A stretch of 64,000 nt of DNA from Chloroflexota bacterium (GTDB taxonomy: Bacteria > Chloroflexota > Anaerolineae > UBA4142), in contig JACRMI010000010.1 in assembly GCA_016215025.1 (NCBI GenBank), positions 12,331 through 76,330 of the forward strand, in the 5' to 3' direction. Of this stretch, positions 1 through 64,000 are shown piece after piece; the stretch's first letter is position 1; each line of letters begins with the position of its first letter. A program made the translations under genes and the position numbers. The notes below the pieces were generated by a model that ran no database searches, was not told where the DNA came from, and saw nothing but the letters and a program-made list of their open reading frames with translations.

Positions 1-1368
1 TCTCTTGGCTTTTTCTAGTCCCTCTGCAATCTGCGCGTTGATCGCAGCGAGCGATTCAGTGCGCGGGTCTTCGGCGGTCACGACGATTTGATCTGCGAGT
101 TTTCCCGCAACTTGTCCCATCATCGCGCGCTTGGCCACATCGCGCAAACCCGCGCAGCCAAACACGACGATGACTCTGCCACGAGTAATTTCGCGCGCGG
201 TCTCCAATGCAACGCGGAGCGCATTCGGCGTGTGCGCGAAATCGACCATGACGCCGAATGGTTCACTTTGCATCGTCTGCATTCTGCCGACGACGCCTTT
301 AACCTTTGCTACGCCTTCGCGCATTGCGTCGAACGGTACGCGCCGCGCCATGCCCACCCCAATCGCTGCGAGAATGTTCGACACATTAAAGCGTCCGATC
401 ATGGAACTGGTAATTGGTAATTCGCCGTGCGGCGTCGCGACGGTAAAGCGCAGTCCGTTAATCGAGTGCTCAATGTTGCGAGCGATTGCAAATTCGTAAT
501 TAGAAATTGGACGCGAAGCGTGGAGATTGGAGATTGGACGCGCAGCGTGGAAGTTGGGATTTATGCTATAGACGATTTGTTGATCCGCAGGAATCTCTCG
601 CAAGTATTCAAACGCCCCGCGCTCATTATCGTCCGCGTTCAGCACGGCGACTTTAGCGGTACGCGGTTTGCGAAACGACGTGGCAAGCGAACGAAAAAGC
701 ATCGCCTTAGCGTCGCGATAATTCTCCCAGGTCTTGTGAAAGTACAAATGCTCGTGGGTGATGTTCGTAATCGCGGCAATATCGAACTCGACCGCATCAA
801 GCCGATGTTGCGCCAACCCTTCCGACGTCGCTTCGATCACGGCATACTGCACCCCGGCATCGACCATTTGCGCGAGGTAACGTTGAATCTCCGGCGCATC
901 GGGCGTTGTCGTGTGCAAACCGGTGTCGATGTGTTGATCGCCGATGGTTGCGGCAACAGTCGTGATCGTTCCGACTTTGTGCCCGGCCGTTGCTAGGATC
1001 GATGCGGCGAGCGTACAAGTCGTCGTCTTGCCATCCGTGCCCGTGATGCCAATCACGCGCAGCTTACGCGATGGAAAATCGTGCCAGGCGGCGACGAGAT
1101 GGGCGAGGGCAGAACGCGCGTCTGAAACGAGAATATGTGGGACAGAGTACGGGAGTGCGGGAGCGGTGTGAGAGACGATGGCAACTGCGCCGCGTTGAAT
1201 TGCATCAGAAATAAAGCGCGTGCCATCGACACTGACGCCGGGGTATGCGACGAACAACGCGCCGGGCGTAACCTGGCGCGAGTCGGCAGTGATTTGCGTG
1301 ATGTCTACATCGTGCGCGTTGTGGATTTGGTAGGTGGGCAGCGCGCGCAAGAGCGAGTCTAGTTTCAT
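1..1368 (-). CDS. murE: UDP-N-acetylmuramoyl-L-alanyl-D-glutamate--2,6-diaminopimelate ligase MurE (partial; C-terminus runs off the window start)
   Basis: Manual reverse-complement translation from the ATG at 1368 gives MKLDSLLRALP...RVIGITGTDGKTTTCTLAASIL...DAKAML..., i.e. the Mur-ligase P-loop GITGT(D/N)GKTTT. It is absent from the ORF track only because there is no stop codon inside the window. It overlaps the upstream gene by ATGA. Confidence 0.9.
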   Translation of the reverse strand, partial: MKLDSLLRALPTYQIHNAHDVDITQITADSRQVTPGALFVAYPGVSVDGTRFISDAIQRGAVAIVSHTAPALPYSVPHILVSDARSALAHLVAAWHDFPSRKLRVIGITGTDGKTTTCTLAASILATAGHKVGTITTVAATIGDQHIDTGLHTTTPDAPEIQRYLAQMVDAGVQYAVIEATSEGLAQHRLDAVEFDIAAITNITHEHLYFHKTWENYRDAKAMLFRSLATSFRKPRTAKVAVLNADDNERGAFEYLREIPADQQIVYSINPNFHAARPISNLHASRPISNYEFAIARNIEHSINGLRFTVATPHGELPITSSMIGRFNVSNILAAIGVGMARRVPFDAMREGVAKVKGVVGRMQTMQSEPFGVMVDFAHTPNALRVALETAREITRGRVIVVFGCAGLRDVAKRAMMGQVAGKLADQIVVTAEDPRTESLAAINAQIAEGLEKAKR

Positions 1369-3449
1369 TTTGGAATGTTTATTTCAGTCGGCTGAGGGGT
1401 CGGCTGCGGATGCCATTGCGTTGCCAGCGCACTCAACGAGCCATCGACCGGATTTCCATCGATGTCCACCAGACTGAATTCGCTCACGAGCAAGCGCAGT
1501 GGATCGTACGGATTCGGCGCTTTGGGATTTGGTTGATCGGGTCCGTAGACGTAGACAAAGCCACCAATCGACGAAACCTGCTGAACCGTGTTCCACATCA
1601 TCGCGTATTGCGCCGGGCGTTCGCTGCGCGCCATCCCAAACGGCGCAAACTCGCCAACGATGAGCGCGACCCCCAATCGCTCTTCTACGCTCTGCCGCGT
1701 GACGTGCAAAACCTGGGAGATGCCCTCCGGCTTGCCGTACGTGTTCGCCGCGAAAATGAAATACTTGCTGGGATCGACCGGGGGCGCAGGTTTTTGCACG
1801 CGCACGCGTCGAAGCGATTCCTCAAAATAAGGCACATACAAATCGCGCGGCTCTTTGACAATGCTGACGCGATTGGGATCGAGCGTGGACGCCAGCGTGG
1901 ACAGCTCCATCAAAAAGTCGGATGCCATTTGAAGTTTGTCCGGCGTGCGATGATTTTCGATCTCCATCCGATGGAGCAGTTCGTCGCCGCCTGGATTCCA
2001 ACCCCAAACCGCTGGTGAGTCTTTGTATTCCAACACAAACTTGCGAAATTGCTCTTTAAGCTGCTCGCGGTAATTTTTGTTTTCGAATGCGCCTTGGGCA
2101 TCCAACTCGAACGGCATAATCACGCCGATGCCATGGTGGTGCGCGATGTCTAGCGTGACGTGATCGTACACGCCCCAGCCGATGATGGCATTCACGCCGG
2201 CATTTTTCATGATCTGAAAATCACGTAGATGGAATTTGCGTTTCACCTCATCGGGCAGCGCCGTGTAGTTGACGTTATAGTTAATGCCTTTGAGGTAAAC
2301 GGGACGATCATTGACGACGAGCGAGAATTTGTTATTCGTTCTTTTCAATTCGACGATGCGCTGGCGGACCTGGGTCGGCGCGGGCGTTGCGGTGGCCGTG
2401 GGCGTGGGTAGAGGCGTTGGTGTAAGTGATGGCGTTGCCACAGTCACTTGCATCGATTTTGGCACCGTCGTCGGAGCGGACACTGTAACGGTTAGTATCG
2501 CAGTGGGTGTTGGCAGCTCCGGTGTGACCGCTTGCACTTGTGTGACAATCTGCGCGACCTTGACTCTCGGCGTGTAAAGCGTGGTGTCGGCGATCCCGAA
2601 AAATCGAGGTGAGACGAATGAAACGAGAAGCAATGGCGAGAGTGCGAGCGCGAGATTGGTTTTGCGCAGGACGCGCGCGGAGAATGATCGTTTGAGTCTT
2701 TCCGGTTGCTTGCTCAATCGAGATTGAATGCCGTCGAAAATTTTGCAAATCAACCACGCCGTGTCAATCGCCGCGAGCACCAACAGGGTTGGGATCAAGA
2801 GTGGCAGCGCTTGATCCATCAGCCAGTTGTAGCTTTGTTTATCGAGTTGCAGCCACAGCGAAAATCCCACGCCAATTCCGGTTTCGCGCAGACCCGCAAG
2901 CGCAGGCGACATCGTCAATCGAAATGCGATGCAGATGCCTTGCGCGGCGATAAATAATCCGACGATCACACTCAGCGTTTGTCGGATGGGCGCGGTCAGC
3001 AGCGCGTTGCGCAGCGGTTGTTTTTTTAGACTGAATCGAAAGAGGAGAAGACCGAAGACAATAACGATAAATTCGCTGACGGCTTGCGTTACGAAAAATC
3101 CCAGCACTGTGCTGTTCTCGCTGATGATGGAATTGATCCACCCTGAAAGTGAAATGACGCTGGCATCGACAAATAGTGCGGGGAAGAGCGAGTGCAAAAG
3201 CTGCCCCGGTATCCCTGCGACCGCAATTCCAATGGCGTCGATGCCACCCAGCGTTTCGACCATGATCTTGGCGTGGATAGGGCTGGCGAGAAATTGCTTG
3301 ACGATTTGATAGAGGAAATCGGCGTTCGCGATGGAGTTGACGAATGTTGCGACGGTGACGACGACAAGTTCGTGTATGAGTGCGAGGAAGGGTTGAATCA
3401 GGACAAACGCGATCAGAATTTTGATCGCGCGGTTCGATAATGCATTCAT
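1365..3449 (-). CDS. Polytopic membrane domain (about 7 TM) - Pro/Thr linker - glycoside-hydrolase-like (GH clan-A/GH5-like TIM barrel) domain
   Basis: 694-aa ORF. The N-terminal 330 aa are hydrophobic helices. A PT-rich linker (TPELPTPTAILTVTVSAPTTVP...TPTPLPTPTATATPAPT) follows. The C-terminal domain carries NAGVNAIIGWG, GWNPGGDEL and VGEFAPFG motifs, and is paralogous to 3655..5022. Confidence 0.6.
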   Translation of the reverse strand: MNALSNRAIKILIAFVLIQPFLALIHELVVVTVATFVNSIANADFLYQIVKQFLASPIHAKIMVETLGGIDAIGIAVAGIPGQLLHSLFPALFVDASVISLSGWINSIISENSTVLGFFVTQAVSEFIVIVFGLLLFRFSLKKQPLRNALLTAPIRQTLSVIVGLFIAAQGICIAFRLTMSPALAGLRETGIGVGFSLWLQLDKQSYNWLMDQALPLLIPTLLVLAAIDTAWLICKIFDGIQSRLSKQPERLKRSFSARVLRKTNLALALSPLLLVSFVSPRFFGIADTTLYTPRVKVAQIVTQVQAVTPELPTPTAILTVTVSAPTTVPKSMQVTVATPSLTPTPLPTPTATATPAPTQVRQRIVELKRTNNKFSLVVNDRPVYLKGINYNVNYTALPDEVKRKFHLRDFQIMKNAGVNAIIGWGVYDHVTLDIAHHHGIGVIMPFELDAQGAFENKNYREQLKEQFRKFVLEYKDSPAVWGWNPGGDELLHRMEIENHRTPDKLQMASDFLMELSTLASTLDPNRVSIVKEPRDLYVPYFEESLRRVRVQKPAPPVDPSKYFIFAANTYGKPEGISQVLHVTRQSVEERLGVALIVGEFAPFGMARSERPAQYAMMWNTVQQVSSIGGFVYVYGPDQPNPKAPNPYDPLRLLVSEFSLVDIDGNPVDGSLSALATQWHPQPTPQPTEINIPK

Positions 3450-3572
3450 GCGAGCTCTTTACAATTTCGTGATTAGGATGGTTTCGATTTTACCATGACC
3501 ACGCGATTGCGACAAATCCTTTGTTACCCTGAGACACTCATGCCCGCGAGGGCATGTTTACGGAAAGAAACT

Positions 3573-3641
3573 TGTCATTCTGAGCGCAGCGAAGAATCCC
3601 GTCCCGCGAAATGAGACCCTTCGCTTCGCTCAGGGTGACAC
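3573..3641. repeat. Hairpin repeat, GTCATTCTGAGCGCAGCGAAG...CTTCGCTTCGCTCAGGGTGACA family, copy 1
   Basis: Imperfect inverted repeat in the 3450-3654 intergenic gap. Related copies lie at 30925, 44614, 53284 and 53668. Confidence 0.85.
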
Positions 3642-3654
3642 TTTGTTTGACGAT

Positions 3655-5022
3655 TTAAGGATTGACAGTCGGCGTGGGCGTGGCAAATGCGTGCCACTTG
3701 GCGGCCAACGCCGCGAGTGAATCGTCGACCGGCACGCCGTTCATATCGAGGAGCGAATATTCGCTGGGCAAAAGTGTGAGTGGATCGTAGGGATTCGGGA
3801 CCTTGGGATTGGGCTGATCGGGACCAAACACATAGACCAAGCCGCCGATGGTTGAGTTGCGCGCGACGACATCCCAAATGTCGGCATAATCGATTGGGCG
3901 TTCCTCGCGCTGCGAATTGAACGGGCCAAATTCGCTGACCATCATCGCTAAACCCAGTTGTCCTGTCAACGTGAGTCGAGCGTTGCCCAATGCCAACTGA
4001 ATGTCATCCGTCCGACCGTAGACGTTGACGCCATAAACGAGCGACGAACTCACGTCGCGATAGTTCGGCTGGGTCTTGGCTTGATGCAACGACGTGTTGA
4101 GATATTTGATGTACCAATCGCGCGGCTCTTTGATAACGTTGATGTGGTTGGGGTCAAGCGCATACGCCATCTGCGCTAATTCAAATTCTAGATCACAGGC
4201 AACTTGCAATTTGTCAGCGGTTCTTCCTTCTTCGCCTCTCATTCGATACAATAATTCATCGCCGCCGGGATTCCACCCCCAGACGGCAGGGAAATCCTTA
4301 AAGCGCTTGACGTATTCGCGAAAATTCGATTTGATTTCGTTTCGATATGCCTCGCTTTCAAATGAGCCAGAAGGATCCAACTCAAACGGCATAATGACGC
4401 CGATGCCAAATTCTTGTGCGACTTGAAGAGTGATTTCATTATAGATACCCCAACCGATGATGGCATTGACGCCGGCGTCGCGCATGATTTTGAAATCGCG
4501 CCGCTGCATCTTGAACTGTATATCTTCTGGGAGATTGGTGTAGCTGACGTTGTAATTCATGCCCGTGATATACGTCGGGTGACCATTGACCATCAGCGTG
4601 AATTGATCGCCGTTACGTGCAACAGTCACGTGCGATGGTTTACTTGGCGGCGAAGAAGAGCCAAACGGTGATTGAGTTGGAGTCTCAAGTGGGATGCCCC
4701 GAATCGGCAGAATCGTCCGTGCGACGGTTGGGCGAACCGGCGTGACGCGCAATGGCGTGCGGGTAGGGCGCGGAGATCGGGTTGAAGATGGCGCAATGGT
4801 GTCGGTGCGGGTGACGGTCGATGTTAATTTGGAGGTGATTGTGCTAGTAACCGTGGCAATAGCAACTTGCGTTGGAGGAATTGGCGTGGTTCCGTTCGCA
4901 CGCGCACACGCCAGCGTCGAAAGTAAAATAAAAAAGGCAGGTACGAAGGAGAAACCAGCGATCAGACGTTTGAGCATGAAGAAATTGGTCATTCTCTTAT
5001 CCTGAGAATTATGTCGGCACAA
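3655..5022 (-). CDS. Secreted/membrane-anchored glycoside-hydrolase-like protein (paralog of the C-terminal domain of 1365..3449)
   Basis: N-terminal signal anchor (FSFVPAFFILLSTLACA), a Thr-rich linker, then GMNYNVSYTNLPED...NAGVNAIIGWGIY...GWNPGGDELL...VSEFGPFN, which aligns with the upstream paralog. Confidence 0.6.
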   Translation of the reverse strand: MCRHNSQDKRMTNFFMLKRLIAGFSFVPAFFILLSTLACARANGTTPIPPTQVAIATVTSTITSKLTSTVTRTDTIAPSSTRSPRPTRTPLRVTPVRPTVARTILPIRGIPLETPTQSPFGSSSPPSKPSHVTVARNGDQFTLMVNGHPTYITGMNYNVSYTNLPEDIQFKMQRRDFKIMRDAGVNAIIGWGIYNEITLQVAQEFGIGVIMPFELDPSGSFESEAYRNEIKSNFREYVKRFKDFPAVWGWNPGGDELLYRMRGEEGRTADKLQVACDLEFELAQMAYALDPNHINVIKEPRDWYIKYLNTSLHQAKTQPNYRDVSSSLVYGVNVYGRTDDIQLALGNARLTLTGQLGLAMMVSEFGPFNSQREERPIDYADIWDVVARNSTIGGLVYVFGPDQPNPKVPNPYDPLTLLPSEYSLLDMNGVPVDDSLAALAAKWHAFATPTPTVNP

Positions 5023-5090
5023 TCCGTGCCAGCAATCTCTTCGATGAGTTGCGCGATCACGTCGCTGTGGTCAGAACAATATTCGCTAAT

Positions 5091-5360
5091 TCAGGCTTGG
5101 GTTAGCTGCTTGCTCAACCACAAGTTGACGAGTGTTTCAGTGGATACGCCCATCGCGTGCGAACGCTTGACAAGCTCTTGCATTAGCGTTGGCTCGACGG
5201 CGACCAAATTCGTCCGGCTGCGAAGATCGACGTCGAAGTGAGCATCTTGGAATACATCGTCATAGTCCGCGATGCTATGAGTGTCCCAGAACTCTTGTAG
5301 TTCTTCGACGGATTTAAAGTTTTGTGGAATTGGATCACGACGTTTCTTATTTTTTGCCAT
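5091..5360 (-). CDS. BrnA-like (CopG/RHH-type) antitoxin
   Basis: 89 aa with EELQEFWDTHSIADYDDVF. It overlaps the upstream toxin gene by 14 bp, and the order is toxin first then antitoxin, as in brnTA. Confidence 0.55.
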   Translation of the reverse strand: MAKNKKRRDPIPQNFKSVEELQEFWDTHSIADYDDVFQDAHFDVDLRSRTNLVAVEPTLMQELVKRSHAMGVSTETLVNLWLSKQLTQA

Positions 5361-5631
5361 ACGTTCTACGCTCCTTGTTGTCCATATCTCTTCCGCTGAG
5401 TATCAGCGCTTCTCGATTCGGTTTATAGATAAACCATACGGCGATGTAACGCCCTTCATCAGTTTGACCTAAAGCTACATAAACATCTTCGCCACGATGT
5501 CGTCCGCGTTCAGCAAACTTGAATCGAGGTGAGTTAGCTAGCATTTGCTCAACTTCTACAGTGGCAAGATGATGTTTCCATGCTAACTTGTCTACTATGT
5601 CGGGTAGCCAAATGACTTTGTAAATCTTCAT
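5347..5631 (-). CDS. BrnT-like ribonuclease toxin (DUF497-like)
   Basis: 94 aa. The C-terminal ...ILSGRDMDNKERRTY resembles the conserved BrnT tail (ISAR.AtkkErk.Y). It is paired with a small RHH gene. Confidence 0.55.
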   Translation of the reverse strand: MKIYKVIWLPDIVDKLAWKHHLATVEVEQMLANSPRFKFAERGRHRGEDVYVALGQTDEGRYIAVWFIYKPNREALILSGRDMDNKERRTYGKK

Positions 5632-5670
5632 AGAGGTTACTCCAATTTCATTTTACCACGATTCATGCGC

Positions 5671-5704
5671 AAAAAAAAGGGCTTGGCAATTTATTACCAA
5701 GCCC
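5671..5704 (-). terminator. Rho-independent terminator after the ATPase gene (minus strand)
   Basis: Stem GGGCTTGG / CCAAGCCC followed on the minus strand by an 8-T run (the A8 at 5671-5678 on the plus strand). Confidence 0.55.
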
Positions 5705-5719
5705 CATTGTTCTTTGCTG

Positions 5720-7051
5720 TTACGATGGCTTTATCAGACTCTTGATAAAGCCAACTGCCGTTTTTATAACATCAGGCGGAATTTTGCTGGCGATGTCTTT
5801 AATCTTTGCGATTTCATCGCGCGTTAACGGTCCCAAGAATTCCATGCCTCTGACTGCATCGAAATCTTTGGTGCTCCGCAAACCTACAACGATATTTTCC
5901 ATTAGCCAGGTTACCACGCCTGCAGATGCGACACGCCAGTTCTCGTCGTTCCATGCAACTGCGTTCGGTGCTGTATCTGATTCAACTACGCCTAACTCGC
6001 GCAGGTGGCGCAGTTCAGGCGCAAAGCGATCTAGCTTGCCGAGTTGCTGCATATCAAATGAACGACCGTCAACATAGCCGCGATATTCTGCAAGCGCGAG
6101 AAGGAATAGCGCGCGTTTTTCATCATCGGTGAGGGATCGCCAAAAATCCGCAAAGTGCGCGGCGGCGCGTTGGTGGAAGATTGCGGTCGCGTTGATGTAA
6201 CGCTTGTCGCCAGCGTCACCATTTGCAATGGCATCATAGAGCGATGCGCCCGCAACCTGGACGAGAAACGGTTGCTTTCCTGCAAGCGAAAAGAGCCAGT
6301 CGTAATCTTCAGACGAAAAACGAATTTTGCCATTGTTGCGCGCCAGCGTCGTTTCAATCAGGTTTTGTGCATCTTCGCGCGCGAATGGGAGCAAACGAAC
6401 TTCAATACTATTGTTGAAGAACGGCGAGCCATAAGGATTGAGTTCTGCGCTTTTGCGATTCATTTGTGTAACTGACGATCGACTTGCGGTGATGACTGCC
6501 AAGCCGTCAGTGCGTGTGGCGAACGAACGGAGTGCGCCAAAGAATTCTGCATGGTTGAAATTAGGGTGATTGAGAAGTGAGTCAAATTCATCAATCAACA
6601 AGACAACGCGGCGTTCCTGTTTGGCGAGCAATTTGAACAATGCTTCAAGCGTGAAGGATCCGAAATTGTTTTCCGTGACGATCTTGCATTGCTTTTTAAT
6701 TGCATCATTAGCAGTTTCGAGAATTACGGTGAGAATTGTCTGCCAAAAATCGTTCGTAGTGAAAGTCGTGGACAGTATTTGGCAATCAATTTCAATACAC
6801 ACTTGTTGCTCGGAGATTTTACCCAGCCACTCACTCCGTGCGACTTCATCCGCGAGGTAGCGCAGAAGCGATGATTTGCCAATATGAGGCTCACCAACAA
6901 TCGCCGTGCTTTCGCCGTTAGCAAGGCGTGAGAAGAGCGTGCGAATTTCGATGCGGCGCCCGATGTGCTGGGCGGGCGGAACGGGTTTGCCATATAGGAA
7001 GGGATTGAGATTGGCCATATTACGACATATCCTTCGAGTTGCTCGTTTCAA
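5720..7051 (-). CDS. STAND/AAA-type P-loop ATPase (paralog 1), with a helical/winged-helix C-terminal extension
   Basis: NPFLYGKPV...FIGRR motif, Walker A GEPHIGKSS, Walker B VVLLIDEFD. It is paralogous to the N-terminus of 7083..11285 and to 25737..27068. Confidence 0.7.
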   Translation of the reverse strand: MKRATRRICRNMANLNPFLYGKPVPPAQHIGRRIEIRTLFSRLANGESTAIVGEPHIGKSSLLRYLADEVARSEWLGKISEQQVCIEIDCQILSTTFTTNDFWQTILTVILETANDAIKKQCKIVTENNFGSFTLEALFKLLAKQERRVVLLIDEFDSLLNHPNFNHAEFFGALRSFATRTDGLAVITASRSSVTQMNRKSAELNPYGSPFFNNSIEVRLLPFAREDAQNLIETTLARNNGKIRFSSEDYDWLFSLAGKQPFLVQVAGASLYDAIANGDAGDKRYINATAIFHQRAAAHFADFWRSLTDDEKRALFLLALAEYRGYVDGRSFDMQQLGKLDRFAPELRHLRELGVVESDTAPNAVAWNDENWRVASAGVVTWLMENIVVGLRSTKDFDAVRGMEFLGPLTRDEIAKIKDIASKIPPDVIKTAVGFIKSLIKPS

Positions 7052-7082
7052 GACTTTCAGCTATACGATACCCATTCTTTCG

Positions 7083-10000
7083 TTAAAGATCATCCTTCAG
7101 TTTTTGCTGCAAACAGGTCATTGCCATCGCCACGAGTGCAAATCCGCCAAGCAGGAACCAACGACTCACTAGGTGTAGAACGGTGTGTCCATAATTGATT
7201 GACAACTCTGTGGGTGGTATGGGCACTCCATTCACTCTCTCAAGAGTTTGCAGGTACCGCATATCTATGATTGAACCGAGCGCATCCATTGTCCAATTCG
7301 TGGTGGTTATCCAAGATAACGGCTGTGCAATTTTTGGCAAAACGAAGATTGCGCCAGCGAAAAGAATCTCGATGAACAATACGAGCAAGATTGCATAGAT
7401 TACAACATCCTCGCTACGCGCAAGCGAAGAGATAAGAAGCCCTAGTCCAACACTTGCCAACGTCGCCAACACAAGTGTGATGTATATCTCCAACGGCGCT
7501 GGTAAGAATACGCCTTTTTCTGGTAACGTCACTCTGAACCCGATTACAAGTAGGAAAAAAGTCGATTGGATCAAGCTGAAGAAAAATAGAACGCCAACCT
7601 TGGAAAAGATGTACGGCAGGACGCCGAGATTCACCATTCGCTCGCGTTTGTAGATGTGTTGTTCGCGCACGATTTCATAAGCCGACGCGAAAATTCCGAG
7701 GAATACGGGGACAAGACTGACGATGAAAAGTAGCTTTTGTGCATCACCAACCTTGGCATAGTTCGCCATCATGGCGATCACCGCGACGTTTTCGCCTACG
7801 AGATCATTTGGATTCGCGATAGCCAACACCAAAATGGCAATGAGCGGCATGAGTGCTAGCAAGATAAAGAGTGTTACACGGTCGCGCACGATCAATTCAA
7901 AATACCGTTGCGAAAGAACCCACCATTGCCAGAATGGCGACCCTCTTGCCCGGCTAGGCGAAGCGGCGTGTGGAGTGTGCGTTGCGAGGTTCACGTTTTG
8001 CAATGGCATAGCAATGAACTGCTGATAGTACGGCGATTGTTTGAATTGTTGTTCCCAGTATTGCGGAGATTGATCGGGATTGTTTGGGTCATTCAATCGC
8101 GCGAGTTCTGAGTATATATCAGAAAAATCACTTTTCCGAAAGAATGCTAGGGCTTCGTCCGGTGGTCCGTAGAAAACCAACCGCCCGTTTGCCATAAATG
8201 CAACCTTGTTACACCGATATATATTCTGCGTCGCGTGTGCTACGAGAATAATCGTGTGGCCACGATCCGCCAACTGTTGTAACATGTGCATCATTCTCTT
8301 TTCCAAGCTTGGGTCAAGTCCCGAGGTTGGTTCATCAAGAAAAAGTAGCAAGGGGGCTGCCAGAAGTTCGATTGCGATGCACACGCGCTTAAGTTGTCCG
8401 CCACTCAATCGCCCAACGAGTTGATGACGTTGGTGCTCGATTTCAGTGACTTGCATTACTTCCTGAATGCGCTGTTCGATCTGTGCGCTTAACCAGTCTG
8501 AAGGTAAACGCAATCTTGCGGCATAGCGCAAATTACTTTCTACTGTCAATCCATGGTAAATAATATCAGCTTGCGGCACAATACCGAGCATCGCACGATA
8601 GATTTCGTAGTCGTGATAAAAATCTGTGCCGTTGATGAGTACCATTCCGTCCGCGCGTGTGAAACCGCTCAGTGCGCTCATCAGTGTAGACTTGCCCGAA
8701 CCGCTCGCTCCGACGAGTGCGACAAATTCGCGTGGCTGAATGGACAGCGACACATCGTTCAATATTAATCGCGCGCCGCTCTTTGTTGGCTCACGGCGAA
8801 CAAGATGCAGTGCATCGAATCGTACATTACCGAGAATGTTGAACTGCGACAATCCCGCGCGATCGTACGTCAATTGAAAGGGACCGATCTGCACGACATC
8901 GTTCGGGCGCAAAACGTGTTGTTGTATGCACACGCCGTTTACGAATGTGCCATTCGTTGAATTGAGATCGGTGAGCGTGTGCATGTTGCCGTCGAAATCG
9001 ACACGCGCATGATGCCATGATACCATTGGCGCGTTAAGCGGTATCGTCGTGTTCGGGTCGCGACCAATCAGCGTGGTCGGCGCAGAAAGATTCATGCGCA
9101 TCATTGCGACGGTTGATGCCGCACCTGTATCGACATAAGTGAGGCTGACCGAATTGCCGAACGCATCGCCAATACGGATCACGTCGTTGTGATTCAAGAG
9201 ATGATTGTTGACTCGTTGACCGTTCAGTAACAAACCGTTCGTACTAACGAGATCAACGATGCGATAACTCGCGCCGACACGTTCAAGTCGCGCGTGGTTC
9301 GCCGATACGAACAGATGATTAATGACGATGTCGTTCGTCGGTGAGCGCCCCAGGGAGTAAACCAGCTTGTCGAGAGGCACTTCAATTGGGCCTTTCCCGG
9401 CGATATGGATGACCAACTTACGTGCGCTCGTGGTCGTTTGTGGGGCAGTATGCTGTCTGATTGTAGATGGATTGAGAATCAGAGTTGCCCTTGTTAGCAA
9501 TTCAGACGCATCTTTGTAATGAGGACGAATTTCTATCACATCGGTGAATGCCCTTTGTGCCTCAGCCCACTGACCTTGTTTGAAAGCTTCCAGTCCCTCT
9601 ACATATCGGCCTGCAATTTCTCTACCTTGTTCTGCTTTTGTAAGGGCGTCTTTCAAGGTTTCGTTCTCAGAATCTTGGTGCATCAGCTGCTTTATTAATT
9701 CAATGGCATCATCCCATCTTTCCTGATATAGCAAGTCATATGCCGAGTCTATTTGTTGTCCAGATCGGAGTTCCTCTTGCAGGAGTGTGGCTTTTTCGTT
9801 TGCTCTCATGTTGCCCGGAGAAATTTCCAGTATACGAGAATAATCTTTGAGGGCGGCGTCGGTCTGATACCCTTTCTCCAATGAACTGGCTCTGTTGAAT
9901 AGCGTTTCCTCAAGTAGCTGTTTTCCTTCTTCTCGGTCTATCTCATATAAGGTTTCAAACTCGCGTATCGCATCATCAAACCTATCTTGTGCGCGATAAA

Positions 10001-11285
10001 CCTCGCCGAGCAATAGTCGTGCTTTGAGATGATTCGGGTTTACGTTGAGTGCGCTCTGCAATTGCGTGATCGTGCGTTCCAAATCGCCGCGCCGATAAAA
10101 TCCGTTCGCGCCTTGATATAGCGTGTCGGCAAGCGGCACGACGCGATCCAATTCGTCTTTGACTTTGTCCATCGGCTTACGCGCAACGACCCAGCGGCGC
10201 AGTAACTCGACAAAGAATCTGTAGCCGCCATCAGTTTGCTTTAGCATCTCCCATTCGACGAGCGTTTTCGGCGCAGGTTCCAATTCGCGGATTAAGATAC
10301 GGATACCTTGCGTTTGCAGAATCGAGATCAAGCGTTCGTCGGTGACGACGGTTTGCTCGTCTGTACCAGATGCTATTGCGGAGAAGATCACGCGCTCGGC
10401 GGGTGGTAAGCCATCCCAAATCCATTCAAATTGCGCTTCGCCTGCTTCCAACACTTTTAGAACAATCTCGTCTACGTCAACGGGTGTGATTTCAATTCGG
10501 GGTGGTTCGTTTACGTAGGCACGCTCGAAGAGAAGTTGGCAGGTCAGTTGTGTAAAGTATGGATGTCGCGCGCTCAAATCCAATACCCGTGTTACTGCAT
10601 CGTCGCTGAAATGCAATAGGTCATTGCGCTCGGCAGTGCGAACGAGCGTGTGTGCCGCTTCGTCGTCCAAAACTGAGACGCGCGCAAAGCGCGATGACTT
10701 GAATGCAGATTTGAACTCGATACCTAGCTCTTCAGCTTTGCGCCCAACTACAAACACGAAACCCAAACGAGGTTCGTTTATCATCAAATCGCGTAAGTAA
10801 GGAAAGAATGCGAACGCAGCAGAGGTTGGCGCAAGTTTTTCTTCTGTGCCGACGTTCAGCACGTCAAATTCGTCAAAGAGCAAAACCAAGCGATTATCGC
10901 TAAGCGCGGTGTAAACCGTCGGCAAAAACTTGTCGCGGAAGCCACGCCCTTCGTCGTCAAAATCAGTTCGCGTAGGTTGCGGCAACTTCAATTCTTGTGC
11001 AATCGTCGCAGCAAGTTCAAATGATACTTGCGCGAGCGATTTGCGGGCTCGATCCATCAGATCGAAATAGACAGAGATAAATGGAGGTGAGGGGAGTTGC
11101 GTGCGGAGATTGAGCAGAATTGACGTTTTGCCAATGCGTCGCTGACCAAAGAGGACAACCGAGTTTTGATCGGGTGACGACAGCGTGGTATGCACGAGGC
11201 GGAACACATCCTCGCGTCCAAAGAAACCGCGTGAATCGCCGAGTGCTTTGCCTGCAATGTACGGATTGCGGGGTGGAGTGGGCAT
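7083..11285 (-). CDS. Multidomain fusion: STAND ATPase - TPR repeats - FHA - FHA - ABC transporter ATPase - ABC-2 (ABCG-like) permease
   Basis: Single uninterrupted ORF. The likely start is the ATG at 11285 (MPTPPRNPYIAGK), with GGAG 6 nt upstream. Domain evidence: Walker A GQRRIGKTS and LLFDEFD (STAND ATPase); TPR-like helical repeats; two FHA signatures (LGRSPTNDIVI...ARLE...STNGLLLNG and IGRDPNTTIPL...ARVD...STNGTFVNG); ABC Walker A GASGSGKST, signature LSGGQLKRV, Walker B LLFLDEPTSGLD; six C-terminal TM helices. Confidence 0.8.
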   Translation of the reverse strand: MPTPPRNPYIAGKALGDSRGFFGREDVFRLVHTTLSSPDQNSVVLFGQRRIGKTSILLNLRTQLPSPPFISVYFDLMDRARKSLAQVSFELAATIAQELKLPQPTRTDFDDEGRGFRDKFLPTVYTALSDNRLVLLFDEFDVLNVGTEEKLAPTSAAFAFFPYLRDLMINEPRLGFVFVVGRKAEELGIEFKSAFKSSRFARVSVLDDEAAHTLVRTAERNDLLHFSDDAVTRVLDLSARHPYFTQLTCQLLFERAYVNEPPRIEITPVDVDEIVLKVLEAGEAQFEWIWDGLPPAERVIFSAIASGTDEQTVVTDERLISILQTQGIRILIRELEPAPKTLVEWEMLKQTDGGYRFFVELLRRWVVARKPMDKVKDELDRVVPLADTLYQGANGFYRRGDLERTITQLQSALNVNPNHLKARLLLGEVYRAQDRFDDAIREFETLYEIDREEGKQLLEETLFNRASSLEKGYQTDAALKDYSRILEISPGNMRANEKATLLQEELRSGQQIDSAYDLLYQERWDDAIELIKQLMHQDSENETLKDALTKAEQGREIAGRYVEGLEAFKQGQWAEAQRAFTDVIEIRPHYKDASELLTRATLILNPSTIRQHTAPQTTTSARKLVIHIAGKGPIEVPLDKLVYSLGRSPTNDIVINHLFVSANHARLERVGASYRIVDLVSTNGLLLNGQRVNNHLLNHNDVIRIGDAFGNSVSLTYVDTGAASTVAMMRMNLSAPTTLIGRDPNTTIPLNAPMVSWHHARVDFDGNMHTLTDLNSTNGTFVNGVCIQQHVLRPNDVVQIGPFQLTYDRAGLSQFNILGNVRFDALHLVRREPTKSGARLILNDVSLSIQPREFVALVGASGSGKSTLMSALSGFTRADGMVLINGTDFYHDYEIYRAMLGIVPQADIIYHGLTVESNLRYAARLRLPSDWLSAQIEQRIQEVMQVTEIEHQRHQLVGRLSGGQLKRVCIAIELLAAPLLLFLDEPTSGLDPSLEKRMMHMLQQLADRGHTIILVAHATQNIYRCNKVAFMANGRLVFYGPPDEALAFFRKSDFSDIYSELARLNDPNNPDQSPQYWEQQFKQSPYYQQFIAMPLQNVNLATHTPHAASPSRARGSPFWQWWVLSQRYFELIVRDRVTLFILLALMPLIAILVLAIANPNDLVGENVAVIAMMANYAKVGDAQKLLFIVSLVPVFLGIFASAYEIVREQHIYKRERMVNLGVLPYIFSKVGVLFFFSLIQSTFFLLVIGFRVTLPEKGVFLPAPLEIYITLVLATLASVGLGLLISSLARSEDVVIYAILLVLFIEILFAGAIFVLPKIAQPLSWITTTNWTMDALGSIIDMRYLQTLERVNGVPIPPTELSINYGHTVLHLVSRWFLLGGFALVAMAMTCLQQKLKDDL

Positions 11286-11402
11286 TGTCGCTCCAATTTT
11301 ACCGAGTCTAATACGAACTTGTGCAATGACTATTCTACCACGAATGACTTGCCAATACAAAAGACCTGACAGGTCTCCGAAGACCTGTCAGGTTTGTCCC
11401 TC

Positions 11403-11603
11403 TCAAAACGAAAACTTGGTCCAATCGGTGCCGCCGATGATTCCGCACGCGAACAGAATGAACAGAATCAGAAAAATGATTCCACAGCCACAGCCGCTGC
11501 ATCCGCGTCCGAATCCGAAATTCTTTTGCAGCCAGTCGAACAAGGTGTTGAGCAGGAACATTTCGAGCAGTCCTGCCAAACAGCCACGACGACCATCACC
11601 CAT
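11403..11603 (-). CDS. Cys/Gly-rich small membrane protein (66 aa), function unknown
   Basis: The ATG at 11603 has a perfect AGGAGG 8 nt upstream. Product: MGDGRRGCLAGLLEMFLLNTLFDWLQKNFGFGRGCSGCGCGIIFLILFILFACGIIGGTDWTKFSF, with a CxxCxC motif and a C-terminal TM helix. It lies immediately upstream of the FHA-ABC fusion gene. Confidence 0.5.
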   Translation of the reverse strand: MGDGRRGCLAGLLEMFLLNTLFDWLQKNFGFGRGCSGCGCGIIFLILFILFACGIIGGTDWTKFSF

Positions 11604-11708
11604 TTGAATACCTCCTGAGAATGAGACCGCCGACAATCGACCGCTGACCGCTGAATGAATGCGCGGTGGGCGGTCAGTTGTCGGCGGTCAATCGACTACA
11701 CCAAACGT

Positions 11709-13190
11709 TTACGGCGTTGCGACTCCGAACATGCCCATCGACCAAGCGGCGATGTTGACCACGGGATCGGGATATATCGCGAACGCAAGCACCAGCGCGC
11801 CAGTGATAACGAGCGAGAGCGTGACGAGCGGCGCAATGCGAATCGGCGTTGGGTCTTTCGGCGCTTCAAAGAATGCTTGGCGCACAACGCTGAAATAGTA
11901 GAAAACGGAGATGACGCTGTTGATGACGCCAATCGCGGCAAGTACAATGTAACCTTCGCGCAAGGCAGCGCCGAAAACAAAGAACTTGCCGATAAAGCCA
12001 GCCGTCGGCGGAATGCCGGCGAGCGAGAGGAAGAAGATGACGAACAGCGCAGCCACTAACGGAGCGCGTTTTACCAACCCGGCATACTCTGGAATCTCGA
12101 CGATGCCGGTTGTGTTTTCGATGGCGATCACGCAGATGAACGCGCCCAGGTTTGTAAACAGATAGGCAAAGAGATAGATCAAGATACCGTTCAAACCGGA
12201 GAAGGTAGGAGATGCTGTGAGGTTGACGGCGATCACACCGATGAGCATATAGCCCGCTTGCGCAATCGACGAGTAGGCGAGCATACGTTTGACGTTGGTT
12301 TGCTGCAACGCGGTGAGATTGCCGAGCGTCATCGTCAAAATCGAAATGACGACGAGCAGCGGAATCCACCCTTCTTTGTACGCAGGCAATGCGATGATGG
12401 CGAGTCGAAGCAGAACGGCAAAGCCCACCGCTTTCGGCCCGACCGAGAGGAAGGCCGTGACCGGCGTTGGCGCGCCTTCGTATGCGTCGGGAGCCCATTG
12501 ATGGAATGGGACGAGCGAAATCTTGAAACCCAGTCCAGCCAGCACGAGTGCTGTCGAGACCAGCCCGACCATGCGAACGGACGCATCGACAGTGTTGGTG
12601 AAGGTAGCGGCGATGTCGCTCAGGTTGAGCGAGCCACTGATGCCGTAGAGCAGCGAAAGACCGTAGAGCATCGTGGCGCTCGTAATCGCGCCGTAGAGGA
12701 AATACTTGATGGCTGACTCGTTCGATTTTTTATCGTCGCGCAAAAAGCCTGTGAGCAGATAGGACGTGTAACTCAAGAATTCAATCGAGAGATAGACCAT
12801 CAACAAGCTGCCAGAGCTGGCTGTCATCGTCATCGCCAGCACGGCGAACGTAAATATCGAGTAGAACTCGCCTTTGTAAGGTGTTCGATTTTTGAGATAA
12901 TCGATTGAGACCAACGTAAGGATGATGCCGGTGATGGCGGCAATCATCTTGAAGAACAGTGAGAACGTGTCGATGTAATACATTCCGGCGAATCGAGTTA
13001 CGTCCGATCCCCAAATGTAAAACGTTGCGCCAAGCGCGAGTGCGAATCCGAGAATCGTAATCCATGGCAAAATGCCCTGGCTTTTTTCGCGCCAGATCAC
13101 GTCGATCAGCAAAATGAGAATCCCGAAAATCGATAACACCAGTTCGGGTGAAATCAGAATCAGTGTTTGAGCATCAGGCATAATAGTCAC
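11709..13190 (-). CDS. nuoN: NADH-quinone oxidoreductase subunit N
   Basis: 493 aa, 14 TM, typical NuoN/ND2 antiporter-like fold; last gene of the nuo block. Confidence 0.9.
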   Translation of the reverse strand: MTIMPDAQTLILISPELVLSIFGILILLIDVIWREKSQGILPWITILGFALALGATFYIWGSDVTRFAGMYYIDTFSLFFKMIAAITGIILTLVSIDYLKNRTPYKGEFYSIFTFAVLAMTMTASSGSLLMVYLSIEFLSYTSYLLTGFLRDDKKSNESAIKYFLYGAITSATMLYGLSLLYGISGSLNLSDIAATFTNTVDASVRMVGLVSTALVLAGLGFKISLVPFHQWAPDAYEGAPTPVTAFLSVGPKAVGFAVLLRLAIIALPAYKEGWIPLLVVISILTMTLGNLTALQQTNVKRMLAYSSIAQAGYMLIGVIAVNLTASPTFSGLNGILIYLFAYLFTNLGAFICVIAIENTTGIVEIPEYAGLVKRAPLVAALFVIFFLSLAGIPPTAGFIGKFFVFGAALREGYIVLAAIGVINSVISVFYYFSVVRQAFFEAPKDPTPIRIAPLVTLSLVITGALVLAFAIYPDPVVNIAAWSMGMFGVATP

Positions 13191-13307
13191 CTAGTCAGTT
13201 AGTCGGATAGTTGGATAGTCAGGTAGTCAGATAGTTGGGTAGTCTCGTCGTGGAAAACGACTCATTGACTAGACAACTGCTCGACTAGGTGACTATCGAC
13301 TACTGGA
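13191..13307. repeat. Simple-repeat palindrome: TAGTC units on the left arm, GACTA units on the right arm
   Basis: TAGTCACCTAGTCAGTTAGTCGGATAGTTGGATAGTCAGGTAGTC...GACTAGACAACTGCTCGACTAGGTGACTATCGACTACTGGACTA fills the nuoM-nuoN gap. Confidence 0.85.
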
Positions 13308-14840
13308 CTACTTGACGAATGTACCAAGCAGCGCGACCGAAATCGTGTTGAGCGTATTCAGAATGACCGATGGCACGATGCCGATGAGAACCATCAAGAC
13401 CAGCAGCGGTGCCAGCGTTACAATCTCGTAAGTTTCCATGTCTTTCAAGCCTGCCCACTTTTCATTGAACGCGCCGAGGAGTACGTTCTGAATAACTTTC
13501 CACAACAGCAGGGCTGCGCCGAACACCACGCCGATTACGGCGAACGTCGCGATGACAGGCATAGTGGCGAACGAACCACGGAAGACCAGGAACTCGCTGA
13601 TAAACCCGGCGAGACCGGGCAAGCCGAGCGATGCAAACGAGGCGACGACCAGAATCGCGCCATAGACCGGAATCTTTGCGCCCAATCCGCCGAACTGTTT
13701 CAGCTCGCGGGTGTGCGTGCGTTCGTACAGCATACCGACGATAAAGAACAGCGCGCCCGTGATGACGCCGTGATTGAACATTTGGAGCGTTGCGCCGTTC
13801 AGCGCGATGCTGCGGTCTTCAAGCGTTGCACTGCCAAACGCGACAGCGGCTGCGATGCCGAGAATCACATAGCCCATGTGGTTCACGGACGAGTAAGCGA
13901 TCAACCGCTTAAAGTCCGTTTGCGCCATGGCGACGAGTGCGCCGTACACAATCGAGATGGCGGCGAGAACGGCGATAAGCGGCGCACTGGCTTGGAACAC
14001 TTGCGGGAAGATCGGGATCAACACGCGCACGATGCCGTACGTTCCGAGTTTTAGCAGAATGCCAGCCAGGATGACGGAACCCGCGGTCGGCGCGGCGGTA
14101 TGAGCATCAGGCAACCAAGTGTGGAACGGGAAGAGCGGAACCTTGATCGCAAAGGCGATAAAGATTGCCCAGAACGCAAGCGTCGCAAAACCGAAATCGT
14201 TGGCGAACGGTCGTCTGGCGGCAAGATCAATAATGTCGAATGTGCCGGGGGTGTTCGCGGTACTGGTGTTAATGTACATCGCGATGATCGCCAGAAGCAT
14301 AAAGACGGAACCGGCAAGCGTGTAGAGAAAGAACTTGATCGACGAGTACAGCGGGCGGTCTTCTTTGTGTCCCCAGATCGCGATGAGAAAGTACATTGGA
14401 ACCAAGCCCAGTTCCCAGAAAACGTAGAACAGGAAAAAGTCCAGCGAGATGAACACGCCGAGCATACCGACCTGAAGCAGCAGGAACATGAAAAAGAATT
14501 CGCGCACGCGTTCGTGAACCACCCGCGACGAGTAGTACAGCGAAAGCGTCGTGAGCAACGTTGTGAGCCAGATGAGTGGAATGCTCAAACCGTCCACGCC
14601 GACGTGATAGTTCACGTTGAGTGTCGTAATCCAGGGATACACTTCTTCAAGCTGCATCTTGGCCAGGTTGGGATTGAACATCCAGAACCATAGGTACGAT
14701 GCGAGCGCGAGTGGGATCAAGCTCCACACAATCGAAAAGCGCTCGATGAGTTTGTCATTTCCCTTGGGCAGCAACAGCACAATGATTGCGCCGATAAGGG
14801 GCAGTGCGACAAGAATCGACAAGTAAGGAATGGTCGTCAT
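13308..14840 (-). CDS. nuoM: NADH-quinone oxidoreductase subunit M
   Basis: NuoM/ND4 family. The start is trimmed to the ATG at 14840 (MTTIPYLSIL), which has GGAGGA 9 nt upstream. The longer ORF-track N-terminus is encoded by the adjacent hairpin. Confidence 0.9.
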   Translation of the reverse strand: MTTIPYLSILVALPLIGAIIVLLLPKGNDKLIERFSIVWSLIPLALASYLWFWMFNPNLAKMQLEEVYPWITTLNVNYHVGVDGLSIPLIWLTTLLTTLSLYYSSRVVHERVREFFFMFLLLQVGMLGVFISLDFFLFYVFWELGLVPMYFLIAIWGHKEDRPLYSSIKFFLYTLAGSVFMLLAIIAMYINTSTANTPGTFDIIDLAARRPFANDFGFATLAFWAIFIAFAIKVPLFPFHTWLPDAHTAAPTAGSVILAGILLKLGTYGIVRVLIPIFPQVFQASAPLIAVLAAISIVYGALVAMAQTDFKRLIAYSSVNHMGYVILGIAAAVAFGSATLEDRSIALNGATLQMFNHGVITGALFFIVGMLYERTHTRELKQFGGLGAKIPVYGAILVVASFASLGLPGLAGFISEFLVFRGSFATMPVIATFAVIGVVFGAALLLWKVIQNVLLGAFNEKWAGLKDMETYEIVTLAPLLVLMVLIGIVPSVILNTLNTISVALLGTFVK

Positions 14841-14857
14841 TGAAGAGTTCCTCCGAG

Positions 14858-14943
14858 CCTCACCTCTCACCCCTCAGTCCCCTCTCCCCTCTCCCGACTG
14901 AACTTCGTCGGGAGAGGGGAGAGGGTAAGGGGAGTGGGGTGAG
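14858..14943. repeat. Long polypyrimidine/polypurine hairpin (CCTCACCTCTCACCCCTCAGTCCCCTCTCCCCTCTCCCGAC / GTCGGGAGAGGGGAGAGGGTAAGGGGAGTGGGGTGAGG)
   Basis: Inverted repeat of about 38 bp per arm with a 9-nt loop, exactly in the nuoL-nuoM gap. Confidence 0.85.
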
Positions 14944-14944
14944 G

Positions 14945-17128
14945 TTATTTAATCAAGAATAGGAATGCAAAGAGTGCCACGCCGGCAATGGCGATGAGCA
15001 GATAATTTTGCACGCGTCCGGTTTGGATCAGCTTGATCGCATCGCCGACCATATCGGTAAAGATGCCGACCACGTTGACCAGTCCATCGACGATCGTATG
15101 GTCGATCCAGCCGCTGATGGCGCTGAACAATCGACCAATCGCAGCGGCGAGATTGACCAAGCCATCCACAATCGCTTTATCGAATGCAGCACTCACATCG
15201 GCGATCCAACCGATAAACCGGATAAACAAGCCGGGCTGAACGCGGACCGAATCGGCGGTACCGGTCTTGCCTTCGGATCCCGACTTTTGCGCGATGACGA
15301 GACCGTACAGTTCATCGGCATAATATTTGTTGCGCAAAACTTGCCAGATCAAAGGTATGCGGCTGAGCGGATCGCGTTGTCCATGCTTGAGCGGCTTCCA
15401 ACCGTAAATCAACCAGCCCAGCACGATACCCGCCACCGCGAGTCCGGTCGATGTGAGAGCAACAGTTGGATTGAATGGACCCGCTTCAAATTCCTCGCCC
15501 GCATGAGCAATGCCCATCCAGCCTTCGCCGACAAAGTGTTCAAAGAAGTTTATGCCGAGTGGCGTCGCGTTGATGAAACCGATTGTGGCGGCAAAAACGG
15601 CGAGTACGGCGAGAGGAGCCCACATCACGGTTGGCGATTCATGTGCGTGATCGTAGGCGTGATGATCGCGACCTTCGCCAAAGAAAGTAAGGAAGATTTG
15701 GCGTGTCATGTAGAATGCGGTGAAGAACGCTGCAATCGCCAGGAAGATAAACACGATGGTGCCGACCGTTTCGCCATGTTGCATTTGCTCAAAGGCATGC
15801 GCGATAATTTCGTCCTTGCTCCAGAACCCTGCGAGTGGTGGAATACCTGCAAGCGCCAGCGCGCCGATAATAAAGACGGTGGTCGTGATCGGCATTTTCT
15901 TGCGCAAGCCGCCCATGTTCATCATGTCGTTCGTGCCGACGCCATGAATGACCGAGCCAGCGCTCATGAACAACAATGCTTTGAAGAATGCGTGGGTGAT
16001 AAGATGGAACGCGCCTGCAACGTATGCGCCAATGCCGAGCGCCGCGACCATGAATCCCAACTGCGATACAGTCGAATAAGCGAGGACGCGTTTGATGTCG
16101 TCTTGCGCGACGCCGATGGTTCCGGCGAACAATGCGGTGAATGCGCCGACAATTGCGACTGCGGTCATTACAGGTCCGCCCGTTTCGGCGGCGGTGATGA
16201 ACAGGGGATACGTTCGCGCGATGAGGAACACGCCCGCCGCGACCATCGTCGCCGCGTGGATCAACGCGCTAACGGGGGTTGGACCTTCCATCGCGTCGGG
16301 CAACCAGACGTGCAATGGGAATTGCGCCGACTTGCCAATCGTGCCGCCGAGAATCAGCAGCGCGATCAACGTAACCCAGGGAAGACCGGGCAATGCTTGC
16401 GCTTCAGCGAGATGTTCGAGATTTTCTGCGGTGAAGATTTTTGGAAAGTTCAAGTCGCCGGATTGGATATAGAGGAAAACCAAGCCAACAAAGAAAATCG
16501 TATCGCCGACGCGTGTGGTGAGGAAGGCTTTGAGCGATGCAAACTTGGCGCGCACTGTTTGCGCATCATCGATGTGGTGTTCGTTTGGCTTGCGAATCGA
16601 CCAGAATCCGATGAGGAGGTACGAGCACAAGCCCATGATTTCCCAGAACAAGAAGAACTGGAACAAGTTCGACGAAATCACGAGACCCAACATGCCGCAC
16701 GCAAACAGCGAGATGTAGGCAAAGAAACGAGCATAGCGGGGATCATCGGTGACATGATGATGACCATGCTCGTCGGTGTGGCTGTGCTGCATGTAACCGA
16801 TGCTGTAGATAAAGATCATCAAGCAGACGGTGGTGACCATGAACAGCATCATCGCGACAATCGGATCGATCAAGACGCCGACTTGAAACTGAATCGCCCC
16901 AGTCGGCAACTGCAAGAACAGCGGCAGTGTTTGGAAGAACGGATGCTGGGCGAGTTCACCGCCTTTTGAAATCGCTTCAAACAGCACGAGGTAAGCGACG
17001 ACGCCTGCGGCAAAAATTCCCGCGACGGCGGTCAGCGCACTGACGCGGTTGTTGCGATTCAGAAAGAATACAATCAGCACAAACGCCAGCAGTGGAAAAA
17101 TGGGAATCAAAAATGCGTAATTGAACAT
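14945..17128 (-). CDS. nuoL: NADH-quinone oxidoreductase subunit L (long form with His-rich insertion)
   Basis: NuoL/ND5 family. The start is trimmed to MFNYAFLIPIF at 17128. It contains the insertion HSHTDEHGHHHVTDD. Confidence 0.9.
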   Translation of the reverse strand: MFNYAFLIPIFPLLAFVLIVFFLNRNNRVSALTAVAGIFAAGVVAYLVLFEAISKGGELAQHPFFQTLPLFLQLPTGAIQFQVGVLIDPIVAMMLFMVTTVCLMIFIYSIGYMQHSHTDEHGHHHVTDDPRYARFFAYISLFACGMLGLVISSNLFQFFLFWEIMGLCSYLLIGFWSIRKPNEHHIDDAQTVRAKFASLKAFLTTRVGDTIFFVGLVFLYIQSGDLNFPKIFTAENLEHLAEAQALPGLPWVTLIALLILGGTIGKSAQFPLHVWLPDAMEGPTPVSALIHAATMVAAGVFLIARTYPLFITAAETGGPVMTAVAIVGAFTALFAGTIGVAQDDIKRVLAYSTVSQLGFMVAALGIGAYVAGAFHLITHAFFKALLFMSAGSVIHGVGTNDMMNMGGLRKKMPITTTVFIIGALALAGIPPLAGFWSKDEIIAHAFEQMQHGETVGTIVFIFLAIAAFFTAFYMTRQIFLTFFGEGRDHHAYDHAHESPTVMWAPLAVLAVFAATIGFINATPLGINFFEHFVGEGWMGIAHAGEEFEAGPFNPTVALTSTGLAVAGIVLGWLIYGWKPLKHGQRDPLSRIPLIWQVLRNKYYADELYGLVIAQKSGSEGKTGTADSVRVQPGLFIRFIGWIADVSAAFDKAIVDGLVNLAAAIGRLFSAISGWIDHTIVDGLVNVVGIFTDMVGDAIKLIQTGRVQNYLLIAIAGVALFAFLFLIK

Positions 17129-17185
17129 TGAAACCTCAAATGTGCCAAACTTGGCCAATGGATGTGCGAAGTTCTGCACAGTCAT

Positions 17186-17250
17186 GCCAAATCGCCAAAT
17201 TTAATTCTTTTGGCGCGTTTGGCATGTTTGGCTTATTTGGCATATTTTGC
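17186..17250. repeat. Simple-repeat palindrome: GCCAAAT x2 / TTTGGC x4
   Basis: GCCAAATCGCCAAATTTAATTCTTTTGGCGCGTTTGGCATGTTTGGCTTATTTGGCAT in the nuoK-nuoL gap. Confidence 0.8.
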
Positions 17251-17251
17251 T

Positions 17252-17569
17252 CTACCATTTCATCAAATTGACTTCTTCGACATTTACCGTATCGCGTGAG
17301 CGGTAGATCGCAATGACGAGCGCGAGACCAATCGCAGCTTCGGCGGCAGCCAGCGTGATGACGAACAACGCAAAGACCATGCCCGCGAGTTCCATGCCTT
17401 TGGCCGGTGTAATATAGCGCCAGAATGCGACCAGGTTGATGTTTACGGCGTTCAGCATCAACTCGATGCCGATCAAGACGCCGATAGCGTTGCGTCGCGC
17501 CAATGCGCCAAACAATCCGATGCAGAACAAAGCGGCGGCAAGTATGAGATAAAATTCCAATGGAACCAT
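17252..17569 (-). CDS. nuoK: NADH-quinone oxidoreductase subunit K
   Basis: 105 aa, 3 TM, NuoK/ND4L. Confidence 0.9.
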
Positions 17570-17578
17570 ATTTACTCC

Positions 17579-17634
17579 AGTGAACAGTGAACAGTGAACA
17601 GTGGAGGTTCTTACTGATTACTGTTCACTGTTCG
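17579..17634. repeat. Simple-repeat palindrome: GTGAACAG x3 / CTGTTCAC x2
   Basis: AGTGAACAGTGAACAGTGAACAGTGG...TACTGTTCACTGTTCGC in the nuoJ-nuoK gap. The same motif family recurs at 27950 and inside hypF. Confidence 0.85.
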
Positions 17635-17644
17635 CTTCGCGTGA

Positions 17645-18157
17645 TTACTGATTTTCTTCCCGTGCGATCACAATTGCGCCGACAAGCGCGGCGAGCAACA
17701 AGAGTGAGATTGCTTCAAACGGCAAAAGGTACGTCGTGAGTAACTCGGTGCCAAGTTTGGGAATCATGTCGCCGACGGTGGTGCGGGATGCGTCGATGTG
17801 CCAGTTCGCGCCAAGTGAGACGGCGGCGAGGATTGTAAAGAGCAAGAGCGCGATACCGGCGGCGGCCATCCATTGGGTGTTATGCGCGCTATTGCGACCT
17901 TGCATCAAACCGCGCGTGAGCATTACGGCGAACAGAATCAGCACCGAGATCGCACCGACGTAGATGAGAATTTGCACGACGCCGACGAACTCGGCTTCGA
18001 GCATGAAATAAATGCCCGCAACGCCGAGGAATGCCAGAATCAAGCCGAGCGCTGCGCGTAATAAATTCTGCTGGCTCACTGCGATCAGCGCGCCCGCCAC
18101 GGCTAGCACGCCCATCACAAAGAAACCCAGATTCGATAAAAAGAGTTGAGTGGTCAT
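17645..18157 (-). CDS. nuoJ: NADH-quinone oxidoreductase subunit J
   Basis: 170 aa, NuoJ/ND6-like membrane protein. Confidence 0.85.
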   Translation of the reverse strand: MTTQLFLSNLGFFVMGVLAVAGALIAVSQQNLLRAALGLILAFLGVAGIYFMLEAEFVGVVQILIYVGAISVLILFAVMLTRGLMQGRNSAHNTQWMAAAGIALLLFTILAAVSLGANWHIDASRTTVGDMIPKLGTELLTTYLLPFEAISLLLLAALVGAIVIAREENQ

Positions 18158-18169
18158 GGCTATGCCTTG

Positions 18170-19282
18170 TTAATACTGAAATAACCCAAATTGTTTCAGA
18201 GCGGGAATTGCATACGTGACAAAGAGACTCGCGAGGATGATGTTGACCAGTCCGATGGGAACGAGCACTTTCCACGCAAAACCCATCAATTGATCGACAC
18301 GGAAGCGGGGCCACGTCATGCGAATCCACATGCCCAGGATGACGAGCGCGTACACTTTGATGATGAACCAGACGTAAGGCGGAAGGAATGGTCCTTGCCA
18401 TCCGCCCAAAAACAGCGTGACGGCGACACAGCAGACGAGGAAAAAGTTAAAATATTCGGCGACGTAGAAAAAGCCCCACTTGAGTCCGCTGTATTCGGTG
18501 TGGTATCCCGCAACAATTTCAGATTCAGCTTCGGGGAGATCGAACGGTGCGCGGACGACTTCCGCCAGCGCGCTGATATAGTAGATGACGAATGCAATCG
18601 GTCCGACCGGAATCGCGAAGATGTACCAACCCAAGCCACCGGCTCCACCTTGCGCTTCGACGATCTTGTTCAGCGACAGTGAGCCAGCCATTAGGGCGAT
18701 GACGGCAATCGTGAGGACTTGGGGGATTTCGTAACTGACAATTTGCGCCACCGCGCGCATACCGCCGAGAAGTGAGAACTTGTTGTTCGAGCCATAGCCC
18801 GCCATAAATGCGCCGATGGTTCCAATCGATGCGATGGCGACGATCCACAATAGTCCAATGTTCAAATCGACGGGAGCCATTCCTTTGCCCCAGGGAATCA
18901 CTGCGAAGGCGAGAACGGCGGGCGCAGCAGCAACCATCGGCGCAAGCAGATGCACCAAACGATCGGCATTCGTCGGAGTGATGTCTTCTTTGATGAACAT
19001 CTTGATCGTGTCGGCGACGGGTTGCAGCAAACCCCAAGGTCCAACGCGATTCGGACCGACGCGATCTTGAACGCGCGCCGCTACCTTACGCTCAAGCCAA
19101 ATCATGACGAGCACCATGAGCACTAGCCACAAAAGCAAAACGACGACGACGATGATCGTCATGATTGCGGCGACAATCGCGTTCTCTGCGTCCTTGACCA
19201 GATTGAGGCCGGACAAGAGCGCATGCAGTGAACCCGCAAGCCAATCGTACAAATTCGGGAACAGATTGTAGATGAATTCCAT
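18170..19282 (-). CDS. nuoH: NADH-quinone oxidoreductase subunit H
   Basis: NuoH/ND1 family. The start is trimmed to the ATG at 19282 (MEFIYNLF), so that the TAGTC palindrome lies between the genes. Confidence 0.9.
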   Translation of the reverse strand: MEFIYNLFPNLYDWLAGSLHALLSGLNLVKDAENAIVAAIMTIIVVVVLLLWLVLMVLVMIWLERKVAARVQDRVGPNRVGPWGLLQPVADTIKMFIKEDITPTNADRLVHLLAPMVAAAPAVLAFAVIPWGKGMAPVDLNIGLLWIVAIASIGTIGAFMAGYGSNNKFSLLGGMRAVAQIVSYEIPQVLTIAVIALMAGSLSLNKIVEAQGGAGGLGWYIFAIPVGPIAFVIYYISALAEVVRAPFDLPEAESEIVAGYHTEYSGLKWGFFYVAEYFNFFLVCCVAVTLFLGGWQGPFLPPYVWFIIKVYALVILGMWIRMTWPRFRVDQLMGFAWKVLVPIGLVNIILASLFVTYAIPALKQFGLFQY

Positions 19283-19285
19283 ATC

Positions 19286-19350
19286 TAGTCCTGTAATCAA
19301 ATAGTCATCTAGTCGGATAGCCAAGCGAGGATCAAGTGACTATCAGACAA
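19286..19350. repeat. Simple-repeat palindrome, TAGTC family
   Basis: CTAGTCCTGTAATCAAATAGTCATCTAGTCGGATAG...GTGACTATCAGAC. The 18-mer CAAATAGTCATCTAGTCG recurs at 48705. Confidence 0.8.
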
Positions 19351-19367
19351 CGCGACCATACGATCAA

Positions 19368-19787
19368 TTAAACCCACTTTAGCTGATCCTTGCGCCAAGC
19401 ATAGACCAATGCCACGACGAGGATGGCGAGGAAAATGACCATCTCTACAAGCGCGAAAATTCCGAGCGCATTGTAAGCGACGGCCCATGGGTACAGGAAA
19501 ATGACTTCGACGTCAAAGACGACGAAGATCAACGCGTAGATGTAATACTGGACGCGGAACCTGACCCAGACTTGTTGTGCTGCTTCGGGAAAATCTTCAA
19601 ACTCGAGGCCACATTCATACGTGGAGAGTTTGGATTTGTTCGGCTTTTTCGGATGGACGAGCCATGACATGAATAAGCCGATTGGGGGAAATAGTGCTGC
19701 AACCAGAGCAAAGAGGGCAACTATGCCATATCGATCAAGCACGTTGGCTACTCCTTTGTAGAAAGATTGGGCTTGAGTCGAACACAA
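19368..19787 (-). CDS. nuoA: NADH-quinone oxidoreductase subunit A
   Basis: NuoA/ND3 family (ECGLEFEDF...). It is followed directly by nuoH, with no nuoB-G in between. Confidence 0.85.
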   Translation of the reverse strand: MCSTQAQSFYKGVANVLDRYGIVALFALVAALFPPIGLFMSWLVHPKKPNKSKLSTYECGLEFEDFPEAAQQVWVRFRVQYYIYALIFVVFDVEVIFLYPWAVAYNALGIFALVEMVIFLAILVVALVYAWRKDQLKWV

Positions 19788-19935
19788 ACATTATATCACA
19801 CTCGTTGTGTTTTGACAAAATTTTCGCGCCCGAAGCATTATATCCATTCCGATTTGAAATGCAAGAGCAACGCGCTTTGGAAAACATGCGTCCTCCGAAA
19901 TTTCATCTAGCGCCGCGCTGTGTTATAATCGGCGC

Positions 19936-20952
19936 GTGAATACTCAACCAAGCATCATCGACCAACCCGACGCGCGCACGTGGAACGATTTTATCGCATC
20001 GCAACGCGGTCACATTTTGCAATCCGCCGAGTGGGGCGAACTCAAATCTCAATTCGGCTGGAGCGTCCAGCGATTCATTTTGACGCGCGCTGAAAAAATG
20101 ATGGCGGGCGCGCAAATTCTTTTCCGATCTATGCCGCTTGGCTTGCGCTTGGCATACATCCCGCGCGGTCCCGTGGTCGATTTCAACGATAATAACACCG
20201 TCAGTCAACTTTTCGATGCGACCTTCCGAATTGCAAAATCGCGCGGCGCATTCGCGTTGAAACTCGAACCGAATGTGCTTGCGACGACCAAATTGCAACT
20301 TGAAACGTGCAACCTGCAACCTGCTTCGAGTATCCAACCGCGTACGACTATTCATCTCGATCTCACGCGCAACCTTGATACGATTCTCGCGCAGATGAAA
20401 CCCAAGTGGCGCTACAACATTCGACTCGCGGATCGCAAAGGCATTGTCGTGCGCCCAGGCAGCCGCGATGACGTATCGACTTTTTATCACTTGATGCAAA
20501 TCACGAGCGAACGTGACAAGTTTGCTGTCCACTCGATGGATTATTATAGCACGGCCTTTGATCTTTTTACCGCACGCGACTATGCGCGCCTTTTCGTCGC
20601 CGAATACGAGCATGAGCCACTCGCAATGATTTTTGTGACGGCGTTCGGCGGCGAAGCCATTTATCTTTACGGCGCATCGTCGAACGCGCATCGCGAGCGT
20701 ATGCCCAATCATGCCTTGCATTGGTCGGCGATTCAATGGGCGAAGGAGCGTGGCTGTGTGCGTTATGACTTGTGGGGGCTGGGTGCAACCACAGACGCAG
20801 ATGCGCAAACGGCACATGGTCTCTATCAATTCAAGCAGGGCTTTGGGGGAGAGATGGTGCAATACATAGGCGGATATGATGCAGTTTTTTCACGTTGGCG
20901 ATATAAAGTATATCGCCAAGCACTATCATGGCGACGTGGAATGTTAGGATAA
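19936..20952 (+). CDS. FemAB-family peptidoglycan aminoacyl (interpeptide bridge) transferase
   Basis: 338 aa, FemAB/GNAT-like signature region (KPKWRYNIR...AIYLYGASS...HWSAIQWAKERG). GTG start. A TATAAT lies 7 nt upstream, so the mRNA may be leaderless. Confidence 0.7.
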   Translation: MNTQPSIIDQPDARTWNDFIASQRGHILQSAEWGELKSQFGWSVQRFILTRAEKMMAGAQILFRSMPLGLRLAYIPRGPVVDFNDNNTVSQLFDATFRIAKSRGAFALKLEPNVLATTKLQLETCNLQPASSIQPRTTIHLDLTRNLDTILAQMKPKWRYNIRLADRKGIVVRPGSRDDVSTFYHLMQITSERDKFAVHSMDYYSTAFDLFTARDYARLFVAEYEHEPLAMIFVTAFGGEAIYLYGASSNAHRERMPNHALHWSAIQWAKERGCVRYDLWGLGATTDADAQTAHGLYQFKQGFGGEMVQYIGGYDAVFSRWRYKVYRQALSWRRGMLG

Positions 20953-20955
20953 GAT

Positions 20956-21000
20956 AAAAACCTTCGAGGATCAAAGCCGAACCTCGAAGGTTTTGTTTTT
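20956..21000 (+). terminator. Rho-independent terminator
   Basis: AAAAACCTTCGAGG...CCTCGAAGGTTTTGTTTTT, directly after the FemAB stop. Confidence 0.7.
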
Positions 21001-21130
21001 GGGCAGGCGTATCCGTCACAAAAAATATGACAGCATGCTCAGCCCCAGTCCTATCTGGCTTTCCTAGTTTGCCCTATAGGATGTATCACCACTCTGGCAT
21101 ATCCTGAAACAGATATCGAGTTTAATCTTA

Positions 21131-23062
21131 ATGGGAACATTTACGAGTTGGTTCATTCAGATGGTGACTAAAAAATTCAAATTCCTAATCATTGCAAGTG
21201 TGTCAGCGTTAATCATGACCACATTATCTAATCAGCCAGTCCAAGCCAATCAAAATTCCTTACCAAGTGAATCTAATAAATCGGTGTTGACAGTTCCACC
21301 GGATGCACTACCGATCTACTCCTCATTCGACTTTATGAGTGGGTACCTGACCAATCGTACTTCGCCCATCATTGTCGAAGGCAAGCCCTGGAGCTTTGGT
21401 TCGACCAACATCTTTCAATTGCAGCAACCTGGCGAAGGAACATCTTATTGGGATTATTGGACTGCAACCGAAAGCTGGGGTTCTCCGAATCACCTGTGGT
21501 TTGATGACCAGGGAAAATCGCATACCTACAAAACTGAGAAAGTCAAAGACGCATTGGGGAATTTATACACGGGCTATGTTTTGTTCGAAAAGAATGGTCC
21601 CGGTGTCATGGACAAACTTTGGTTTACCCAGGATTGCACCACTTCATTTCTCAGTGTTCTGCCGGCGCAAAATCCACTAAGTTTCTTGATGGTCTTTGAT
21701 CCGCCAGAATTGATGGAATGGGGCAACCTGGCTCAAATCGGTAATCTACGGATAGAAGTTGATAAGCGAATTGTCTTTGATGGTCCAGTCCAAAGCTGGT
21801 TTGAAGGTGATGCGCAAAATCTCGAGGACCCATTGAAAGACCTTGTCGTGTGGCGGTACCGTCAATTCGGTTCGAACGGCAACATTATTCCCATCACCTA
21901 CCAAAATCACATCAAGGTTACCGTCTATGGTGGGACCGCTAAACCCAAGTGGTTCATGGCGACTGGGATGACCTTGCCTGCGAATTCTTTGGTACGCTCT
22001 TACACTGGTAGTGCCGATGATCTCCCCATGGATGAAATGACGCGTCTAGTGGATACGGTTCTCAAGCCAGAAAATCACATCGACACGTTGGAAAGTCAGA
22101 GTTATTCGTTGACCGTTCAGCCCAGCATTGCATCGACTATTTCTTTCGATGGCTCGGGTACCGTTCAAGCGATGCAATTCCGATTGGCAAAGCAATATGA
22201 TCCGCGCCGCTTATGGCTCCGCGTCACGTATGGAAATGATATCGGAATCGATCTGCCGCTTCTCGCATTTTTCAGCGAGCCAGACCAAATCTCACTTCAT
22301 CATTCAACCCCGATTGGCTTGCTCGACGTTGGCGACGCGTACCAATTTTACAGCAACTTGCCCTTGCCCTTTCAAAATGGGATTCAAATTCAATTGCTCA
22401 CCGATAGCCCATTCGCAATTCCGATGCAGGCGCAGGTAGCGGTTACGACCGCGGAGAACTTGAATACGCAGCTCCGCGTTCTATACAAGCCAGTCGAAAA
22501 GCTTCAAGTGTTTGGTCCGAATTATATGGTCGATATTCCTGGGAATGGCAAAATCGTGGGGCTAGTGCTCGTGACCAAAGATCAAAAGTTTGATGACGTT
22601 CCGACGTACATGGATAAAAACACCGGGCAACAAGCGAGCGACAAAACCAAATGGCCCATGGGCTATCTCGAAGGAAACTTGACCATCTCCGACGGTGAGG
22701 GGAATCGACGTTTTTATAGCGGGCAAGAAGACTGGGCGGAAGGCGGATACTATTTCAATTCCAATTACACGCTGCCATCCGGTGGTTCCAATCGTCCCTT
22801 TGGCGGAATACTGCGATACAAAGGTGGCAAGGATGGCTATGCAACGTTGTTCCGCTATTTCAACGATCTGTCGGCGTTTCGTTTCAAGAATAGCGTGCAT
22901 CTTGCGTTTCAGCATGGAACTTGGAATAACAATTTTCCAGTTAGCTATGGCATAACGGTTTTCTATTATTCCAAAGTTCCCGGATTCGACACCACAATAT
23001 TACCTGCATCGCAATACATTCCGATCCAGTCGCCTGCGATGACCAGAAAAATAGAGCAATAA
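21131..23062 (+). CDS. Secreted protein of unknown function (signal peptide; beta-rich); AT-richer than surroundings
   Basis: 643-aa ORF. The N-terminus KKFKFLIIASVSALIMTTLSNQPVQA is signal-like. No family is confidently recognised. Confidence 0.5.
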   Translation: MGTFTSWFIQMVTKKFKFLIIASVSALIMTTLSNQPVQANQNSLPSESNKSVLTVPPDALPIYSSFDFMSGYLTNRTSPIIVEGKPWSFGSTNIFQLQQPGEGTSYWDYWTATESWGSPNHLWFDDQGKSHTYKTEKVKDALGNLYTGYVLFEKNGPGVMDKLWFTQDCTTSFLSVLPAQNPLSFLMVFDPPELMEWGNLAQIGNLRIEVDKRIVFDGPVQSWFEGDAQNLEDPLKDLVVWRYRQFGSNGNIIPITYQNHIKVTVYGGTAKPKWFMATGMTLPANSLVRSYTGSADDLPMDEMTRLVDTVLKPENHIDTLESQSYSLTVQPSIASTISFDGSGTVQAMQFRLAKQYDPRRLWLRVTYGNDIGIDLPLLAFFSEPDQISLHHSTPIGLLDVGDAYQFYSNLPLPFQNGIQIQLLTDSPFAIPMQAQVAVTTAENLNTQLRVLYKPVEKLQVFGPNYMVDIPGNGKIVGLVLVTKDQKFDDVPTYMDKNTGQQASDKTKWPMGYLEGNLTISDGEGNRRFYSGQEDWAEGGYYFNSNYTLPSGGSNRPFGGILRYKGGKDGYATLFRYFNDLSAFRFKNSVHLAFQHGTWNNNFPVSYGITVFYYSKVPGFDTTILPASQYIPIQSPAMTRKIEQ

Positions 23063-23169
23063 AGCAACTGTTTAGCGAGGAATGCTAAGTTTTCGTTATA
23101 GTACTGTAGGTTGATTTGTCGATTTCGTTAATTTGACATTAAAGAGAAGCGATGACATAATCCGCCGCG

Positions 23170-24483
23170 TTGAAGCCACATTTTCTCCTTCGGCGGTTGG
23201 CTGCATCGCTTTTCCTCTTTTGCTCGCTCATTCTACTCATCTCCAGTCGTCCGCTACCCTCAGACCTTGACGGTATTCCGTTATCTGTTACTCCGAGCGC
23301 TACCATTGCGCCCTCTTGGATTGAATCCAAGCAGGCAAATGAGTCAATGGTCGCCAGCGCTAGTTCATCGCGCCCTGTCATCGTGACGGCGCGTGCAAGC
23401 AAAGTGTCTCAGCTTGTTGGCGATATTGATTTTGAACGAAAGCAGCCCACGCTAAATCTGACCACAAGTCGATACAAATTACTCGCGACCGATCTTGGCA
23501 TTCCCTTTTGGCACAAAGACCGCACCTATCTTCTCTTTGGTGATTCGCATGGCGGCGGCAGTGGCGATGCAATTGGCTATACGTTTGATGCGATCGCAGA
23601 CAAAGATCTTCGGCTCGATTTCATTCACGATAGTACGGGAACTTATCAGCCGCTAACCATTCCCGGAATCCAGCTCGGCGATTATGAAGTGCCGACAGAA
23701 GGCGTCAGTGTCGATGGTCGCATGTACGTTTACGCGACAACCGATTCAATTCATGGCGAAGGTTGGGCAGTCATGGGGCGGTCGGTGCTCGCTGTGTCTG
23801 ACGACGATGGACAATCGTTCAAGTCCATCTACGATCTTTCGAAAGAGACCTTTATCAATGTTTCGATCGAGCAAGTCAATTCAGCCGATTGGAAGGGGTT
23901 ACCTGTCAAATCTGAGGACGGCTTGGTCATCTTTGGTTCGGGAAAATATCGCAAGAGTAATGTCTATCTCGCTTTTCAATCCGCAAAAGATATCGAGTAT
24001 TCGCCCGCGATTCGATATTGGTCCGGTCTCGATTCCGCCGGACAACCGATGTGGAGCACCTTTGAAAATAAATCGCAGCCGTTGTTCGATCAGCCATGTG
24101 TCGGCGAATTCTCGGTGACGTACAATCGCTTTATCGATAAATGGATCATGCTCTACAATTGCGACCTGCCGAATTTGCGCGGCATCATTCTGCGGACGGC
24201 CGACCAACCCTGGGGTCCATGGTCGTCAGCGCAAATTATTTTTCATCCTTGGGACGACCAGGGCTATTGCCATTTTATGCATGCCAGTTGGCTCTTCCGC
24301 CAATGCGATCAAGTGAATGATCCGGTGAGAGAAAATGTTTGGGGCGGTGAGTATGGTCCTTATCAATTTAGCAACTTTGCCACCGGCGACTCGTCGTCCA
24401 CGATGATTTATTTTACAATGTCGACGTGGAATCCATACACGGTCGTCTTAATGAAAGCAGAGTTAGGGCTAACAGCGGATTAG
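23170..24483 (+). CDS. Secreted protein, possible glycosidase/sialidase-like beta-propeller fold (unverified)
   Basis: 437 aa. Non-ATG (TTG) start, so the start is uncertain. N-terminal hydrophobic signal, then LLFGDSHGGGSGDAIGYTFD. Confidence 0.45.
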   Translation: MKPHFLLRRLAASLFLFCSLILLISSRPLPSDLDGIPLSVTPSATIAPSWIESKQANESMVASASSSRPVIVTARASKVSQLVGDIDFERKQPTLNLTTSRYKLLATDLGIPFWHKDRTYLLFGDSHGGGSGDAIGYTFDAIADKDLRLDFIHDSTGTYQPLTIPGIQLGDYEVPTEGVSVDGRMYVYATTDSIHGEGWAVMGRSVLAVSDDDGQSFKSIYDLSKETFINVSIEQVNSADWKGLPVKSEDGLVIFGSGKYRKSNVYLAFQSAKDIEYSPAIRYWSGLDSAGQPMWSTFENKSQPLFDQPCVGEFSVTYNRFIDKWIMLYNCDLPNLRGIILRTADQPWGPWSSAQIIFHPWDDQGYCHFMHASWLFRQCDQVNDPVRENVWGGEYGPYQFSNFATGDSSSTMIYFTMSTWNPYTVVLMKAELGLTAD

Positions 24484-24517
24484 CAACGGTTCGCTTGCTG
24501 TTCGAAATCGTTCTAAC

Positions 24518-25543
24518 TTAATCTAACTCCGACCTTGCTGCGCGCGTCATCAAGTCCATCACGGCTTGGCGCGGCTCTTTGTTTTCATACGCCACTGCGT
24601 ACACTTGTTCCGTAATCGGCAATTCGATGCCGAGTGGCTGCGCCATTTGTAATGCGGCCTTCGCCGTCGGCACACCCTCTGCGACCATCTTCATCGATGC
24701 TTTGATCGCTTCGATATTTTCTCCGCGCGCTAATCTCTCTCCGACTTGATGATTTCGTGAATGCGGACTTGCGCACGTTGCAATCAAGTCTCCCATCCCC
24801 GCCAGTCCTGCCAACGTCAACGGATTTGCTCCGGCGGCAACTGCCAGTCGCGTCATTTCCGCTAAGCCGCGAGTCAGTACCGTCGCTTTGGTGTTGTCGC
24901 CGAAACCGAAACCATCGACCGCACCAGCCGCAATCGCGATAATATTTTTCAGCGCGCCGCCTAGCTCGACGCCAACCACATCGTCATGCGTGTAAAGCCG
25001 AAAGCGCGGCGTCATGACAATTTCCTGCACCTTGCGCGCAACGTCAATTCCGTCCGCTGCAACGACCCCAGCCGCAGGCAAGCCATTTGCAATTTCGCGA
25101 TGCAGATGCGGACCCGACATCACCGCGATTTTGTCGGCGTGCGATGGCAACTCCTCCGCGATGACTTGCGACATTCGTCGGGTCGTCCCAATCTCCAAGC
25201 CCTTTGAGCAACTCAATACGATTGCGTCGCGCGGCAAAAATTCGCGGACGTGAGAAAGGTTCTCGCGCAGCGTTTGCGCTGGCACGACAATCAGCGCAAG
25301 TTTGCATTCATCGAGTGCCTGGTCGAGCGCGTGCGTGACGGACAGCCCTGGCGGAAATTTCAAGCCAGGCACAAAGTCACGATTCTCGCGCTCGGTCTGC
25401 AATCGTGCAGCTTGTTCCTCTGTGTGTGACCACAACGAAACGCGTAATCCTTTTTGCGATAGCAGCACCGCCAGCGTTGTGCCCCACGATCCCGTGCCGA
25501 TGACGGCAATGCACGGCAAATCGGATAAATTGGGTGAAATCAA
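24518..25543 (-). CDS. gpsA: NAD(P)H-dependent glycerol-3-phosphate dehydrogenase
   Basis: IAVIGTGSWGTTLAVLL Rossmann motif and overall GpsA architecture. Confidence 0.9.
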   Translation of the reverse strand: MISPNLSDLPCIAVIGTGSWGTTLAVLLSQKGLRVSLWSHTEEQAARLQTERENRDFVPGLKFPPGLSVTHALDQALDECKLALIVVPAQTLRENLSHVREFLPRDAIVLSCSKGLEIGTTRRMSQVIAEELPSHADKIAVMSGPHLHREIANGLPAAGVVAADGIDVARKVQEIVMTPRFRLYTHDDVVGVELGGALKNIIAIAAGAVDGFGFGDNTKATVLTRGLAEMTRLAVAAGANPLTLAGLAGMGDLIATCASPHSRNHQVGERLARGENIEAIKASMKMVAEGVPTAKAALQMAQPLGIELPITEQVYAVAYENKEPRQAVMDLMTRAARSELD

Positions 25544-25736
25544 GGGTCATCCACCTTCTAGAATGGATTGTTCATCCACCAGTAACAACACTGTAAGCCC
25601 TACGACGATATGGTCGATTATGCCCGCCGTCACACTGTACTCCTCAGGACGTTTTTAGACTTGGACAAATAATCGTGCTATATTTGTTGCCTGAAAATGA
25701 TAATGACTAGGATTCGTTTCTCTTCAGGAGAATGAA

Positions 25737-27068
25737 ATGGATTTACTCTACACCTTGATTGGTCGATCCGCAGATGTGGCTGCAATTCATAAACTGGCTG
25801 GACGCGGGCACTCGGTTTCCGTCGTCGGCGTCAGTAATATCGGCAAGTCGGCTTTGCTGCGCCGCTTGTGTCAGAATGCGCCGAATGGAACCTTCGTCTA
25901 TGTCGATTGCAACCAGATGGGCGAGCGTTCGGCGCGCGCGTTCTTTACTTCGATCTGGTTTGCGATTTTGCAACTCATTCAAGCGCGTTCGTTATCGAAT
26001 GAGATCAAAGCGCGCGCGGCTGCACTCTACGATGAAATCATTCATGCAAGCAACACCGAATTTGTCACGCCGCAATTCGACGAGGGTTTTACGCTCGCGA
26101 TGGCAAACTTACCGCGTCCACTCGTCCTCTGCTTTGATGAATTTGACGAAGCCTACAAGCACCTCGAGCCGCAAACGTTTCTCAACTTGCGCGCGCTCAA
26201 AGATCGCTATGGCGAGGCGCTTGCCTATGTTGTGGCGACGGAACGCGAAATCACGCGGCTGCCTGCTACGCGCGAGCAAGGTGAATTTCTCGAATTGATT
26301 GCATCACACGTTCACTTTATGCATTTTATGGAACCTGCCGATACGCGTGTTTTTTGCAATCAATTTGCCGCCCAAGAAGGCGTGACGTTTAGCGAATCTG
26401 ATCTCGCATTTATTATCGACAATGCCGATGGTCATCCCGGTTTGGCGCAAGCTGTGTGTTGCGCGCTCGGTGCGGTGACGGGCGCGCCCAAGCGCGACAA
26501 AGACCAAGACCGCGTCATACACCAGATGGTGCAGTTGAATTTGACGACGGATTCCAACGTGCGTTCCGAGTGTGAAAAGGTATGGGATGATCTCGATCAA
26601 GATGAGCGCGAGGCGCTTCAAGTGTTGCACCCGACGAGCGATCAAGCCCAAATTGCGCAACGCAGTCTGCGCCACAAGTTTATCATTCGCGAGAGCAAAG
26701 ACGAAGTGATTATTTTCTCACGGCTCTTTGCCGAATTTATCCGCCAGCAAAAAATCAAACAGCAGCCCAGCGCCGGCGGCGTGTTTATCGACGTTGGCTC
26801 TGAGCGGGTTTGGGTCGATGGCAAAGAGATTGAAGGTCTGACGGATTTGGAATATCGCTTGCTGTTGTTTTTCTACGGTCGCATCGATCACGTTTGCGAC
26901 AAGTACAAAATCGTCGAATCGGTGTGGGGCGAAGATTACATTGACAAAGTCGACGACGCGCGCATAGAAAAACTCGTCAGCCGTGTGCGCCAAAAAATCG
27001 AACCGGACGCGACCAAGCCAAGATACTTGATTAGTGTGCGAGGACGGGGATACAAACTCGTCCGATAG
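25737..27068 (+). CDS. STAND/AAA-type ATPase (paralog 3) fused to a C-terminal OmpR/PhoB-type winged-helix DNA-binding domain
   Basis: Walker A GVSNIGKS, Walker B LVLCFDEFDE. The C-terminus (VWVDGKEIEGLTDLEYRLLLFF...ISVRGRGYKLV) matches the trans_reg_C signature. Confidence 0.75.
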   Translation: MDLLYTLIGRSADVAAIHKLAGRGHSVSVVGVSNIGKSALLRRLCQNAPNGTFVYVDCNQMGERSARAFFTSIWFAILQLIQARSLSNEIKARAAALYDEIIHASNTEFVTPQFDEGFTLAMANLPRPLVLCFDEFDEAYKHLEPQTFLNLRALKDRYGEALAYVVATEREITRLPATREQGEFLELIASHVHFMHFMEPADTRVFCNQFAAQEGVTFSESDLAFIIDNADGHPGLAQAVCCALGAVTGAPKRDKDQDRVIHQMVQLNLTTDSNVRSECEKVWDDLDQDEREALQVLHPTSDQAQIAQRSLRHKFIIRESKDEVIIFSRLFAEFIRQQKIKQQPSAGGVFIDVGSERVWVDGKEIEGLTDLEYRLLLFFYGRIDHVCDKYKIVESVWGEDYIDKVDDARIEKLVSRVRQKIEPDATKPRYLISVRGRGYKLVR

Positions 27069-27140
27069 TCTTGAAGTCAAATAGTCTTGTGATCAATTCG
27101 TCCGGCTATGAGACTATTTGATTATCAGACTACGAGACTG
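27062..27140. repeat. Simple-repeat palindrome, TAGTCT/AGACTA variant
   Basis: TAGTCTTGAAGTCAAATAGTCTTG...GAGACTATTTGATTATCAGACTACGAGACT. Confidence 0.75.
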
Positions 27141-27263
27141 GAACCGTCAGCCGGTTGTCAGGATTTTCAATTCATCAAGTGCTAGAATGCGCTCAGATTA
27201 ATCGATGACGATAAACGCACGTCACACGACACGCGCCACTCGTCACATTTTGAGGAGGACCCA

Positions 27264-27941
27264 ATGGCAAATCTATTAGAAAAAGTTCAAACCTTGATCG
27301 CGGCAAATTTGCACGCCTTGCTCGATCAGGCACTCAAAGCCAATTCGCTCGCCGTAATCGACGAGTACATTCGTCAGGTCGAGAACAATCTTGAAGACCT
27401 CGAAGATGCTACGGCGACGATTGGCGGCGAAGCGAAAACGCTCAAGCGCAAGTACGACGATTTTTCGTCCAAAGCCGCCGAGCTAGACCGCAACATCGAT
27501 TTGATGTTGAAAGAAGGCAAGGAAGAACTTGCGGTTGCGGCGCAGAGCAAACTGAACTCGACCGCGCGCTTGGCGGAAACGTACAAGCAGCAGTTCGATC
27601 GCCAGCAAAACGAGTATCAGAAATTGCTCGACGCGAAACTCAAGCTCGAAGCGAAATTGACGACGGTCAAGCAAGAGCGCGAAGAGATGCAGGCGCTGCT
27701 CGATCTCGCCAAATCGAAAGAACTCACCGCGCGCACGATGCAGTCGCTCGACAATTTGCTTGGCTCTGGCGATCAGGACATTGCCCGCATGGCGGAATCT
27801 ATTCGCGCCCGGCTCGACAAAGCGCAAGCGCGTTCCGAAATGCAAGCGTCGCGTCTCGACGTGCAGATGGACGAACTGCTCGAACGCCATACGCTCGATA
27901 CGCAGCTTGCAGAGCGCAAGAAGAAACTAGGCCTCGCGTAA
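27264..27941 (+). CDS. pspA: PspA/IM30 (phage-shock protein A / Vipp1 family)
   Basis: 225-aa all-coiled-coil protein. N-terminus MANLLEKVQTLIAANLHALLDQA is like the E. coli PspA N-terminal amphipathic helix. GAGGAGG RBS. Confidence 0.85.
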   Translation: MANLLEKVQTLIAANLHALLDQALKANSLAVIDEYIRQVENNLEDLEDATATIGGEAKTLKRKYDDFSSKAAELDRNIDLMLKEGKEELAVAAQSKLNSTARLAETYKQQFDRQQNEYQKLLDAKLKLEAKLTTVKQEREEMQALLDLAKSKELTARTMQSLDNLLGSGDQDIARMAESIRARLDKAQARSEMQASRLDVQMDELLERHTLDTQLAERKKKLGLA

Positions 27942-27949
27942 ACGCAGTA

Positions 27950-28017
27950 AGCAGTCAACAGTCAACAGTGAACAGTTTTCGGTTTTCTACTGATTACTGT
28001 TCACTGATTACTGTTTA
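27950..28017. repeat. Simple-repeat palindrome (CAGTCAACAG / CTGTTCACTG family)
   Basis: AGTCAACAGTCAACAGTGAACAG...TACTGTTCACTGATTACTGTTTAC after the pspA stop. Confidence 0.8.
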
Positions 28018-28034
28018 CTTTCTAGGATGTTCCT

Positions 28035-29231
28035 ATGAATCGAACTCGTATCATTTTCTTCGCCGTCATCATCCTTGCGCTGGTTATTGTCGGCGTTTCA
28101 TTTTTGGCGACGCAATTGAGCGGCGATATTCCGGACCCAATGGCGCAGCCCATTCAAGTTCGGATCGTCAGTGCGCTGCCGGTTGAACCATGGGTCAGCG
28201 ATGCCGCGAAAAAGTTTAACGCTGAAAAACGTACGCAAGACGGTCGCACGATTGTCGTGACGGTAACGCCGATGGACAGCGTGACCGCCCTCGGCAAATG
28301 GGATCGCGGCGAATTTACACCGAGCGATGGTCGAGGTGCGGTGCCGACGGTGTGGATTCCCGATAGTCGCTATCTGGTCGAACTGGTGAACTCGACGTAC
28401 AGCGCCAAGCTAGGGCGCGACATTTTTCTGACCGATGGTGAATATCGCGCGCGTCCGCTTGTAACGTCGCTTTTCTCGTGGGGCATTTACGACAGTCGCT
28501 ACAAAGTCCTCAACGACAAATTCAAGACCGTTGATTGGAAAACGATCCACGATGCGGCGATTGCAAAAGGCGGCTGGCCCGAACTCGGAGGACAATCGTC
28601 GTGGGGTTATTTCAAGTTGATCGTACCGAACCCGCGCAAGAATGCGGCAGGTTTGCTCGCAATGGTTTCGGCGGCGGGCGAGTACTATGACAAGGCGTCG
28701 ATCACAACCGACGATGTGACGAATCCGCAATTTCAAAAGTGGCTCAAAGAGTTGATGAGTTCGGTCACCGATTTTTCGTCGCTGTCGTCGTACACGGTTG
28801 AAGACCTGGGACTCTTTGGATATTCGGTCGGCGATGGCGGACAATTGCTCGAAAGCGATCTGCTCGTGAACATGCAAGGTATTCAGACGCGCTGGGTCGA
28901 ACCGCTCCGTATCGTTTATCCAAAATATCTGACATGGTTTGATTTCCCGTTCACAACTTGGATGGGACCCGAGACGAGCGCATCGGAAAAAAATGCGGCA
29001 TTGCAATTTGAAAAATATTTGCTCACTGCACCGATCCAAGCGGATGCGGCAGCGCGCGGTTTTCGACCTGCTAACACTGAAGTGTCGATTTCGGGCAACG
29101 AGAGCTTGTTTATCAAATGGCAAGGTCAAGGCGCAAAAGCGATTGTTCCATCGACGGCTCGAATGCGTTCCCCGGATCGTGACACGTTGCAAGCACTCTT
29201 GCGCTGGTTCGATCTGAACGTGGCGAAATGA
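28035..29231 (+). CDS. Membrane-anchored extracytoplasmic protein with a periplasmic-binding-protein-like domain
   Basis: N-terminal TM (IIFFAVIILALVIVGVSFL), then a 370-aa soluble domain. It is paralogous to the N-terminal domain of the next gene, and its stop overlaps the next start. Confidence 0.55.
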   Translation: MNRTRIIFFAVIILALVIVGVSFLATQLSGDIPDPMAQPIQVRIVSALPVEPWVSDAAKKFNAEKRTQDGRTIVVTVTPMDSVTALGKWDRGEFTPSDGRGAVPTVWIPDSRYLVELVNSTYSAKLGRDIFLTDGEYRARPLVTSLFSWGIYDSRYKVLNDKFKTVDWKTIHDAAIAKGGWPELGGQSSWGYFKLIVPNPRKNAAGLLAMVSAAGEYYDKASITTDDVTNPQFQKWLKELMSSVTDFSSLSSYTVEDLGLFGYSVGDGGQLLESDLLVNMQGIQTRWVEPLRIVYPKYLTWFDFPFTTWMGPETSASEKNAALQFEKYLLTAPIQADAAARGFRPANTEVSISGNESLFIKWQGQGAKAIVPSTARMRSPDRDTLQALLRWFDLNVAK

Positions 29232-30916
29232 GGCGCACGATGAAGAAAAATAAACGCAATCCCGCTTTTAATCGGGCAAACGGATGTGCGCTTCTGGTCG
29301 TGCTGGCAGTCGTCCTGGGAATGTTTGCCGTCTTGTGCGGTATTACGATATTTGCCTCAAACTTGAATTCGCTGACGGATGCGACGCCCGCGCCGACGAG
29401 CGCAACGCTCGATCTAGCGTACTCGCCCGAAAAAGACGCGCTAATGCAAGACATTGTCGCGCGCTTCAACAAATCGAATTTCAAAACGCCGGCGGGCTTG
29501 CCGATGAAGATCAACGCGACGAAGATGGACGCCGGCGACATTGTCGATGCGGCGCGCGCGGGCAGGTTTACGGCGGTCAGTCCAGACTCGTCATTGTGGC
29601 TTGCACAAATCGATGCAGGACGCGCTACGCCATTGGTTGGTGAATCGACGCGCTTTGCCGTGACGCCAGTCGTCATCGCGATGTGGAATGATGTCGCGCA
29701 ATCGCTCGGCTATCCGCAAAAGCAAATCGGTTGGCAAGACTTGTTGAACAAAGCAAAGAGCGATCCGAATTTCAAGTGGAGTCATCCATCGTCCACGACG
29801 GCGAGCGGCTTGCTGGCAACGCTGGCGGAGTTTTACGCGGGCGCAAACAAGACGCGCAATTTGACCGAAGATGACTTGAACAATCGCGCGGTGCTCGACT
29901 ATGTGGCGGCGCTCGAAAAAACGGTGCGTTATTATGGCGAGGGCGAACAGGCGACCGTCGATCAAGTGCTGGCGAAGGGACGCAGCTACATCGATGCGTT
30001 CGTCGTGTCGGAACGCATGGTGATCTTTTTCAATAGCAAGTCATCGCAGAAACTCGTCGCGATTTACCCTGCCGAAGGGACGCTGTGGCAAGACCATCCG
30101 CTCGCATTGCTTGAGCAAACAAATCTTACCGATGATCAGCGTTTGACGTATCGACGATTCCGAGATTTCTTGCTCTCGTCCGATATTCAGAAATTGGTTT
30201 TGCAATCGGGCTATCGCCCCGTCGATTTGAAATTGCGTCTCGACGATCCTGCATCGCCAATCAAAACAGGAAATGGCGTTGATCCATCGCAGCCCCAAAC
30301 GACGTTGCAGATGCCAAGTTCGGCGGTGATGGACAAGGTTGTAGCGTCGTGGTATTTGTCTAAGCGACCGGCGAACATTTATCTCGTCGCCGACACGTCG
30401 GGCAGCATGGCAGAACAAAACAAGCTCAAGCAAGCCCAAGATGCGCTCAATACCTTTCTCGATCAAGTGCAAGGTGATCGTGATCGTGTGGGACTCGTTC
30501 CGTTTGCGGATCGGGTCTATAACGTAGTTCAGTTAAAGGAAATTGGACCGCAGCGCGCGAGCTTGAAAAATAGTGTTAATCAACTTGGCGCAAATGGTCG
30601 CACCGCATTGCTGGATGCGGTGTCGTATGCATACGACGATTTGCAAAAGCGCAATGAGCGGGATCGCATCAACGCTATCGTCGTCATGACCGACGGTATC
30701 GAGAATGCATCGTCGACCAATTTGAACGCGCTGACGCAAAAGGTCAAACGCCAAAACGCAAGCGGCGTGCCGGTGTTAGTTTTCGCTATCGGCTACGGTA
30801 GCGATGCTGACTTTGATGTGCTGAATTCCCTGGCGGATGCAACGGGTGGTTTGTCGCGTCGCGCTGATCCAGAGACGATTCAGAAACTGTACAAGATTTT
30901 GTCGACGTATTTCTAA
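29228..30916 (+). CDS. Membrane-anchored PBP-like domain fused to a C-terminal von Willebrand factor A (vWA) domain
   Basis: TM anchor; PBP-type-2-like region (SHPSSTTASGLLA); C-terminal vWA with MIDAS DTSGSM...T...D (IYLVADTSGSMAE...VMTDGIEN). Confidence 0.65.
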   Translation: MRRTMKKNKRNPAFNRANGCALLVVLAVVLGMFAVLCGITIFASNLNSLTDATPAPTSATLDLAYSPEKDALMQDIVARFNKSNFKTPAGLPMKINATKMDAGDIVDAARAGRFTAVSPDSSLWLAQIDAGRATPLVGESTRFAVTPVVIAMWNDVAQSLGYPQKQIGWQDLLNKAKSDPNFKWSHPSSTTASGLLATLAEFYAGANKTRNLTEDDLNNRAVLDYVAALEKTVRYYGEGEQATVDQVLAKGRSYIDAFVVSERMVIFFNSKSSQKLVAIYPAEGTLWQDHPLALLEQTNLTDDQRLTYRRFRDFLLSSDIQKLVLQSGYRPVDLKLRLDDPASPIKTGNGVDPSQPQTTLQMPSSAVMDKVVASWYLSKRPANIYLVADTSGSMAEQNKLKQAQDALNTFLDQVQGDRDRVGLVPFADRVYNVVQLKEIGPQRASLKNSVNQLGANGRTALLDAVSYAYDDLQKRNERDRINAIVVMTDGIENASSTNLNALTQKVKRQNASGVPVLVFAIGYGSDADFDVLNSLADATGGLSRRADPETIQKLYKILSTYF

Positions 30917-30924
30917 TTTGAGAA

Positions 30925-30987
30925 TTGTCATTTCGAGCGAAGCGAGAAATCTGATTTCTCACTTGCTTCGCTCGTTCGAAATGACAT
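30925..30987. repeat. Hairpin repeat, TGTCATTTCGAGCGAAGCGAGAAATC...GATTTCTCACTTGCTTCGCTCGTTCGAAATGACA (family copy 2)
   Basis: Near-perfect palindrome between the vWA gene and the flotillin gene. Confidence 0.85.
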
Positions 30988-31013
30988 GGTGTATGTGTTG
31001 GTAAAGGAGGCGT

Positions 31014-32987
31014 ATGTCTAACGTAATTCTTTCGCTCACAATGTTGTTCTTTGTATCCCTGGGCATCATTGCCATTTTGATTGCGCTTTCTGGTTTTCGA
31101 TTCATACCGAACAATCGTATCGGCATCGTCGAAAAAAGAGTCAGTGGCAAAGGTTCGATCAAGTCCGGTTTTATCGCGCTGAACGGCGAAGCGGGTTATC
31201 AGCCGAATGTGTTGCGGGGTGGTTTGCATTACCTCATGCCGATTCAGTACCATGTGCATGTTGTTCCGCTCGTGACGATCACGCAAGGCAAGATCGGTTA
31301 CGTGTTTGCCCGCGACGGTAAGCAGCTTGATCCGACCCAGGTGCTGGCGTCGAATGCGACCGTCAACGATTTTCAAGATGTCGAAGCGTTTCTGGCGAAT
31401 GGTGGACAGCGTGGACCGCAGCGCCGCATTTTGCGTGAAGGTACGTATGCGATCAATCTCGTCCAGTTCGTCGTCATCACCGAAGAGCGCGTCTTTTCGT
31501 TGCCGCTCAACCGCGACGAAGCAGAGACCATTCGCAAAATGGCAGATGTTATTGCCGAACGCAACGGTTTTCGTCCAATCGTGATCAAAGATACGGATGA
31601 TCTTGTTGGGATTGTCACAGTCCATGATGGTCCGTCGCTCGCGCAAGGCGAAATCATCGCACCAATTGTCGGGACGACCGTGGCAAGTGCCGATACGTAT
31701 CACAATAATTTTCAAGATGCCGACAAGTTCTTGGCGGCGAATGGATCACGCGGTCGCCAGTTGCAGGTGTTGGTCGAAGGCACGTACTATATCAATCGAC
31801 TCTTTGCAACCGTGGAGATGATCAAAAAGACGATTGTCGAAGTGGGCACAGTTGGCGTGGTCGTGTCGTACACCGGCGAACAAGGCGTGGATTTGTCCGG
31901 CAAGGAATATCGGCATGGCGAGATGGTCGAAAAAGGCAAGCGCGGCGTGTGGAGTGAAGCGCTGATGCCGGGCAAGTACGCCTTCAACACGTATGCCGGC
32001 AAAGTGATTATCGTGCCGACGACGAACATCATCCTAAAGTGGATTCGGAGCGAGGTGGGTTCGCATCGCCTCGACGAAAACTTGTCCGAAGTTTCGCTCA
32101 TCACGAAAGATGCATTTGAGCCATCGTTGCCGCTGTCGGTTGTGATTCACATCGATTATCAAAAAGCGCCACTCGTCATTCAACGCTTTGGCGATATTAA
32201 ACGGCTCGTCGAGCAAACGCTCGATCCGATGGTGTCGGCGTACTTTAAGAATATCGGACAGACCCGGACGCTGATTCAACTCATCCAAGAACGCAGTATG
32301 ATTCAGAAAACCGCGAGCCAGGAGATGCAAGAAAAATTCGCCCATTACAATCTGCAACTCGAAGAAGTGCTGATCGGCACGCCCGCGCCGCCCGTGGGCG
32401 ACACTCAAATCGAAACGATCTTGACCCAGTTGCGCTCGCGTCAAGTGGCGACGGAACAGGTCGAAACGTATGGGCGACAAGAAACCGCCGCGGTCAAGGA
32501 ACGCGAATTGCGCGAAGCGCAAGCACGTGCCGAGATGCAAAAACATATCACCGAATCTGAGTTGAGCATCACGGTTCAATCGAACCAAGGCAAGGCGGAG
32601 TATCAACGCGCGGTCCAGCAAGCGGCACAGATTCGCACGCTTGCCGAAGCCGAATCCGAAAAGGTGGCGCGTATTGGTATCGCGCAAGCATTGGCGACGG
32701 AAGAGCAAGTCCGTGCGTACGGCGGACCGCAATTCCAAGTTACGCAGACCGTCCTTAATCGGTTCGCCGAAGCGATTCAACAATCGCAGGTGGATGTTGT
32801 GCCGCGTGTGATGATCAGTGGTGATGGTAAGCAAGGTGGTTCTGGTAATGTGATGGAAGGATTGCTCGCGCTCTTGTTGTCAGAACGAATGGGTGTGCAA
32901 GCGACGGAGGATCGTCAGCGCTCGCCTGAAGCCGAAGCGCTGCGCGAACAAGTGCGCGCAAGTTTGAAGACAGATAAACCCATGTGA
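31014..32987 (+). CDS. Flotillin / SPFH (band-7) family membrane protein (YqiK/FloT-like)
   Basis: N-terminal TM, an SPFH-like region, and a long Glu/Ala/Gln-rich coiled coil (EAQARAEMQKH...AEAESEKVARIG), as in FloT. Confidence 0.7.
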   Translation: MSNVILSLTMLFFVSLGIIAILIALSGFRFIPNNRIGIVEKRVSGKGSIKSGFIALNGEAGYQPNVLRGGLHYLMPIQYHVHVVPLVTITQGKIGYVFARDGKQLDPTQVLASNATVNDFQDVEAFLANGGQRGPQRRILREGTYAINLVQFVVITEERVFSLPLNRDEAETIRKMADVIAERNGFRPIVIKDTDDLVGIVTVHDGPSLAQGEIIAPIVGTTVASADTYHNNFQDADKFLAANGSRGRQLQVLVEGTYYINRLFATVEMIKKTIVEVGTVGVVVSYTGEQGVDLSGKEYRHGEMVEKGKRGVWSEALMPGKYAFNTYAGKVIIVPTTNIILKWIRSEVGSHRLDENLSEVSLITKDAFEPSLPLSVVIHIDYQKAPLVIQRFGDIKRLVEQTLDPMVSAYFKNIGQTRTLIQLIQERSMIQKTASQEMQEKFAHYNLQLEEVLIGTPAPPVGDTQIETILTQLRSRQVATEQVETYGRQETAAVKERELREAQARAEMQKHITESELSITVQSNQGKAEYQRAVQQAAQIRTLAEAESEKVARIGIAQALATEEQVRAYGGPQFQVTQTVLNRFAEAIQQSQVDVVPRVMISGDGKQGGSGNVMEGLLALLLSERMGVQATEDRQRSPEAEALREQVRASLKTDKPM

Positions 32988-32989
32988 GT

Positions 32990-33044
32990 GAGTATGGGGG
33001 TGAGGGAGTGAATTACTCTTCCTCACTCCCATACTCCCATACTC
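32990..33044. repeat. Palindromic element GAGTATGGGGGTGAGGGAGTG...CTCACTCCCATACTCCCATACTC
   Basis: Inverted repeat immediately after the flotillin stop. Confidence 0.8.
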
Positions 33045-33050
33045 TTACTA

Positions 33051-33872
33051 ATGCCTATGTCAAAAAATAACACCTCTATCCGCTCCCGCGCGTGGTCTGC
33101 TATTCTCTCGTATGCGATTTTTCGTTTCGAGAGTGCGGCGACCATTGCGCTCACCATCTTGCTTGCGTACTTTGTGCCGCGCCCGTTCGATTGGTGGCAG
33201 TGGTGGTACTGGATCATCGTCGGTTTGATTGCGGAAGCGCTTATCGTGTGGAGCAGCATCGGCGATGTGAACACGGGCGCGCAAGTCGTCGCCGATATGT
33301 TTCGGCAGGAATTCAATCCTGGGATGATCCAGAGCCAAAAGTATCGCGCCGAAGTGGAACGTGCGTTGGACTATCGCACGCGCATCGAAGAACTGATTCG
33401 CAGCAGTGAAGCAGGCGTTTTGCGCGACCACTTGCAATCGTCGACGGCAGGCATCTCGGATTGGATCGCGCAAATCTTTCGATTGGCGCAGCGCTTGGAT
33501 GCGTTCAGCCGCGATGAGATCATCAAGCAAGATGCGGTCGAAGCGCCGAAGGAAATAAGGGAACTAAAGGAAAGGTTGCTCCGCACAACCAGCGATGCGG
33601 TCCGCCAGCAGGCGCAGCGCACGCTCGAATCGAAAAAGGAACAGTGGGCGAATATCGAAAAGCTGACGAGCACGATGGAGAACGCCGAGCTGCAACTCGA
33701 CGCGACGATGACGGCGTTGGGCACAGTTTACTCACAGTTGATGCTCATCCACTCGAAAGACGACATTGAGGACAGTCGCTCACAGCGATTGCAAAAAGAC
33801 ATCGCCGAGCAAGTAACGCAATTGAATGAGATGCAAGGGGCGATGGATGAAGTGTATGAACGTAAAAGCTAA
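33051..33872 (+). CDS. Two-TM membrane protein with a long cytoplasmic coiled coil, unknown function
   Basis: 273 aa; two N-terminal TM helices and a heptad-rich C-terminus. It is co-oriented with the psp/flotillin block. Confidence 0.5.
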   Translation: MPMSKNNTSIRSRAWSAILSYAIFRFESAATIALTILLAYFVPRPFDWWQWWYWIIVGLIAEALIVWSSIGDVNTGAQVVADMFRQEFNPGMIQSQKYRAEVERALDYRTRIEELIRSSEAGVLRDHLQSSTAGISDWIAQIFRLAQRLDAFSRDEIIKQDAVEAPKEIRELKERLLRTTSDAVRQQAQRTLESKKEQWANIEKLTSTMENAELQLDATMTALGTVYSQLMLIHSKDDIEDSRSQRLQKDIAEQVTQLNEMQGAMDEVYERKS

Positions 33873-33902
33873 AAGCTGAAAGTGCAAAGTGATACGTGAT
33901 GC

Positions 33903-34286
33903 GTGAATCGTGAAGGCATAACACGAGGTCAATCGCCGATGAAATGGTTGGCGCAATTGTTTCAAAAAAGCCAGTCTGTATCGCAAGTCGATGAGGTCAA
34001 GAGCAGGGCGTATGTTGCATTCACGGCTTGGGGTCCCGATGGGGTGAAACATCGCGAGAGCAAATTGGCGGATGTTTTTCCCGATGTGCCGGAGGCAACG
34101 CGGTTGCTTTGGAGCGCCGAATTCAAAAAGATCGATAGTGAAATTTGGAATATTGTTCAGCGTGGGATCAGGGAAGGCAGCCAAAGACGATTTGCTCGCG
34201 AATTGCAGAGCAAATTTCCATTTATGAACAAACAAGCTCTAGATTGGGCTTGGTCATTAGCGAGTTATTACGCGATTCATGGATAG
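33903..34286 (+). CDS. Hypothetical protein
   Basis: 127-aa ORF with no recognised motifs; start uncertain. Confidence 0.35.
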   Translation: MNREGITRGQSPMKWLAQLFQKSQSVSQVDEVKSRAYVAFTAWGPDGVKHRESKLADVFPDVPEATRLLWSAEFKKIDSEIWNIVQRGIREGSQRRFARELQSKFPFMNKQALDWAWSLASYYAIHG

Positions 34287-34322
34287 TAGACTCGTCACTG
34301 ATTTGTCGATGGAGAATCGAGG

Positions 34323-34877
34323 ATGACTATGAAATGCCCTGTGTGCAAAGACAATCTTTTGCAAGCAACCGTTTTGGACTGGGAAATGCCAGCGTACAAG
34401 TGTGATCGCTGCGAAGGCGTTTGGATTCCCGCCAATGATTATTTGGCTTGGCTAAAGGATCAAGGCGCGCACGCGCATTTGGATCATGCCGCCGCAACAG
34501 CGTCGCCTATGGATGTTCCATCGCCCAAGTTTTGCCCAAATTGCAGCAAGGTCATGCGCCGTTTCAAAGTTTTGCCCAACGTCGATCTCTACTTGGATCG
34601 CTGTTCGCAATGCAACGGCGTGTGGTGCGACCAGAACGAATGGGGCTGGCTCGTCGCGAACAACTTGCAAGACAAGATCAACTTGCTGTTCACGCAACCC
34701 TGGCAAACGCGCTTGCGCGAGCAAGAAACGAAAACCGCATTGGAAAAAGTGTACTTGGAACGATTTGGAGAGGTGGATTATTCCAAACTCAAGGAAATCT
34801 GGATATGGCTAAGATTTCATCCGCAGCGCGGCATGTTGTTGGCATACCTGCAAGCAGAGAATCCGTACAAGATGTAA
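34323..34877 (+). CDS. Tandem zinc-ribbon (zf-TFIIB-like) protein
   Basis: Two CPxC...C(D/S)xCxGVW units (CPVCKD...CDRCEGVW; CPNCSK...CSQCNGVW). Confidence 0.6.
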   Translation: MTMKCPVCKDNLLQATVLDWEMPAYKCDRCEGVWIPANDYLAWLKDQGAHAHLDHAAATASPMDVPSPKFCPNCSKVMRRFKVLPNVDLYLDRCSQCNGVWCDQNEWGWLVANNLQDKINLLFTQPWQTRLREQETKTALEKVYLERFGEVDYSKLKEIWIWLRFHPQRGMLLAYLQAENPYKM

Positions 34878-34902
34878 AGGGTTTGCCAATTGACGCCATT
34901 CG

Positions 34903-34930
34903 TTGAAACGAACGGCTGTTGAGTACGAAA
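34903..34930. repeat. 28-bp direct repeat ACGCCATTCGTTGAAACGAACGGCTGT (copy 1; extended imperfect hairpin to about 34975)
   Basis: An identical 28-mer occurs again at 35541. Confidence 0.85.
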
Positions 34931-34995
34931 CCCGTTTCGCGGGTTTGCCGCAGAGTAGCCGTCGGTTTCAACCGATAGCACGCTGAAAGATACCT

Positions 34996-35514
34996 ATGAA
35001 GAAAATCGCAGAGTTGATCGGTCGTGAATTAAAGTGGGAACAGCCCAGCACGCTTAAGATGGAATATGAATTGCGTGCGGATGAGGAATTGGCTGCGACG
35101 TTGTGTTTCAAAAACTCGTTTGGATCCTTTGCGACGGCGGCAAGCGCGGATGGGACCTGGACGTTCAAGCGGGTTGGATTTTGGCAAACGCGAGCCACAA
35201 TTCGCTCGATTGGTGCAAACATCGATTTGGCTGTCTTTAAAAACAATACCTGGAGCGGCGGCGGCACGCTAGAGTTTCCCGACGGGCGGAAATATTTGGC
35301 AAACACTAACTTTTGGCAGACCCATTACGAATTCAAGACCGAAGCGGGCGAGAGCTTGTTTGCATATCGAAACATTGGCGGCGTGCTTCATGCATCCAGT
35401 CACGTCAGAATTGAGCCGTGTGCTGCCGCCATTGCCGAATTGCCGTGGGTGGTTATGCTTGGATGGTACCTCATTGTGATGATGCAACAGGATGCGGCTG
35501 TCGCTGCGGTGTGA
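34996..35514 (+). CDS. Hypothetical protein
   Basis: 172 aa, bracketed by the two 28-bp direct repeats. Confidence 0.4.
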   Translation: MKKIAELIGRELKWEQPSTLKMEYELRADEELAATLCFKNSFGSFATAASADGTWTFKRVGFWQTRATIRSIGANIDLAVFKNNTWSGGGTLEFPDGRKYLANTNFWQTHYEFKTEAGESLFAYRNIGGVLHASSHVRIEPCAAAIAELPWVVMLGWYLIVMMQQDAAVAAV

Positions 35515-35540
35515 TGTGCGAAACGATGCTAGTCCAATAA

Positions 35541-35568
35541 ACGCCATTCGTTGAAACGAACGGCTGTC
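35541..35568. repeat. 28-bp direct repeat ACGCCATTCGTTGAAACGAACGGCTGT (copy 2)
   Basis: Identical to the copy at 34903. Confidence 0.85.
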
Positions 35569-35599
35569 GATCTCGAAGTCGTCATGTGGAGGTCTTTTT

Positions 35600-36808
35600 A
35601 TGCAAAATATAGACATTTATTATGAGTCTATTCGGCAAGTTTACGAACAAATCATGAAATGGCCGAGACGAAAACAGCCCATACAAGAAAAAATTATTGA
35701 CCTAATACTTAGTGTGGTTGGTGGGCTCTTTACATTATCTGTCATTCCTATCTTGCCTGTTCTTCTAGTTGTTTTTGGTAGTCGGTTAGGTGGATCTCTC
35801 GGCACATTTACCTTAGTCGGTGCGGGCATAAAGACTTTCCTTGTTGTCTGGGGAGTTATGTTCGCAGGAGGGCTACTTCTATTCGTCCTTCTGTTATGGT
35901 TCAATGATAAAGTTGATTCACGCGCAGAAAAACCTACTGGACCACCACAAACTCTTTCTCCCGAACAACTGACGTTTATTGCAATTTACGAATCGTGGAA
36001 AGAGCTAAAGATTTATTTCGTAAGTCACGTTGAACAGCATGTGAAAAATTCCTTAACGGCATTAAGGCGTGTATTACAAAATAGACATGATCGGCTTTTT
36101 CGAGAGATACGTGGGGGAGAATTAGCATTAAGACGCGCCACCATCCAAGAATATCAAAGAGAAGAAGGGCTAATAGCAATATCTATGTCCGAGGATTTGC
36201 CGGCCTATATTTCGGAGTCCATTCATCCTAGCTTCCGTGGTCAAGTAGAAATTGCTCGGACATTTCTCCAAACCTTTGAAAAATATTCTTGGTTTCAAAT
36301 AGATTCTAATACTAGAGCAACCCTCCAAGCCTTGATATCGTTCTCGGAAAAAATCCCCTATCGTTTGAAGCAAAAAGAGGATTTACCTGTTGTGCTAAGC
36401 GTATTGGAAAATTTGAGCAAGTTCACTTATGCGTATTTACCCGAGCACAAAACTTATATGGACACAACAACTCTAGAGAAATTGCGGATGGATGGAGCCC
36501 AATGTCTGCAACAATTCGTTGTCGAAGTAAATAACGTCACTCCACCTTCGCGATTACAAAAACCTGATGAGCCCAAGACTCAATCACTACCATTTAGAGA
36601 AAAAATGGTGAGCTTCTTCTACGGTAACATTTTCCTGCGGTTTACTGCTTGGTTTGCTCTCATTTTAGTTCTTACTGGAATGGCTATATTTATCATCAAT
36701 CAACGCATCAATTTATCACCTGACGCAATGGTTACCCTAGTTATTGGTTCAAGTGTGACAGGTGCGGCGGCGCTGGCGGCTTTCTTGCCCGTCATTTCCA
36801 AAAAATAG
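35600..36808 (+). CDS. Four-TM membrane protein of unknown function, compositionally atypical (low GC)
   Basis: 402 aa. Two TM helices at the N-terminus, two at the C-terminus, and a cytoplasmic helical domain. The gene is about 42% GC against about 57% in the flanks. Confidence 0.5.
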   Translation: MQNIDIYYESIRQVYEQIMKWPRRKQPIQEKIIDLILSVVGGLFTLSVIPILPVLLVVFGSRLGGSLGTFTLVGAGIKTFLVVWGVMFAGGLLLFVLLLWFNDKVDSRAEKPTGPPQTLSPEQLTFIAIYESWKELKIYFVSHVEQHVKNSLTALRRVLQNRHDRLFREIRGGELALRRATIQEYQREEGLIAISMSEDLPAYISESIHPSFRGQVEIARTFLQTFEKYSWFQIDSNTRATLQALISFSEKIPYRLKQKEDLPVVLSVLENLSKFTYAYLPEHKTYMDTTTLEKLRMDGAQCLQQFVVEVNNVTPPSRLQKPDEPKTQSLPFREKMVSFFYGNIFLRFTAWFALILVLTGMAIFIINQRINLSPDAMVTLVIGSSVTGAAALAAFLPVISKK

Positions 36809-36832
36809 AATGTACCGATTGGAGATACCCAT

Positions 36833-37970
36833 GAAGAAAGTTTTTCTTACACTCGCACTAATTGCACTTCTCGCTATCACCTCATGCTCCGGCGCATCGC
36901 CCAGCAAAGGCGAAGTCCTCGTCTACGTCGTCGCGCCGCTGTCGGGCTGGCAAGCGAACGGCGGTCAGACCGTGCTGGGCGGCGTACGCACGATGGCAGA
37001 CCAGATCAATCGCGCCGGCGGCTTGCTCGGCTATAAGGTCACCGTCAACGGCTTGGATGACACCGCCGATGACGACACAGCGAAATCGCAAGCCGAAGAA
37101 ATCGCGAGCCAGATCAAACAAGGCAAAAAAGTCATCGGCGTCATCGGACACTTGAACAGCGGACAAACCCTCGCCGCGATGGAAATCTACAAAGACTTGC
37201 CGCTCGTCGTCATCACGCCCACTGCATCCGAAGTGTCGTTGACCAAGCAGGGCTATCGCAATTTCTTTCGCGTGAATGCAACCGATGCCGCGCAAGGACC
37301 GGCGCTAGCCAAGTACATTGTCGAGCAGATGAGTGGCAAACGCATTGCCGTTGTTCATGCGGACAATGAATATGGCAACGGCTTGCGCGATCAGATCAAC
37401 AATGCGTTCAAGTCGATGAATGTGACGCCGGTCGCAACGGTGAAAATTCCCGAAGCGCAGACGACGTACGCGAAATTTATTCCGTCAATCAAGGACGCAA
37501 ACCCCGATGTGGTGTTCCTGGCTGGGTATGAAACCGAAGGCATGGTGCTTGCTCCCGAATTGCGCGCGGCGGGGATGTCGGCAAAATTTATTTGCTCGGA
37601 TGGCTGCTTCAATTCGACGTACGTCGACGAAGCTGCGCCTGCCAGCGAGGGTACGTTCGTCAGCGCCATCTCCCCCGATCCGAAGATTGTTGGCGACAAA
37701 CAATGGTGGTCAGACTATCAAAAAGTCGAATCGCGCAACCCAGACACGTACAGTGTCCCTGGGTACGCCGCCATGTCGGTCTTATCGGAAGGTGTGAAAA
37801 AAGCGAACACGTTTGATGTTATCAAAGTTGGTGATGCAATTCGCTCGCTCGACATCACGACGTTGGTTGGCAAGGTCAACTACGATACCAACGGCGATTT
37901 GAAAGACCAGCGGGTGTATATTTTCACAGTAAAAGATGGTGGATTTGTCCAGGTATTTCCCAAGCCGTAG
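36833..37970 (+). CDS. ABC transporter substrate-binding lipoprotein, branched-chain amino acid (LivJ/LivK) family
   Basis: Start MKKVFLTLALIALLAITSCSG (lipobox). The ligand-binding Leu/Ile/Val-binding fold is conserved (VIGVIGHLNSG, VVFLAGY). Confidence 0.8.
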
Positions 37971-37996
37971 GGCAATTTTCCAAAGTGCCTACCAAA

Positions 37997-38031
37997 TCGC
38001 CGCTAGGGCAAACGCTCTGGCGGCTTTTTTT
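37997..38031 (+). terminator. Rho-independent terminator
   Basis: GCCGC...GCGGC stem followed by TTTTTTT after the binding-protein gene. Confidence 0.6.
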
Positions 38032-38211
38032 GTCTGGCGCCGCAATTTGGAAAATTGCGCTACGGCAATGGCTTTAGTCATCCTGATACGTTTGTATCTC
38101 GAAATGACCCGATTGCCCCTTATATCGGATTAACATACGTGCTACAATTGTGACCAAACCCGATGGACTTTATCCGGTGCTGATGATGGCACTGGAATCG
38201 ATGCAAGGGGT

Positions 38212-38254
38212 GACGAATGCCTCTGGCATACTTTGTATGTTAGAGGCATTCGTC
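38212..38254. promoter_or_regulatory. 13-bp perfect inverted repeat GACGAATGCCTCT-N17-AGAGGCATTCGTC upstream of hyaA
   Basis: Seen directly. It lies about 50 bp upstream of the hydrogenase small-subunit start codon and is a candidate operator or 5'UTR structure. Confidence 0.5.
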
Positions 38255-38305
38255 TATTCTGCGCTGTCCCGCTAATCTCTCAAGGAAGGAGAGGAGGTTG
38301 TCCTC

Positions 38306-39418
38306 ATGCATGATTTCCCCAATGGCTTGGAAAGCGAACTCGAACGAAAGGGTGTGACCCGCCGAGATTTCCTCAAATTTTGTTCGGCGATGGCGGCAAC
38401 ACTTGTTCTTCCCCCGCGTTACGTTGATCGAATTGCAAATGCACTCGCTGCAGCTCCCCGTCCTCCGCTCGTCTGGCTCGAATTTCAAGATTGCGCCGGT
38501 AACACCGAAGCACTTTTGCGCACGAGTCGCCCCACCGTTGGCGATATCGTCCTCAACACGCTCTCGGTTGATTATCACGAAACGATCATGGCTCCCGCCG
38601 GTAAAGCCGCAGAAAAATCCTTGTATGATACGATCGAAAAAAACAAGGGCAAATATCTTTGCGTCGTCGAAGGATCGATTCCGATGAAGGATGGCGGCGT
38701 CTATTGCACCATCGGTGGCAAGACCGCGCTCGATTTGGCGAAGCAAGTCTGCGGTTCAGCCGCTGCAACGATTGCGATTGGTGCATGTTCATTTTCCGGT
38801 GGCTGGCCCGCCGCATCGCCGAATCCGACCGGCGCGGTCGGCGTGAAAGACGCTGTGCCAGGTATCACTTTGATTAACTTGCCTGGCTGTCCTGCGAACG
38901 CCGCAAACATTACGGCGACGGTCGTTCACTATTTGACTTTCGGCGCGTTGCCCGCAACCGATCAACTCGGTCGTCCATTGTTTGCATATGGCAAACGCAT
39001 CCACGACAATTGTGAACGCCGCGCGCATTTCGACGCCGGTCAATTTGTCGAAGAGTGGGGCGACGAACATCATCGCCAAGGTTGGTGCTTGTACAAGATG
39101 GGCTGCAAAGGTCCAGCGACATATCACAACTGTCCGACCGTTCGCTACAACGATGGTATGAGTTGGCCTGTCGGTTCCGGTCATGGCTGCGTGGGTTGCA
39201 GCGAGCCAGCTTTCTGGGACACAATGTCGCCATTTTATCGCCGCTTGCCCAACGTCGATGGTTTTGGCGTGGAATGGCAAGCCGATCAAATCGGGCTGGG
39301 AATTGTCGGCGGTGTGACGGCCGCGTTTGCGGCACACGGCGTCATCAGTGCAGTTCGCGCTCGACAGAATCCCATCGCTGCGCACCAAGATGAATCGACC
39401 GCGAAGAAGGAGAGCTAA
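38306..39418 (+). CDS. hyaA: [NiFe] uptake hydrogenase small subunit (Tat signal)
   Basis: RRDFLKFCSAMAATL twin-arginine signal; Cys clusters of a group-1 small subunit. AGGAGG RBS. Confidence 0.9.
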   Translation: MHDFPNGLESELERKGVTRRDFLKFCSAMAATLVLPPRYVDRIANALAAAPRPPLVWLEFQDCAGNTEALLRTSRPTVGDIVLNTLSVDYHETIMAPAGKAAEKSLYDTIEKNKGKYLCVVEGSIPMKDGGVYCTIGGKTALDLAKQVCGSAAATIAIGACSFSGGWPAASPNPTGAVGVKDAVPGITLINLPGCPANAANITATVVHYLTFGALPATDQLGRPLFAYGKRIHDNCERRAHFDAGQFVEEWGDEHHRQGWCLYKMGCKGPATYHNCPTVRYNDGMSWPVGSGHGCVGCSEPAFWDTMSPFYRRLPNVDGFGVEWQADQIGLGIVGGVTAAFAAHGVISAVRARQNPIAAHQDESTAKKES

Positions 39419-39421
39419 GCC

Positions 39422-41128
39422 ATGCCCAAGATTGCAATCGATCCGGTTACCAGAATCGAAGGACACTTGCGCATCGAAGTTCAAATCGATGGTGGCAAAG
39501 TCACCGATGCTTGGAGTTCCAGCACGATGTTTCGCGGCATGGAAATCATTCTCAAGGGGCGCGACCCGCGCGATGCCTGGGTCTTTACGCAGCGCATCTG
39601 CGGCGTTTGCACGACAGTTCATGCCGCCACGTCGGTGCGTGCCGTCGAAAACGCGCTCGGTATTACGATTCCGCTCAACGCGCAAATCATCCGCAACATC
39701 ATCGAAGGTATTCAGTTCGTCCAAGATCACGTCATTCATTTTTATCATCTGCACGCGCTCGACTGGGTTGACATCGTCAGCGCGTTGAAAGCCGATCCGG
39801 CCGGTACTTCAAAACTCGCGCAGTCGATTTCCGATTGGCACAATTCCTCCGAATCGTATTTCAAAGGCGTGCAAAACAAGATCAAGGCGTTTGTCGATTC
39901 CGGCCAGCTGGGTCCATTCGCGAATGGATACTGGGGACATCCCGCATACAAGTTGCCGCCCGAAGCGAACTTGATGGCGGTCGCGCACTATCTCGAAGCG
40001 CTCGATTGGCAGCGTGAAGTCATTCGCGTTCATGCGATTCTCGGCGCAAAGAATCCGCACTTGCAGACGTACCTCGTCGGCGGCATGTCGGTTCCCATCG
40101 ATCCAAACAGTCAGAACGCGATCAACGCCGACAAACTTGCGCTCATCAAAGGATGGCTCGCGCAAGCGCGTCAGTTTGTCGAAAAAGTTTACATTCCCGA
40201 TTTGCTCGCCGTCGCGCCGTTCTATAAAGACTGGGCGGGCTATGGCGCAGGACTAGGGAATTTCCTCGCGTACGGTGAGTTCCCGCAGGCACCTGATAAT
40301 TCGGACTTGTTTCTCAAGCGCGGTGTTATCTTGGGCAAAGACCTCACCAAAGTTCTACCCATGGATCACCAAAAAGTCGCCGAGTACGTCGCGCACTCGT
40401 GGTACGATTACGGCGCTGGCGATGCCAAAGCGCTGCATCCCTGGGACGGCGAAACGCAGCCGCATTACACCGGACCCAAGCCACCCTATGAATCGATGGT
40501 GGGCGACAATCCGAAATATTCCTGGCTCAAAGCGCCGCGCTACGACGGCAACGCAATGGAAGTCGGTCCGCTCGCGCGTATGCTCGTGTCATACGCTTCC
40601 GGCGTCAAGCCCGTCGTCGATACGGTCAATCTCGTTTTGAAAACGCTCGGCGTTGGTGCGGAAGCATTGTTCTCGACCCTCGGTCGAACGGCAGCACGCG
40701 GAGTTGAAACACTCGTGCTAGCGCAGCAACTTGAGGGCTGGGTCGATGCATTAGCAGCGAATATCAAGCGCGGCGATTTAAAAGTTCACAATGGCGAAAA
40801 ATGGGACCCCAGCAAGTGGCCCGCCGAAGCAAAGGGCTGGGGTTTTCTCGAAGCGCCACGCGGCGCACTGGGACACTGGGTCAGCATCAAGAACGGCGCG
40901 ATCAACAATTATCAATGCGTCGTGCCATCGACGTGGAACGGCTCGCCGCGCGATGCGAACGGCAAACGCGGCGCGTGGGAAGAAGCGCTCATCGGAACGC
41001 CGGTCGCCAATGTCGATCAACCGGTCGAAATCTTGCGCACCGTTCACTCGTTCGATCCGTGTATGGCGTGTTCGGTGCATGTCGTCGATACAAGCGGGCG
41101 CGAGTTGACGAAGGTGCGGGTAATGTGA
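39422..41128 (+). CDS. hyaB: [NiFe] uptake hydrogenase large subunit
   Basis: N-terminal RICGVC and C-terminal DPCMACSVH nickel-binding motifs. Confidence 0.92.
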   Translation: MPKIAIDPVTRIEGHLRIEVQIDGGKVTDAWSSSTMFRGMEIILKGRDPRDAWVFTQRICGVCTTVHAATSVRAVENALGITIPLNAQIIRNIIEGIQFVQDHVIHFYHLHALDWVDIVSALKADPAGTSKLAQSISDWHNSSESYFKGVQNKIKAFVDSGQLGPFANGYWGHPAYKLPPEANLMAVAHYLEALDWQREVIRVHAILGAKNPHLQTYLVGGMSVPIDPNSQNAINADKLALIKGWLAQARQFVEKVYIPDLLAVAPFYKDWAGYGAGLGNFLAYGEFPQAPDNSDLFLKRGVILGKDLTKVLPMDHQKVAEYVAHSWYDYGAGDAKALHPWDGETQPHYTGPKPPYESMVGDNPKYSWLKAPRYDGNAMEVGPLARMLVSYASGVKPVVDTVNLVLKTLGVGAEALFSTLGRTAARGVETLVLAQQLEGWVDALAANIKRGDLKVHNGEKWDPSKWPAEAKGWGFLEAPRGALGHWVSIKNGAINNYQCVVPSTWNGSPRDANGKRGAWEEALIGTPVANVDQPVEILRTVHSFDPCMACSVHVVDTSGRELTKVRVM

Positions 41129-41205
41129 CGAGTGTCAAGTGACAAGGTAAGTAACACGTAAGACGTGACACCTCCCTTGTCACACGTCACATGTCACTTG
41201 TCACA
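41129..41205. repeat. Palindromic element (GTGACAAG / CTTGTCAC and ACGTGACAC / GTCACACGTCAC motifs)
   Basis: AGTGTCAAGTGACAAGGTAAGTAACACGTAAGACGTGACACCTCCCTTGTCACACGTCACATGTCACTTGTCAC in the hyaB-hyaC gap. Confidence 0.8.
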
Positions 41206-41216
41206 TTGGAGGAATT

Positions 41217-41903
41217 ATGTTGCGGCGCATGTATGTTTGGGAAATTCCGGTTCGGCTAACGCATTGGGTCAACGTGTTGGCGATTGTTGTGCTATCGCTC
41301 ACCGGTTACTATATCGGCAATCCGTGGATTCTGGTCAGCTCGCGCGAATGGTATGGTCCCTTTTTTATGGGTAACGTTCGCTTTGTTCACTTTTTGTTCG
41401 CGTTCATTTTCGTTGCGAGCTTGCTCTTGCGCACGTATTGGGCATTTGTCGGCAATGAGTGGGCAAGCTGGCGTGGATTGTTTCCATTTTTGACGGCCGA
41501 AGGCAGAAAAGGAATCGTCAACGCAATCAAGTACTATTTGTTCCTGCGCCGCGAGCCACCCGAAGTCGTCGGACACAATGCGCTCGCCGGCATGACGTAC
41601 GCGGTGATCGTGTTCCTGTACTTTATGCAGGCGCTCACCGGCTTTGCGCTCCTCGGCGAAGTGAATCCGGCGGGCATCTGGCATCCGCTCACCGGTTGGA
41701 TCTTTCGCTTTGTGACTAACCAGGAATTGCGCTTGGTGCATCATCTCATCATGTGGCTGCTCTTTGCGTTTGTGATTCACCACGTCTATGCCGCGATCCT
41801 GATCGACAACGAAGAGGGCAATGGATTGTTGTCGAGCATCTTTAGCGGATTCAAATTCGTCAGCTCAAAACTCCATGATCGCGTGATGGGAAGCAAAGGT
41901 TAA
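41217..41903 (+). CDS. hyaC: Hydrogenase b-type cytochrome subunit
   Basis: 228 aa, 4 TM, His ligands; it follows hyaAB. Confidence 0.85.
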   Translation: MLRRMYVWEIPVRLTHWVNVLAIVVLSLTGYYIGNPWILVSSREWYGPFFMGNVRFVHFLFAFIFVASLLLRTYWAFVGNEWASWRGLFPFLTAEGRKGIVNAIKYYLFLRREPPEVVGHNALAGMTYAVIVFLYFMQALTGFALLGEVNPAGIWHPLTGWIFRFVTNQELRLVHHLIMWLLFAFVIHHVYAAILIDNEEGNGLLSSIFSGFKFVSSKLHDRVMGSKG

Positions 41904-42012
41904 AAAACAGCAAAACCGACGAAGGGCGACAAGAACTCGTCCTCCGTTTTTGACTTGTCTGATCGCCATTGCAGTAAAGCAAATTTTTAATTTGCTAATT
42001 CAAGGAGCTGGG

Positions 42013-42726
42013 ATGGGCAAGCATTTTGTGTTGATTCACGGCGCGTGGCATGGTGGATGGTGCTGGGAGGGGATTATCCAGGAACTAGAGAGAGCAGGGC
42101 ATACCGCCGAAGCGCCGACGATGCCAGGGCACAATCCTAGCGACCAACGTGCTGGAATCACATTGGATCATTACGTGCAAGCGATTGCGGCGGTGCTGAA
42201 TCGACAAACGCAGCCGGTTATCTTGGTTGGGCATTCGAGCGCGGGATTTCTTTTGCAAGTGTCGGCTCCCTGCGCGCCACAAAAAATCGAACGACTTGTG
42301 TTTCACAACGCGTTTATTTTGCCGGAAGGTAAGAGTCAATTCGATCTGGTGCCGCCCGAAGCTGCGCAAGGTATGACGATGGCGGCGAATGCATCGCCGG
42401 ATCAGAGTGTTCCCGTGATCGAGGATTTCGTTCGCAGCGCGTTGATGGCGGGCGAATCGGTCGAAATGCAGAACGCACTCATCGCGCGGTTGGTCCCGCA
42501 ACCGCTGGCGCTTTTCACTACGCCGGTCAGCTCGCAGGCGTTTAGCTTGTTGACGATCCCCAAGTCAGTGCTGTTCTGTCGCGATGATGCGTCGCTTCCG
42601 CCGGGCGCATTCCTGGGCATGGCGCAAGCTCTGGGCGAGTTCAAGCTGGCGGAAATCCCCGGTGGACACGAATCGTTATTCACCAATCCGTCAGCGGTCG
42701 CCAAAGGTTTGCTAGAAATCATCTAG
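42013..42726 (+). CDS. Alpha/beta-hydrolase (methylesterase/SABP2-like)
   Basis: The MGKHFVLIHGAWHGGWCW start is preceded by AGGAG. GHSSAG nucleophile elbow. Confidence 0.75.
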   Translation: MGKHFVLIHGAWHGGWCWEGIIQELERAGHTAEAPTMPGHNPSDQRAGITLDHYVQAIAAVLNRQTQPVILVGHSSAGFLLQVSAPCAPQKIERLVFHNAFILPEGKSQFDLVPPEAAQGMTMAANASPDQSVPVIEDFVRSALMAGESVEMQNALIARLVPQPLALFTTPVSSQAFSLLTIPKSVLFCRDDASLPPGAFLGMAQALGEFKLAEIPGGHESLFTNPSAVAKGLLEII

Positions 42727-42826
42727 CGATTGTTGAAAGCTGCATGAGTACAAATCGATCAAGGTCAAGCCCGAAGAAGATTAGCCAATTCTTCGGGCTA
42801 GAGTTGTTTTTTCGGAGGAGAGCATC

Positions 42827-43162
42827 ATGGGCAAAGTTGACTGCCCAGCGGAATGGAAGCCGCATCCACATTTTCCGCGCGTGTTTTTGAAACCGCTCAT
42901 CACGAGCGAAATAAATCCAGAGTTGACGTTGTCACTCGTGCGGCTGGAACCGGGCGGCGAAATTCCTCCACACACTCACGCGCAATCGACCGAGACGGTC
43001 TACGTTCTCTCAGGACGCGGAATGTGCCGGATCGGCTCTGAGGAATTTAATCTCGAACCTGGCGTATGCTGTTACGCTCCACCGGACATGACGCACTTGG
43101 TTTGCAACACGGGCGACTCGGTTCTCGAAGCGATTTCAATTTTCAATCCGCCGCTGACGTGA
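42827..43162 (+). CDS. Cupin-domain protein
   Basis: 111 aa with a conserved-barrel His motif (GGEIPPHTHAQSTETVYVLSGRG). Confidence 0.7.
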   Translation: MGKVDCPAEWKPHPHFPRVFLKPLITSEINPELTLSLVRLEPGGEIPPHTHAQSTETVYVLSGRGMCRIGSEEFNLEPGVCCYAPPDMTHLVCNTGDSVLEAISIFNPPLT

Positions 43163-43172
43163 AATCATATCG

Positions 43173-43658
43173 ATGAAAACTCTCATTCTTGGTCTCGGAA
43201 ATATTTTGTTGCAGGATGAAGGCGTGGGCGTGCGCGTCATCGAACACTTGCAAGCGAATTACGTTTTTCCCGACGATGTTTTGGTTCTCGATGGCGGTAC
43301 GCTTGGACTCGATCTGCTCGCGTACATCGAGGACTCGTCGCACATCCTCATCGTCGATGCGGTCAAGGCGGACAAGGAGCAGGGCGCGTTGATTCGACTC
43401 GTCAACGACGAAATTCCAGCGTTCCTGGGTCCCAAAGTTTCGCCACATCAAGTGGGCTTGCAAGATTTGCTCGCGCTCGCCAAATTGCGTGGACATTTCC
43501 CCGACGAAGTAATTCTGTGGGGCGTGCAAGCTGACATCTTTGAACCGGGTTTGGAATTAAATCCAAAAATCAGTGCGCAAGTTGAACCGGTTGCGAAGCA
43601 TGTGCTGGAAGAATTGGCGCGGTGGAATGTGACGGTGCAGCGTGAAGTGCCGGCGTAA
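43173..43658 (+). CDS. hyaD: Hydrogenase maturation endopeptidase (HyaD/HybD family)
   Basis: The MKTLILGLGNILLQDEGVGVRV N-terminus is typical of the HyaD/HybD/HycI proteases. Confidence 0.85.
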   Translation: MKTLILGLGNILLQDEGVGVRVIEHLQANYVFPDDVLVLDGGTLGLDLLAYIEDSSHILIVDAVKADKEQGALIRLVNDEIPAFLGPKVSPHQVGLQDLLALAKLRGHFPDEVILWGVQADIFEPGLELNPKISAQVEPVAKHVLEELARWNVTVQREVPA

Positions 43659-43705
43659 TCGATTGCAGCATATGAATCGCGATGGGTGAAAGGAGTAAAC
43701 GGACC

Positions 43706-44143
43706 ATGACAATTGTCGCGCAGGTTCTACAGGTTAAAGGAAATACCGTCTGGACGATAGCACCCGATGCGACGGTGTATGCAGCACTTGAGTTGATGGC
43801 AGTCAAAGACGTCGGCGCGCTACTTGTGCTTGAACAAAATGAGCTGGTTGGGATTTTATCGGAGCGAGACTATGCGCGCAAAGTCATCTTGAAAGGCAAG
43901 TTTTCCAAGGACACCCAGGTTCGAGAAATCATGACGGATGTCGTGTTTTTCGTTCGCCCTGACCAAACCATCGAAGAGTGCATGACGTTGATGACGGCTA
44001 AGCGTGTTCGCCATCTGCCAGTCATCGCGCAAGGTAAATTGGTCGGAGTGATTTCAATTGGCGATGTGGTCAAGTCGCTAATCTCTGATCAAGAATTGCT
44101 GATCCGCGATCTCGAAAATTATATCACGGGGAGCCGTGGCTAA
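43706..44143 (+). CDS. CBS-domain pair protein
   Basis: Two CBS repeats. The start is trimmed to MTIVAQ, which has AAAGGAG upstream. Confidence 0.7.
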   Translation: MTIVAQVLQVKGNTVWTIAPDATVYAALELMAVKDVGALLVLEQNELVGILSERDYARKVILKGKFSKDTQVREIMTDVVFFVRPDQTIEECMTLMTAKRVRHLPVIAQGKLVGVISIGDVVKSLISDQELLIRDLENYITGSRG

Positions 44144-44576
44144 CTCGAAGATGCGACGGCTTGGCTTTTGGCTCATCCTCATTTTGGCGATCGTCGGCGC
44201 ATGGCTCACTCTGCCGCGTACCGAAAATCGGCTGCCGAACGATTATGCATCGCTCACGCCGCCCACGAATTTCGATTCGGTTGACAGCATTGCCGCGGGG
44301 CGAGAAATTTTTCTAGCGAGTTGCGCGGCTTGTCACGGCGTCAATGGCAACGGGCAAGGCGCGGTCAAGCCGACGTTTGGACTCAAGCCAAGCGATTTCA
44401 CCGATCGCACGCAAACTCAACGTCGCACACCGCAATATCTTTTCTGGCGCATGAGCGAAGGCGGACAGAGCGAGCCGTTCCGTGCGCAAGGTTCGATTAT
44501 GCCGGCGTGGAAATTTCAATTGAGCGAACAACAGCGTTGGCAAATGGTTGCTTATCTATTGACCTTGGCGCGATAG
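44136..44576 (+). CDS. Class I c-type cytochrome (single CxxCH)
   Basis: Signal/TM anchor plus a CAACHG heme-binding motif. Confidence 0.75.
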   Translation: MANSKMRRLGFWLILILAIVGAWLTLPRTENRLPNDYASLTPPTNFDSVDSIAAGREIFLASCAACHGVNGNGQGAVKPTFGLKPSDFTDRTQTQRRTPQYLFWRMSEGGQSEPFRAQGSIMPAWKFQLSEQQRWQMVAYLLTLAR

Positions 44577-44613
44577 TTCATCCGCGAATCACGCGAATAA
44601 AACCGGACTTGCT

Positions 44614-44694
44614 TGTCATTCTGAGCGGAGCGGTTTTTGCGGAGCGAAGAATCTCGCTCTGCAAAGCGAGACCCTTCGCTTCGCTCAGGGTGAC
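44614..44694. repeat. Hairpin repeat TGTCATTCTGAGCGGAGCGG...CTTCGCTTCGCTCAGGGTGACA (family copy 3)
   Basis: Related to the copy at 3573 and sharing its right arm CTTCGCTTCGCTCAGGGTGACA; lies between the cytochrome c gene and fdnG. Confidence 0.85.
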
Positions 44695-44806
44695 AAACAA
44701 AAATTCGCGCGATTCGCGGATAAATAAAGGGAGGTGATGGAACAAAACAGCAAACGATTTGACGGGTTGGTAAAACGCTCGAAATTCAAAGGGAGGAGAA
44801 AGTATC

Positions 44807-47800
44807 ATGTCTGTTTCGCGACGCGATTTTCTCAAACTCGGCGGCGCAGCGGCAGGTGGGCTAGTTCTGGGAACTGGCTTGCCGCATCAAGCTTCGGCGA
44901 GTGGCGAAGATCAAAATTTCTTGCTCCACAAAAAAGTGGGCGAGGTCACGACGATCTGCACGTACTGCGCCGTGGGCTGCGGTCAGGTTGTTGGTGTCCA
45001 AGGCGGCAAGGTGGTCAACATCGAAGGCGATCCCGATCACCCGATCAATCGCGGCACGCTGTGCAGTAAAGGCGCAGCCAACTGGCAACTTATCTACAGT
45101 CCCGAACGTGTCACCAAGGTCCAATACCGCGCACCCGGTTCGGACAAGTGGGAAGAAAAATCATGGGACTGGGCGCTCGATCGCATCGCGCAAAAAATCA
45201 AAGAGACGCGCGACAAGAGCTTTATCGAAAAAGACAAGGACGGCGCGACCGTCAATCGACTCGAAGCGATTGGCTATTTGGGCGGCGCGCAACACACCAA
45301 CGAAGAAGTCTATTCCTGGGTCAAAGCCGCACGCGCTCTCGGTATCGTTTACCTAGAGCATCAGGCCCGGATCTGACACTCCAGCACCGTCGCCAGTTTG
45401 GCGGCAGCGTTTGGACGTGGTGCGATGACAAATCACATCTCCGATTTCGGCAACTCGGATGTGATTTGGATTATGGGCGGCAATCCCGCCGAAAATCACC
45501 CGGTCGCTTTCAAGTGGGTGACCAAAGCGATGGAAAAAGGCGCAAAGCTGATCGTGGTCGATCCGCGCGTGACGCGCAGCGCCGCATCGGCAACGCTTTA
45601 TGCGCCGATTCGGTCCGGCACCGACATTGCGTTTATGGGTGGGTTGATCAGTTACATTCTGCAAAACAAATTGTACCAAGAAGAGTACGTGCGCGAGTAC
45701 ACCAACGCGGCACTCCTCGTCAACTCCAAGTTCGATTTTAGCGAGGGTCTCTTTAGCGGCTACAATCCAACCACTAAAGCGTACGACAAATCGACTTGGA
45801 CGTATCAGCTTGACGACAAGGGCATTCCCAAGCGCGACTCAACCATGAGCGATCCACAATGCGTTTTGCAGTTGATGCAAAAACACTATTCGCGGTACAC
45901 GCTCGACAAGGTTTCGCAGATCACCGGTACGCCGAAAGATTTGCTGGAACAAGTCTACAGGATGTATTCGGAAACAGGCAAGCCCGACAAAGCCGGCGCG
46001 ATCATCTACGCGATGGGGCAGACGCAGCATACGTACGGCACGCAAAATGTCGAATCGCTTGCGCTCGTGCAATTGCTTTTGGGCAATGTCGGCGTTGCCG
46101 GTGGCCAAGTCGCGGCGATGCGCGGTTTGCACAACGTTCAGGGATCGACCGACATGGCGGCGCTCTATGGCAACTTGCCGGGTTATCTTGCCGCGCCTAC
46201 GGTCAAGGACCAGTCGGTTGCGGATTACACCAAGCGCGTTGTTCCGACGACGAACGATCCCAAGAGTTTGAACTGGTGGAAGAACTATCCCAAGTACATC
46301 GTGAGTCAACTCAAAGCCTGGTTCGGCGATGCGGCAACCAAGGACAATGATTTCGCGTTCAATTGGTTACCCAAGATGGCAGCGGGCAAGGATTACTCGC
46401 ACATTCCGCTCTTTGAAGCGATGAATGCCGGCGACATGAAAGGATTCCTCTGCATCGGACAGAATCCGGCCGTGGGTGGGCCTAATGCCAGCATGGAACG
46501 CGAAGCACTGTCCAAGCTCGATTGGATGGTTGTATCGGAACTGTGGGAAACGGAAACGGCGGCGTTCTGGAAACGCCCCGGCGTCAAGTCGGCCGACATC
46601 AAGACCGAAGTGTTCTTGCTCCCCGCCGCTTCCTGGGTCGAACGCGAAGGTAGCGTGACGAACACCGGTCGCTGGGTGCAGTGGCGCAACAAAGCTATCG
46701 ATCCCGTGGGTGATAGTAAGCCCGATTTGTGGATCGTCAATCAAATTATGAATCGCGTGCGCGCACTGTACAAAAACGGCGGCGCATTCCCCGATCCCAT
46801 CGTCAAGCTCGATTGGAACTATGGCGACGGTTTGCCGAGCGCGCAGACCATTGCGAAAGAAATCAACGGCCGCGCTGTGGTCGATGTGAAAGACGATAAG
46901 GGTACGGTGTTGATCGCGCAAGGCAAACAAGTTCCCGCATTCGCGTCTCTGCGCGATGATGGAACGACGACGTGCGGCAATTGGATTTACTGCGGGTATT
47001 ACACCGATGCAGGCAATATGTCGGCGCGGCGCGATAACAGCGATCCGACCGGTCTGTATCTCTACTCCGGTTGGGCGTGGAACTGGCCTGTCAATCGCCG
47101 CATCCTCTACAATCGTGCCTCGGTTCGACCCGATGGAACACCCTGGGATCCGAAACGCGCGCCGTTGAAATGGAACGCTGCCACATCGACGTGGAGCGGC
47201 GACGTGATCGATGGCGGGGGCAATCCCGGCGCGATCTATCCATTCATCATGAACAACGAAGGTGTCGCGCGATTGTTTGCGGCAGGTCTCGCGGACGGTC
47301 CGTTCCCCGAACACTATGAACCCTGGGAAAGTCCAGTGCAGAATCTGCTCTCCAAGCAGCAGATAAATCCCATCGCCAAGATCTACGAGTCGAACTTGAA
47401 CAAGCGCGGCGAAGCGAGCAAGTATCCGATTATCGGCACGACGTATCGTCTGAGCGAACACATGCAAGCGGGCGCGATGACGCGCAACTTGCCGTGGCTC
47501 AACGAAGTCCAGCCCGCGCCATTCGTCGAAATGAGCGAGCAGCTTGCAACGGAAAAAGGCATCAAGAATGGCGACCGAGTGGTTGTCGAAAATACGCGCG
47601 GTAAAGTCGAAATGGTCGCACTCGTGACCAAGCGTTTCAAGCCGTTCAAGATCGGCGACAAGACGGTGCACCAAGTCGGCATCCCTTGGCACTGGGGCTA
47701 TGAAGGTCTGGCGACCGGTGACAGCGCGAACAATCTGACACCGCACGTCGGCGATGCGAACACCACGATCCCAGAATACAAAGCGTGGCTCTGTGATGTG

Positions 47801-47812
47801 AGGAAGGCATAA
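44807..47812 (+). CDS. fdnG: Formate dehydrogenase-N alpha subunit, selenocysteine-containing (in-frame UGA at 45374-45376), Tat signal
   Basis: The ORF track splits it at the TGA. The flanking sequence ...EHQARI[U]HSSTVASLAAAFGRGAMTNH matches the E. coli FdnG ...QARVUHGPTVASLAPTFGRGAMTNH. N-terminus RRDFLKLGGAAAG. Confidence 0.92.
45377..45425 (+). promoter_or_regulatory. Putative bacterial SECIS element downstream of the UGA
   Basis: Hairpin-capable CCGTCGCCAGTTTGGCGGCAGCG begins about 11 nt after the UGA. Its position is as expected, but no structure was computed. Confidence 0.4.
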
Positions 47813-47887
47813 GTCCCCCTGAGTTCCACTAGTTCCCTTATTTCCTTTGGAAGAAGGAACTGAGGGAACTCGGAGGAACTCTGGGAA
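47813..47887. repeat. Simple-repeat palindrome (GTTCC units / GGAAC units)
   Basis: GAGTTCCACTAGTTCCCTTATTTCCTTTGGAAGAAGGAACTGAGGGAACTCGGAGGAACTC in the fdnG-fdnH gap. Confidence 0.8.
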
Positions 47888-47918
47888 TTGAGACTTTCGC
47901 AAAGGATTATGACGATGA

Positions 47919-48712
47919 TAAAATCAATGTTAATTGACACTTCCGTCTGTATCGGTTGCAAGGGTTGCCAGGTGGCATGCAAAGAATGGTGGAACCTCGC
48001 GGCGACGCCGACGACCCAGATCGGTACGTACGAAAATCCACTCGATCTGAACGCGAACACGTTAACACGCATTCGGTTCAATGAGTACGAATCGAACGGC
48101 AAAGTGCGTTGGCTCTTTTTGAAATGGGGCTGTATGCACTGCACGGACGCCGCCTGCGTCGATGTGTGTCCGACGGCTGCGCTCAAGAAAAATTCGCTCG
48201 GTTTCGTTTCGCTCGAACGCGAACTATGCAACGGCTGCGGCTATTGTTCGCAGGCGTGTCCGTTCAACATCCCGCGCATGGACACAAGCGATGCGTTGAC
48301 CGGCGCAGCCAAAGCGACCAAGTGTACGTTCTGCCAAGATCGGGTGTCGAACGAACTGACGCCGGCGTGCGTCAAGACGTGTCCTGCGACCGCGCTTAGC
48401 TTTAATGATCGTGACAAGGTGCTCGCCACCGCGAAATCCCGCGTCGAAGATTTGAAGAAGCTGGGTTATGCCGAAGCACGTGTCTACGGCGAAACCGAAC
48501 TCGGTGGACTCGGTCGTGTCTATGTGCTGACTGCGCCCGCAGCCGCATACGGCTTGCCAGAGAAACCGGAATATCCGGCGCTGGCGGGCTTGTGGCAAAA
48601 TGTCGTTCAGCCGTTCGGCTATGTTGCAACGGGTCTCGTCGCCGCAGGTCTGGCGATCAACTGGTTCGCCACGCGTCGCGCGCACCTCGGCGATGTAGAA
48701 ACAGTCAAATAG
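47919..48712 (+). CDS. fdnH: Formate dehydrogenase-N iron-sulfur (beta) subunit
   Basis: Four CxxCxxCxxxCP ferredoxin motifs plus a C-terminal TM anchor. Confidence 0.9.
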
Positions 48713-48825
48713 TCATCTAGTCGTATAGTCGGAGAGTCAATTAGTCAGGTCGTCACAAGAAAACTGACTAACTGGCAAGTGACTATTTGACTATTTGACT
48801 ACTCGACTATAAGACTCGGAGAATA
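48705..48825. repeat. Simple-repeat palindrome, TAGTC family (largest copy)
   Basis: CAAATAGTCATCTAGTCGTATAGTCGGAGAGTCAATTAGTCAGGTCGTC...GTGACTATTTGACTATTTGACTACTCGACTATAAGACTCGG in the fdnH-fdnI gap. Confidence 0.85.
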
Positions 48826-48828
48826 AAA

Positions 48829-49521
48829 ATGTCAACAATCGTATCCGATCTGAGGACGCGCACGCGTCAAGTGCTGGTGCTGCGATTCACCGGCGCAGAG
48901 CGCACCGCGCATTGGGTTCACTTTGTCGCGTTCACCGTTCTGCTTGGCACCGGCTTGTTCATCTATGTTCCCTGGTTCAAGCCATTCACCATCGGTGAAG
49001 CAGGGGAAGCGGCGCGACTGGCGCATCGCGCGGCAGCCGTCGCGTTCATGATCGCGCCCATCATCTATCTCGTCTTTTCACCGCGCGAGTTTTTCTACTC
49101 GCTCAAAGAATCGTTTACCTGGGGCAAAGACGATTGGAGCTGGCTGCAAAATGCGTGGCACTATTACTCCCGCGGTCATAATGGCAACATGACACCGCAG
49201 GGCAAGTACAACGCCGGGCAAAAATTCAACGCGCTGACCCAAATCGTCACGTTCGTCTTGTTCGTCATCACGGGCTTTGTGATGTGGTTTGGTAAAGGCA
49301 GTGTCTCCCCTGATGTTTTCATGTGGAGCGTTCTCGTCCACGATCTCTCGGTTATCGCGACGGTGTTGCTGTTCATGCTGCATCTCTATCTCGTCGCGGT
49401 GCATCCGCTGATGCGCGAATCCATCACCGCGATGTTTGAAGGCACGGTGACGGAAGAGTTCGCCAAAGAACATCACGGCAAGTGGTTGGTCGAACGAGTG
49501 TATCGAAAGAGAGAAAAGTAG
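48829..49521 (+). CDS. fdnI: Formate dehydrogenase-N cytochrome b556 (gamma) subunit
   Basis: 230 aa, 4 TM, His ligands; GGAGA RBS. Confidence 0.85.
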   Translation: MSTIVSDLRTRTRQVLVLRFTGAERTAHWVHFVAFTVLLGTGLFIYVPWFKPFTIGEAGEAARLAHRAAAVAFMIAPIIYLVFSPREFFYSLKESFTWGKDDWSWLQNAWHYYSRGHNGNMTPQGKYNAGQKFNALTQIVTFVLFVITGFVMWFGKGSVSPDVFMWSVLVHDLSVIATVLLFMLHLYLVAVHPLMRESITAMFEGTVTEEFAKEHHGKWLVERVYRKREK

Positions 49522-49529
49522 AGTAAAAC

Positions 49530-49578
49530 GCAAAACGTGAAGCGTGATGTGTCATGCACATTGCGCTTCACGTTTTGC
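49530..49578. repeat. Perfect 15-bp-stem hairpin GCAAAACGTGAAGCG-N19-CGCTTCACGTTTTGC
   Basis: Directly after the fdnI stop. The loop is itself palindromic (ATGTG...CACAT). No T-run follows. Confidence 0.8.
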
Positions 49579-49621
49579 ATAGTTGTAGCGCGGGCGACTT
49601 GCCCGCCCATCGGAGATTTGT

Positions 49622-50389
49622 TTGATCGAAAAAGAAACTTTAGCTGTCTTGCGAGTGCAGCGCGCGCGCCATCTCGACATTGCCGATACTATCGACTTGC
49701 ACATTGCGATTCTCGGAGCGAGCGCGTCTCTCGAAATTTCCGTACCTCCTCCTCCGCACGATGCAAACGAAAGATTGTCACTTGGACAGCCGCTCTTACG
49801 CGCGGACGAGTTGTCGATTGATTGGACTGCGGCGACCAAGTTTTTGCAAAACCTCTGCGCGATCTTTGCACATAATTATCCGAATTTGGCCACTGACCTC
49901 GAAGAAATCGCACGTGAATTCGCAACGCCGACGGCGACGGAAGAAATCGTGCGCGAATGGTGGATCGACCCGGAGCGAAAATCCTTGACGTCGGTTGTGC
50001 TTTACAATGTGATGCGCCCGGTCTTGTCGGCGTATGCGCGCGCGTGGGTAGCGTGCGTAGGCGAGTGGCAGCATTCGACGTGTCCTATTTGCGGCGGCGT
50101 AACCGATTTTGCGGCGTTAGCCGTCAGTTCAGGTGCGCGACGTATGCTTTGCTCGCAGTGCAACTTTGAATGGGACTCGACACGCGTGGGGTGTCCATTT
50201 TGCGATGCAGACCAGCTCGCGTATTTTGCAACGCGCAGCGGGGCGTATCGATTGTATGTGTGTGATCGATGTAAGCGATATTTAAAGACCATCGATCTGC
50301 GCGAACTGGCGCGCGACGCGAATTTACCCGCCGAACGCGTTCTGACAATTGCGCTCGATCGGGCTGCACATCAAGCTGGGTATCGTTAG
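49622..50389 (+). CDS. fdhE: Formate dehydrogenase accessory protein FdhE
   Basis: Four CxxC pairs (CPICGG, CSQCNFEW, CPFCDA, CDRCKRYLK) in FdhE spacing. Confidence 0.85.
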   Translation: MIEKETLAVLRVQRARHLDIADTIDLHIAILGASASLEISVPPPPHDANERLSLGQPLLRADELSIDWTAATKFLQNLCAIFAHNYPNLATDLEEIAREFATPTATEEIVREWWIDPERKSLTSVVLYNVMRPVLSAYARAWVACVGEWQHSTCPICGGVTDFAALAVSSGARRMLCSQCNFEWDSTRVGCPFCDADQLAYFATRSGAYRLYVCDRCKRYLKTIDLRELARDANLPAERVLTIALDRAAHQAGYR

Positions 50390-50424
50390 TTTGTCCAACA
50401 GGTCATTATGGATATAATCAAATC

Positions 50425-50766
50425 ATGCATGAATTAGGAATCGCCCAAGAAATGCTCAAGGTCGCGCTTGAATATGCGACCAAAAATAATGCGTCGCACA
50501 TCACGCAATTCAGCGTCGCCATGAGCGCTGCCGCCGACGAGAGCGAAGAGTCGCTGAAATTTCATTTCGAACATGTGACGCGCGGTACCATCGCCGAAGG
50601 CGCGCGCGTCGACATCACGCGTGTCCCTGTTCCTGTCAAATGTTTGGAATGTGGAAACGATTTTGAGTGGACACCGGAATTGATCGCTTGTCCCAAATGC
50701 GCCAGTCCACGCATTCGCGCATTGCCTCAAGATGAGTTCAAGTTAACGAGCATCGAAGTAGAATAG
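50425..50766 (+). CDS. hypA: Hydrogenase nickel-insertion protein HypA
   Basis: 113 aa. MHELGIAQEML N-terminus and a CxxC...CxxC zinc site. Confidence 0.9.
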   Translation: MHELGIAQEMLKVALEYATKNNASHITQFSVAMSAAADESEESLKFHFEHVTRGTIAEGARVDITRVPVPVKCLECGNDFEWTPELIACPKCASPRIRALPQDEFKLTSIEVE

Positions 50767-50775
50767 GAAGAATGA

Positions 50776-53250
50776 ATGCCGATTCGCAAGATTCACGTGA
50801 CCGGCATTGTTCAAGGCGTTGGGTTTCGCCCCTTCGTCTACCAAATCGCGACGCGTGCCAAGTTGCATGGCTGGGTCGTGAATACCTCTGCCGGCGTCGA
50901 AATTGAAATTGAAGGCGATACGGCGACGCTGGACGATTTCCTCCGTGCGCTCACCCACGATAAACCGCCTCTTGCTCGAATCGATTCAATCAACGTCGTA
51001 GACCTCCCCACAAATGGTCATGAGCGATTTGATCGATTTGAAATCCGCGAGAGTGTTGCGCTCGCTGGTGCGTTCCAGCCCATCTCGCCCGATATTTCGA
51101 TTTGCCCCGATTGCCTCCGCGAGCTTTTCGATCCGAACGACCGCCGCTATCTTTATCCGTTTATCAACTGCACCAATTGTGGCCCGCGCTTTACGATCAT
51201 CGAAGACATTCCGTATGACCGTCCCAAGACGACGATGAAGACATTTCCGATGTGCGATGATTGCGCACGCGAATACCACGACCCACTGAATCGACGTTTT
51301 CACGCGCAGCCGGTCGCGTGTCCGAAATGTGGTCCAAAAGTTTGGCTGGAAAACAATTCTCAATCCCAGACGGCGGATTACGTTCTACGTTTTACGCATC
51401 ACGCATCACGTGTTACGAATCACGATGCAATCGCCGCAACACAGGAGTTGCTGAATGACGGAGCGATCGTCGCCATCAAAGGTCTCGGCGGCTTTCATCT
51501 CGCCTGCGATGCGACGAATGCCAACGCGGTTTCCGAACTGCGTCGCCGAAAACTTCGCGTCGATAAACCCTTTGCGCTAATGATGCCGGACCTTGCGACC
51601 GTTGAGCAGCATTGCTTTGTCGACGCCGATGAGCGCGCATTGCTCGAATCACACGAACGACCGATTGTACTCTTGCACCGCCGTCCCGATTCTCTTATCG
51701 CCGACCAAGTCGCGCCGAACAATCATTTCCTGGGTGTGATGCTGCCATACACGCCACTGCATTACCTGCTGATGAATAATTCGCCATCAGCTACCAGCTA
51801 TCAGCTATCCGCTTTGGTCATGACCAGCGGCAACCTCAGCGAAGAACCTATCGCTAGCGACAACGACGATGCGCGCGAACGTCTGTCATCGCTCGCTGAT
51901 GCTTTTCTCATGCACGACCGCGACATCCGTACTCGCTGCGACGATTCCGTCATGCGTGTACTCTCTGTTCCGCTTAATGTTCGTTCAGCCACAGAGAACA
52001 CCGAGATCACAGAGAAAACAAATCAACTGAACACTGAAAACTGTTCACTGAATACGGTTCACCGTTCACTGTTCACTGCCCGAAGGGACTATCCACTAAG
52101 ACGTTCTCGCGGCTACGCTCCGTTCCCAGTCCATCTTCCTTTCGATGCGCCGCCCATGCTTGCGACCGGCGCAGAACTCAAGAATACGTTTTGCATCACG
52201 CGTGACCGCTATGCTTTTCTCAGTCATCACATTGGCGATTTGGAAAATTACGAAACGCTGAAATCGTTTGAGGATGGCGTTGCACATTTCGAGCGGTTGT
52301 TCCGCGCGCAGCCGCAACTCATCGCGTACGACTTGCATCCGAACTATCTCGCTACCCGCTATGCGCTTGACCGTGCCGAACGAGAGCGAGTGCCTGCGAT
52401 TGGCGTTCAACATCATCATGCGCACATCGCCGCCTGCATGGTCGAGAACGGCTTGAGCGGTGAGCGTTCCGTGATCGGCGTTGCATTCGATGGCACGGGT
52501 TACGGCGACGATGGCGCAATTTGGGGCGGCGAATTCCTAATTGCCGATTACCGAAATTACCGCCGCGCTTTTCATCTTGATTACGTTCCCTTGCCCGGCG
52601 GTGATAAAGCTGTGCGCGAACCCTGGCGCATCGCTTTGGCTTGGTTACACAAGGCGAAAATCGAATGGTCGAACGATTTAGCGTGCGTGTGCGCCGCCGA
52701 CGAACAGACGCGACACGTTGTACGCAACCAAATCGAACGTAGCACGAATGCGCCGTTGACATCGAGCATGGGACGATTGTTTGATGCGGTCGCGGCACTC
52801 GCGGGCGTACGGGAGACAGTCAACTATGAAGCGCAAGCCGCTATCGAATTTGAAAATCAGTATTCAGTAATCAGTAATCAGTTTTCAGATCAAGAGGACA
52901 ATTACCAATTACCAATTACCAATTCAAGAACCATCGATCCCATTCCAATGATTCAATCTGTCGTCGCGGATGTCCGTGCGGGCGTGACTATCGGCGAAAT
53001 ATCGGCGCGGTTTCATGGCGGTGTTGCGGCGATGGTGCATGATGTCTGCGTAACGTTGCGTGAGCGCGAGGAATTGAACGAGGTCGCGTTGAGCGGTGGC
53101 GTGTGGCAGAACATGACGCTGCTCGCAAAAACAATTGAGTTGTTGCAGGGCGACGGTTTCACGGTTTACATCCATCGCCAAGTTCCAACGAACGACGGCG
53201 GCTTGGCGCTGGGGCAAGCGGCGATTGCAGCAAAGAAATTCATGATTTAG
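50776..53250 (+). CDS. hypF: Carbamoyltransferase HypF (with three in-frame simple-repeat insertions)
   Basis: Acylphosphatase, two zinc fingers, and YrdC and Kae1-like domains are all present. The protein is 824 aa, compared with about 750 aa for E. coli HypF. Confidence 0.9.
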   Translation: MPIRKIHVTGIVQGVGFRPFVYQIATRAKLHGWVVNTSAGVEIEIEGDTATLDDFLRALTHDKPPLARIDSINVVDLPTNGHERFDRFEIRESVALAGAFQPISPDISICPDCLRELFDPNDRRYLYPFINCTNCGPRFTIIEDIPYDRPKTTMKTFPMCDDCAREYHDPLNRRFHAQPVACPKCGPKVWLENNSQSQTADYVLRFTHHASRVTNHDAIAATQELLNDGAIVAIKGLGGFHLACDATNANAVSELRRRKLRVDKPFALMMPDLATVEQHCFVDADERALLESHERPIVLLHRRPDSLIADQVAPNNHFLGVMLPYTPLHYLLMNNSPSATSYQLSALVMTSGNLSEEPIASDNDDARERLSSLADAFLMHDRDIRTRCDDSVMRVLSVPLNVRSATENTEITEKTNQLNTENCSLNTVHRSLFTARRDYPLRRSRGYAPFPVHLPFDAPPMLATGAELKNTFCITRDRYAFLSHHIGDLENYETLKSFEDGVAHFERLFRAQPQLIAYDLHPNYLATRYALDRAERERVPAIGVQHHHAHIAACMVENGLSGERSVIGVAFDGTGYGDDGAIWGGEFLIADYRNYRRAFHLDYVPLPGGDKAVREPWRIALAWLHKAKIEWSNDLACVCAADEQTRHVVRNQIERSTNAPLTSSMGRLFDAVAALAGVRETVNYEAQAAIEFENQYSVISNQFSDQEDNYQLPITNSRTIDPIPMIQSVVADVRAGVTIGEISARFHGGVAAMVHDVCVTLREREELNEVALSGGVWQNMTLLAKTIELLQGDGFTVYIHRQVPTNDGGLALGQAAIAAKKFMI

Positions 53251-53283
53251 GATTTCTGATTTATGATTTACTCATCTTGCGGG

Positions 53284-53357
53284 TTGTCATTTCGAGCGAA
53301 GCGAGAAATCTCACCAGACGTACAGATTTCTCCTCACTCCGTTCGTCGAAATGACAC
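53284..53357. repeat. Hairpin repeat TGTCATTTCGAGCGAAGCGAGAAATC...GTTCGTCGAAATGACA (family copy 4), nested inside a GATTT/AAATC palindrome
   Basis: In the hypF-hypC gap. The flanks GATTTCTGATTTATGATTT ... AAATCATAAATCATAATTCAGAAATC are themselves inverted. Confidence 0.85.
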
Positions 53358-53409
53358 TGTACGAACAAAATCATAAATCATAATTCAGAAATCTGAAATT
53401 GGAGGATAT

Positions 53410-53667
53410 ATGTGTCTAGGCGTTCCGGGTAAGGTCGTTGAAATATACGAAGCCGGCGGCTTGAAAATGGGCAAGGTCGATTTTGGCGGTGTGACGCGCG
53501 AGGCATGTCTTGCCTACGTGCCCGATATTCAAGTCGGCGAATATACTGTCATCCATGTCGGCTTTGCGATCAATCGGCTCGACGAAGCCGAAGCGCAAGA
53601 GTCGCTCGCACTGTTGCAAGAGATTATAAATCTCGAAGATGAATTGGGACCTAGCGAATCTTCTTGA
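53410..53667 (+). CDS. hypC: Hydrogenase maturation factor HypC
   Basis: MCLGVPGKVVEI N-terminus. Confidence 0.9.
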   Translation: MCLGVPGKVVEIYEAGGLKMGKVDFGGVTREACLAYVPDIQVGEYTVIHVGFAINRLDEAEAQESLALLQEIINLEDELGPSESS

Positions 53668-53783
53668 TTGTCATGCTGAGCGGAGCGAAGCATCTCTCAA
53701 TTTAGCGTGGCGAGATGCTTCGTCGCAATCCTTCGACTCCGTCGTTCTGCGACTTTGCTCAAGATGCTCCTCAGCATGACAAG
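53668..53783. repeat. Hairpin repeat TTGTCATGCTGAGCGGAGCGAAGCATCTC...GATGCTCCTCAGCATGACAA (family copy 5, longest)
   Basis: Begins the nucleotide after the hypC stop and ends about 20 nt before the hypD start. Confidence 0.85.
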
Positions 53784-53801
53784 ACCTAGATGGGAGATGG
53801 C

Positions 53802-54896
53802 ATGAAGTACGTCACCGAATATCGTGACGCAAAGCTCGTGCAAGGTGTCATCGAAGAAATAAAGCGCATCGTTACGCGCCAATGGGTCATCATGGAAATT
53901 TGCGGCGGGCAGACCCACGCGATTGTTCGTCACGGCATCGATCAACTCTTGCCGAAAGAAATCGAACTCGTGCATGGACCCGGCTGTCCCGTTTGCGTCA
54001 CGCCATTGGAATTGATCGACAAGGCGCTGGCGATTGCATCGCGCTCTGATGTCATCTTCACTTCGTATGGCGATATGCTGCGCGTGCCCGGTAGCGGTCG
54101 CGATTTGTTTTCGGTGCGTGCGTCCGGCGGCGATGTGCGCGTCGTTTATTCGCCTCTCGACGCGGTGAAAATCGCGCAGCAAAATCCCGACAAGCAAGTG
54201 GTCTTCTTTGCGATTGGATTTGAGACGACCGCGCCGCCCAATGTGATGAGCGTGATGCAAGCGAAACAACTCGGCGTCAAGAATTATTCGGTCTTGGTCT
54301 CGCATGTGTGCGTGCCACCAGCGATGCACGCCATCCTGGGTTCGCCATCCAATCGCGTGCAAGGATTTTTGCTCGCGGGTCACGTCTGCGCGGTGATGGG
54401 CTATTGGGAATATCCGCCGCTCGCAAAAAAGTACGGCGTGCCGATGGCGGTCACGGGATTCGAGCCGCTCGACATTGCGCAAGGCATTTTGACGGTGACG
54501 CGCGCGCTCGAAGAGGGACGCATCGAAGTTGAAAACGCGTACCCGCGTACCGTGACATTCGATGGAAACAAGCCCGCGCAGCAAATGATCGACAAGGTGT
54601 TTATGCAATGCGACCGCAAGTGGCGCGGCATCGGCGCAATTCCGATGAGCGGTTGGTGTCTGCGTCCCGAGTTCGCCGCGTTCAACGCGGAGAAACGTTT
54701 TGACGTGGGCGAGATTCAGACGAACGAATCGCCGCTGTGCATCGCGGGGAAAATTTTGCAGGGACTGAGCAAGCCACACGATTGTAGCGCGTTTGGAACG
54801 CAATGTACGCCCGAACGTCCACTCGGCGCGACGATGGTTTCCGCGGAAGGAGCGTGCGCGGCGTACTACAAGTATGGAAGGCATGAGATTGCCTGA
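53802..54896 (+). CDS. hypD: Hydrogenase maturation factor HypD
   Basis: MKYVTEYRD start with [21 protein letters not shown] and FETT motifs. Confidence 0.9.
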
Positions 54897-55131
54897 AACA
54901 AAAACGGCGCGGGAAATGCTCCCGCGCCGTTTCAATTCATATGCCGACAGCAGAGCTAGATCACGGTTTAACTGTCGGCGTCGCGCGTGGAGGGTTTATC
55001 AATTCAGGCGTGGGAGCAAGATTTTGCTTGGGCGTGGCAAATGCTAGAAAATGCCGCACGTGCGAAGCGCAGTCCCGTCAGTTCAGGTACACGCTTTGTT
55101 GGGCGGTGGCCGGTTGCAGACCAGTCATCGA

Positions 55132-55646
55132 CTAGCAGTCGAACACCGACCAGCAGATGTCGTTTCGCAGTCGCTGATCATCCAGGACAAGGTCGCGGAT
55201 CGCTGCCGGCAGCTGCTCGCGCTGCCACTGGCATTCCCGACGACCGGTGGACTCGCTCTCCCCCTCTGGCGCGGCTGCCCGCACAGCCTTGATTGCGTAA
55301 GCCGCAGCGCCGAGCTCGTGGGCGGCGACATGCGCCACGACTGCCGCCTGACCGGCAGCAAATGCGCATGCCGAGCGGCTCCGCTCAGCTCTCTTGCCGC
55401 AGCCATGGCATGTCCACCCGCCGCGCGGGACTGAGACATCGTGATCTTACCTCGCGTCCAAGCGCGTGCCAATTCGATGGCTCGACGCGGTCGGTCGTCA
55501 TGGGGTTGGATTTCTTCGAACAAGTGCAACACATGCTGTGCGCAATCGGCCGCCCATACCGCAAGCAGGTGATGATCGGAGTCTTGGAGGGTGCCGCCGC
55601 GACGCACCGTGATGAACCTGGGGTCTCGCTTCTTTGGTAATATCAT
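55132..55646 (-). pseudogene. Frameshifted helical (HEAT-like, putative immunity-protein-family) gene remnant in a high-GC patch
   Basis: The N-terminal part (55646 to about 55400, ...LLAVWAADCAQHVLHLFEEIQPHDDRPRRAIELARAWTRG...) and the C-terminal part (55338..55132, ...AHVAAHELGAAAYAIKAVRAA...LPAAIRDLVLDD) are in different frames of the same strand. The tail of the long ORF is low-complexity. Confidence 0.4.
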
Positions 55647-55911
55647 TCGTCAGTTCCTACGCGTTCCCTCTGCCCAACTATTGCTTATACGGAAAGATTC
55701 CGTATAATACGCCGTACAGGGATGTTTTGCGGAAACTTTCCACCTAATTGCTTTTATCTGAAAACAGTATAAGCCAAAGCACTTCACTGTCAAATCTTTT
55801 CCTGGGAGAATACCCTGGAACAACATCCTCCGCGACTCATGGACCAGGTTCGCAAAGTATTCTCGCTCTATCATTATTCCTCCGAAACCGACAGGAAAAG
55901 TTTTCCAAACT

Positions 55912-56973
55912 ATGAAAAATCTTCCTCTCGTCGATTCGCATCTCGACCTAGCAGAAAACGTGACGCTGTTTGGATGCGACCTCACGTTAAGCGTGGCTGA
56001 ACGCCGCGCGCGAGAAAAACGCTCGACGGGTCAAGCGACCGTTTCGTTGCCCGAACTTGAGCGCGGCGGTATCGCCGTTGTCATTGCCACTGTGACCCCA
56101 GGTTTCCTTGCGGCAGATGTCGGCGCAGACTTTGAGCCGCGCTCGGCGCTTTACCATACCGCAGAGCAAGCCGAAGCGCAGGCGCTGTCTCAAATCGATT
56201 TGTACGAGTCGTGGGAAAAGCAAGGACGCGTCCGCTTGCTCAAATCGGTGATCGATCTAGAGCATCACTTGCAATTGTGGCAAGCTGATCGCAAGCCAGG
56301 ACTCGTCATGCTCATGGAAGGCGCAGACCCCATCGTTCACGTTGGCGATTTGCCGAAATGGTGGCAGCGCGGTCTGCGCATGATCGGGTTGACGTACGGC
56401 GATACAAAATATGGCGCAGGCGTCCGCGGCGGCAGTTTGAATTTTCGACACGGTGGATTGACGCCGGACGGTTTTGAGTTGTTGAAGAGCATGGCTGACC
56501 TGGGATTCATCTGGGACATCTCGCATCTCGCCGAAGAGGGCATATGGCAAGGGTTGGACATGAACTTTCCGCGCGTTTGCGCGTCCCATGCAAATGTTCG
56601 CGCGTTGACGCCCACCGACCGCCATTTGAGCGATGATGTCATTCGCGCTATCGGTCAATGCGGTGGCGTAATTGGTCTCGTGCTTTATAACAGCTTTATC
56701 GAGCCGCGCTGGAAGCAAGATAAATCGATCGTCGTCACGCTCAACGACCTGGCACGGCATGCGAACCATATGGCAAGCGTCGGCGGCTGGAACCATGTTG
56801 GTATTGGATCGGATTTGGATGGCGGCTTTGGTCGAGAAGAATGCCCAATCGAAATCGATACAGTGGCTGACTTGAACAAGGTTGGCTCTGTTGTGCCGAC
56901 AGAATTTCGCGACGCGATTCTTAGCACGAACTGGCTAGATTTTCTCCGAGGCTCATTGCCAAATACTCCATAG
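55912..56973 (+). CDS. Membrane dipeptidase (peptidase M19 / renal dipeptidase family)
   Basis: GLTYGDTKYGAGV...GFIWDISHLAEE...HVGIGSDLDG motifs of the M19 amidohydrolase fold. Confidence 0.75.
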   Translation: MKNLPLVDSHLDLAENVTLFGCDLTLSVAERRAREKRSTGQATVSLPELERGGIAVVIATVTPGFLAADVGADFEPRSALYHTAEQAEAQALSQIDLYESWEKQGRVRLLKSVIDLEHHLQLWQADRKPGLVMLMEGADPIVHVGDLPKWWQRGLRMIGLTYGDTKYGAGVRGGSLNFRHGGLTPDGFELLKSMADLGFIWDISHLAEEGIWQGLDMNFPRVCASHANVRALTPTDRHLSDDVIRAIGQCGGVIGLVLYNSFIEPRWKQDKSIVVTLNDLARHANHMASVGGWNHVGIGSDLDGGFGREECPIEIDTVADLNKVGSVVPTEFRDAILSTNWLDFLRGSLPNTP

Positions 56974-57078
56974 TGATTCATATGCCAAAGATGATTTTCT
57001 TGCTGATTATTTCCTTTTCGATTATCAGCTGCTCACGAATCATGAATCACGAATTACGATTTGGAAAAAGGAAGATCA

Positions 57079-58149
57079 ATGTCTGAAATAACGCAACCCA
57101 TCGAAATGGAAGGTCCCGTTTGCCCGCTACCTCTTTCGCACGATGAGCAGATCGTGATGGGACACGGCAGCGGCGGAAAAATGTCGCATGACCTCATCGC
57201 CAAATATTTTGCGACCGCATTCGACAACCCCGCTTTGCGTGCAGGCGACGATGGCGCGGTGGTCAAGCCGAACGTTTGCGCGCGACTTGCCATCAGTACC
57301 GATTCGCATGTGGTCGCGCCGCTCTTTTTTCCCGGTGGCGACATCGGACGCTTGTCAGTTTGTGGCACTGTCAACGATGTAGCGATGATGGGCGCAACGC
57401 CACAGTTCTTGTCGGCGGGATTTATTTTGGAAGAAGGTCTCCCGCTGCAAACGCTCGCGCGTGTGATCGAATCGATGCGAGCGGCGGCGGAAGAAGCGGG
57501 GGTGCAAATCGTCGCGGGCGATACCAAGGTCGTGCAAAAAGGCAAAGCCGATGGTCTGTACATCAACACGACCGGCGTTGGTATGGTTGCCGATGGAATT
57601 GACATTCGTGGCGCAAATGCCAAGCCAGGCGATGTCGTCATTCTGTCGGGACCGATTGGCGACCACGGCATCGCGGTGTTGAGCGCGCGCGGCGAGCTGG
57701 GATTTGAAGCGGATGTGCAAAGCGATATTGCGCCGCTCAATCATCTCATCGAAAAAATCGTCAATACGACGGAGCACATTCACGTCCTGCGCGATCCTAC
57801 GCGCGGCGGCGTCGCCACGACGTTGAACGAAATCGCGCGCCAGTCGAAAGCCGGCATCGTCATTCAAGAAGATGCGATTCCAGTGCGACCAGCGGTCGCG
57901 GCGGCGTGCGAGATGCTCGGTTTCGATCCGCTCTATGTGGCGAACGAAGGCAAGGTCATCGTCATCGTCGCGCGACCAGATGCCGGCAAGGTGTTGAAAG
58001 CGATGCGCGCAACGCGCTATGGCGAAGAAGCGGTTGTCATCGGCGAGGTGCGCGCGGAGCCGGTGAATCGCGTGCTGATGAAAACACGCATTGGCAGCAC
58101 GCGCGTGGTCGATGTGTTGATGGGCGAAATGCTGCCGAGGATTTGTTGA
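57079..58149 (+). CDS. hypE: Hydrogenase maturation factor HypE
   Basis: PurM-like fold. The C-terminal ...MLPRIC is the conserved HypE cysteine tail. AAGGAAG RBS. Confidence 0.9.
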   Translation: MSEITQPIEMEGPVCPLPLSHDEQIVMGHGSGGKMSHDLIAKYFATAFDNPALRAGDDGAVVKPNVCARLAISTDSHVVAPLFFPGGDIGRLSVCGTVNDVAMMGATPQFLSAGFILEEGLPLQTLARVIESMRAAAEEAGVQIVAGDTKVVQKGKADGLYINTTGVGMVADGIDIRGANAKPGDVVILSGPIGDHGIAVLSARGELGFEADVQSDIAPLNHLIEKIVNTTEHIHVLRDPTRGGVATTLNEIARQSKAGIVIQEDAIPVRPAVAAACEMLGFDPLYVANEGKVIVIVARPDAGKVLKAMRATRYGEEAVVIGEVRAEPVNRVLMKTRIGSTRVVDVLMGEMLPRIC

Positions 58150-58267
58150 AAGTGTGTCGCACATGAAAATCGATTTGTGCATATGTCGCTTTATGGTATA
58201 ATCTTTTCGCCATTTTCCGTGAGCATCCCCTTGGCTCGCATGTCAGCTTTTAGGAGATCGAACCCGA

Positions 58268-58945
58268 ATGCAATTTAGAAATCTGGCGGCGCGATTCGCG
58301 CTTGGCTTGGTGCTTTTATCTGGCGCGCTAGCCTGTCGTATTACCGATGAGTTTATCGCCTCAAGTGCGCCAACACCCACTCGCACGCGCACACCTCGTC
58401 CCACCTTTACACCGATACCTTTACCAACTGAAACCTTTACGCCCGTACCCACGGTACCACCTCCGCCAACAAGTGCGCCCGTGCCAACGCGAACTCCGAC
58501 CCGTCGTCCAGCAACCGCTGTTCCCCGTCCACCGACGGCGGTGCCAGTGGTGGTCCAACCGACCGCAGTTCCAGGACCGACATCTTCTCCTTATCAATGG
58601 CACGCTAATCCTCCGGGTTGTGAACATGCCGGTGGCGTTTTTGTCAAAGCGCGCGTCTATGGCGACAAGAACAATCCCGATAGCGGTATGGAAGGAGTCA
58701 AGGTTGTGCTGGGTGGCAAAGACGGTGGACGATTTGATATTCCGCCAGTCACCACGTCGTGGGATGGCACATACTCGTTTACGCTTTCAGCGGACGGTGC
58801 GCCACCTTTCAAAGGCACGGTCTATGTCTGGCTGATCGATGGAAGCGGTAATCGTATGTCCGATATCGGCGGACCGATCAACTTTAATGGTTTGGGTCCC
58901 GATAATGGCGGGTGCTGGCACGGTTGGGTCGACTTTTGGCGTTAG
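58268..58945 (+). CDS. Secreted protein: signal peptide - Pro/Thr linker - beta-sandwich (CarboxypepD_reg-like) domain
   Basis: [44 protein letters not shown] linker. The C-terminal domain (GVKVVLGGKDGG...) is paralogous to 59551..60261. Confidence 0.55.
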   Translation: MQFRNLAARFALGLVLLSGALACRITDEFIASSAPTPTRTRTPRPTFTPIPLPTETFTPVPTVPPPPTSAPVPTRTPTRRPATAVPRPPTAVPVVVQPTAVPGPTSSPYQWHANPPGCEHAGGVFVKARVYGDKNNPDSGMEGVKVVLGGKDGGRFDIPPVTTSWDGTYSFTLSADGAPPFKGTVYVWLIDGSGNRMSDIGGPINFNGLGPDNGGCWHGWVDFWR

Positions 58946-58963
58946 CGATTTATGGAGGTCTCA

Positions 58964-59509
58964 ATGATGAGTACTCCTCAAACCCATCATCCCTTTGTCG
59001 AATTGGCGCGCCGTGCGGTTGAACTCTATGTGTTGGAACGCCAATATCTGCAAACGTCCGACGACCTCGAGCCTGAACTGCGCGCGCGCGCCGGCGCGTT
59101 CGTTTCAATTCACATGCTTGATGGCGAACTGCGCGGCTGTATCGGCACGATTGAGCCGTTGCGTGCGAACCTCGCTCAAGAAATTATCGATAACGCGATC
59201 AGTGCCGCTACCCGCGATCCACGTTTCCCTCCGGTCGAGCCGAGCGAACTAAGTCAACTCACCTTCTCCGTCGATGTGTTGACCGTGCCCGAACCCATCG
59301 ATTCGATCAAAGATCAAGACCCAAAAATTCACGGCTTGATCGTGCAATCGTTGCGTAACGAATGGAAGCGGGGATTGCTCCTACCCGATCTGGAAACGAT
59401 TAACACACCGGAAAAACAACTCCACTATACGCGAGTCTATAAAGCGAATATCACCGACCCGAAGGAACCGGTGCAACTCTACCGCTTTCGGGTCACGAGA
59501 TACCATTAA
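58964..59509 (+). CDS. AMMECR1-domain protein
   Basis: GCIGTIEP motif. The start is trimmed to MMSTPQ, with GGAGG 6 nt upstream. Confidence 0.75.
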   Translation: MMSTPQTHHPFVELARRAVELYVLERQYLQTSDDLEPELRARAGAFVSIHMLDGELRGCIGTIEPLRANLAQEIIDNAISAATRDPRFPPVEPSELSQLTFSVDVLTVPEPIDSIKDQDPKIHGLIVQSLRNEWKRGLLLPDLETINTPEKQLHYTRVYKANITDPKEPVQLYRFRVTRYH

Positions 59510-59550
59510 TGCCGACAATTTGATTTGACATTGTCGCGAGGGAGACCCGC

Positions 59551-60261
59551 TTGCGCCAATCAGTTTCAGCGCGGATGATTACTCTCGTTAGTTTTTTCTG
59601 GCTGATCGTGCTGAGTTGCCGCACCAGCGATTTGATCGCGCAAAACAGCCCACCGACGGCGACCAAAACGAGTACGGTTATGCGCACGGCTACCGTGCGC
59701 CCCACGTTCACGCCTGCCCCTCCAACTTTGCCTCCCACGGATACGCCGGTTCCGGTTGTCTTGAACCAACCCTTGCCCACGGTTCCGCTCATCGTGCCTA
59801 CGCGTCAACCAACAGCTCGTCCGGTCACACGCGCGCCCACGCCCTTTCGTTCTCCGATCCCAGCGCCCCCTGCGCCGACGGCGGATCTCTTCGGCGGATT
59901 TTATTATCGACCGGTGAACAAGGGTTGCGCGGATGCGCCGAACACCCGCATTCAAGGAATCGTTACGGAGAACGGCGTACCCAAGAACGGCGTCCGTGTT
60001 CGCGTCTCAGATTCAGACGGGGGTGGCGATACAAACGGTTTCGGAGATTTCATCACCGGCAATGATCCGAGTGATCCGAACCACACTTGTCCGGAATGCG
60101 CCGGCAAATATCGAATCAGTCCGTCAGAGGGTAGCCGTGTCGATGGTAACTGGTGGGTGTTTGTGATCGACAATGCTGGGAATCCTTTATCAAAAGGGGT
60201 TTTTATTCACACGCAAGATGGTCCCGGCTGCAATACGGCAACGGTTGATTTTGTGCACTAA
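59551..60261 (+). CDS. Secreted/lipoprotein paralog: Pro/Thr linker - beta-sandwich domain
   Basis: TATKTSTVMRTATVRPTFTPAPPTLPPTDTPVP linker. IQGIVTENGVPKNGVRVRVSDSDGG resembles a CarboxypepD_reg-like repeat. Confidence 0.55.
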   Translation: MRQSVSARMITLVSFFWLIVLSCRTSDLIAQNSPPTATKTSTVMRTATVRPTFTPAPPTLPPTDTPVPVVLNQPLPTVPLIVPTRQPTARPVTRAPTPFRSPIPAPPAPTADLFGGFYYRPVNKGCADAPNTRIQGIVTENGVPKNGVRVRVSDSDGGGDTNGFGDFITGNDPSDPNHTCPECAGKYRISPSEGSRVDGNWWVFVIDNAGNPLSKGVFIHTQDGPGCNTATVDFVH

Positions 60262-60285
60262 CAAAAACAAGGCCCAATCACATGG

Positions 60286-60654
60286 TTGACATTCAAAATG
60301 CAGTCGTCACCACCGCCGGAGCATATGTCTGCGTCGATGGTTTATATGTGTTTGCGATTGGGACTGAGACCCATAGTAGCGGCTTATCGTCGTGAGAAAA
60401 GAACGTTGTTGTCACTCATGTATCTTGCGCATGTCGATGAAATTCCTACTCCGTCTGGTGAGGTCAAAGGTTTGCTATTACTCAATACGGAAAATGTGCA
60501 TCGATTATGCCGAGAATCGCTCACGCTGGGACAATATTTGAGTAGCGGCGGCAAAGCCATATTGAACTATGAATTCGACTTGGGGCTTGTGCTAGAACCT
60601 TTCATACAACTTCGCTTGCTATCGAGACTATTGGTCGCACAATTTGGGGAATAA
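60286..60654 (+). CDS. Hypothetical protein (AT-richer ORF)
   Basis: 122-aa ORF with no recognised motif. Confidence 0.3.
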   Translation: MTFKMQSSPPPEHMSASMVYMCLRLGLRPIVAAYRREKRTLLSLMYLAHVDEIPTPSGEVKGLLLLNTENVHRLCRESLTLGQYLSSGGKAILNYEFDLGLVLEPFIQLRLLSRLLVAQFGE

Positions 60655-60674
60655 AAAAATTCGTTGTTTTGTCT

Positions 60675-61379
60675 TTACGTTCCTTGCGCTACCACCAGCG
60701 CACCTTCGATTACGATTCTCCGAAACGCTTCCGCATAGTCCATCCCAATCGCCCTGCCATTTTCGCGCGCTTGATTTTCGATGAACGCGCGCGCGGCTTG
60801 GTCCCACACGGTGGTCTGACTGCGATGCTGTTCCAACGCATGACGCTGCATCTCCATCGTCGCACTCACGTCGATAAAATGATTCGGCGCATCCGCGTTG
60901 AACAGCCATAGTTCGCCGATTGCCCATGCGGCAAGACCTTGCTCGCGCGCATCCGGATAGAACAGCGGCATCTTGGCGGCGATGCGCGCATCGACGGCGG
61001 CGCGCCCGGCGGCGAGATGATCGGGATGCAATTCATACCGCTTCCACGGATCGAATGCGAGCAAGAGATCGGGCTGGTATTTTCGATAGATCAGCGCAAG
61101 TTGCTTTCGCAATCCGAGGGTCGGCTGCAATTCGCCATCGGCATAACCAAGAAAGATGATCTCGCTGACGCCAAACTCTTTCGCCGCGTTGCCCTGTTCG
61201 ATGCGGCGTTGTGCGGCAAGCTGGGCTGAATCTGTTTGCGGATCGTAACTCCCCTTGTCGCCGTCGGTGCAAATCAAAAAAATGATTTCCGCGCCTTCAC
61301 GAGCAAATTTGCCGATGGTTCCCCCGGCATACCATTCCAAGTCGTCGGGATGCGCGCCAACACCTAATACTCTAGTCAT
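60675..61379 (-). CDS. LmbE/PIG-L family N-acetylglucosaminyl deacetylase
   Basis: VLGVGAHPDDLE motif. The start is trimmed to MTRVLGV at 61379, with GGAGGA 6 nt upstream. Confidence 0.8.
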   Translation of the reverse strand: MTRVLGVGAHPDDLEWYAGGTIGKFAREGAEIIFLICTDGDKGSYDPQTDSAQLAAQRRIEQGNAAKEFGVSEIIFLGYADGELQPTLGLRKQLALIYRKYQPDLLLAFDPWKRYELHPDHLAAGRAAVDARIAAKMPLFYPDAREQGLAAWAIGELWLFNADAPNHFIDVSATMEMQRHALEQHRSQTTVWDQAARAFIENQARENGRAIGMDYAEAFRRIVIEGALVVAQGT

Positions 61380-61390
61380 CGGTTCCTCCA

Positions 61391-61635
61391 AGTCGTCGTA
61401 GCGCGAGCGGCTCGCTCGCGACTCAAGTCAGCGTAGCACAAGCGGCTCGCTCGCGACTCAAGTCAGCGTAGCACAAGCGGCTCGCTCGCGACTCAAGTCA
61501 GCGTAGCACAAGCGGCTCGCTCGCGACTCAGGTCATCGTGGCACAAGCGGCTCGCTCGCGACTCAAGTCATCGTAGCGCGAGCGGCTCGCTCGCGACTCA
61601 AGTCAGCGTAGCACAAGCAGCTCGATCGCGTCTGA
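61391..61635. repeat. 35-bp tandem array, 7 copies, each carrying the 19-bp perfect palindrome CGCGAGCG-GCT-CGCTCGCG
   Basis: Units AGTCAGCGTAGCACAAGCGGCTCGCTCGCGACTCA at exact 35-bp phasing (61391, 61426, 61461, 61496, 61531, 61566, 61601). There are no unique spacers, so it is not CRISPR. Confidence 0.9.
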
Positions 61636-61778
61636 TCGTACGCCAGTTCTCATCGAAATGCAAAATTGATACGCAATCGTAACTCAACGGTTACCCAATC
61701 GTTACTTTTCTTTTCTAGCTAGTATGATATAATGCGGTTGTCGTTCCACAGAAACTATGACGACAACATAGAGGTCTT

Positions 61779-62891
61779 GTGAAGTCGTTTGCGCTAATAA
61801 CTGTGCCGCGGATTGGCATCGTTTTCTTGATCGGTATCGTTTTGGTCTTGGCAAGTTGTCAGCAGGTGGCAAATACTTTGCCTGCCAATCCCACATTGTC
61901 GGTACCGACTAGCACGCTTATCCCCTCCATCATCTCTGTGCCTACTGTTACGCCGACTTTTCCTCCCCCGCCTAAATCGCCGACTCTAACTGCTTCGCCC
62001 ATACCCTCGCTGGCATTCGCTCCGCCCTTGACGCGTCTGCCGACGGAGGCGCCCGAAATGATCGATGGTCGCGTCGGATACAGACCGATTCGCACGCCCG
62101 TAGCTCCTCAACCCACGCGTGCTTCGGTGCGACTCTTCAAAGATTCCGATCTCTATATCCATCTGCCACCCCAAGTTGATCAACGTCAACCTTTGCGTGT
62201 CCTTTTCGTTTTGCATGGTATGGGCGCGCGCGGGGATGCTTTTGCTCAATCACTCATTGCCGATGCGGACCGCAACAACTGGGTAATCGTCGCGCCAACC
62301 ATGGCGTTTCAAGATTACATGCAGCCCGCACTTGTCGTGGAAGACGATTTGAAAATTTCGCAGATGCTGATCGATACACTTGAGGTATTGCCAACGCGCC
62401 TCAACCTCAAATTGAATCGACGCGTATTGGTGTATGGATTTTCGCGCGGTGCGCAGTTGGCACATCGCTTTGCGTTGCTCCATCCCGAACGAGTTTCCAC
62501 GGTCGCTACGATGGCGGCAGGATCATATACGTTGCCGGTGGAATATCCCAAGGGTGACAATGTGAATCCTCTGCCGTTCCCGTATGGCGTCGGCGATTTC
62601 AAAAAGAACCTGGGTCATCCGCTCGACACGACCAATTTTTGCAAGGTGTCCTTTTGGATTGCGGTGGGCGAACGCGATAATCATCCGGGTGACGTTCCCC
62701 GCGCCTTCGATCCTTACGTCGGCCAAAATCGCATTGACCGCGCGCGCGCGTTTGCTAATGCGCTAAGTGGACTGGGGATGGATGCGCGGTTGATGATCTT
62801 TCCCAACACCGGGCACGAGATCACGAACGAAATGCGCAAAGGGGCCATCCAGTTTTTGCGTGAGGGCGATCTCAAGCTGAATTCGAATTAA
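61779..62891 (+). CDS. Secreted alpha/beta-hydrolase esterase (PHB-depolymerase/esterase-like) with Pro/Thr linker
   Basis: Signal/TM anchor, a PT linker, [12 protein letters not shown] and [10 protein letters not shown] (GxSxG). Confidence 0.7.
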
Positions 62892-62896
62892 GCCGG

Positions 62897-64000
62897 ATGA
62901 AGATTCCACTTGGCTTGACAATCCCTCTGAGAAACCCGTTTTCTCGACAGCTCTTGCGTCGCTCAGAAAACGGGTTTTTCGCTTGTCTCGTTGTTTTGTC
63001 GTTGACGAGTGCTTGCGCTCTCATCCAGCCCACTCCAACGCCAACCATAATTCCGACTCTGATTCCAACGAGTACGCCGATTCCAACGTCTACTGCGACA
63101 CCTCGTCCGACCAATACACTCGCTCCTGGCGTGACTCCGCCTACGCCGACCCGAACTCGTACGCCATCGATGACGCCGCTGCCCACATCAACCATTACGC
63201 GGACGACGGTTCCATCGCCGACGATGACACCTAGCCCGACTTTGTTTCCTCGCCCGACCGGCAAAATCAATCGCATCGATACGCGCTTTCGCAGCGTGTC
63301 GCTCAACATGGACCGACGCATTCTGATTTACTTGCCGCCCGGTTATGATCAGCAAGCCAAGCGGCGGTATCCCGTCCTGTATTTGCTGCACGGCTACGGC
63401 GGATTCGATCTTCCAACGACGACGCAATTGGAACAATGGGGACTGAAAGACCTTAGCGAATCCATGATGCTGTCCGGACAAATGCCGCCTGCTATCATCG
63501 TCCAACCCGATGGATTTATGCCCAGCCCTCAGGTTGGCGTGTGGGCATCGTACTGGTTCAATCATTCGCCGAATTCTGACAATCTCAAATGGGGCGATTA
63601 CGTTTGGAAGGACGTAGTCAATTTCGTCGATACGAATTATCGCACGATTCCCGACCGCGACCATCGCATCATCGCCGGATTTTCATTGGGTGGGACCGGC
63701 GCGTTGTCGATTGCGTTGCTGCACCCCGACCTGTTCAAGGTCGTTGGCGCACACAGTCCGACGTTTCGCGGAGCCGATGGATCGATTCCGTTCTTTGGCG
63801 ATGAAGCGTGGTATAATCAATTCGATCCGATCTGGCTCACCCAAAATACCAACGCGATCAAACAACTCGACATCTGGCTCGACGTTGGTACGGACGATAC
63901 CAACGTGCGCCGATGCGGTCCTGAGTCGGATCGCTGTGTCGAAGCATACGAAGTACTGCTCGTATCGAAGAATATCCCGCACATCTATCACGGCGAATGG
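62897..64000 (+). CDS. Secreted esterase-family protein (esterase D / enterochelin-esterase-like), partial at window end
   Basis: Frame-2 ORF absent from the track because it has no stop in the window. Contains a signal peptide ([14 protein letters not shown]), a TP-rich linker, then [12 protein letters not shown]...[10 protein letters not shown]. The start is uncertain: ATG at 62897 or TTG at 62954. Confidence 0.65.

Follow-up and report, generated by a model that had tools for sequence, protein, structure and literature searches.

Our analysis points, with a probability of roughly 70%, to an STRR-like (short tandemly repeated repetitive) nature of several stretches within a hypF gene of Chloroflexota: they would be heptamer arrays that are tolerated in loops of the enzyme, kept in frame by selection and changed in length by slippage. 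We observed a 7-nt periodicity, units shared with intergenic DNA, locations in loops, orthology of array parts between relatives, avoidance of in-frame stop codons and a 21-nt polymorphism. The tolerant places would be four. Two are linkers, one between zinc fingers and YrdC-like domain and one between YrdC-like and Kae1-like domain, and the others are a YrdC-like loop and a Kae1-like hairpin. What is repeated is the DNA, with its period of 7, and not the peptide, so that the encoded peptides would be by-products.

Heptamer arrays in the window and in hypF

The window, i.e. the whole 64,000-nt stretch of DNA that was analysed, carries hypF on the plus strand (50776-53250) as an ORF of 824 aa encoding carbamoyltransferase HypF, with hypA, hypC and hypD as neighbours. 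All five HypF Pfam domains (PF00708, PF07503, PF01300, PF17788 and PF22521) were found in the product, in the order acylphosphatase domain, two zinc fingers, YrdC-like and Kae1-like domain, and the product matched the solved HypF structures 3VTH (E = 2.8e-208) and 4G9I over their full length. A database entry for the HypF of a Chloroflexi MAG (P0001) is 100% identical to it; two sources provide the sequence, on 3 contigs in total, and its 90%-identity cluster has one member. The closest genomes to the window are Anaerolineae/Anaerolineales MAGs. An AlphaFold model of the protein reached a mean pLDDT of 80.7 and a pTM of 0.85.

Arrays were located by Tandem Repeats Finder (TRF) and a separate period scan. 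Counting arrays of at least 3 units with at least 85% self-identity, we found 19 with period 7 in the window, against 0.14 expected from shuffles. Periods 5, 6 and 8-12 yielded 0-2 arrays each, at or near the shuffled counts, and period 4 yielded 15 with 16.9 expected. Although the window is ~88% coding, 16 of the 24 arrays placed in it are intergenic, five lie in hypF and one in a FemX/FemAB-like gene. The initial annotation had described three simple-repeat stretches in hypF, where TRF and the period scan found 7-nt arrays together with a fourth site that it had overlooked (site 1b); the insert peptides that it quoted were exact. Its statement that these stretches share the grammar of the intergenic elements turned out to be literally true, as CACTGTT occurs at 17578 and 17620 in intergenic DNA and at 52064 in hypF, and AATTACC/GGTAATT at 408 and again at 52899 in hypF. 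The sharing of units between hypF and intergenic DNA expected by chance is 0.02.

Hairpins with tandem-array arms occur in most short intergenic spacers of the window, and the five that we tested had z-scores of -4.1 to -6.7 (0/200 shuffles). One of them, (CAGTGAA)n/(ACTGTTC)n at 17575-17636, has its unit in common with hypF site 2 and a DNA fold of -18 kcal/mol (z -6.65, 0/200 shuffles). Another, (CAGTNAA)n/(TTACTGN)n at 27942-28024, is related to sites 2 and 3, matches site 3 over 25 nt at 88% and folds with z -5.34 (0/200 shuffles). The hairpin between hypF and hypC (53237-53400; inverted repeat I1/I2, TRF) has arms of ATTTATG and AAATCAT heptamer arrays, the left arm overlapping the final hypF codons, and holds a nested core repeat at 53286-53310. 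This dispersed core, GTCATNNNGAGCGNAGCGANNNATC, has 7 copies in the window, one of them within this hairpin and none inside hypF. An Rfam search of the window found no family. The heptamer hairpins were not called by a consensus terminator scan, and since they lack a T tail we do not describe them as intrinsic terminators.

Site 1 lies in the zinc-finger/YrdC-like linker and is composed of (TACGTTN)/(CACGNNT) heptamers encoding YVLRFTHHASRVTNH (51379-51427, plus strand as for all hypF arrays). TRF called ACGCATC x2.4 at 51394-51410, which the period scan extends to 51379-51417. About 13-15 aa of this site have no counterpart in 3VTH, 4G9I or 3TSP, and its pLDDT is 53 (residues 201-210). The CACG part is common to the window and a relative, L081. 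Site 1b, ATCAGCT x4 at 51783-51816 (TRF: 51786-51813), encodes SPSATSYQLSAL; this peptide lies in a YrdC-like loop with a pLDDT of 70 (residues 331-340). In three relatives (L086, L085 and L081) heptamers form a hairpin with both arms in this loop, at z -3 to -4, whereas only the right arm is left in the window.

Site 2 is situated in the YrdC-to-Kae1-like interdomain linker, where the pLDDT falls below 50 (residues 404-435). Its left part is a 9-nt, i.e. 3-codon, array found by TRF, CACAGAGAA x3.4 at 51990-52020 with the peptide TENTEITEKT, and belongs to a window-specific stretch of at least 72 nt (24-26 codons) that is missing in all close relatives. The right part consists of (ACTGAAN)/(ACTGTTC) heptamers at 52026-52081 encoding LNTENCSLNTVHRSLFTA (TRF: 52026-52078, ACTGAAC/ACTGTTC, period 7/14); it matches 17578-17599 over 22 nt at 95% and is orthologous to an ACTGNCC array in L081.

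Site 3 has two arms. The left arm, a (TCAGTAA)-type array at 52854-52890 (TRF: 52855-52882, AATCAGT x4), encodes NQYSVISNQFS, and its reverse complement gives the unit of the intergenic array at 27988-28019. Orthologous arrays are present in L081, L085 and L082; L086 retains one in decayed form. The right arm, (CAATTAC) x3.7 at 52896-52927, is called by TRF at 52899-52924 with 100% matches and contains the longest perfect tract of the hypF arrays (3.7 units); its unit also occurs at 408-422. It encodes NYQLPITNS over the conserved Y-x-F-x-I beta-hairpin, of which the invariant or nearly invariant Y710 is retained. Site 3 thus mostly replaces this hairpin and is not a pure insertion. Its pLDDT is 71-78 (residues 691-710).

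In-frame copies in other genes, for which the initial annotation had recommended a search, include one array in the FemX/FemAB-like gene (array 20289-20328 within 19936-20952, plus strand, peptide TKLQLETCNLQPAS). At the position of this array, FemX homologs show a loop that is hypervariable and carries peptides with a 7-aa period; THHASRITHHD, an example of recurrence in a different gene, is found in a FemX homolog.

Compared with 3TSP (E. coli), 3VTH (Caldanaerobacter) and 4G9I (Thermococcus), the extra residues of the window HypF map to two interdomain linkers and two loops, at the places that had been proposed. With the clade members that have the shortest linkers (P0103, P0028, P0065/P0020) as the reference, the sites are longer by about 13, 8, 38 and 7 aa, in sum ~66 aa, close to the ~70 aa estimated beforehand. 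All hypF arrays are in frame at structurally permissive positions, and the four sites are hypervariable in length across all lineages. Unrelated lineages do not share the extra residues in the ortholog alignment, and so the ancestral linker sequence that the initial annotation had named as the contrary case was not found. The expectation that the inserts form loops or linkers is borne out by low-confidence segments of the AlphaFold model and by gaps against the solved structures; judging from the model, the array residues are predicted to be largely disordered, in places that tolerate extra sequence. They are extra with respect to distant orthologs, with site 3 as mostly a replacement.

Reading frame, folding and turnover of the arrays

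The arrays are translated in frame within the 824-aa ORF, as had been noted from the sequence. TGA-bearing units of site 2 occur only in phases that place TGA out of frame, and in the left arm of site 3 every third unit has TAT and TTT in place of an in-frame TAA. Selection would preserve the reading frame in three ways: perfect repetition is confined to stop-free units, stop-bearing units have changed at precisely those positions that would give an in-frame stop, and surviving length changes come in three-unit (21-nt) steps. The earlier suggestion of selection for multiples of three was right in spirit, and takes the form of stop-codon avoidance and 21-nt steps.

The palindromic character claimed for the hypF stretches applies to site 3 and there requires G-U pairs; folding the four hypF sites as DNA gave no significant hairpin (z -0.5 to -2.0, a range that includes sites 1, 1b and 2). 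With RNA parameters, which allow G-U pairs, site 3 reached z -4.7 for the antisense and z -3.5 for the sense strand. Its arms pair solely via A-C contacts in sense or G-U contacts in antisense, and the perfect complement, ATTACTG, would put a TGA in frame. No significant sense-strand structure was detected at sites 1 and 2 of the window. The advantage of the antisense strand in the window arrays arises because the sense strand is A/C-rich, and a comparison of sense and antisense RNA stability between coding and intergenic arrays gave no consistent pattern. Some in-frame hairpins in the hypF of relatives are perfect and two-armed, and significant ones were found in L026 (z -8.6), L083 (z -6.4) and L002 (z -5.8). 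The window copies would be old and derive from two-armed in-frame hairpins such as relatives have at these sites, either as leftovers in partial decay or in a form that is re-coded or has lost an arm.

In 82 other hypF loci the arrays cluster at the four sites of the window. Among these loci, which were picked by similarity to the window HypF, array density per kb is 0.372 in hypF, 0.068 in neighbouring coding sequence and 0.31 in intergenic DNA, i.e. hypF is 5.5-fold richer in arrays than neighbouring genes, in several phyla. Relatives that are 81-85% identical outside the four sites hold orthologous array parts, such as HASRVTNHD/HASRITAHD at site 1 and, in five genomes, (NNNCAGT)x4 + (AATTNNN)x4 at site 3; these parts are therefore old. 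The units have been homogenised differently genome by genome, and different heptamer arrays occupy the four sites in relatives. In two strains that are >99% identical (L087 and L088), the hypF arrays at site 1 differ by an indel of exactly 21 nt, or three units. This is a slippage-type change of unit number in a relative and the sole dynamics seen; we infer replication slippage as the mechanism of array growth in the window's genome as well. Metagenomes were scanned for site-3 sequences of different length, using two exact anchors and a variable gap, and gave no hit.

An array might first arrive at a site by local seeding or by copying from another array. At site 3 of L083 and L084, a sister lineage, the array runs directly on from the ancestral E-F-E-I codons (GAATTCGAAATT), a continuity that points to local seeding. 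Seven units recur in at least three sequences, compared with none in shuffles, of which two (AACATTC and ACGCGCT) are probably due to conservation of the hypF coding sequence and not to arrays. AATTACC was found at site 3 of the window, at site 1 of L087 and in the hypA-hypF spacer of L087. Plain slippage from random local seeds does not lead one to expect that the same units turn up at sites without homology to each other, across genes and across genomes. Such occurrences are therefore counted against it. They would fit an active copying process, as would hairpin arms that are complementary although each is a tandem array. Quasi-palindrome template switching could keep the arms of the hairpins matched.

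Alternative explanations

It is conceivable, if rather doubtful, that heptamer arrays are spread by active sequence-specific copying, either by ectopic templating or by an unknown enzyme or mobile system. The process would be common to filamentous Cyanobacteria, Beggiatoaceae and Anaerolineae, and the loop arrays of HypF and FemX would be its footprints. If so, these arrays could be used as dated markers to reconstruct it.

Also rather improbable are discrete mobile palindromic elements, MITE-like or similar to Rickettsia palindromic elements (RPEs), that transposed into hypF and of which only in-frame insertions survived. The identity of hypF units with those of intergenic elements, the occurrence of one unit at different hypF sites, genes and genomes, the perfect two-armed in-frame hairpins of relatives and the precedent of in-frame RPEs in Rickettsia (PMC10969869) are in its favour. 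So are the 7 copies of the core in the window and a core-family member that is nested and translated in the site-3 hairpin of L084 (P0012). However, when the four inserts were compared with the window by short-word BLAST, the best matches measured 13-25 nt and comprised array only, with no copy extending beyond 22-25 nt of array, and neither terminal inverted repeats nor target duplications were found around the hypF arrays of the window, nor duplications flanking the window-specific segment of site 2 (at least 72 nt). There is no consensus element, since each locus has its own unit. Close relatives carry arrays at all four positions and not empty sites, site 3 replaces ancestral sequence without interrupting it, and the window arrays, with the exception of site 3 when G-U pairs are allowed, are not significant hairpins. 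The change that was seen is one of unit number. Recent insertion, in particular, of the mobile palindromic elements proposed by the initial annotation is not supported by arrays that are old, have orthologs in relatives and lack long dispersed copies in the window.

The arrays would very probably not be functional, be it as phase-variation switches, as mRNA structures or as pauses of translation at domain boundaries by which the synthesis or folding of HypF would be controlled. As 7 cannot be divided by 3, slippage by a single unit would put the gene out of frame and switch HypF off, two domain boundaries are occupied, and the enrichment of hypF over its neighbours extends over several phyla. 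Like contingency loci, the hypF arrays are short tandem coding repeats with a unit that is not a multiple of three. Unlike those, they are short and imperfect (perfect runs of at most 3.7 units), the one polymorphism found keeps the frame, and no out-of-frame array alleles were seen among 84 hypF loci. A frameshift search of these loci gave four below the ORF filter, three of which were intact. The only frameshifted hypF, L047, breaks at residues 622-624, distant from any array; its assembly naming (isolate, contig) suggests long reads. A phase-variable contingency locus is not supported on these grounds. Furthermore, neither sequence nor length of the arrays is conserved among relatives, significant sense-strand structure is lacking at sites 1 and 2, and FemX has the same kind of array in an ordinary loop. 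We assume that the array peptides have no function and are neutral.

An ordinary fast-evolving linker without a DNA-level repeat process would account for sites that are length-hypervariable in every lineage, but is highly improbable given a period of 7 nt that is not codon-based and is the only one enriched, and units in common with intergenic DNA. An assembly artefact was rejected because two sources yielded the protein, on 3 contigs in total, and because dozens of independent assemblies have analogous arrays.

Relation to known repeats and meaning

STRR-like arrays, the reading we prefer, take their name from heptanucleotides that were reportedly described from heterocyst-forming cyanobacteria by Mazel et al. 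in 1990. STRR1 is CCCCAGT and STRR3 is CAACAGT, and the title of a 1997 paper by Vioque is said to place STRR within a functional RNase P RNA gene. The window arrays resemble STRR in having 7-bp tandem units that are mostly intergenic, often form hairpins of inverted arrays and lie in hydrogenase operon spacers, and several units have the CAGT core in common. In contrast to STRR, they belong to a Chloroflexota (Anaerolineae-like) and not a cyanobacterial host, comprise many units per genome where three are named for STRR, and are translated at four recurrent sites within a conserved enzyme. In cyanobacterial hydrogenase operons 7-bp STRR hairpins are present (PMC2670836).

Among the long simple repeats of bacteria, heptamers show the strongest over-representation, with polymerase slippage proposed as the cause (PMC4692102, PMC4679880). 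Direct repeats of the heptamer TAACTGA occur in Beggiatoaceae, Cyanobacteria and Bacteroidetes (MacGregor 2015, PMC4679880); related strains differ by 7-nt indels, forward repeats contain stops in all frames, and reverse-orientation repeats in ORFs, found where tolerated, give LSVISYQ peptides (PMC4679880). TAACTGA/TCAGTTA there and TTACTGA/TCAGTAA here are nearly the same, and LSVISYQ resembles NQYSVISNQFS of site 3. The TAACTGA system, however, has one heptamer that dominates each genome just upstream of start codons, and within ORFs it mostly affects hypothetical proteins or the ends of proteins, whereas the window has many units, hairpin pairs, arrays internal to HypF and FemX, and orthologous arrays that can be traced across species. 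RPEs (Ogata et al. 2000), according to PMC10969869, are translated in frame in housekeeping genes that are unrelated to each other, where the protein fold can accommodate them. The hypF arrays are alike in being repeat DNA translated in frame at fold-compatible positions. RPEs are about 150 bp long, and the family has a consensus and encodes a conserved peptide, in contrast to the hypF arrays, which have only a 7-nt unit grammar, a peptide that differs per locus and changes of unit number. Since the window host lies outside the described range of heptamer repeats (cyanobacteria, Beggiatoaceae and some Bacteroidetes), we use the label STRR-like and regard the host range as extended.

Small dispersed repeats (SDRs) were reportedly found nested in Nostoc heptamer repeats by Elhai et al. 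in 2008, and the core in the hairpin at 53237-53400 is presumably unrelated to them in sequence. The nesting is similar, with a related core in site 3 of L084. Nostoc SDRs in heptamer repeats are also mentioned in PMC5861425.

Our results extend the class of heptamer repeats to Chloroflexota, as a new case of a known kind of repeat and not a newly inserted mobile element. Knowledge of STRR and related repeats goes back to 1990, and to our knowledge no origin or function for them has gained acceptance. The ~66 extra HypF residues and the similar 7-aa periodic peptides in Anaerolineae proteins such as FemX would be translated repeat DNA and not functional motifs, and both can probably be left out of constructs for structural or expression studies. 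Because the arrays lie inside a conserved and alignable enzyme, at four sites across dozens of genomes, their turnover can be read against the protein clock, from array birth through homogenisation and decay to changes in unit number.

Tandem heptamers in hypF and in the spacers of the window

The hypF gene (50776-53250, plus strand, 824 aa) is flanked by hypA and hypC-hypD, with formate dehydrogenase genes upstream of the row, in a window of 52.7% GC from a Chloroflexi MAG. All five HypF Pfam domains are present in its product, which is identical to the database entry "carbamoyltransferase HypF [Chloroflexi bacterium]". The initial annotation had placed three palindromic simple-repeat elements in this gene. 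Tandem Repeats Finder recovered arrays at each of these places, and the peptides quoted for them match the hypF translation exactly, but the count was one short. Specifically, site 1 holds ACGCATC x2.4 (51394-51410), site 2 holds CACAGAGAA x3.4 with a period of 9 (51990-52020) and ACTGAAC/ACTGTTC (52026-52078), and site 3 holds AATCAGT x4 (52855-52882) and CAATTAC x3.7 with 100% matches (52899-52924). The overlooked site, 1b, contains ATCAGCT x4 (51786-51813, peptide SPSATSYQLSAL).

Scanning the window with a minimum of three units and 85% self-identity per array revealed 19 arrays of period 7 versus 0.14 in shuffles; periods 5, 6 and 8-12 gave only 0-2 arrays each and the number of period 4 arrays was at the shuffled level. 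At a slightly looser threshold there were 24 period-7 arrays (1.8 expected), of which 16 were intergenic despite about 88% of the window being coding, five were in hypF, one in a FemX/FemAB-like gene and two in a doubtful ORF. The intergenic arrays occur in inverted pairs, and all five pairs tested fold as strong hairpins (DNA-fold z -4.1 to -6.7; 0/200 shuffles as stable). The proposed common grammar of hypF and intergenic elements proved to be literal. The unit CACTGTT is exact at intergenic 17578 and 17620 and at hypF 52064, and AATTACC/GGTAATT at 408 and at hypF 52899 (two common units versus 0.02 expected), and the left unit of site 3 recurs as its reverse complement in the array at 27988-28019. 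The hypF arrays and the intergenic elements are one repeat class.

Palindromy is largely absent from the window hypF. Under DNA parameters none of the four sites folded better than shuffles (z -0.5 to -2.0), and when G-U pairs were admitted under RNA parameters, site 3 became significant (antisense z -4.7, sense z -3.5) but sites 1 and 2 did not. The arms of site 3 match at 5/7 positions; a right arm perfectly complementary to the left, ATTACTG, would place TGA in frame, and the actual one is ATTACCA.

In the nuo, fdh and hyp gene rows, most short spacers contain a hairpin with inverted tandem-array arms of 7- or 8-nt units (13183-13316, 14858-14944, 17575-17636, 27942-28024, 41125-41207, 48703-48816 and 53237-53400). 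These spacer hairpins matched no Rfam family, and the heptamer ones lack a T tail, none being called as an intrinsic terminator. A distinct core repeat, GTCATNNNGAGCGNAGCGANNNATC, has seven copies in the window versus 0.14 expected (3574-3598, 3615-3639, 30927-30951, 44615-44639, 44670-44694, 53286-53310 and 53670-53694). Some copies form inverted pairs with about 40-55 nt between them, one sits inside the heptamer hairpin that follows hypF, and one makes a hairpin by itself (53668-53785). An intergenic gap holds a 35-nt unit, CAAGTCAGCGTAGCACAAGCGGCTCGCTCGCGACT, repeated head to tail x6.9 with 92% matches (61389-61630); its units have no spacers, which rules out a CRISPR. Heptamer arrays of TGGTAAT and TGGAGAT together with a 27-nt repeat (402-561) lie where ORF 88-420 ends and ORF 427-996 begins, the latter a putative gene without Pfam match whose true start is possibly further downstream.

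Reading frame and position in the HypF protein

Perfect arrays of TCAGTAA, ACTGAAC or ATTACTG would hold a stop codon in every frame, and the units with perfect repeats in hypF (CAATTAC, ACTGTTC, ACGCATC and ATCAGCT) have none in any frame. At site 3, exactly the two units in which TAA would be read, which lie three units apart, have TAT and TTT instead, and at site 2 the TGA-containing unit becomes ACTGTTC or ACCGTTC exactly at the phase where TGA would be read. Relatives likewise have TGT or TAT where TAG or TAA is expected. Selection acts on the reading frame of the hypF arrays.

In sequence alignment with the HypF proteins of Caldanaerobacter (3VTH), Thermococcus (4G9I) and E. coli (3TSP), the extra residues occupy four gaps, in agreement with the short loops predicted initially: a linker from the zinc fingers to the YrdC-like domain after CGPxxW (residues ~192-208), a YrdC loop (~334-346), the linker from the YrdC to the Kae1-like domain (394-438; ~2-6 residues in the solved proteins) and a hairpin in the Kae1-like domain (~695-715). 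Compared to the shortest linkers of the same clade (database proteins P0103, P0028 and P0065/P0020), the excess is about +13, +8, +38 and +7 residues, and the sum agrees with the overall length of 824 versus 760-771 aa. An AlphaFold2 model built with 119 homologs (mean pLDDT 80.7, pTM 0.85) gave low values at the array segments, namely <50 at 404-435, 53 at 201-210, 70 at 331-340 and 71-78 at 691-710; adjacent blocks were mostly at 84-95, lower immediately after site 2. The arrays are translated in frame and placed in tolerant loops. The CAATTAC array of site 3 encodes NYQLPIT across the conserved Y-x-F-x-I strand of the family and retains the near-invariant Tyr710; site 3 is mostly a replacement of existing sequence.

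Arrays in relatives and their origin

Identity to the nearest HypF proteins is 72-77% overall and 81-85% outside the four sites, which are hypervariable across the whole clade in both protein and codon alignments. Relatives carry 7-aa periodic peptides there that are translations of differing heptamer arrays, e.g. (TCAGAAG)4, (AATTCGA)3.5 and (GGTCAGT)4, or paired ones such as (GACGAAC)n with (CCCTCGC)n and (CAGATGG)n with (CCATCAG)n. Several form strong in-frame hairpins, at site 2 of locus L026 (z -8.6), site 3 of L083 (z -6.4), site 2 of L002 (z -5.8) and site 1b of L085/L086 (z about -3 to -4). The site 3 hairpin of L084 (protein P0012) encloses a translated member (ILSEAKGS) of the dispersed 'GAGCGAAGC' core family. 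In a Brocadiaceae MAG (L058), one hypF gene contains two arrays, 600 nt apart, that are reverse complements of one another: (ATTTTGG/ATTTCGG)n at site 1 (gene nt 591-625) and (AAAATCC)n at site 2 (gene nt 1201-1237).

Among 82 other hypF loci the density of period-7 arrays was 0.372 per kb in hypF, 0.068 in neighbouring coding DNA and 0.31 in intergenic DNA, and the hypF arrays concentrate at the four sites known from the window. A few non-Chloroflexi MAGs (Brocadiaceae, Ratteibacteria, Pyrinomonadaceae) also have them. Nor is hypF unique, since the FemX/FemAB-like peptidoglycan bridge gene (19936-20952), the one other gene of the window in which an in-frame copy was found, bears a heptamer array (20289-20328, peptide TKLQLETCNLQPAS), and its homologs have a hypervariable loop with 7-aa periodic peptides at this position. 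One homolog has THHASRITHHD, close to HypF site 1 (HHASRVTNHD in the window, HASRITAHD in L081), and one carries the core-repeat peptide SFDFAQDKS.

Parts of the arrays are orthologous with those of relatives. At site 1, HASRVTNHD corresponds to HASRITAHD in L081, and the site 3 layout of (NNNCAGT)x4, spacer and (AATTNNN)x4 is common to the window, L081, L085 and L082 and decayed in L086, with a different homogenisation of the unit's three variable bases in each genome. The window arrays are therefore old and undergoing concerted evolution and decay, rather than recent insertions. Site 2 has at least 72 extra nt (24-26 codons) specific to the window, the 9-nt TEN/TEI/TEK array among them.

Within HypF clusters of at least 90% protein identity, internal length differences fall mostly at the four sites, with the exception of a 20-aa gap in P0135. 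The strains L087 and L088 (>99% identical) differ by few substitutions in 860 nt of DNA and by an indel of exactly 21 nt, three units of the in-frame site-1 (AATGNNG)n array (L087 2065-2085). This is a frame-preserving change in unit number, and the only directly observed length change, seen in a relative, went by whole repeat units. Site 1 of L087 also includes a run of (AATTACC)n, and the hypA-hypF spacer of this locus holds a hairpin of (GGTAATT)n and (AATTACC)n. A frame break in the hypF of L047 (residues 622-624; 7686-7691) lies away from any heptamer array and is probably a sequencing error; the names of the isolate and contigs of this MAG point to a long-read assembly.

In L083 and L084 the site 3 array is continuous with ancestral Y-E-F-E-I codons, which distant array-free lineages encode as TA(C/T)GAATT(C/T)GA(A/G)AT, a proto-repeat of 1.6 units. 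This continuity supports an origin of arrays by local seeding and slippage. Arrays may also have been copied from one another, or reflect a strong sequence preference, because identical units reappear at non-homologous sites, genes and genomes, which speaks against a purely local origin: AATTACC at window site 3 and 408, at L087 site 1 and its spacer hairpin and in L005, and AAATTCG at both site 1 and site 3 of L083. Seven units recur in at least three sequences versus none in shuffles, two of which (AACATTC and ACGCGCT) are probably conserved hypF coding sequence, not arrays. For transposition there is no evidence, as within the window no dispersed copies beyond 22-25 nt of array, terminal repeats or target duplications were found, and the arrays are orthologous in relatives. 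The initial interpretation therefore holds for the repeat class, the in-frame translation and the tolerant loops, but not for recent insertion of mobile elements.

Relation to known heptamer repeats

Among long simple repeats in bacteria, heptamers are the most over-represented, with polymerase slippage as the proposed cause (PMC4692102; PMC4679880), and filamentous cyanobacteria typically carry 7-bp STRR hairpins, also in their hydrogenase operon spacers (PMC2670836). In Beggiatoaceae, Cyanobacteria and Bacteroidetes, TAACTGA repeats are chiefly intergenic, with stops in all frames one way and LSVISYQ peptides in ORFs in the other orientation, and 7-nt indels in them separate close strains (PMC4679880). 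NQYSVISNQFS at window site 3 comes from TCAGTAA units, one base off this repeat. Rickettsia palindromic elements, the classic in-frame selfish DNA (PMC10969869), are consensus elements of about 150 bp, unlike the hypF arrays. We found no paper on heptamer arrays in Chloroflexota. HypF together with FemX provides an alignable frame for dating and dissecting the unexplained biology of heptamer repeats.
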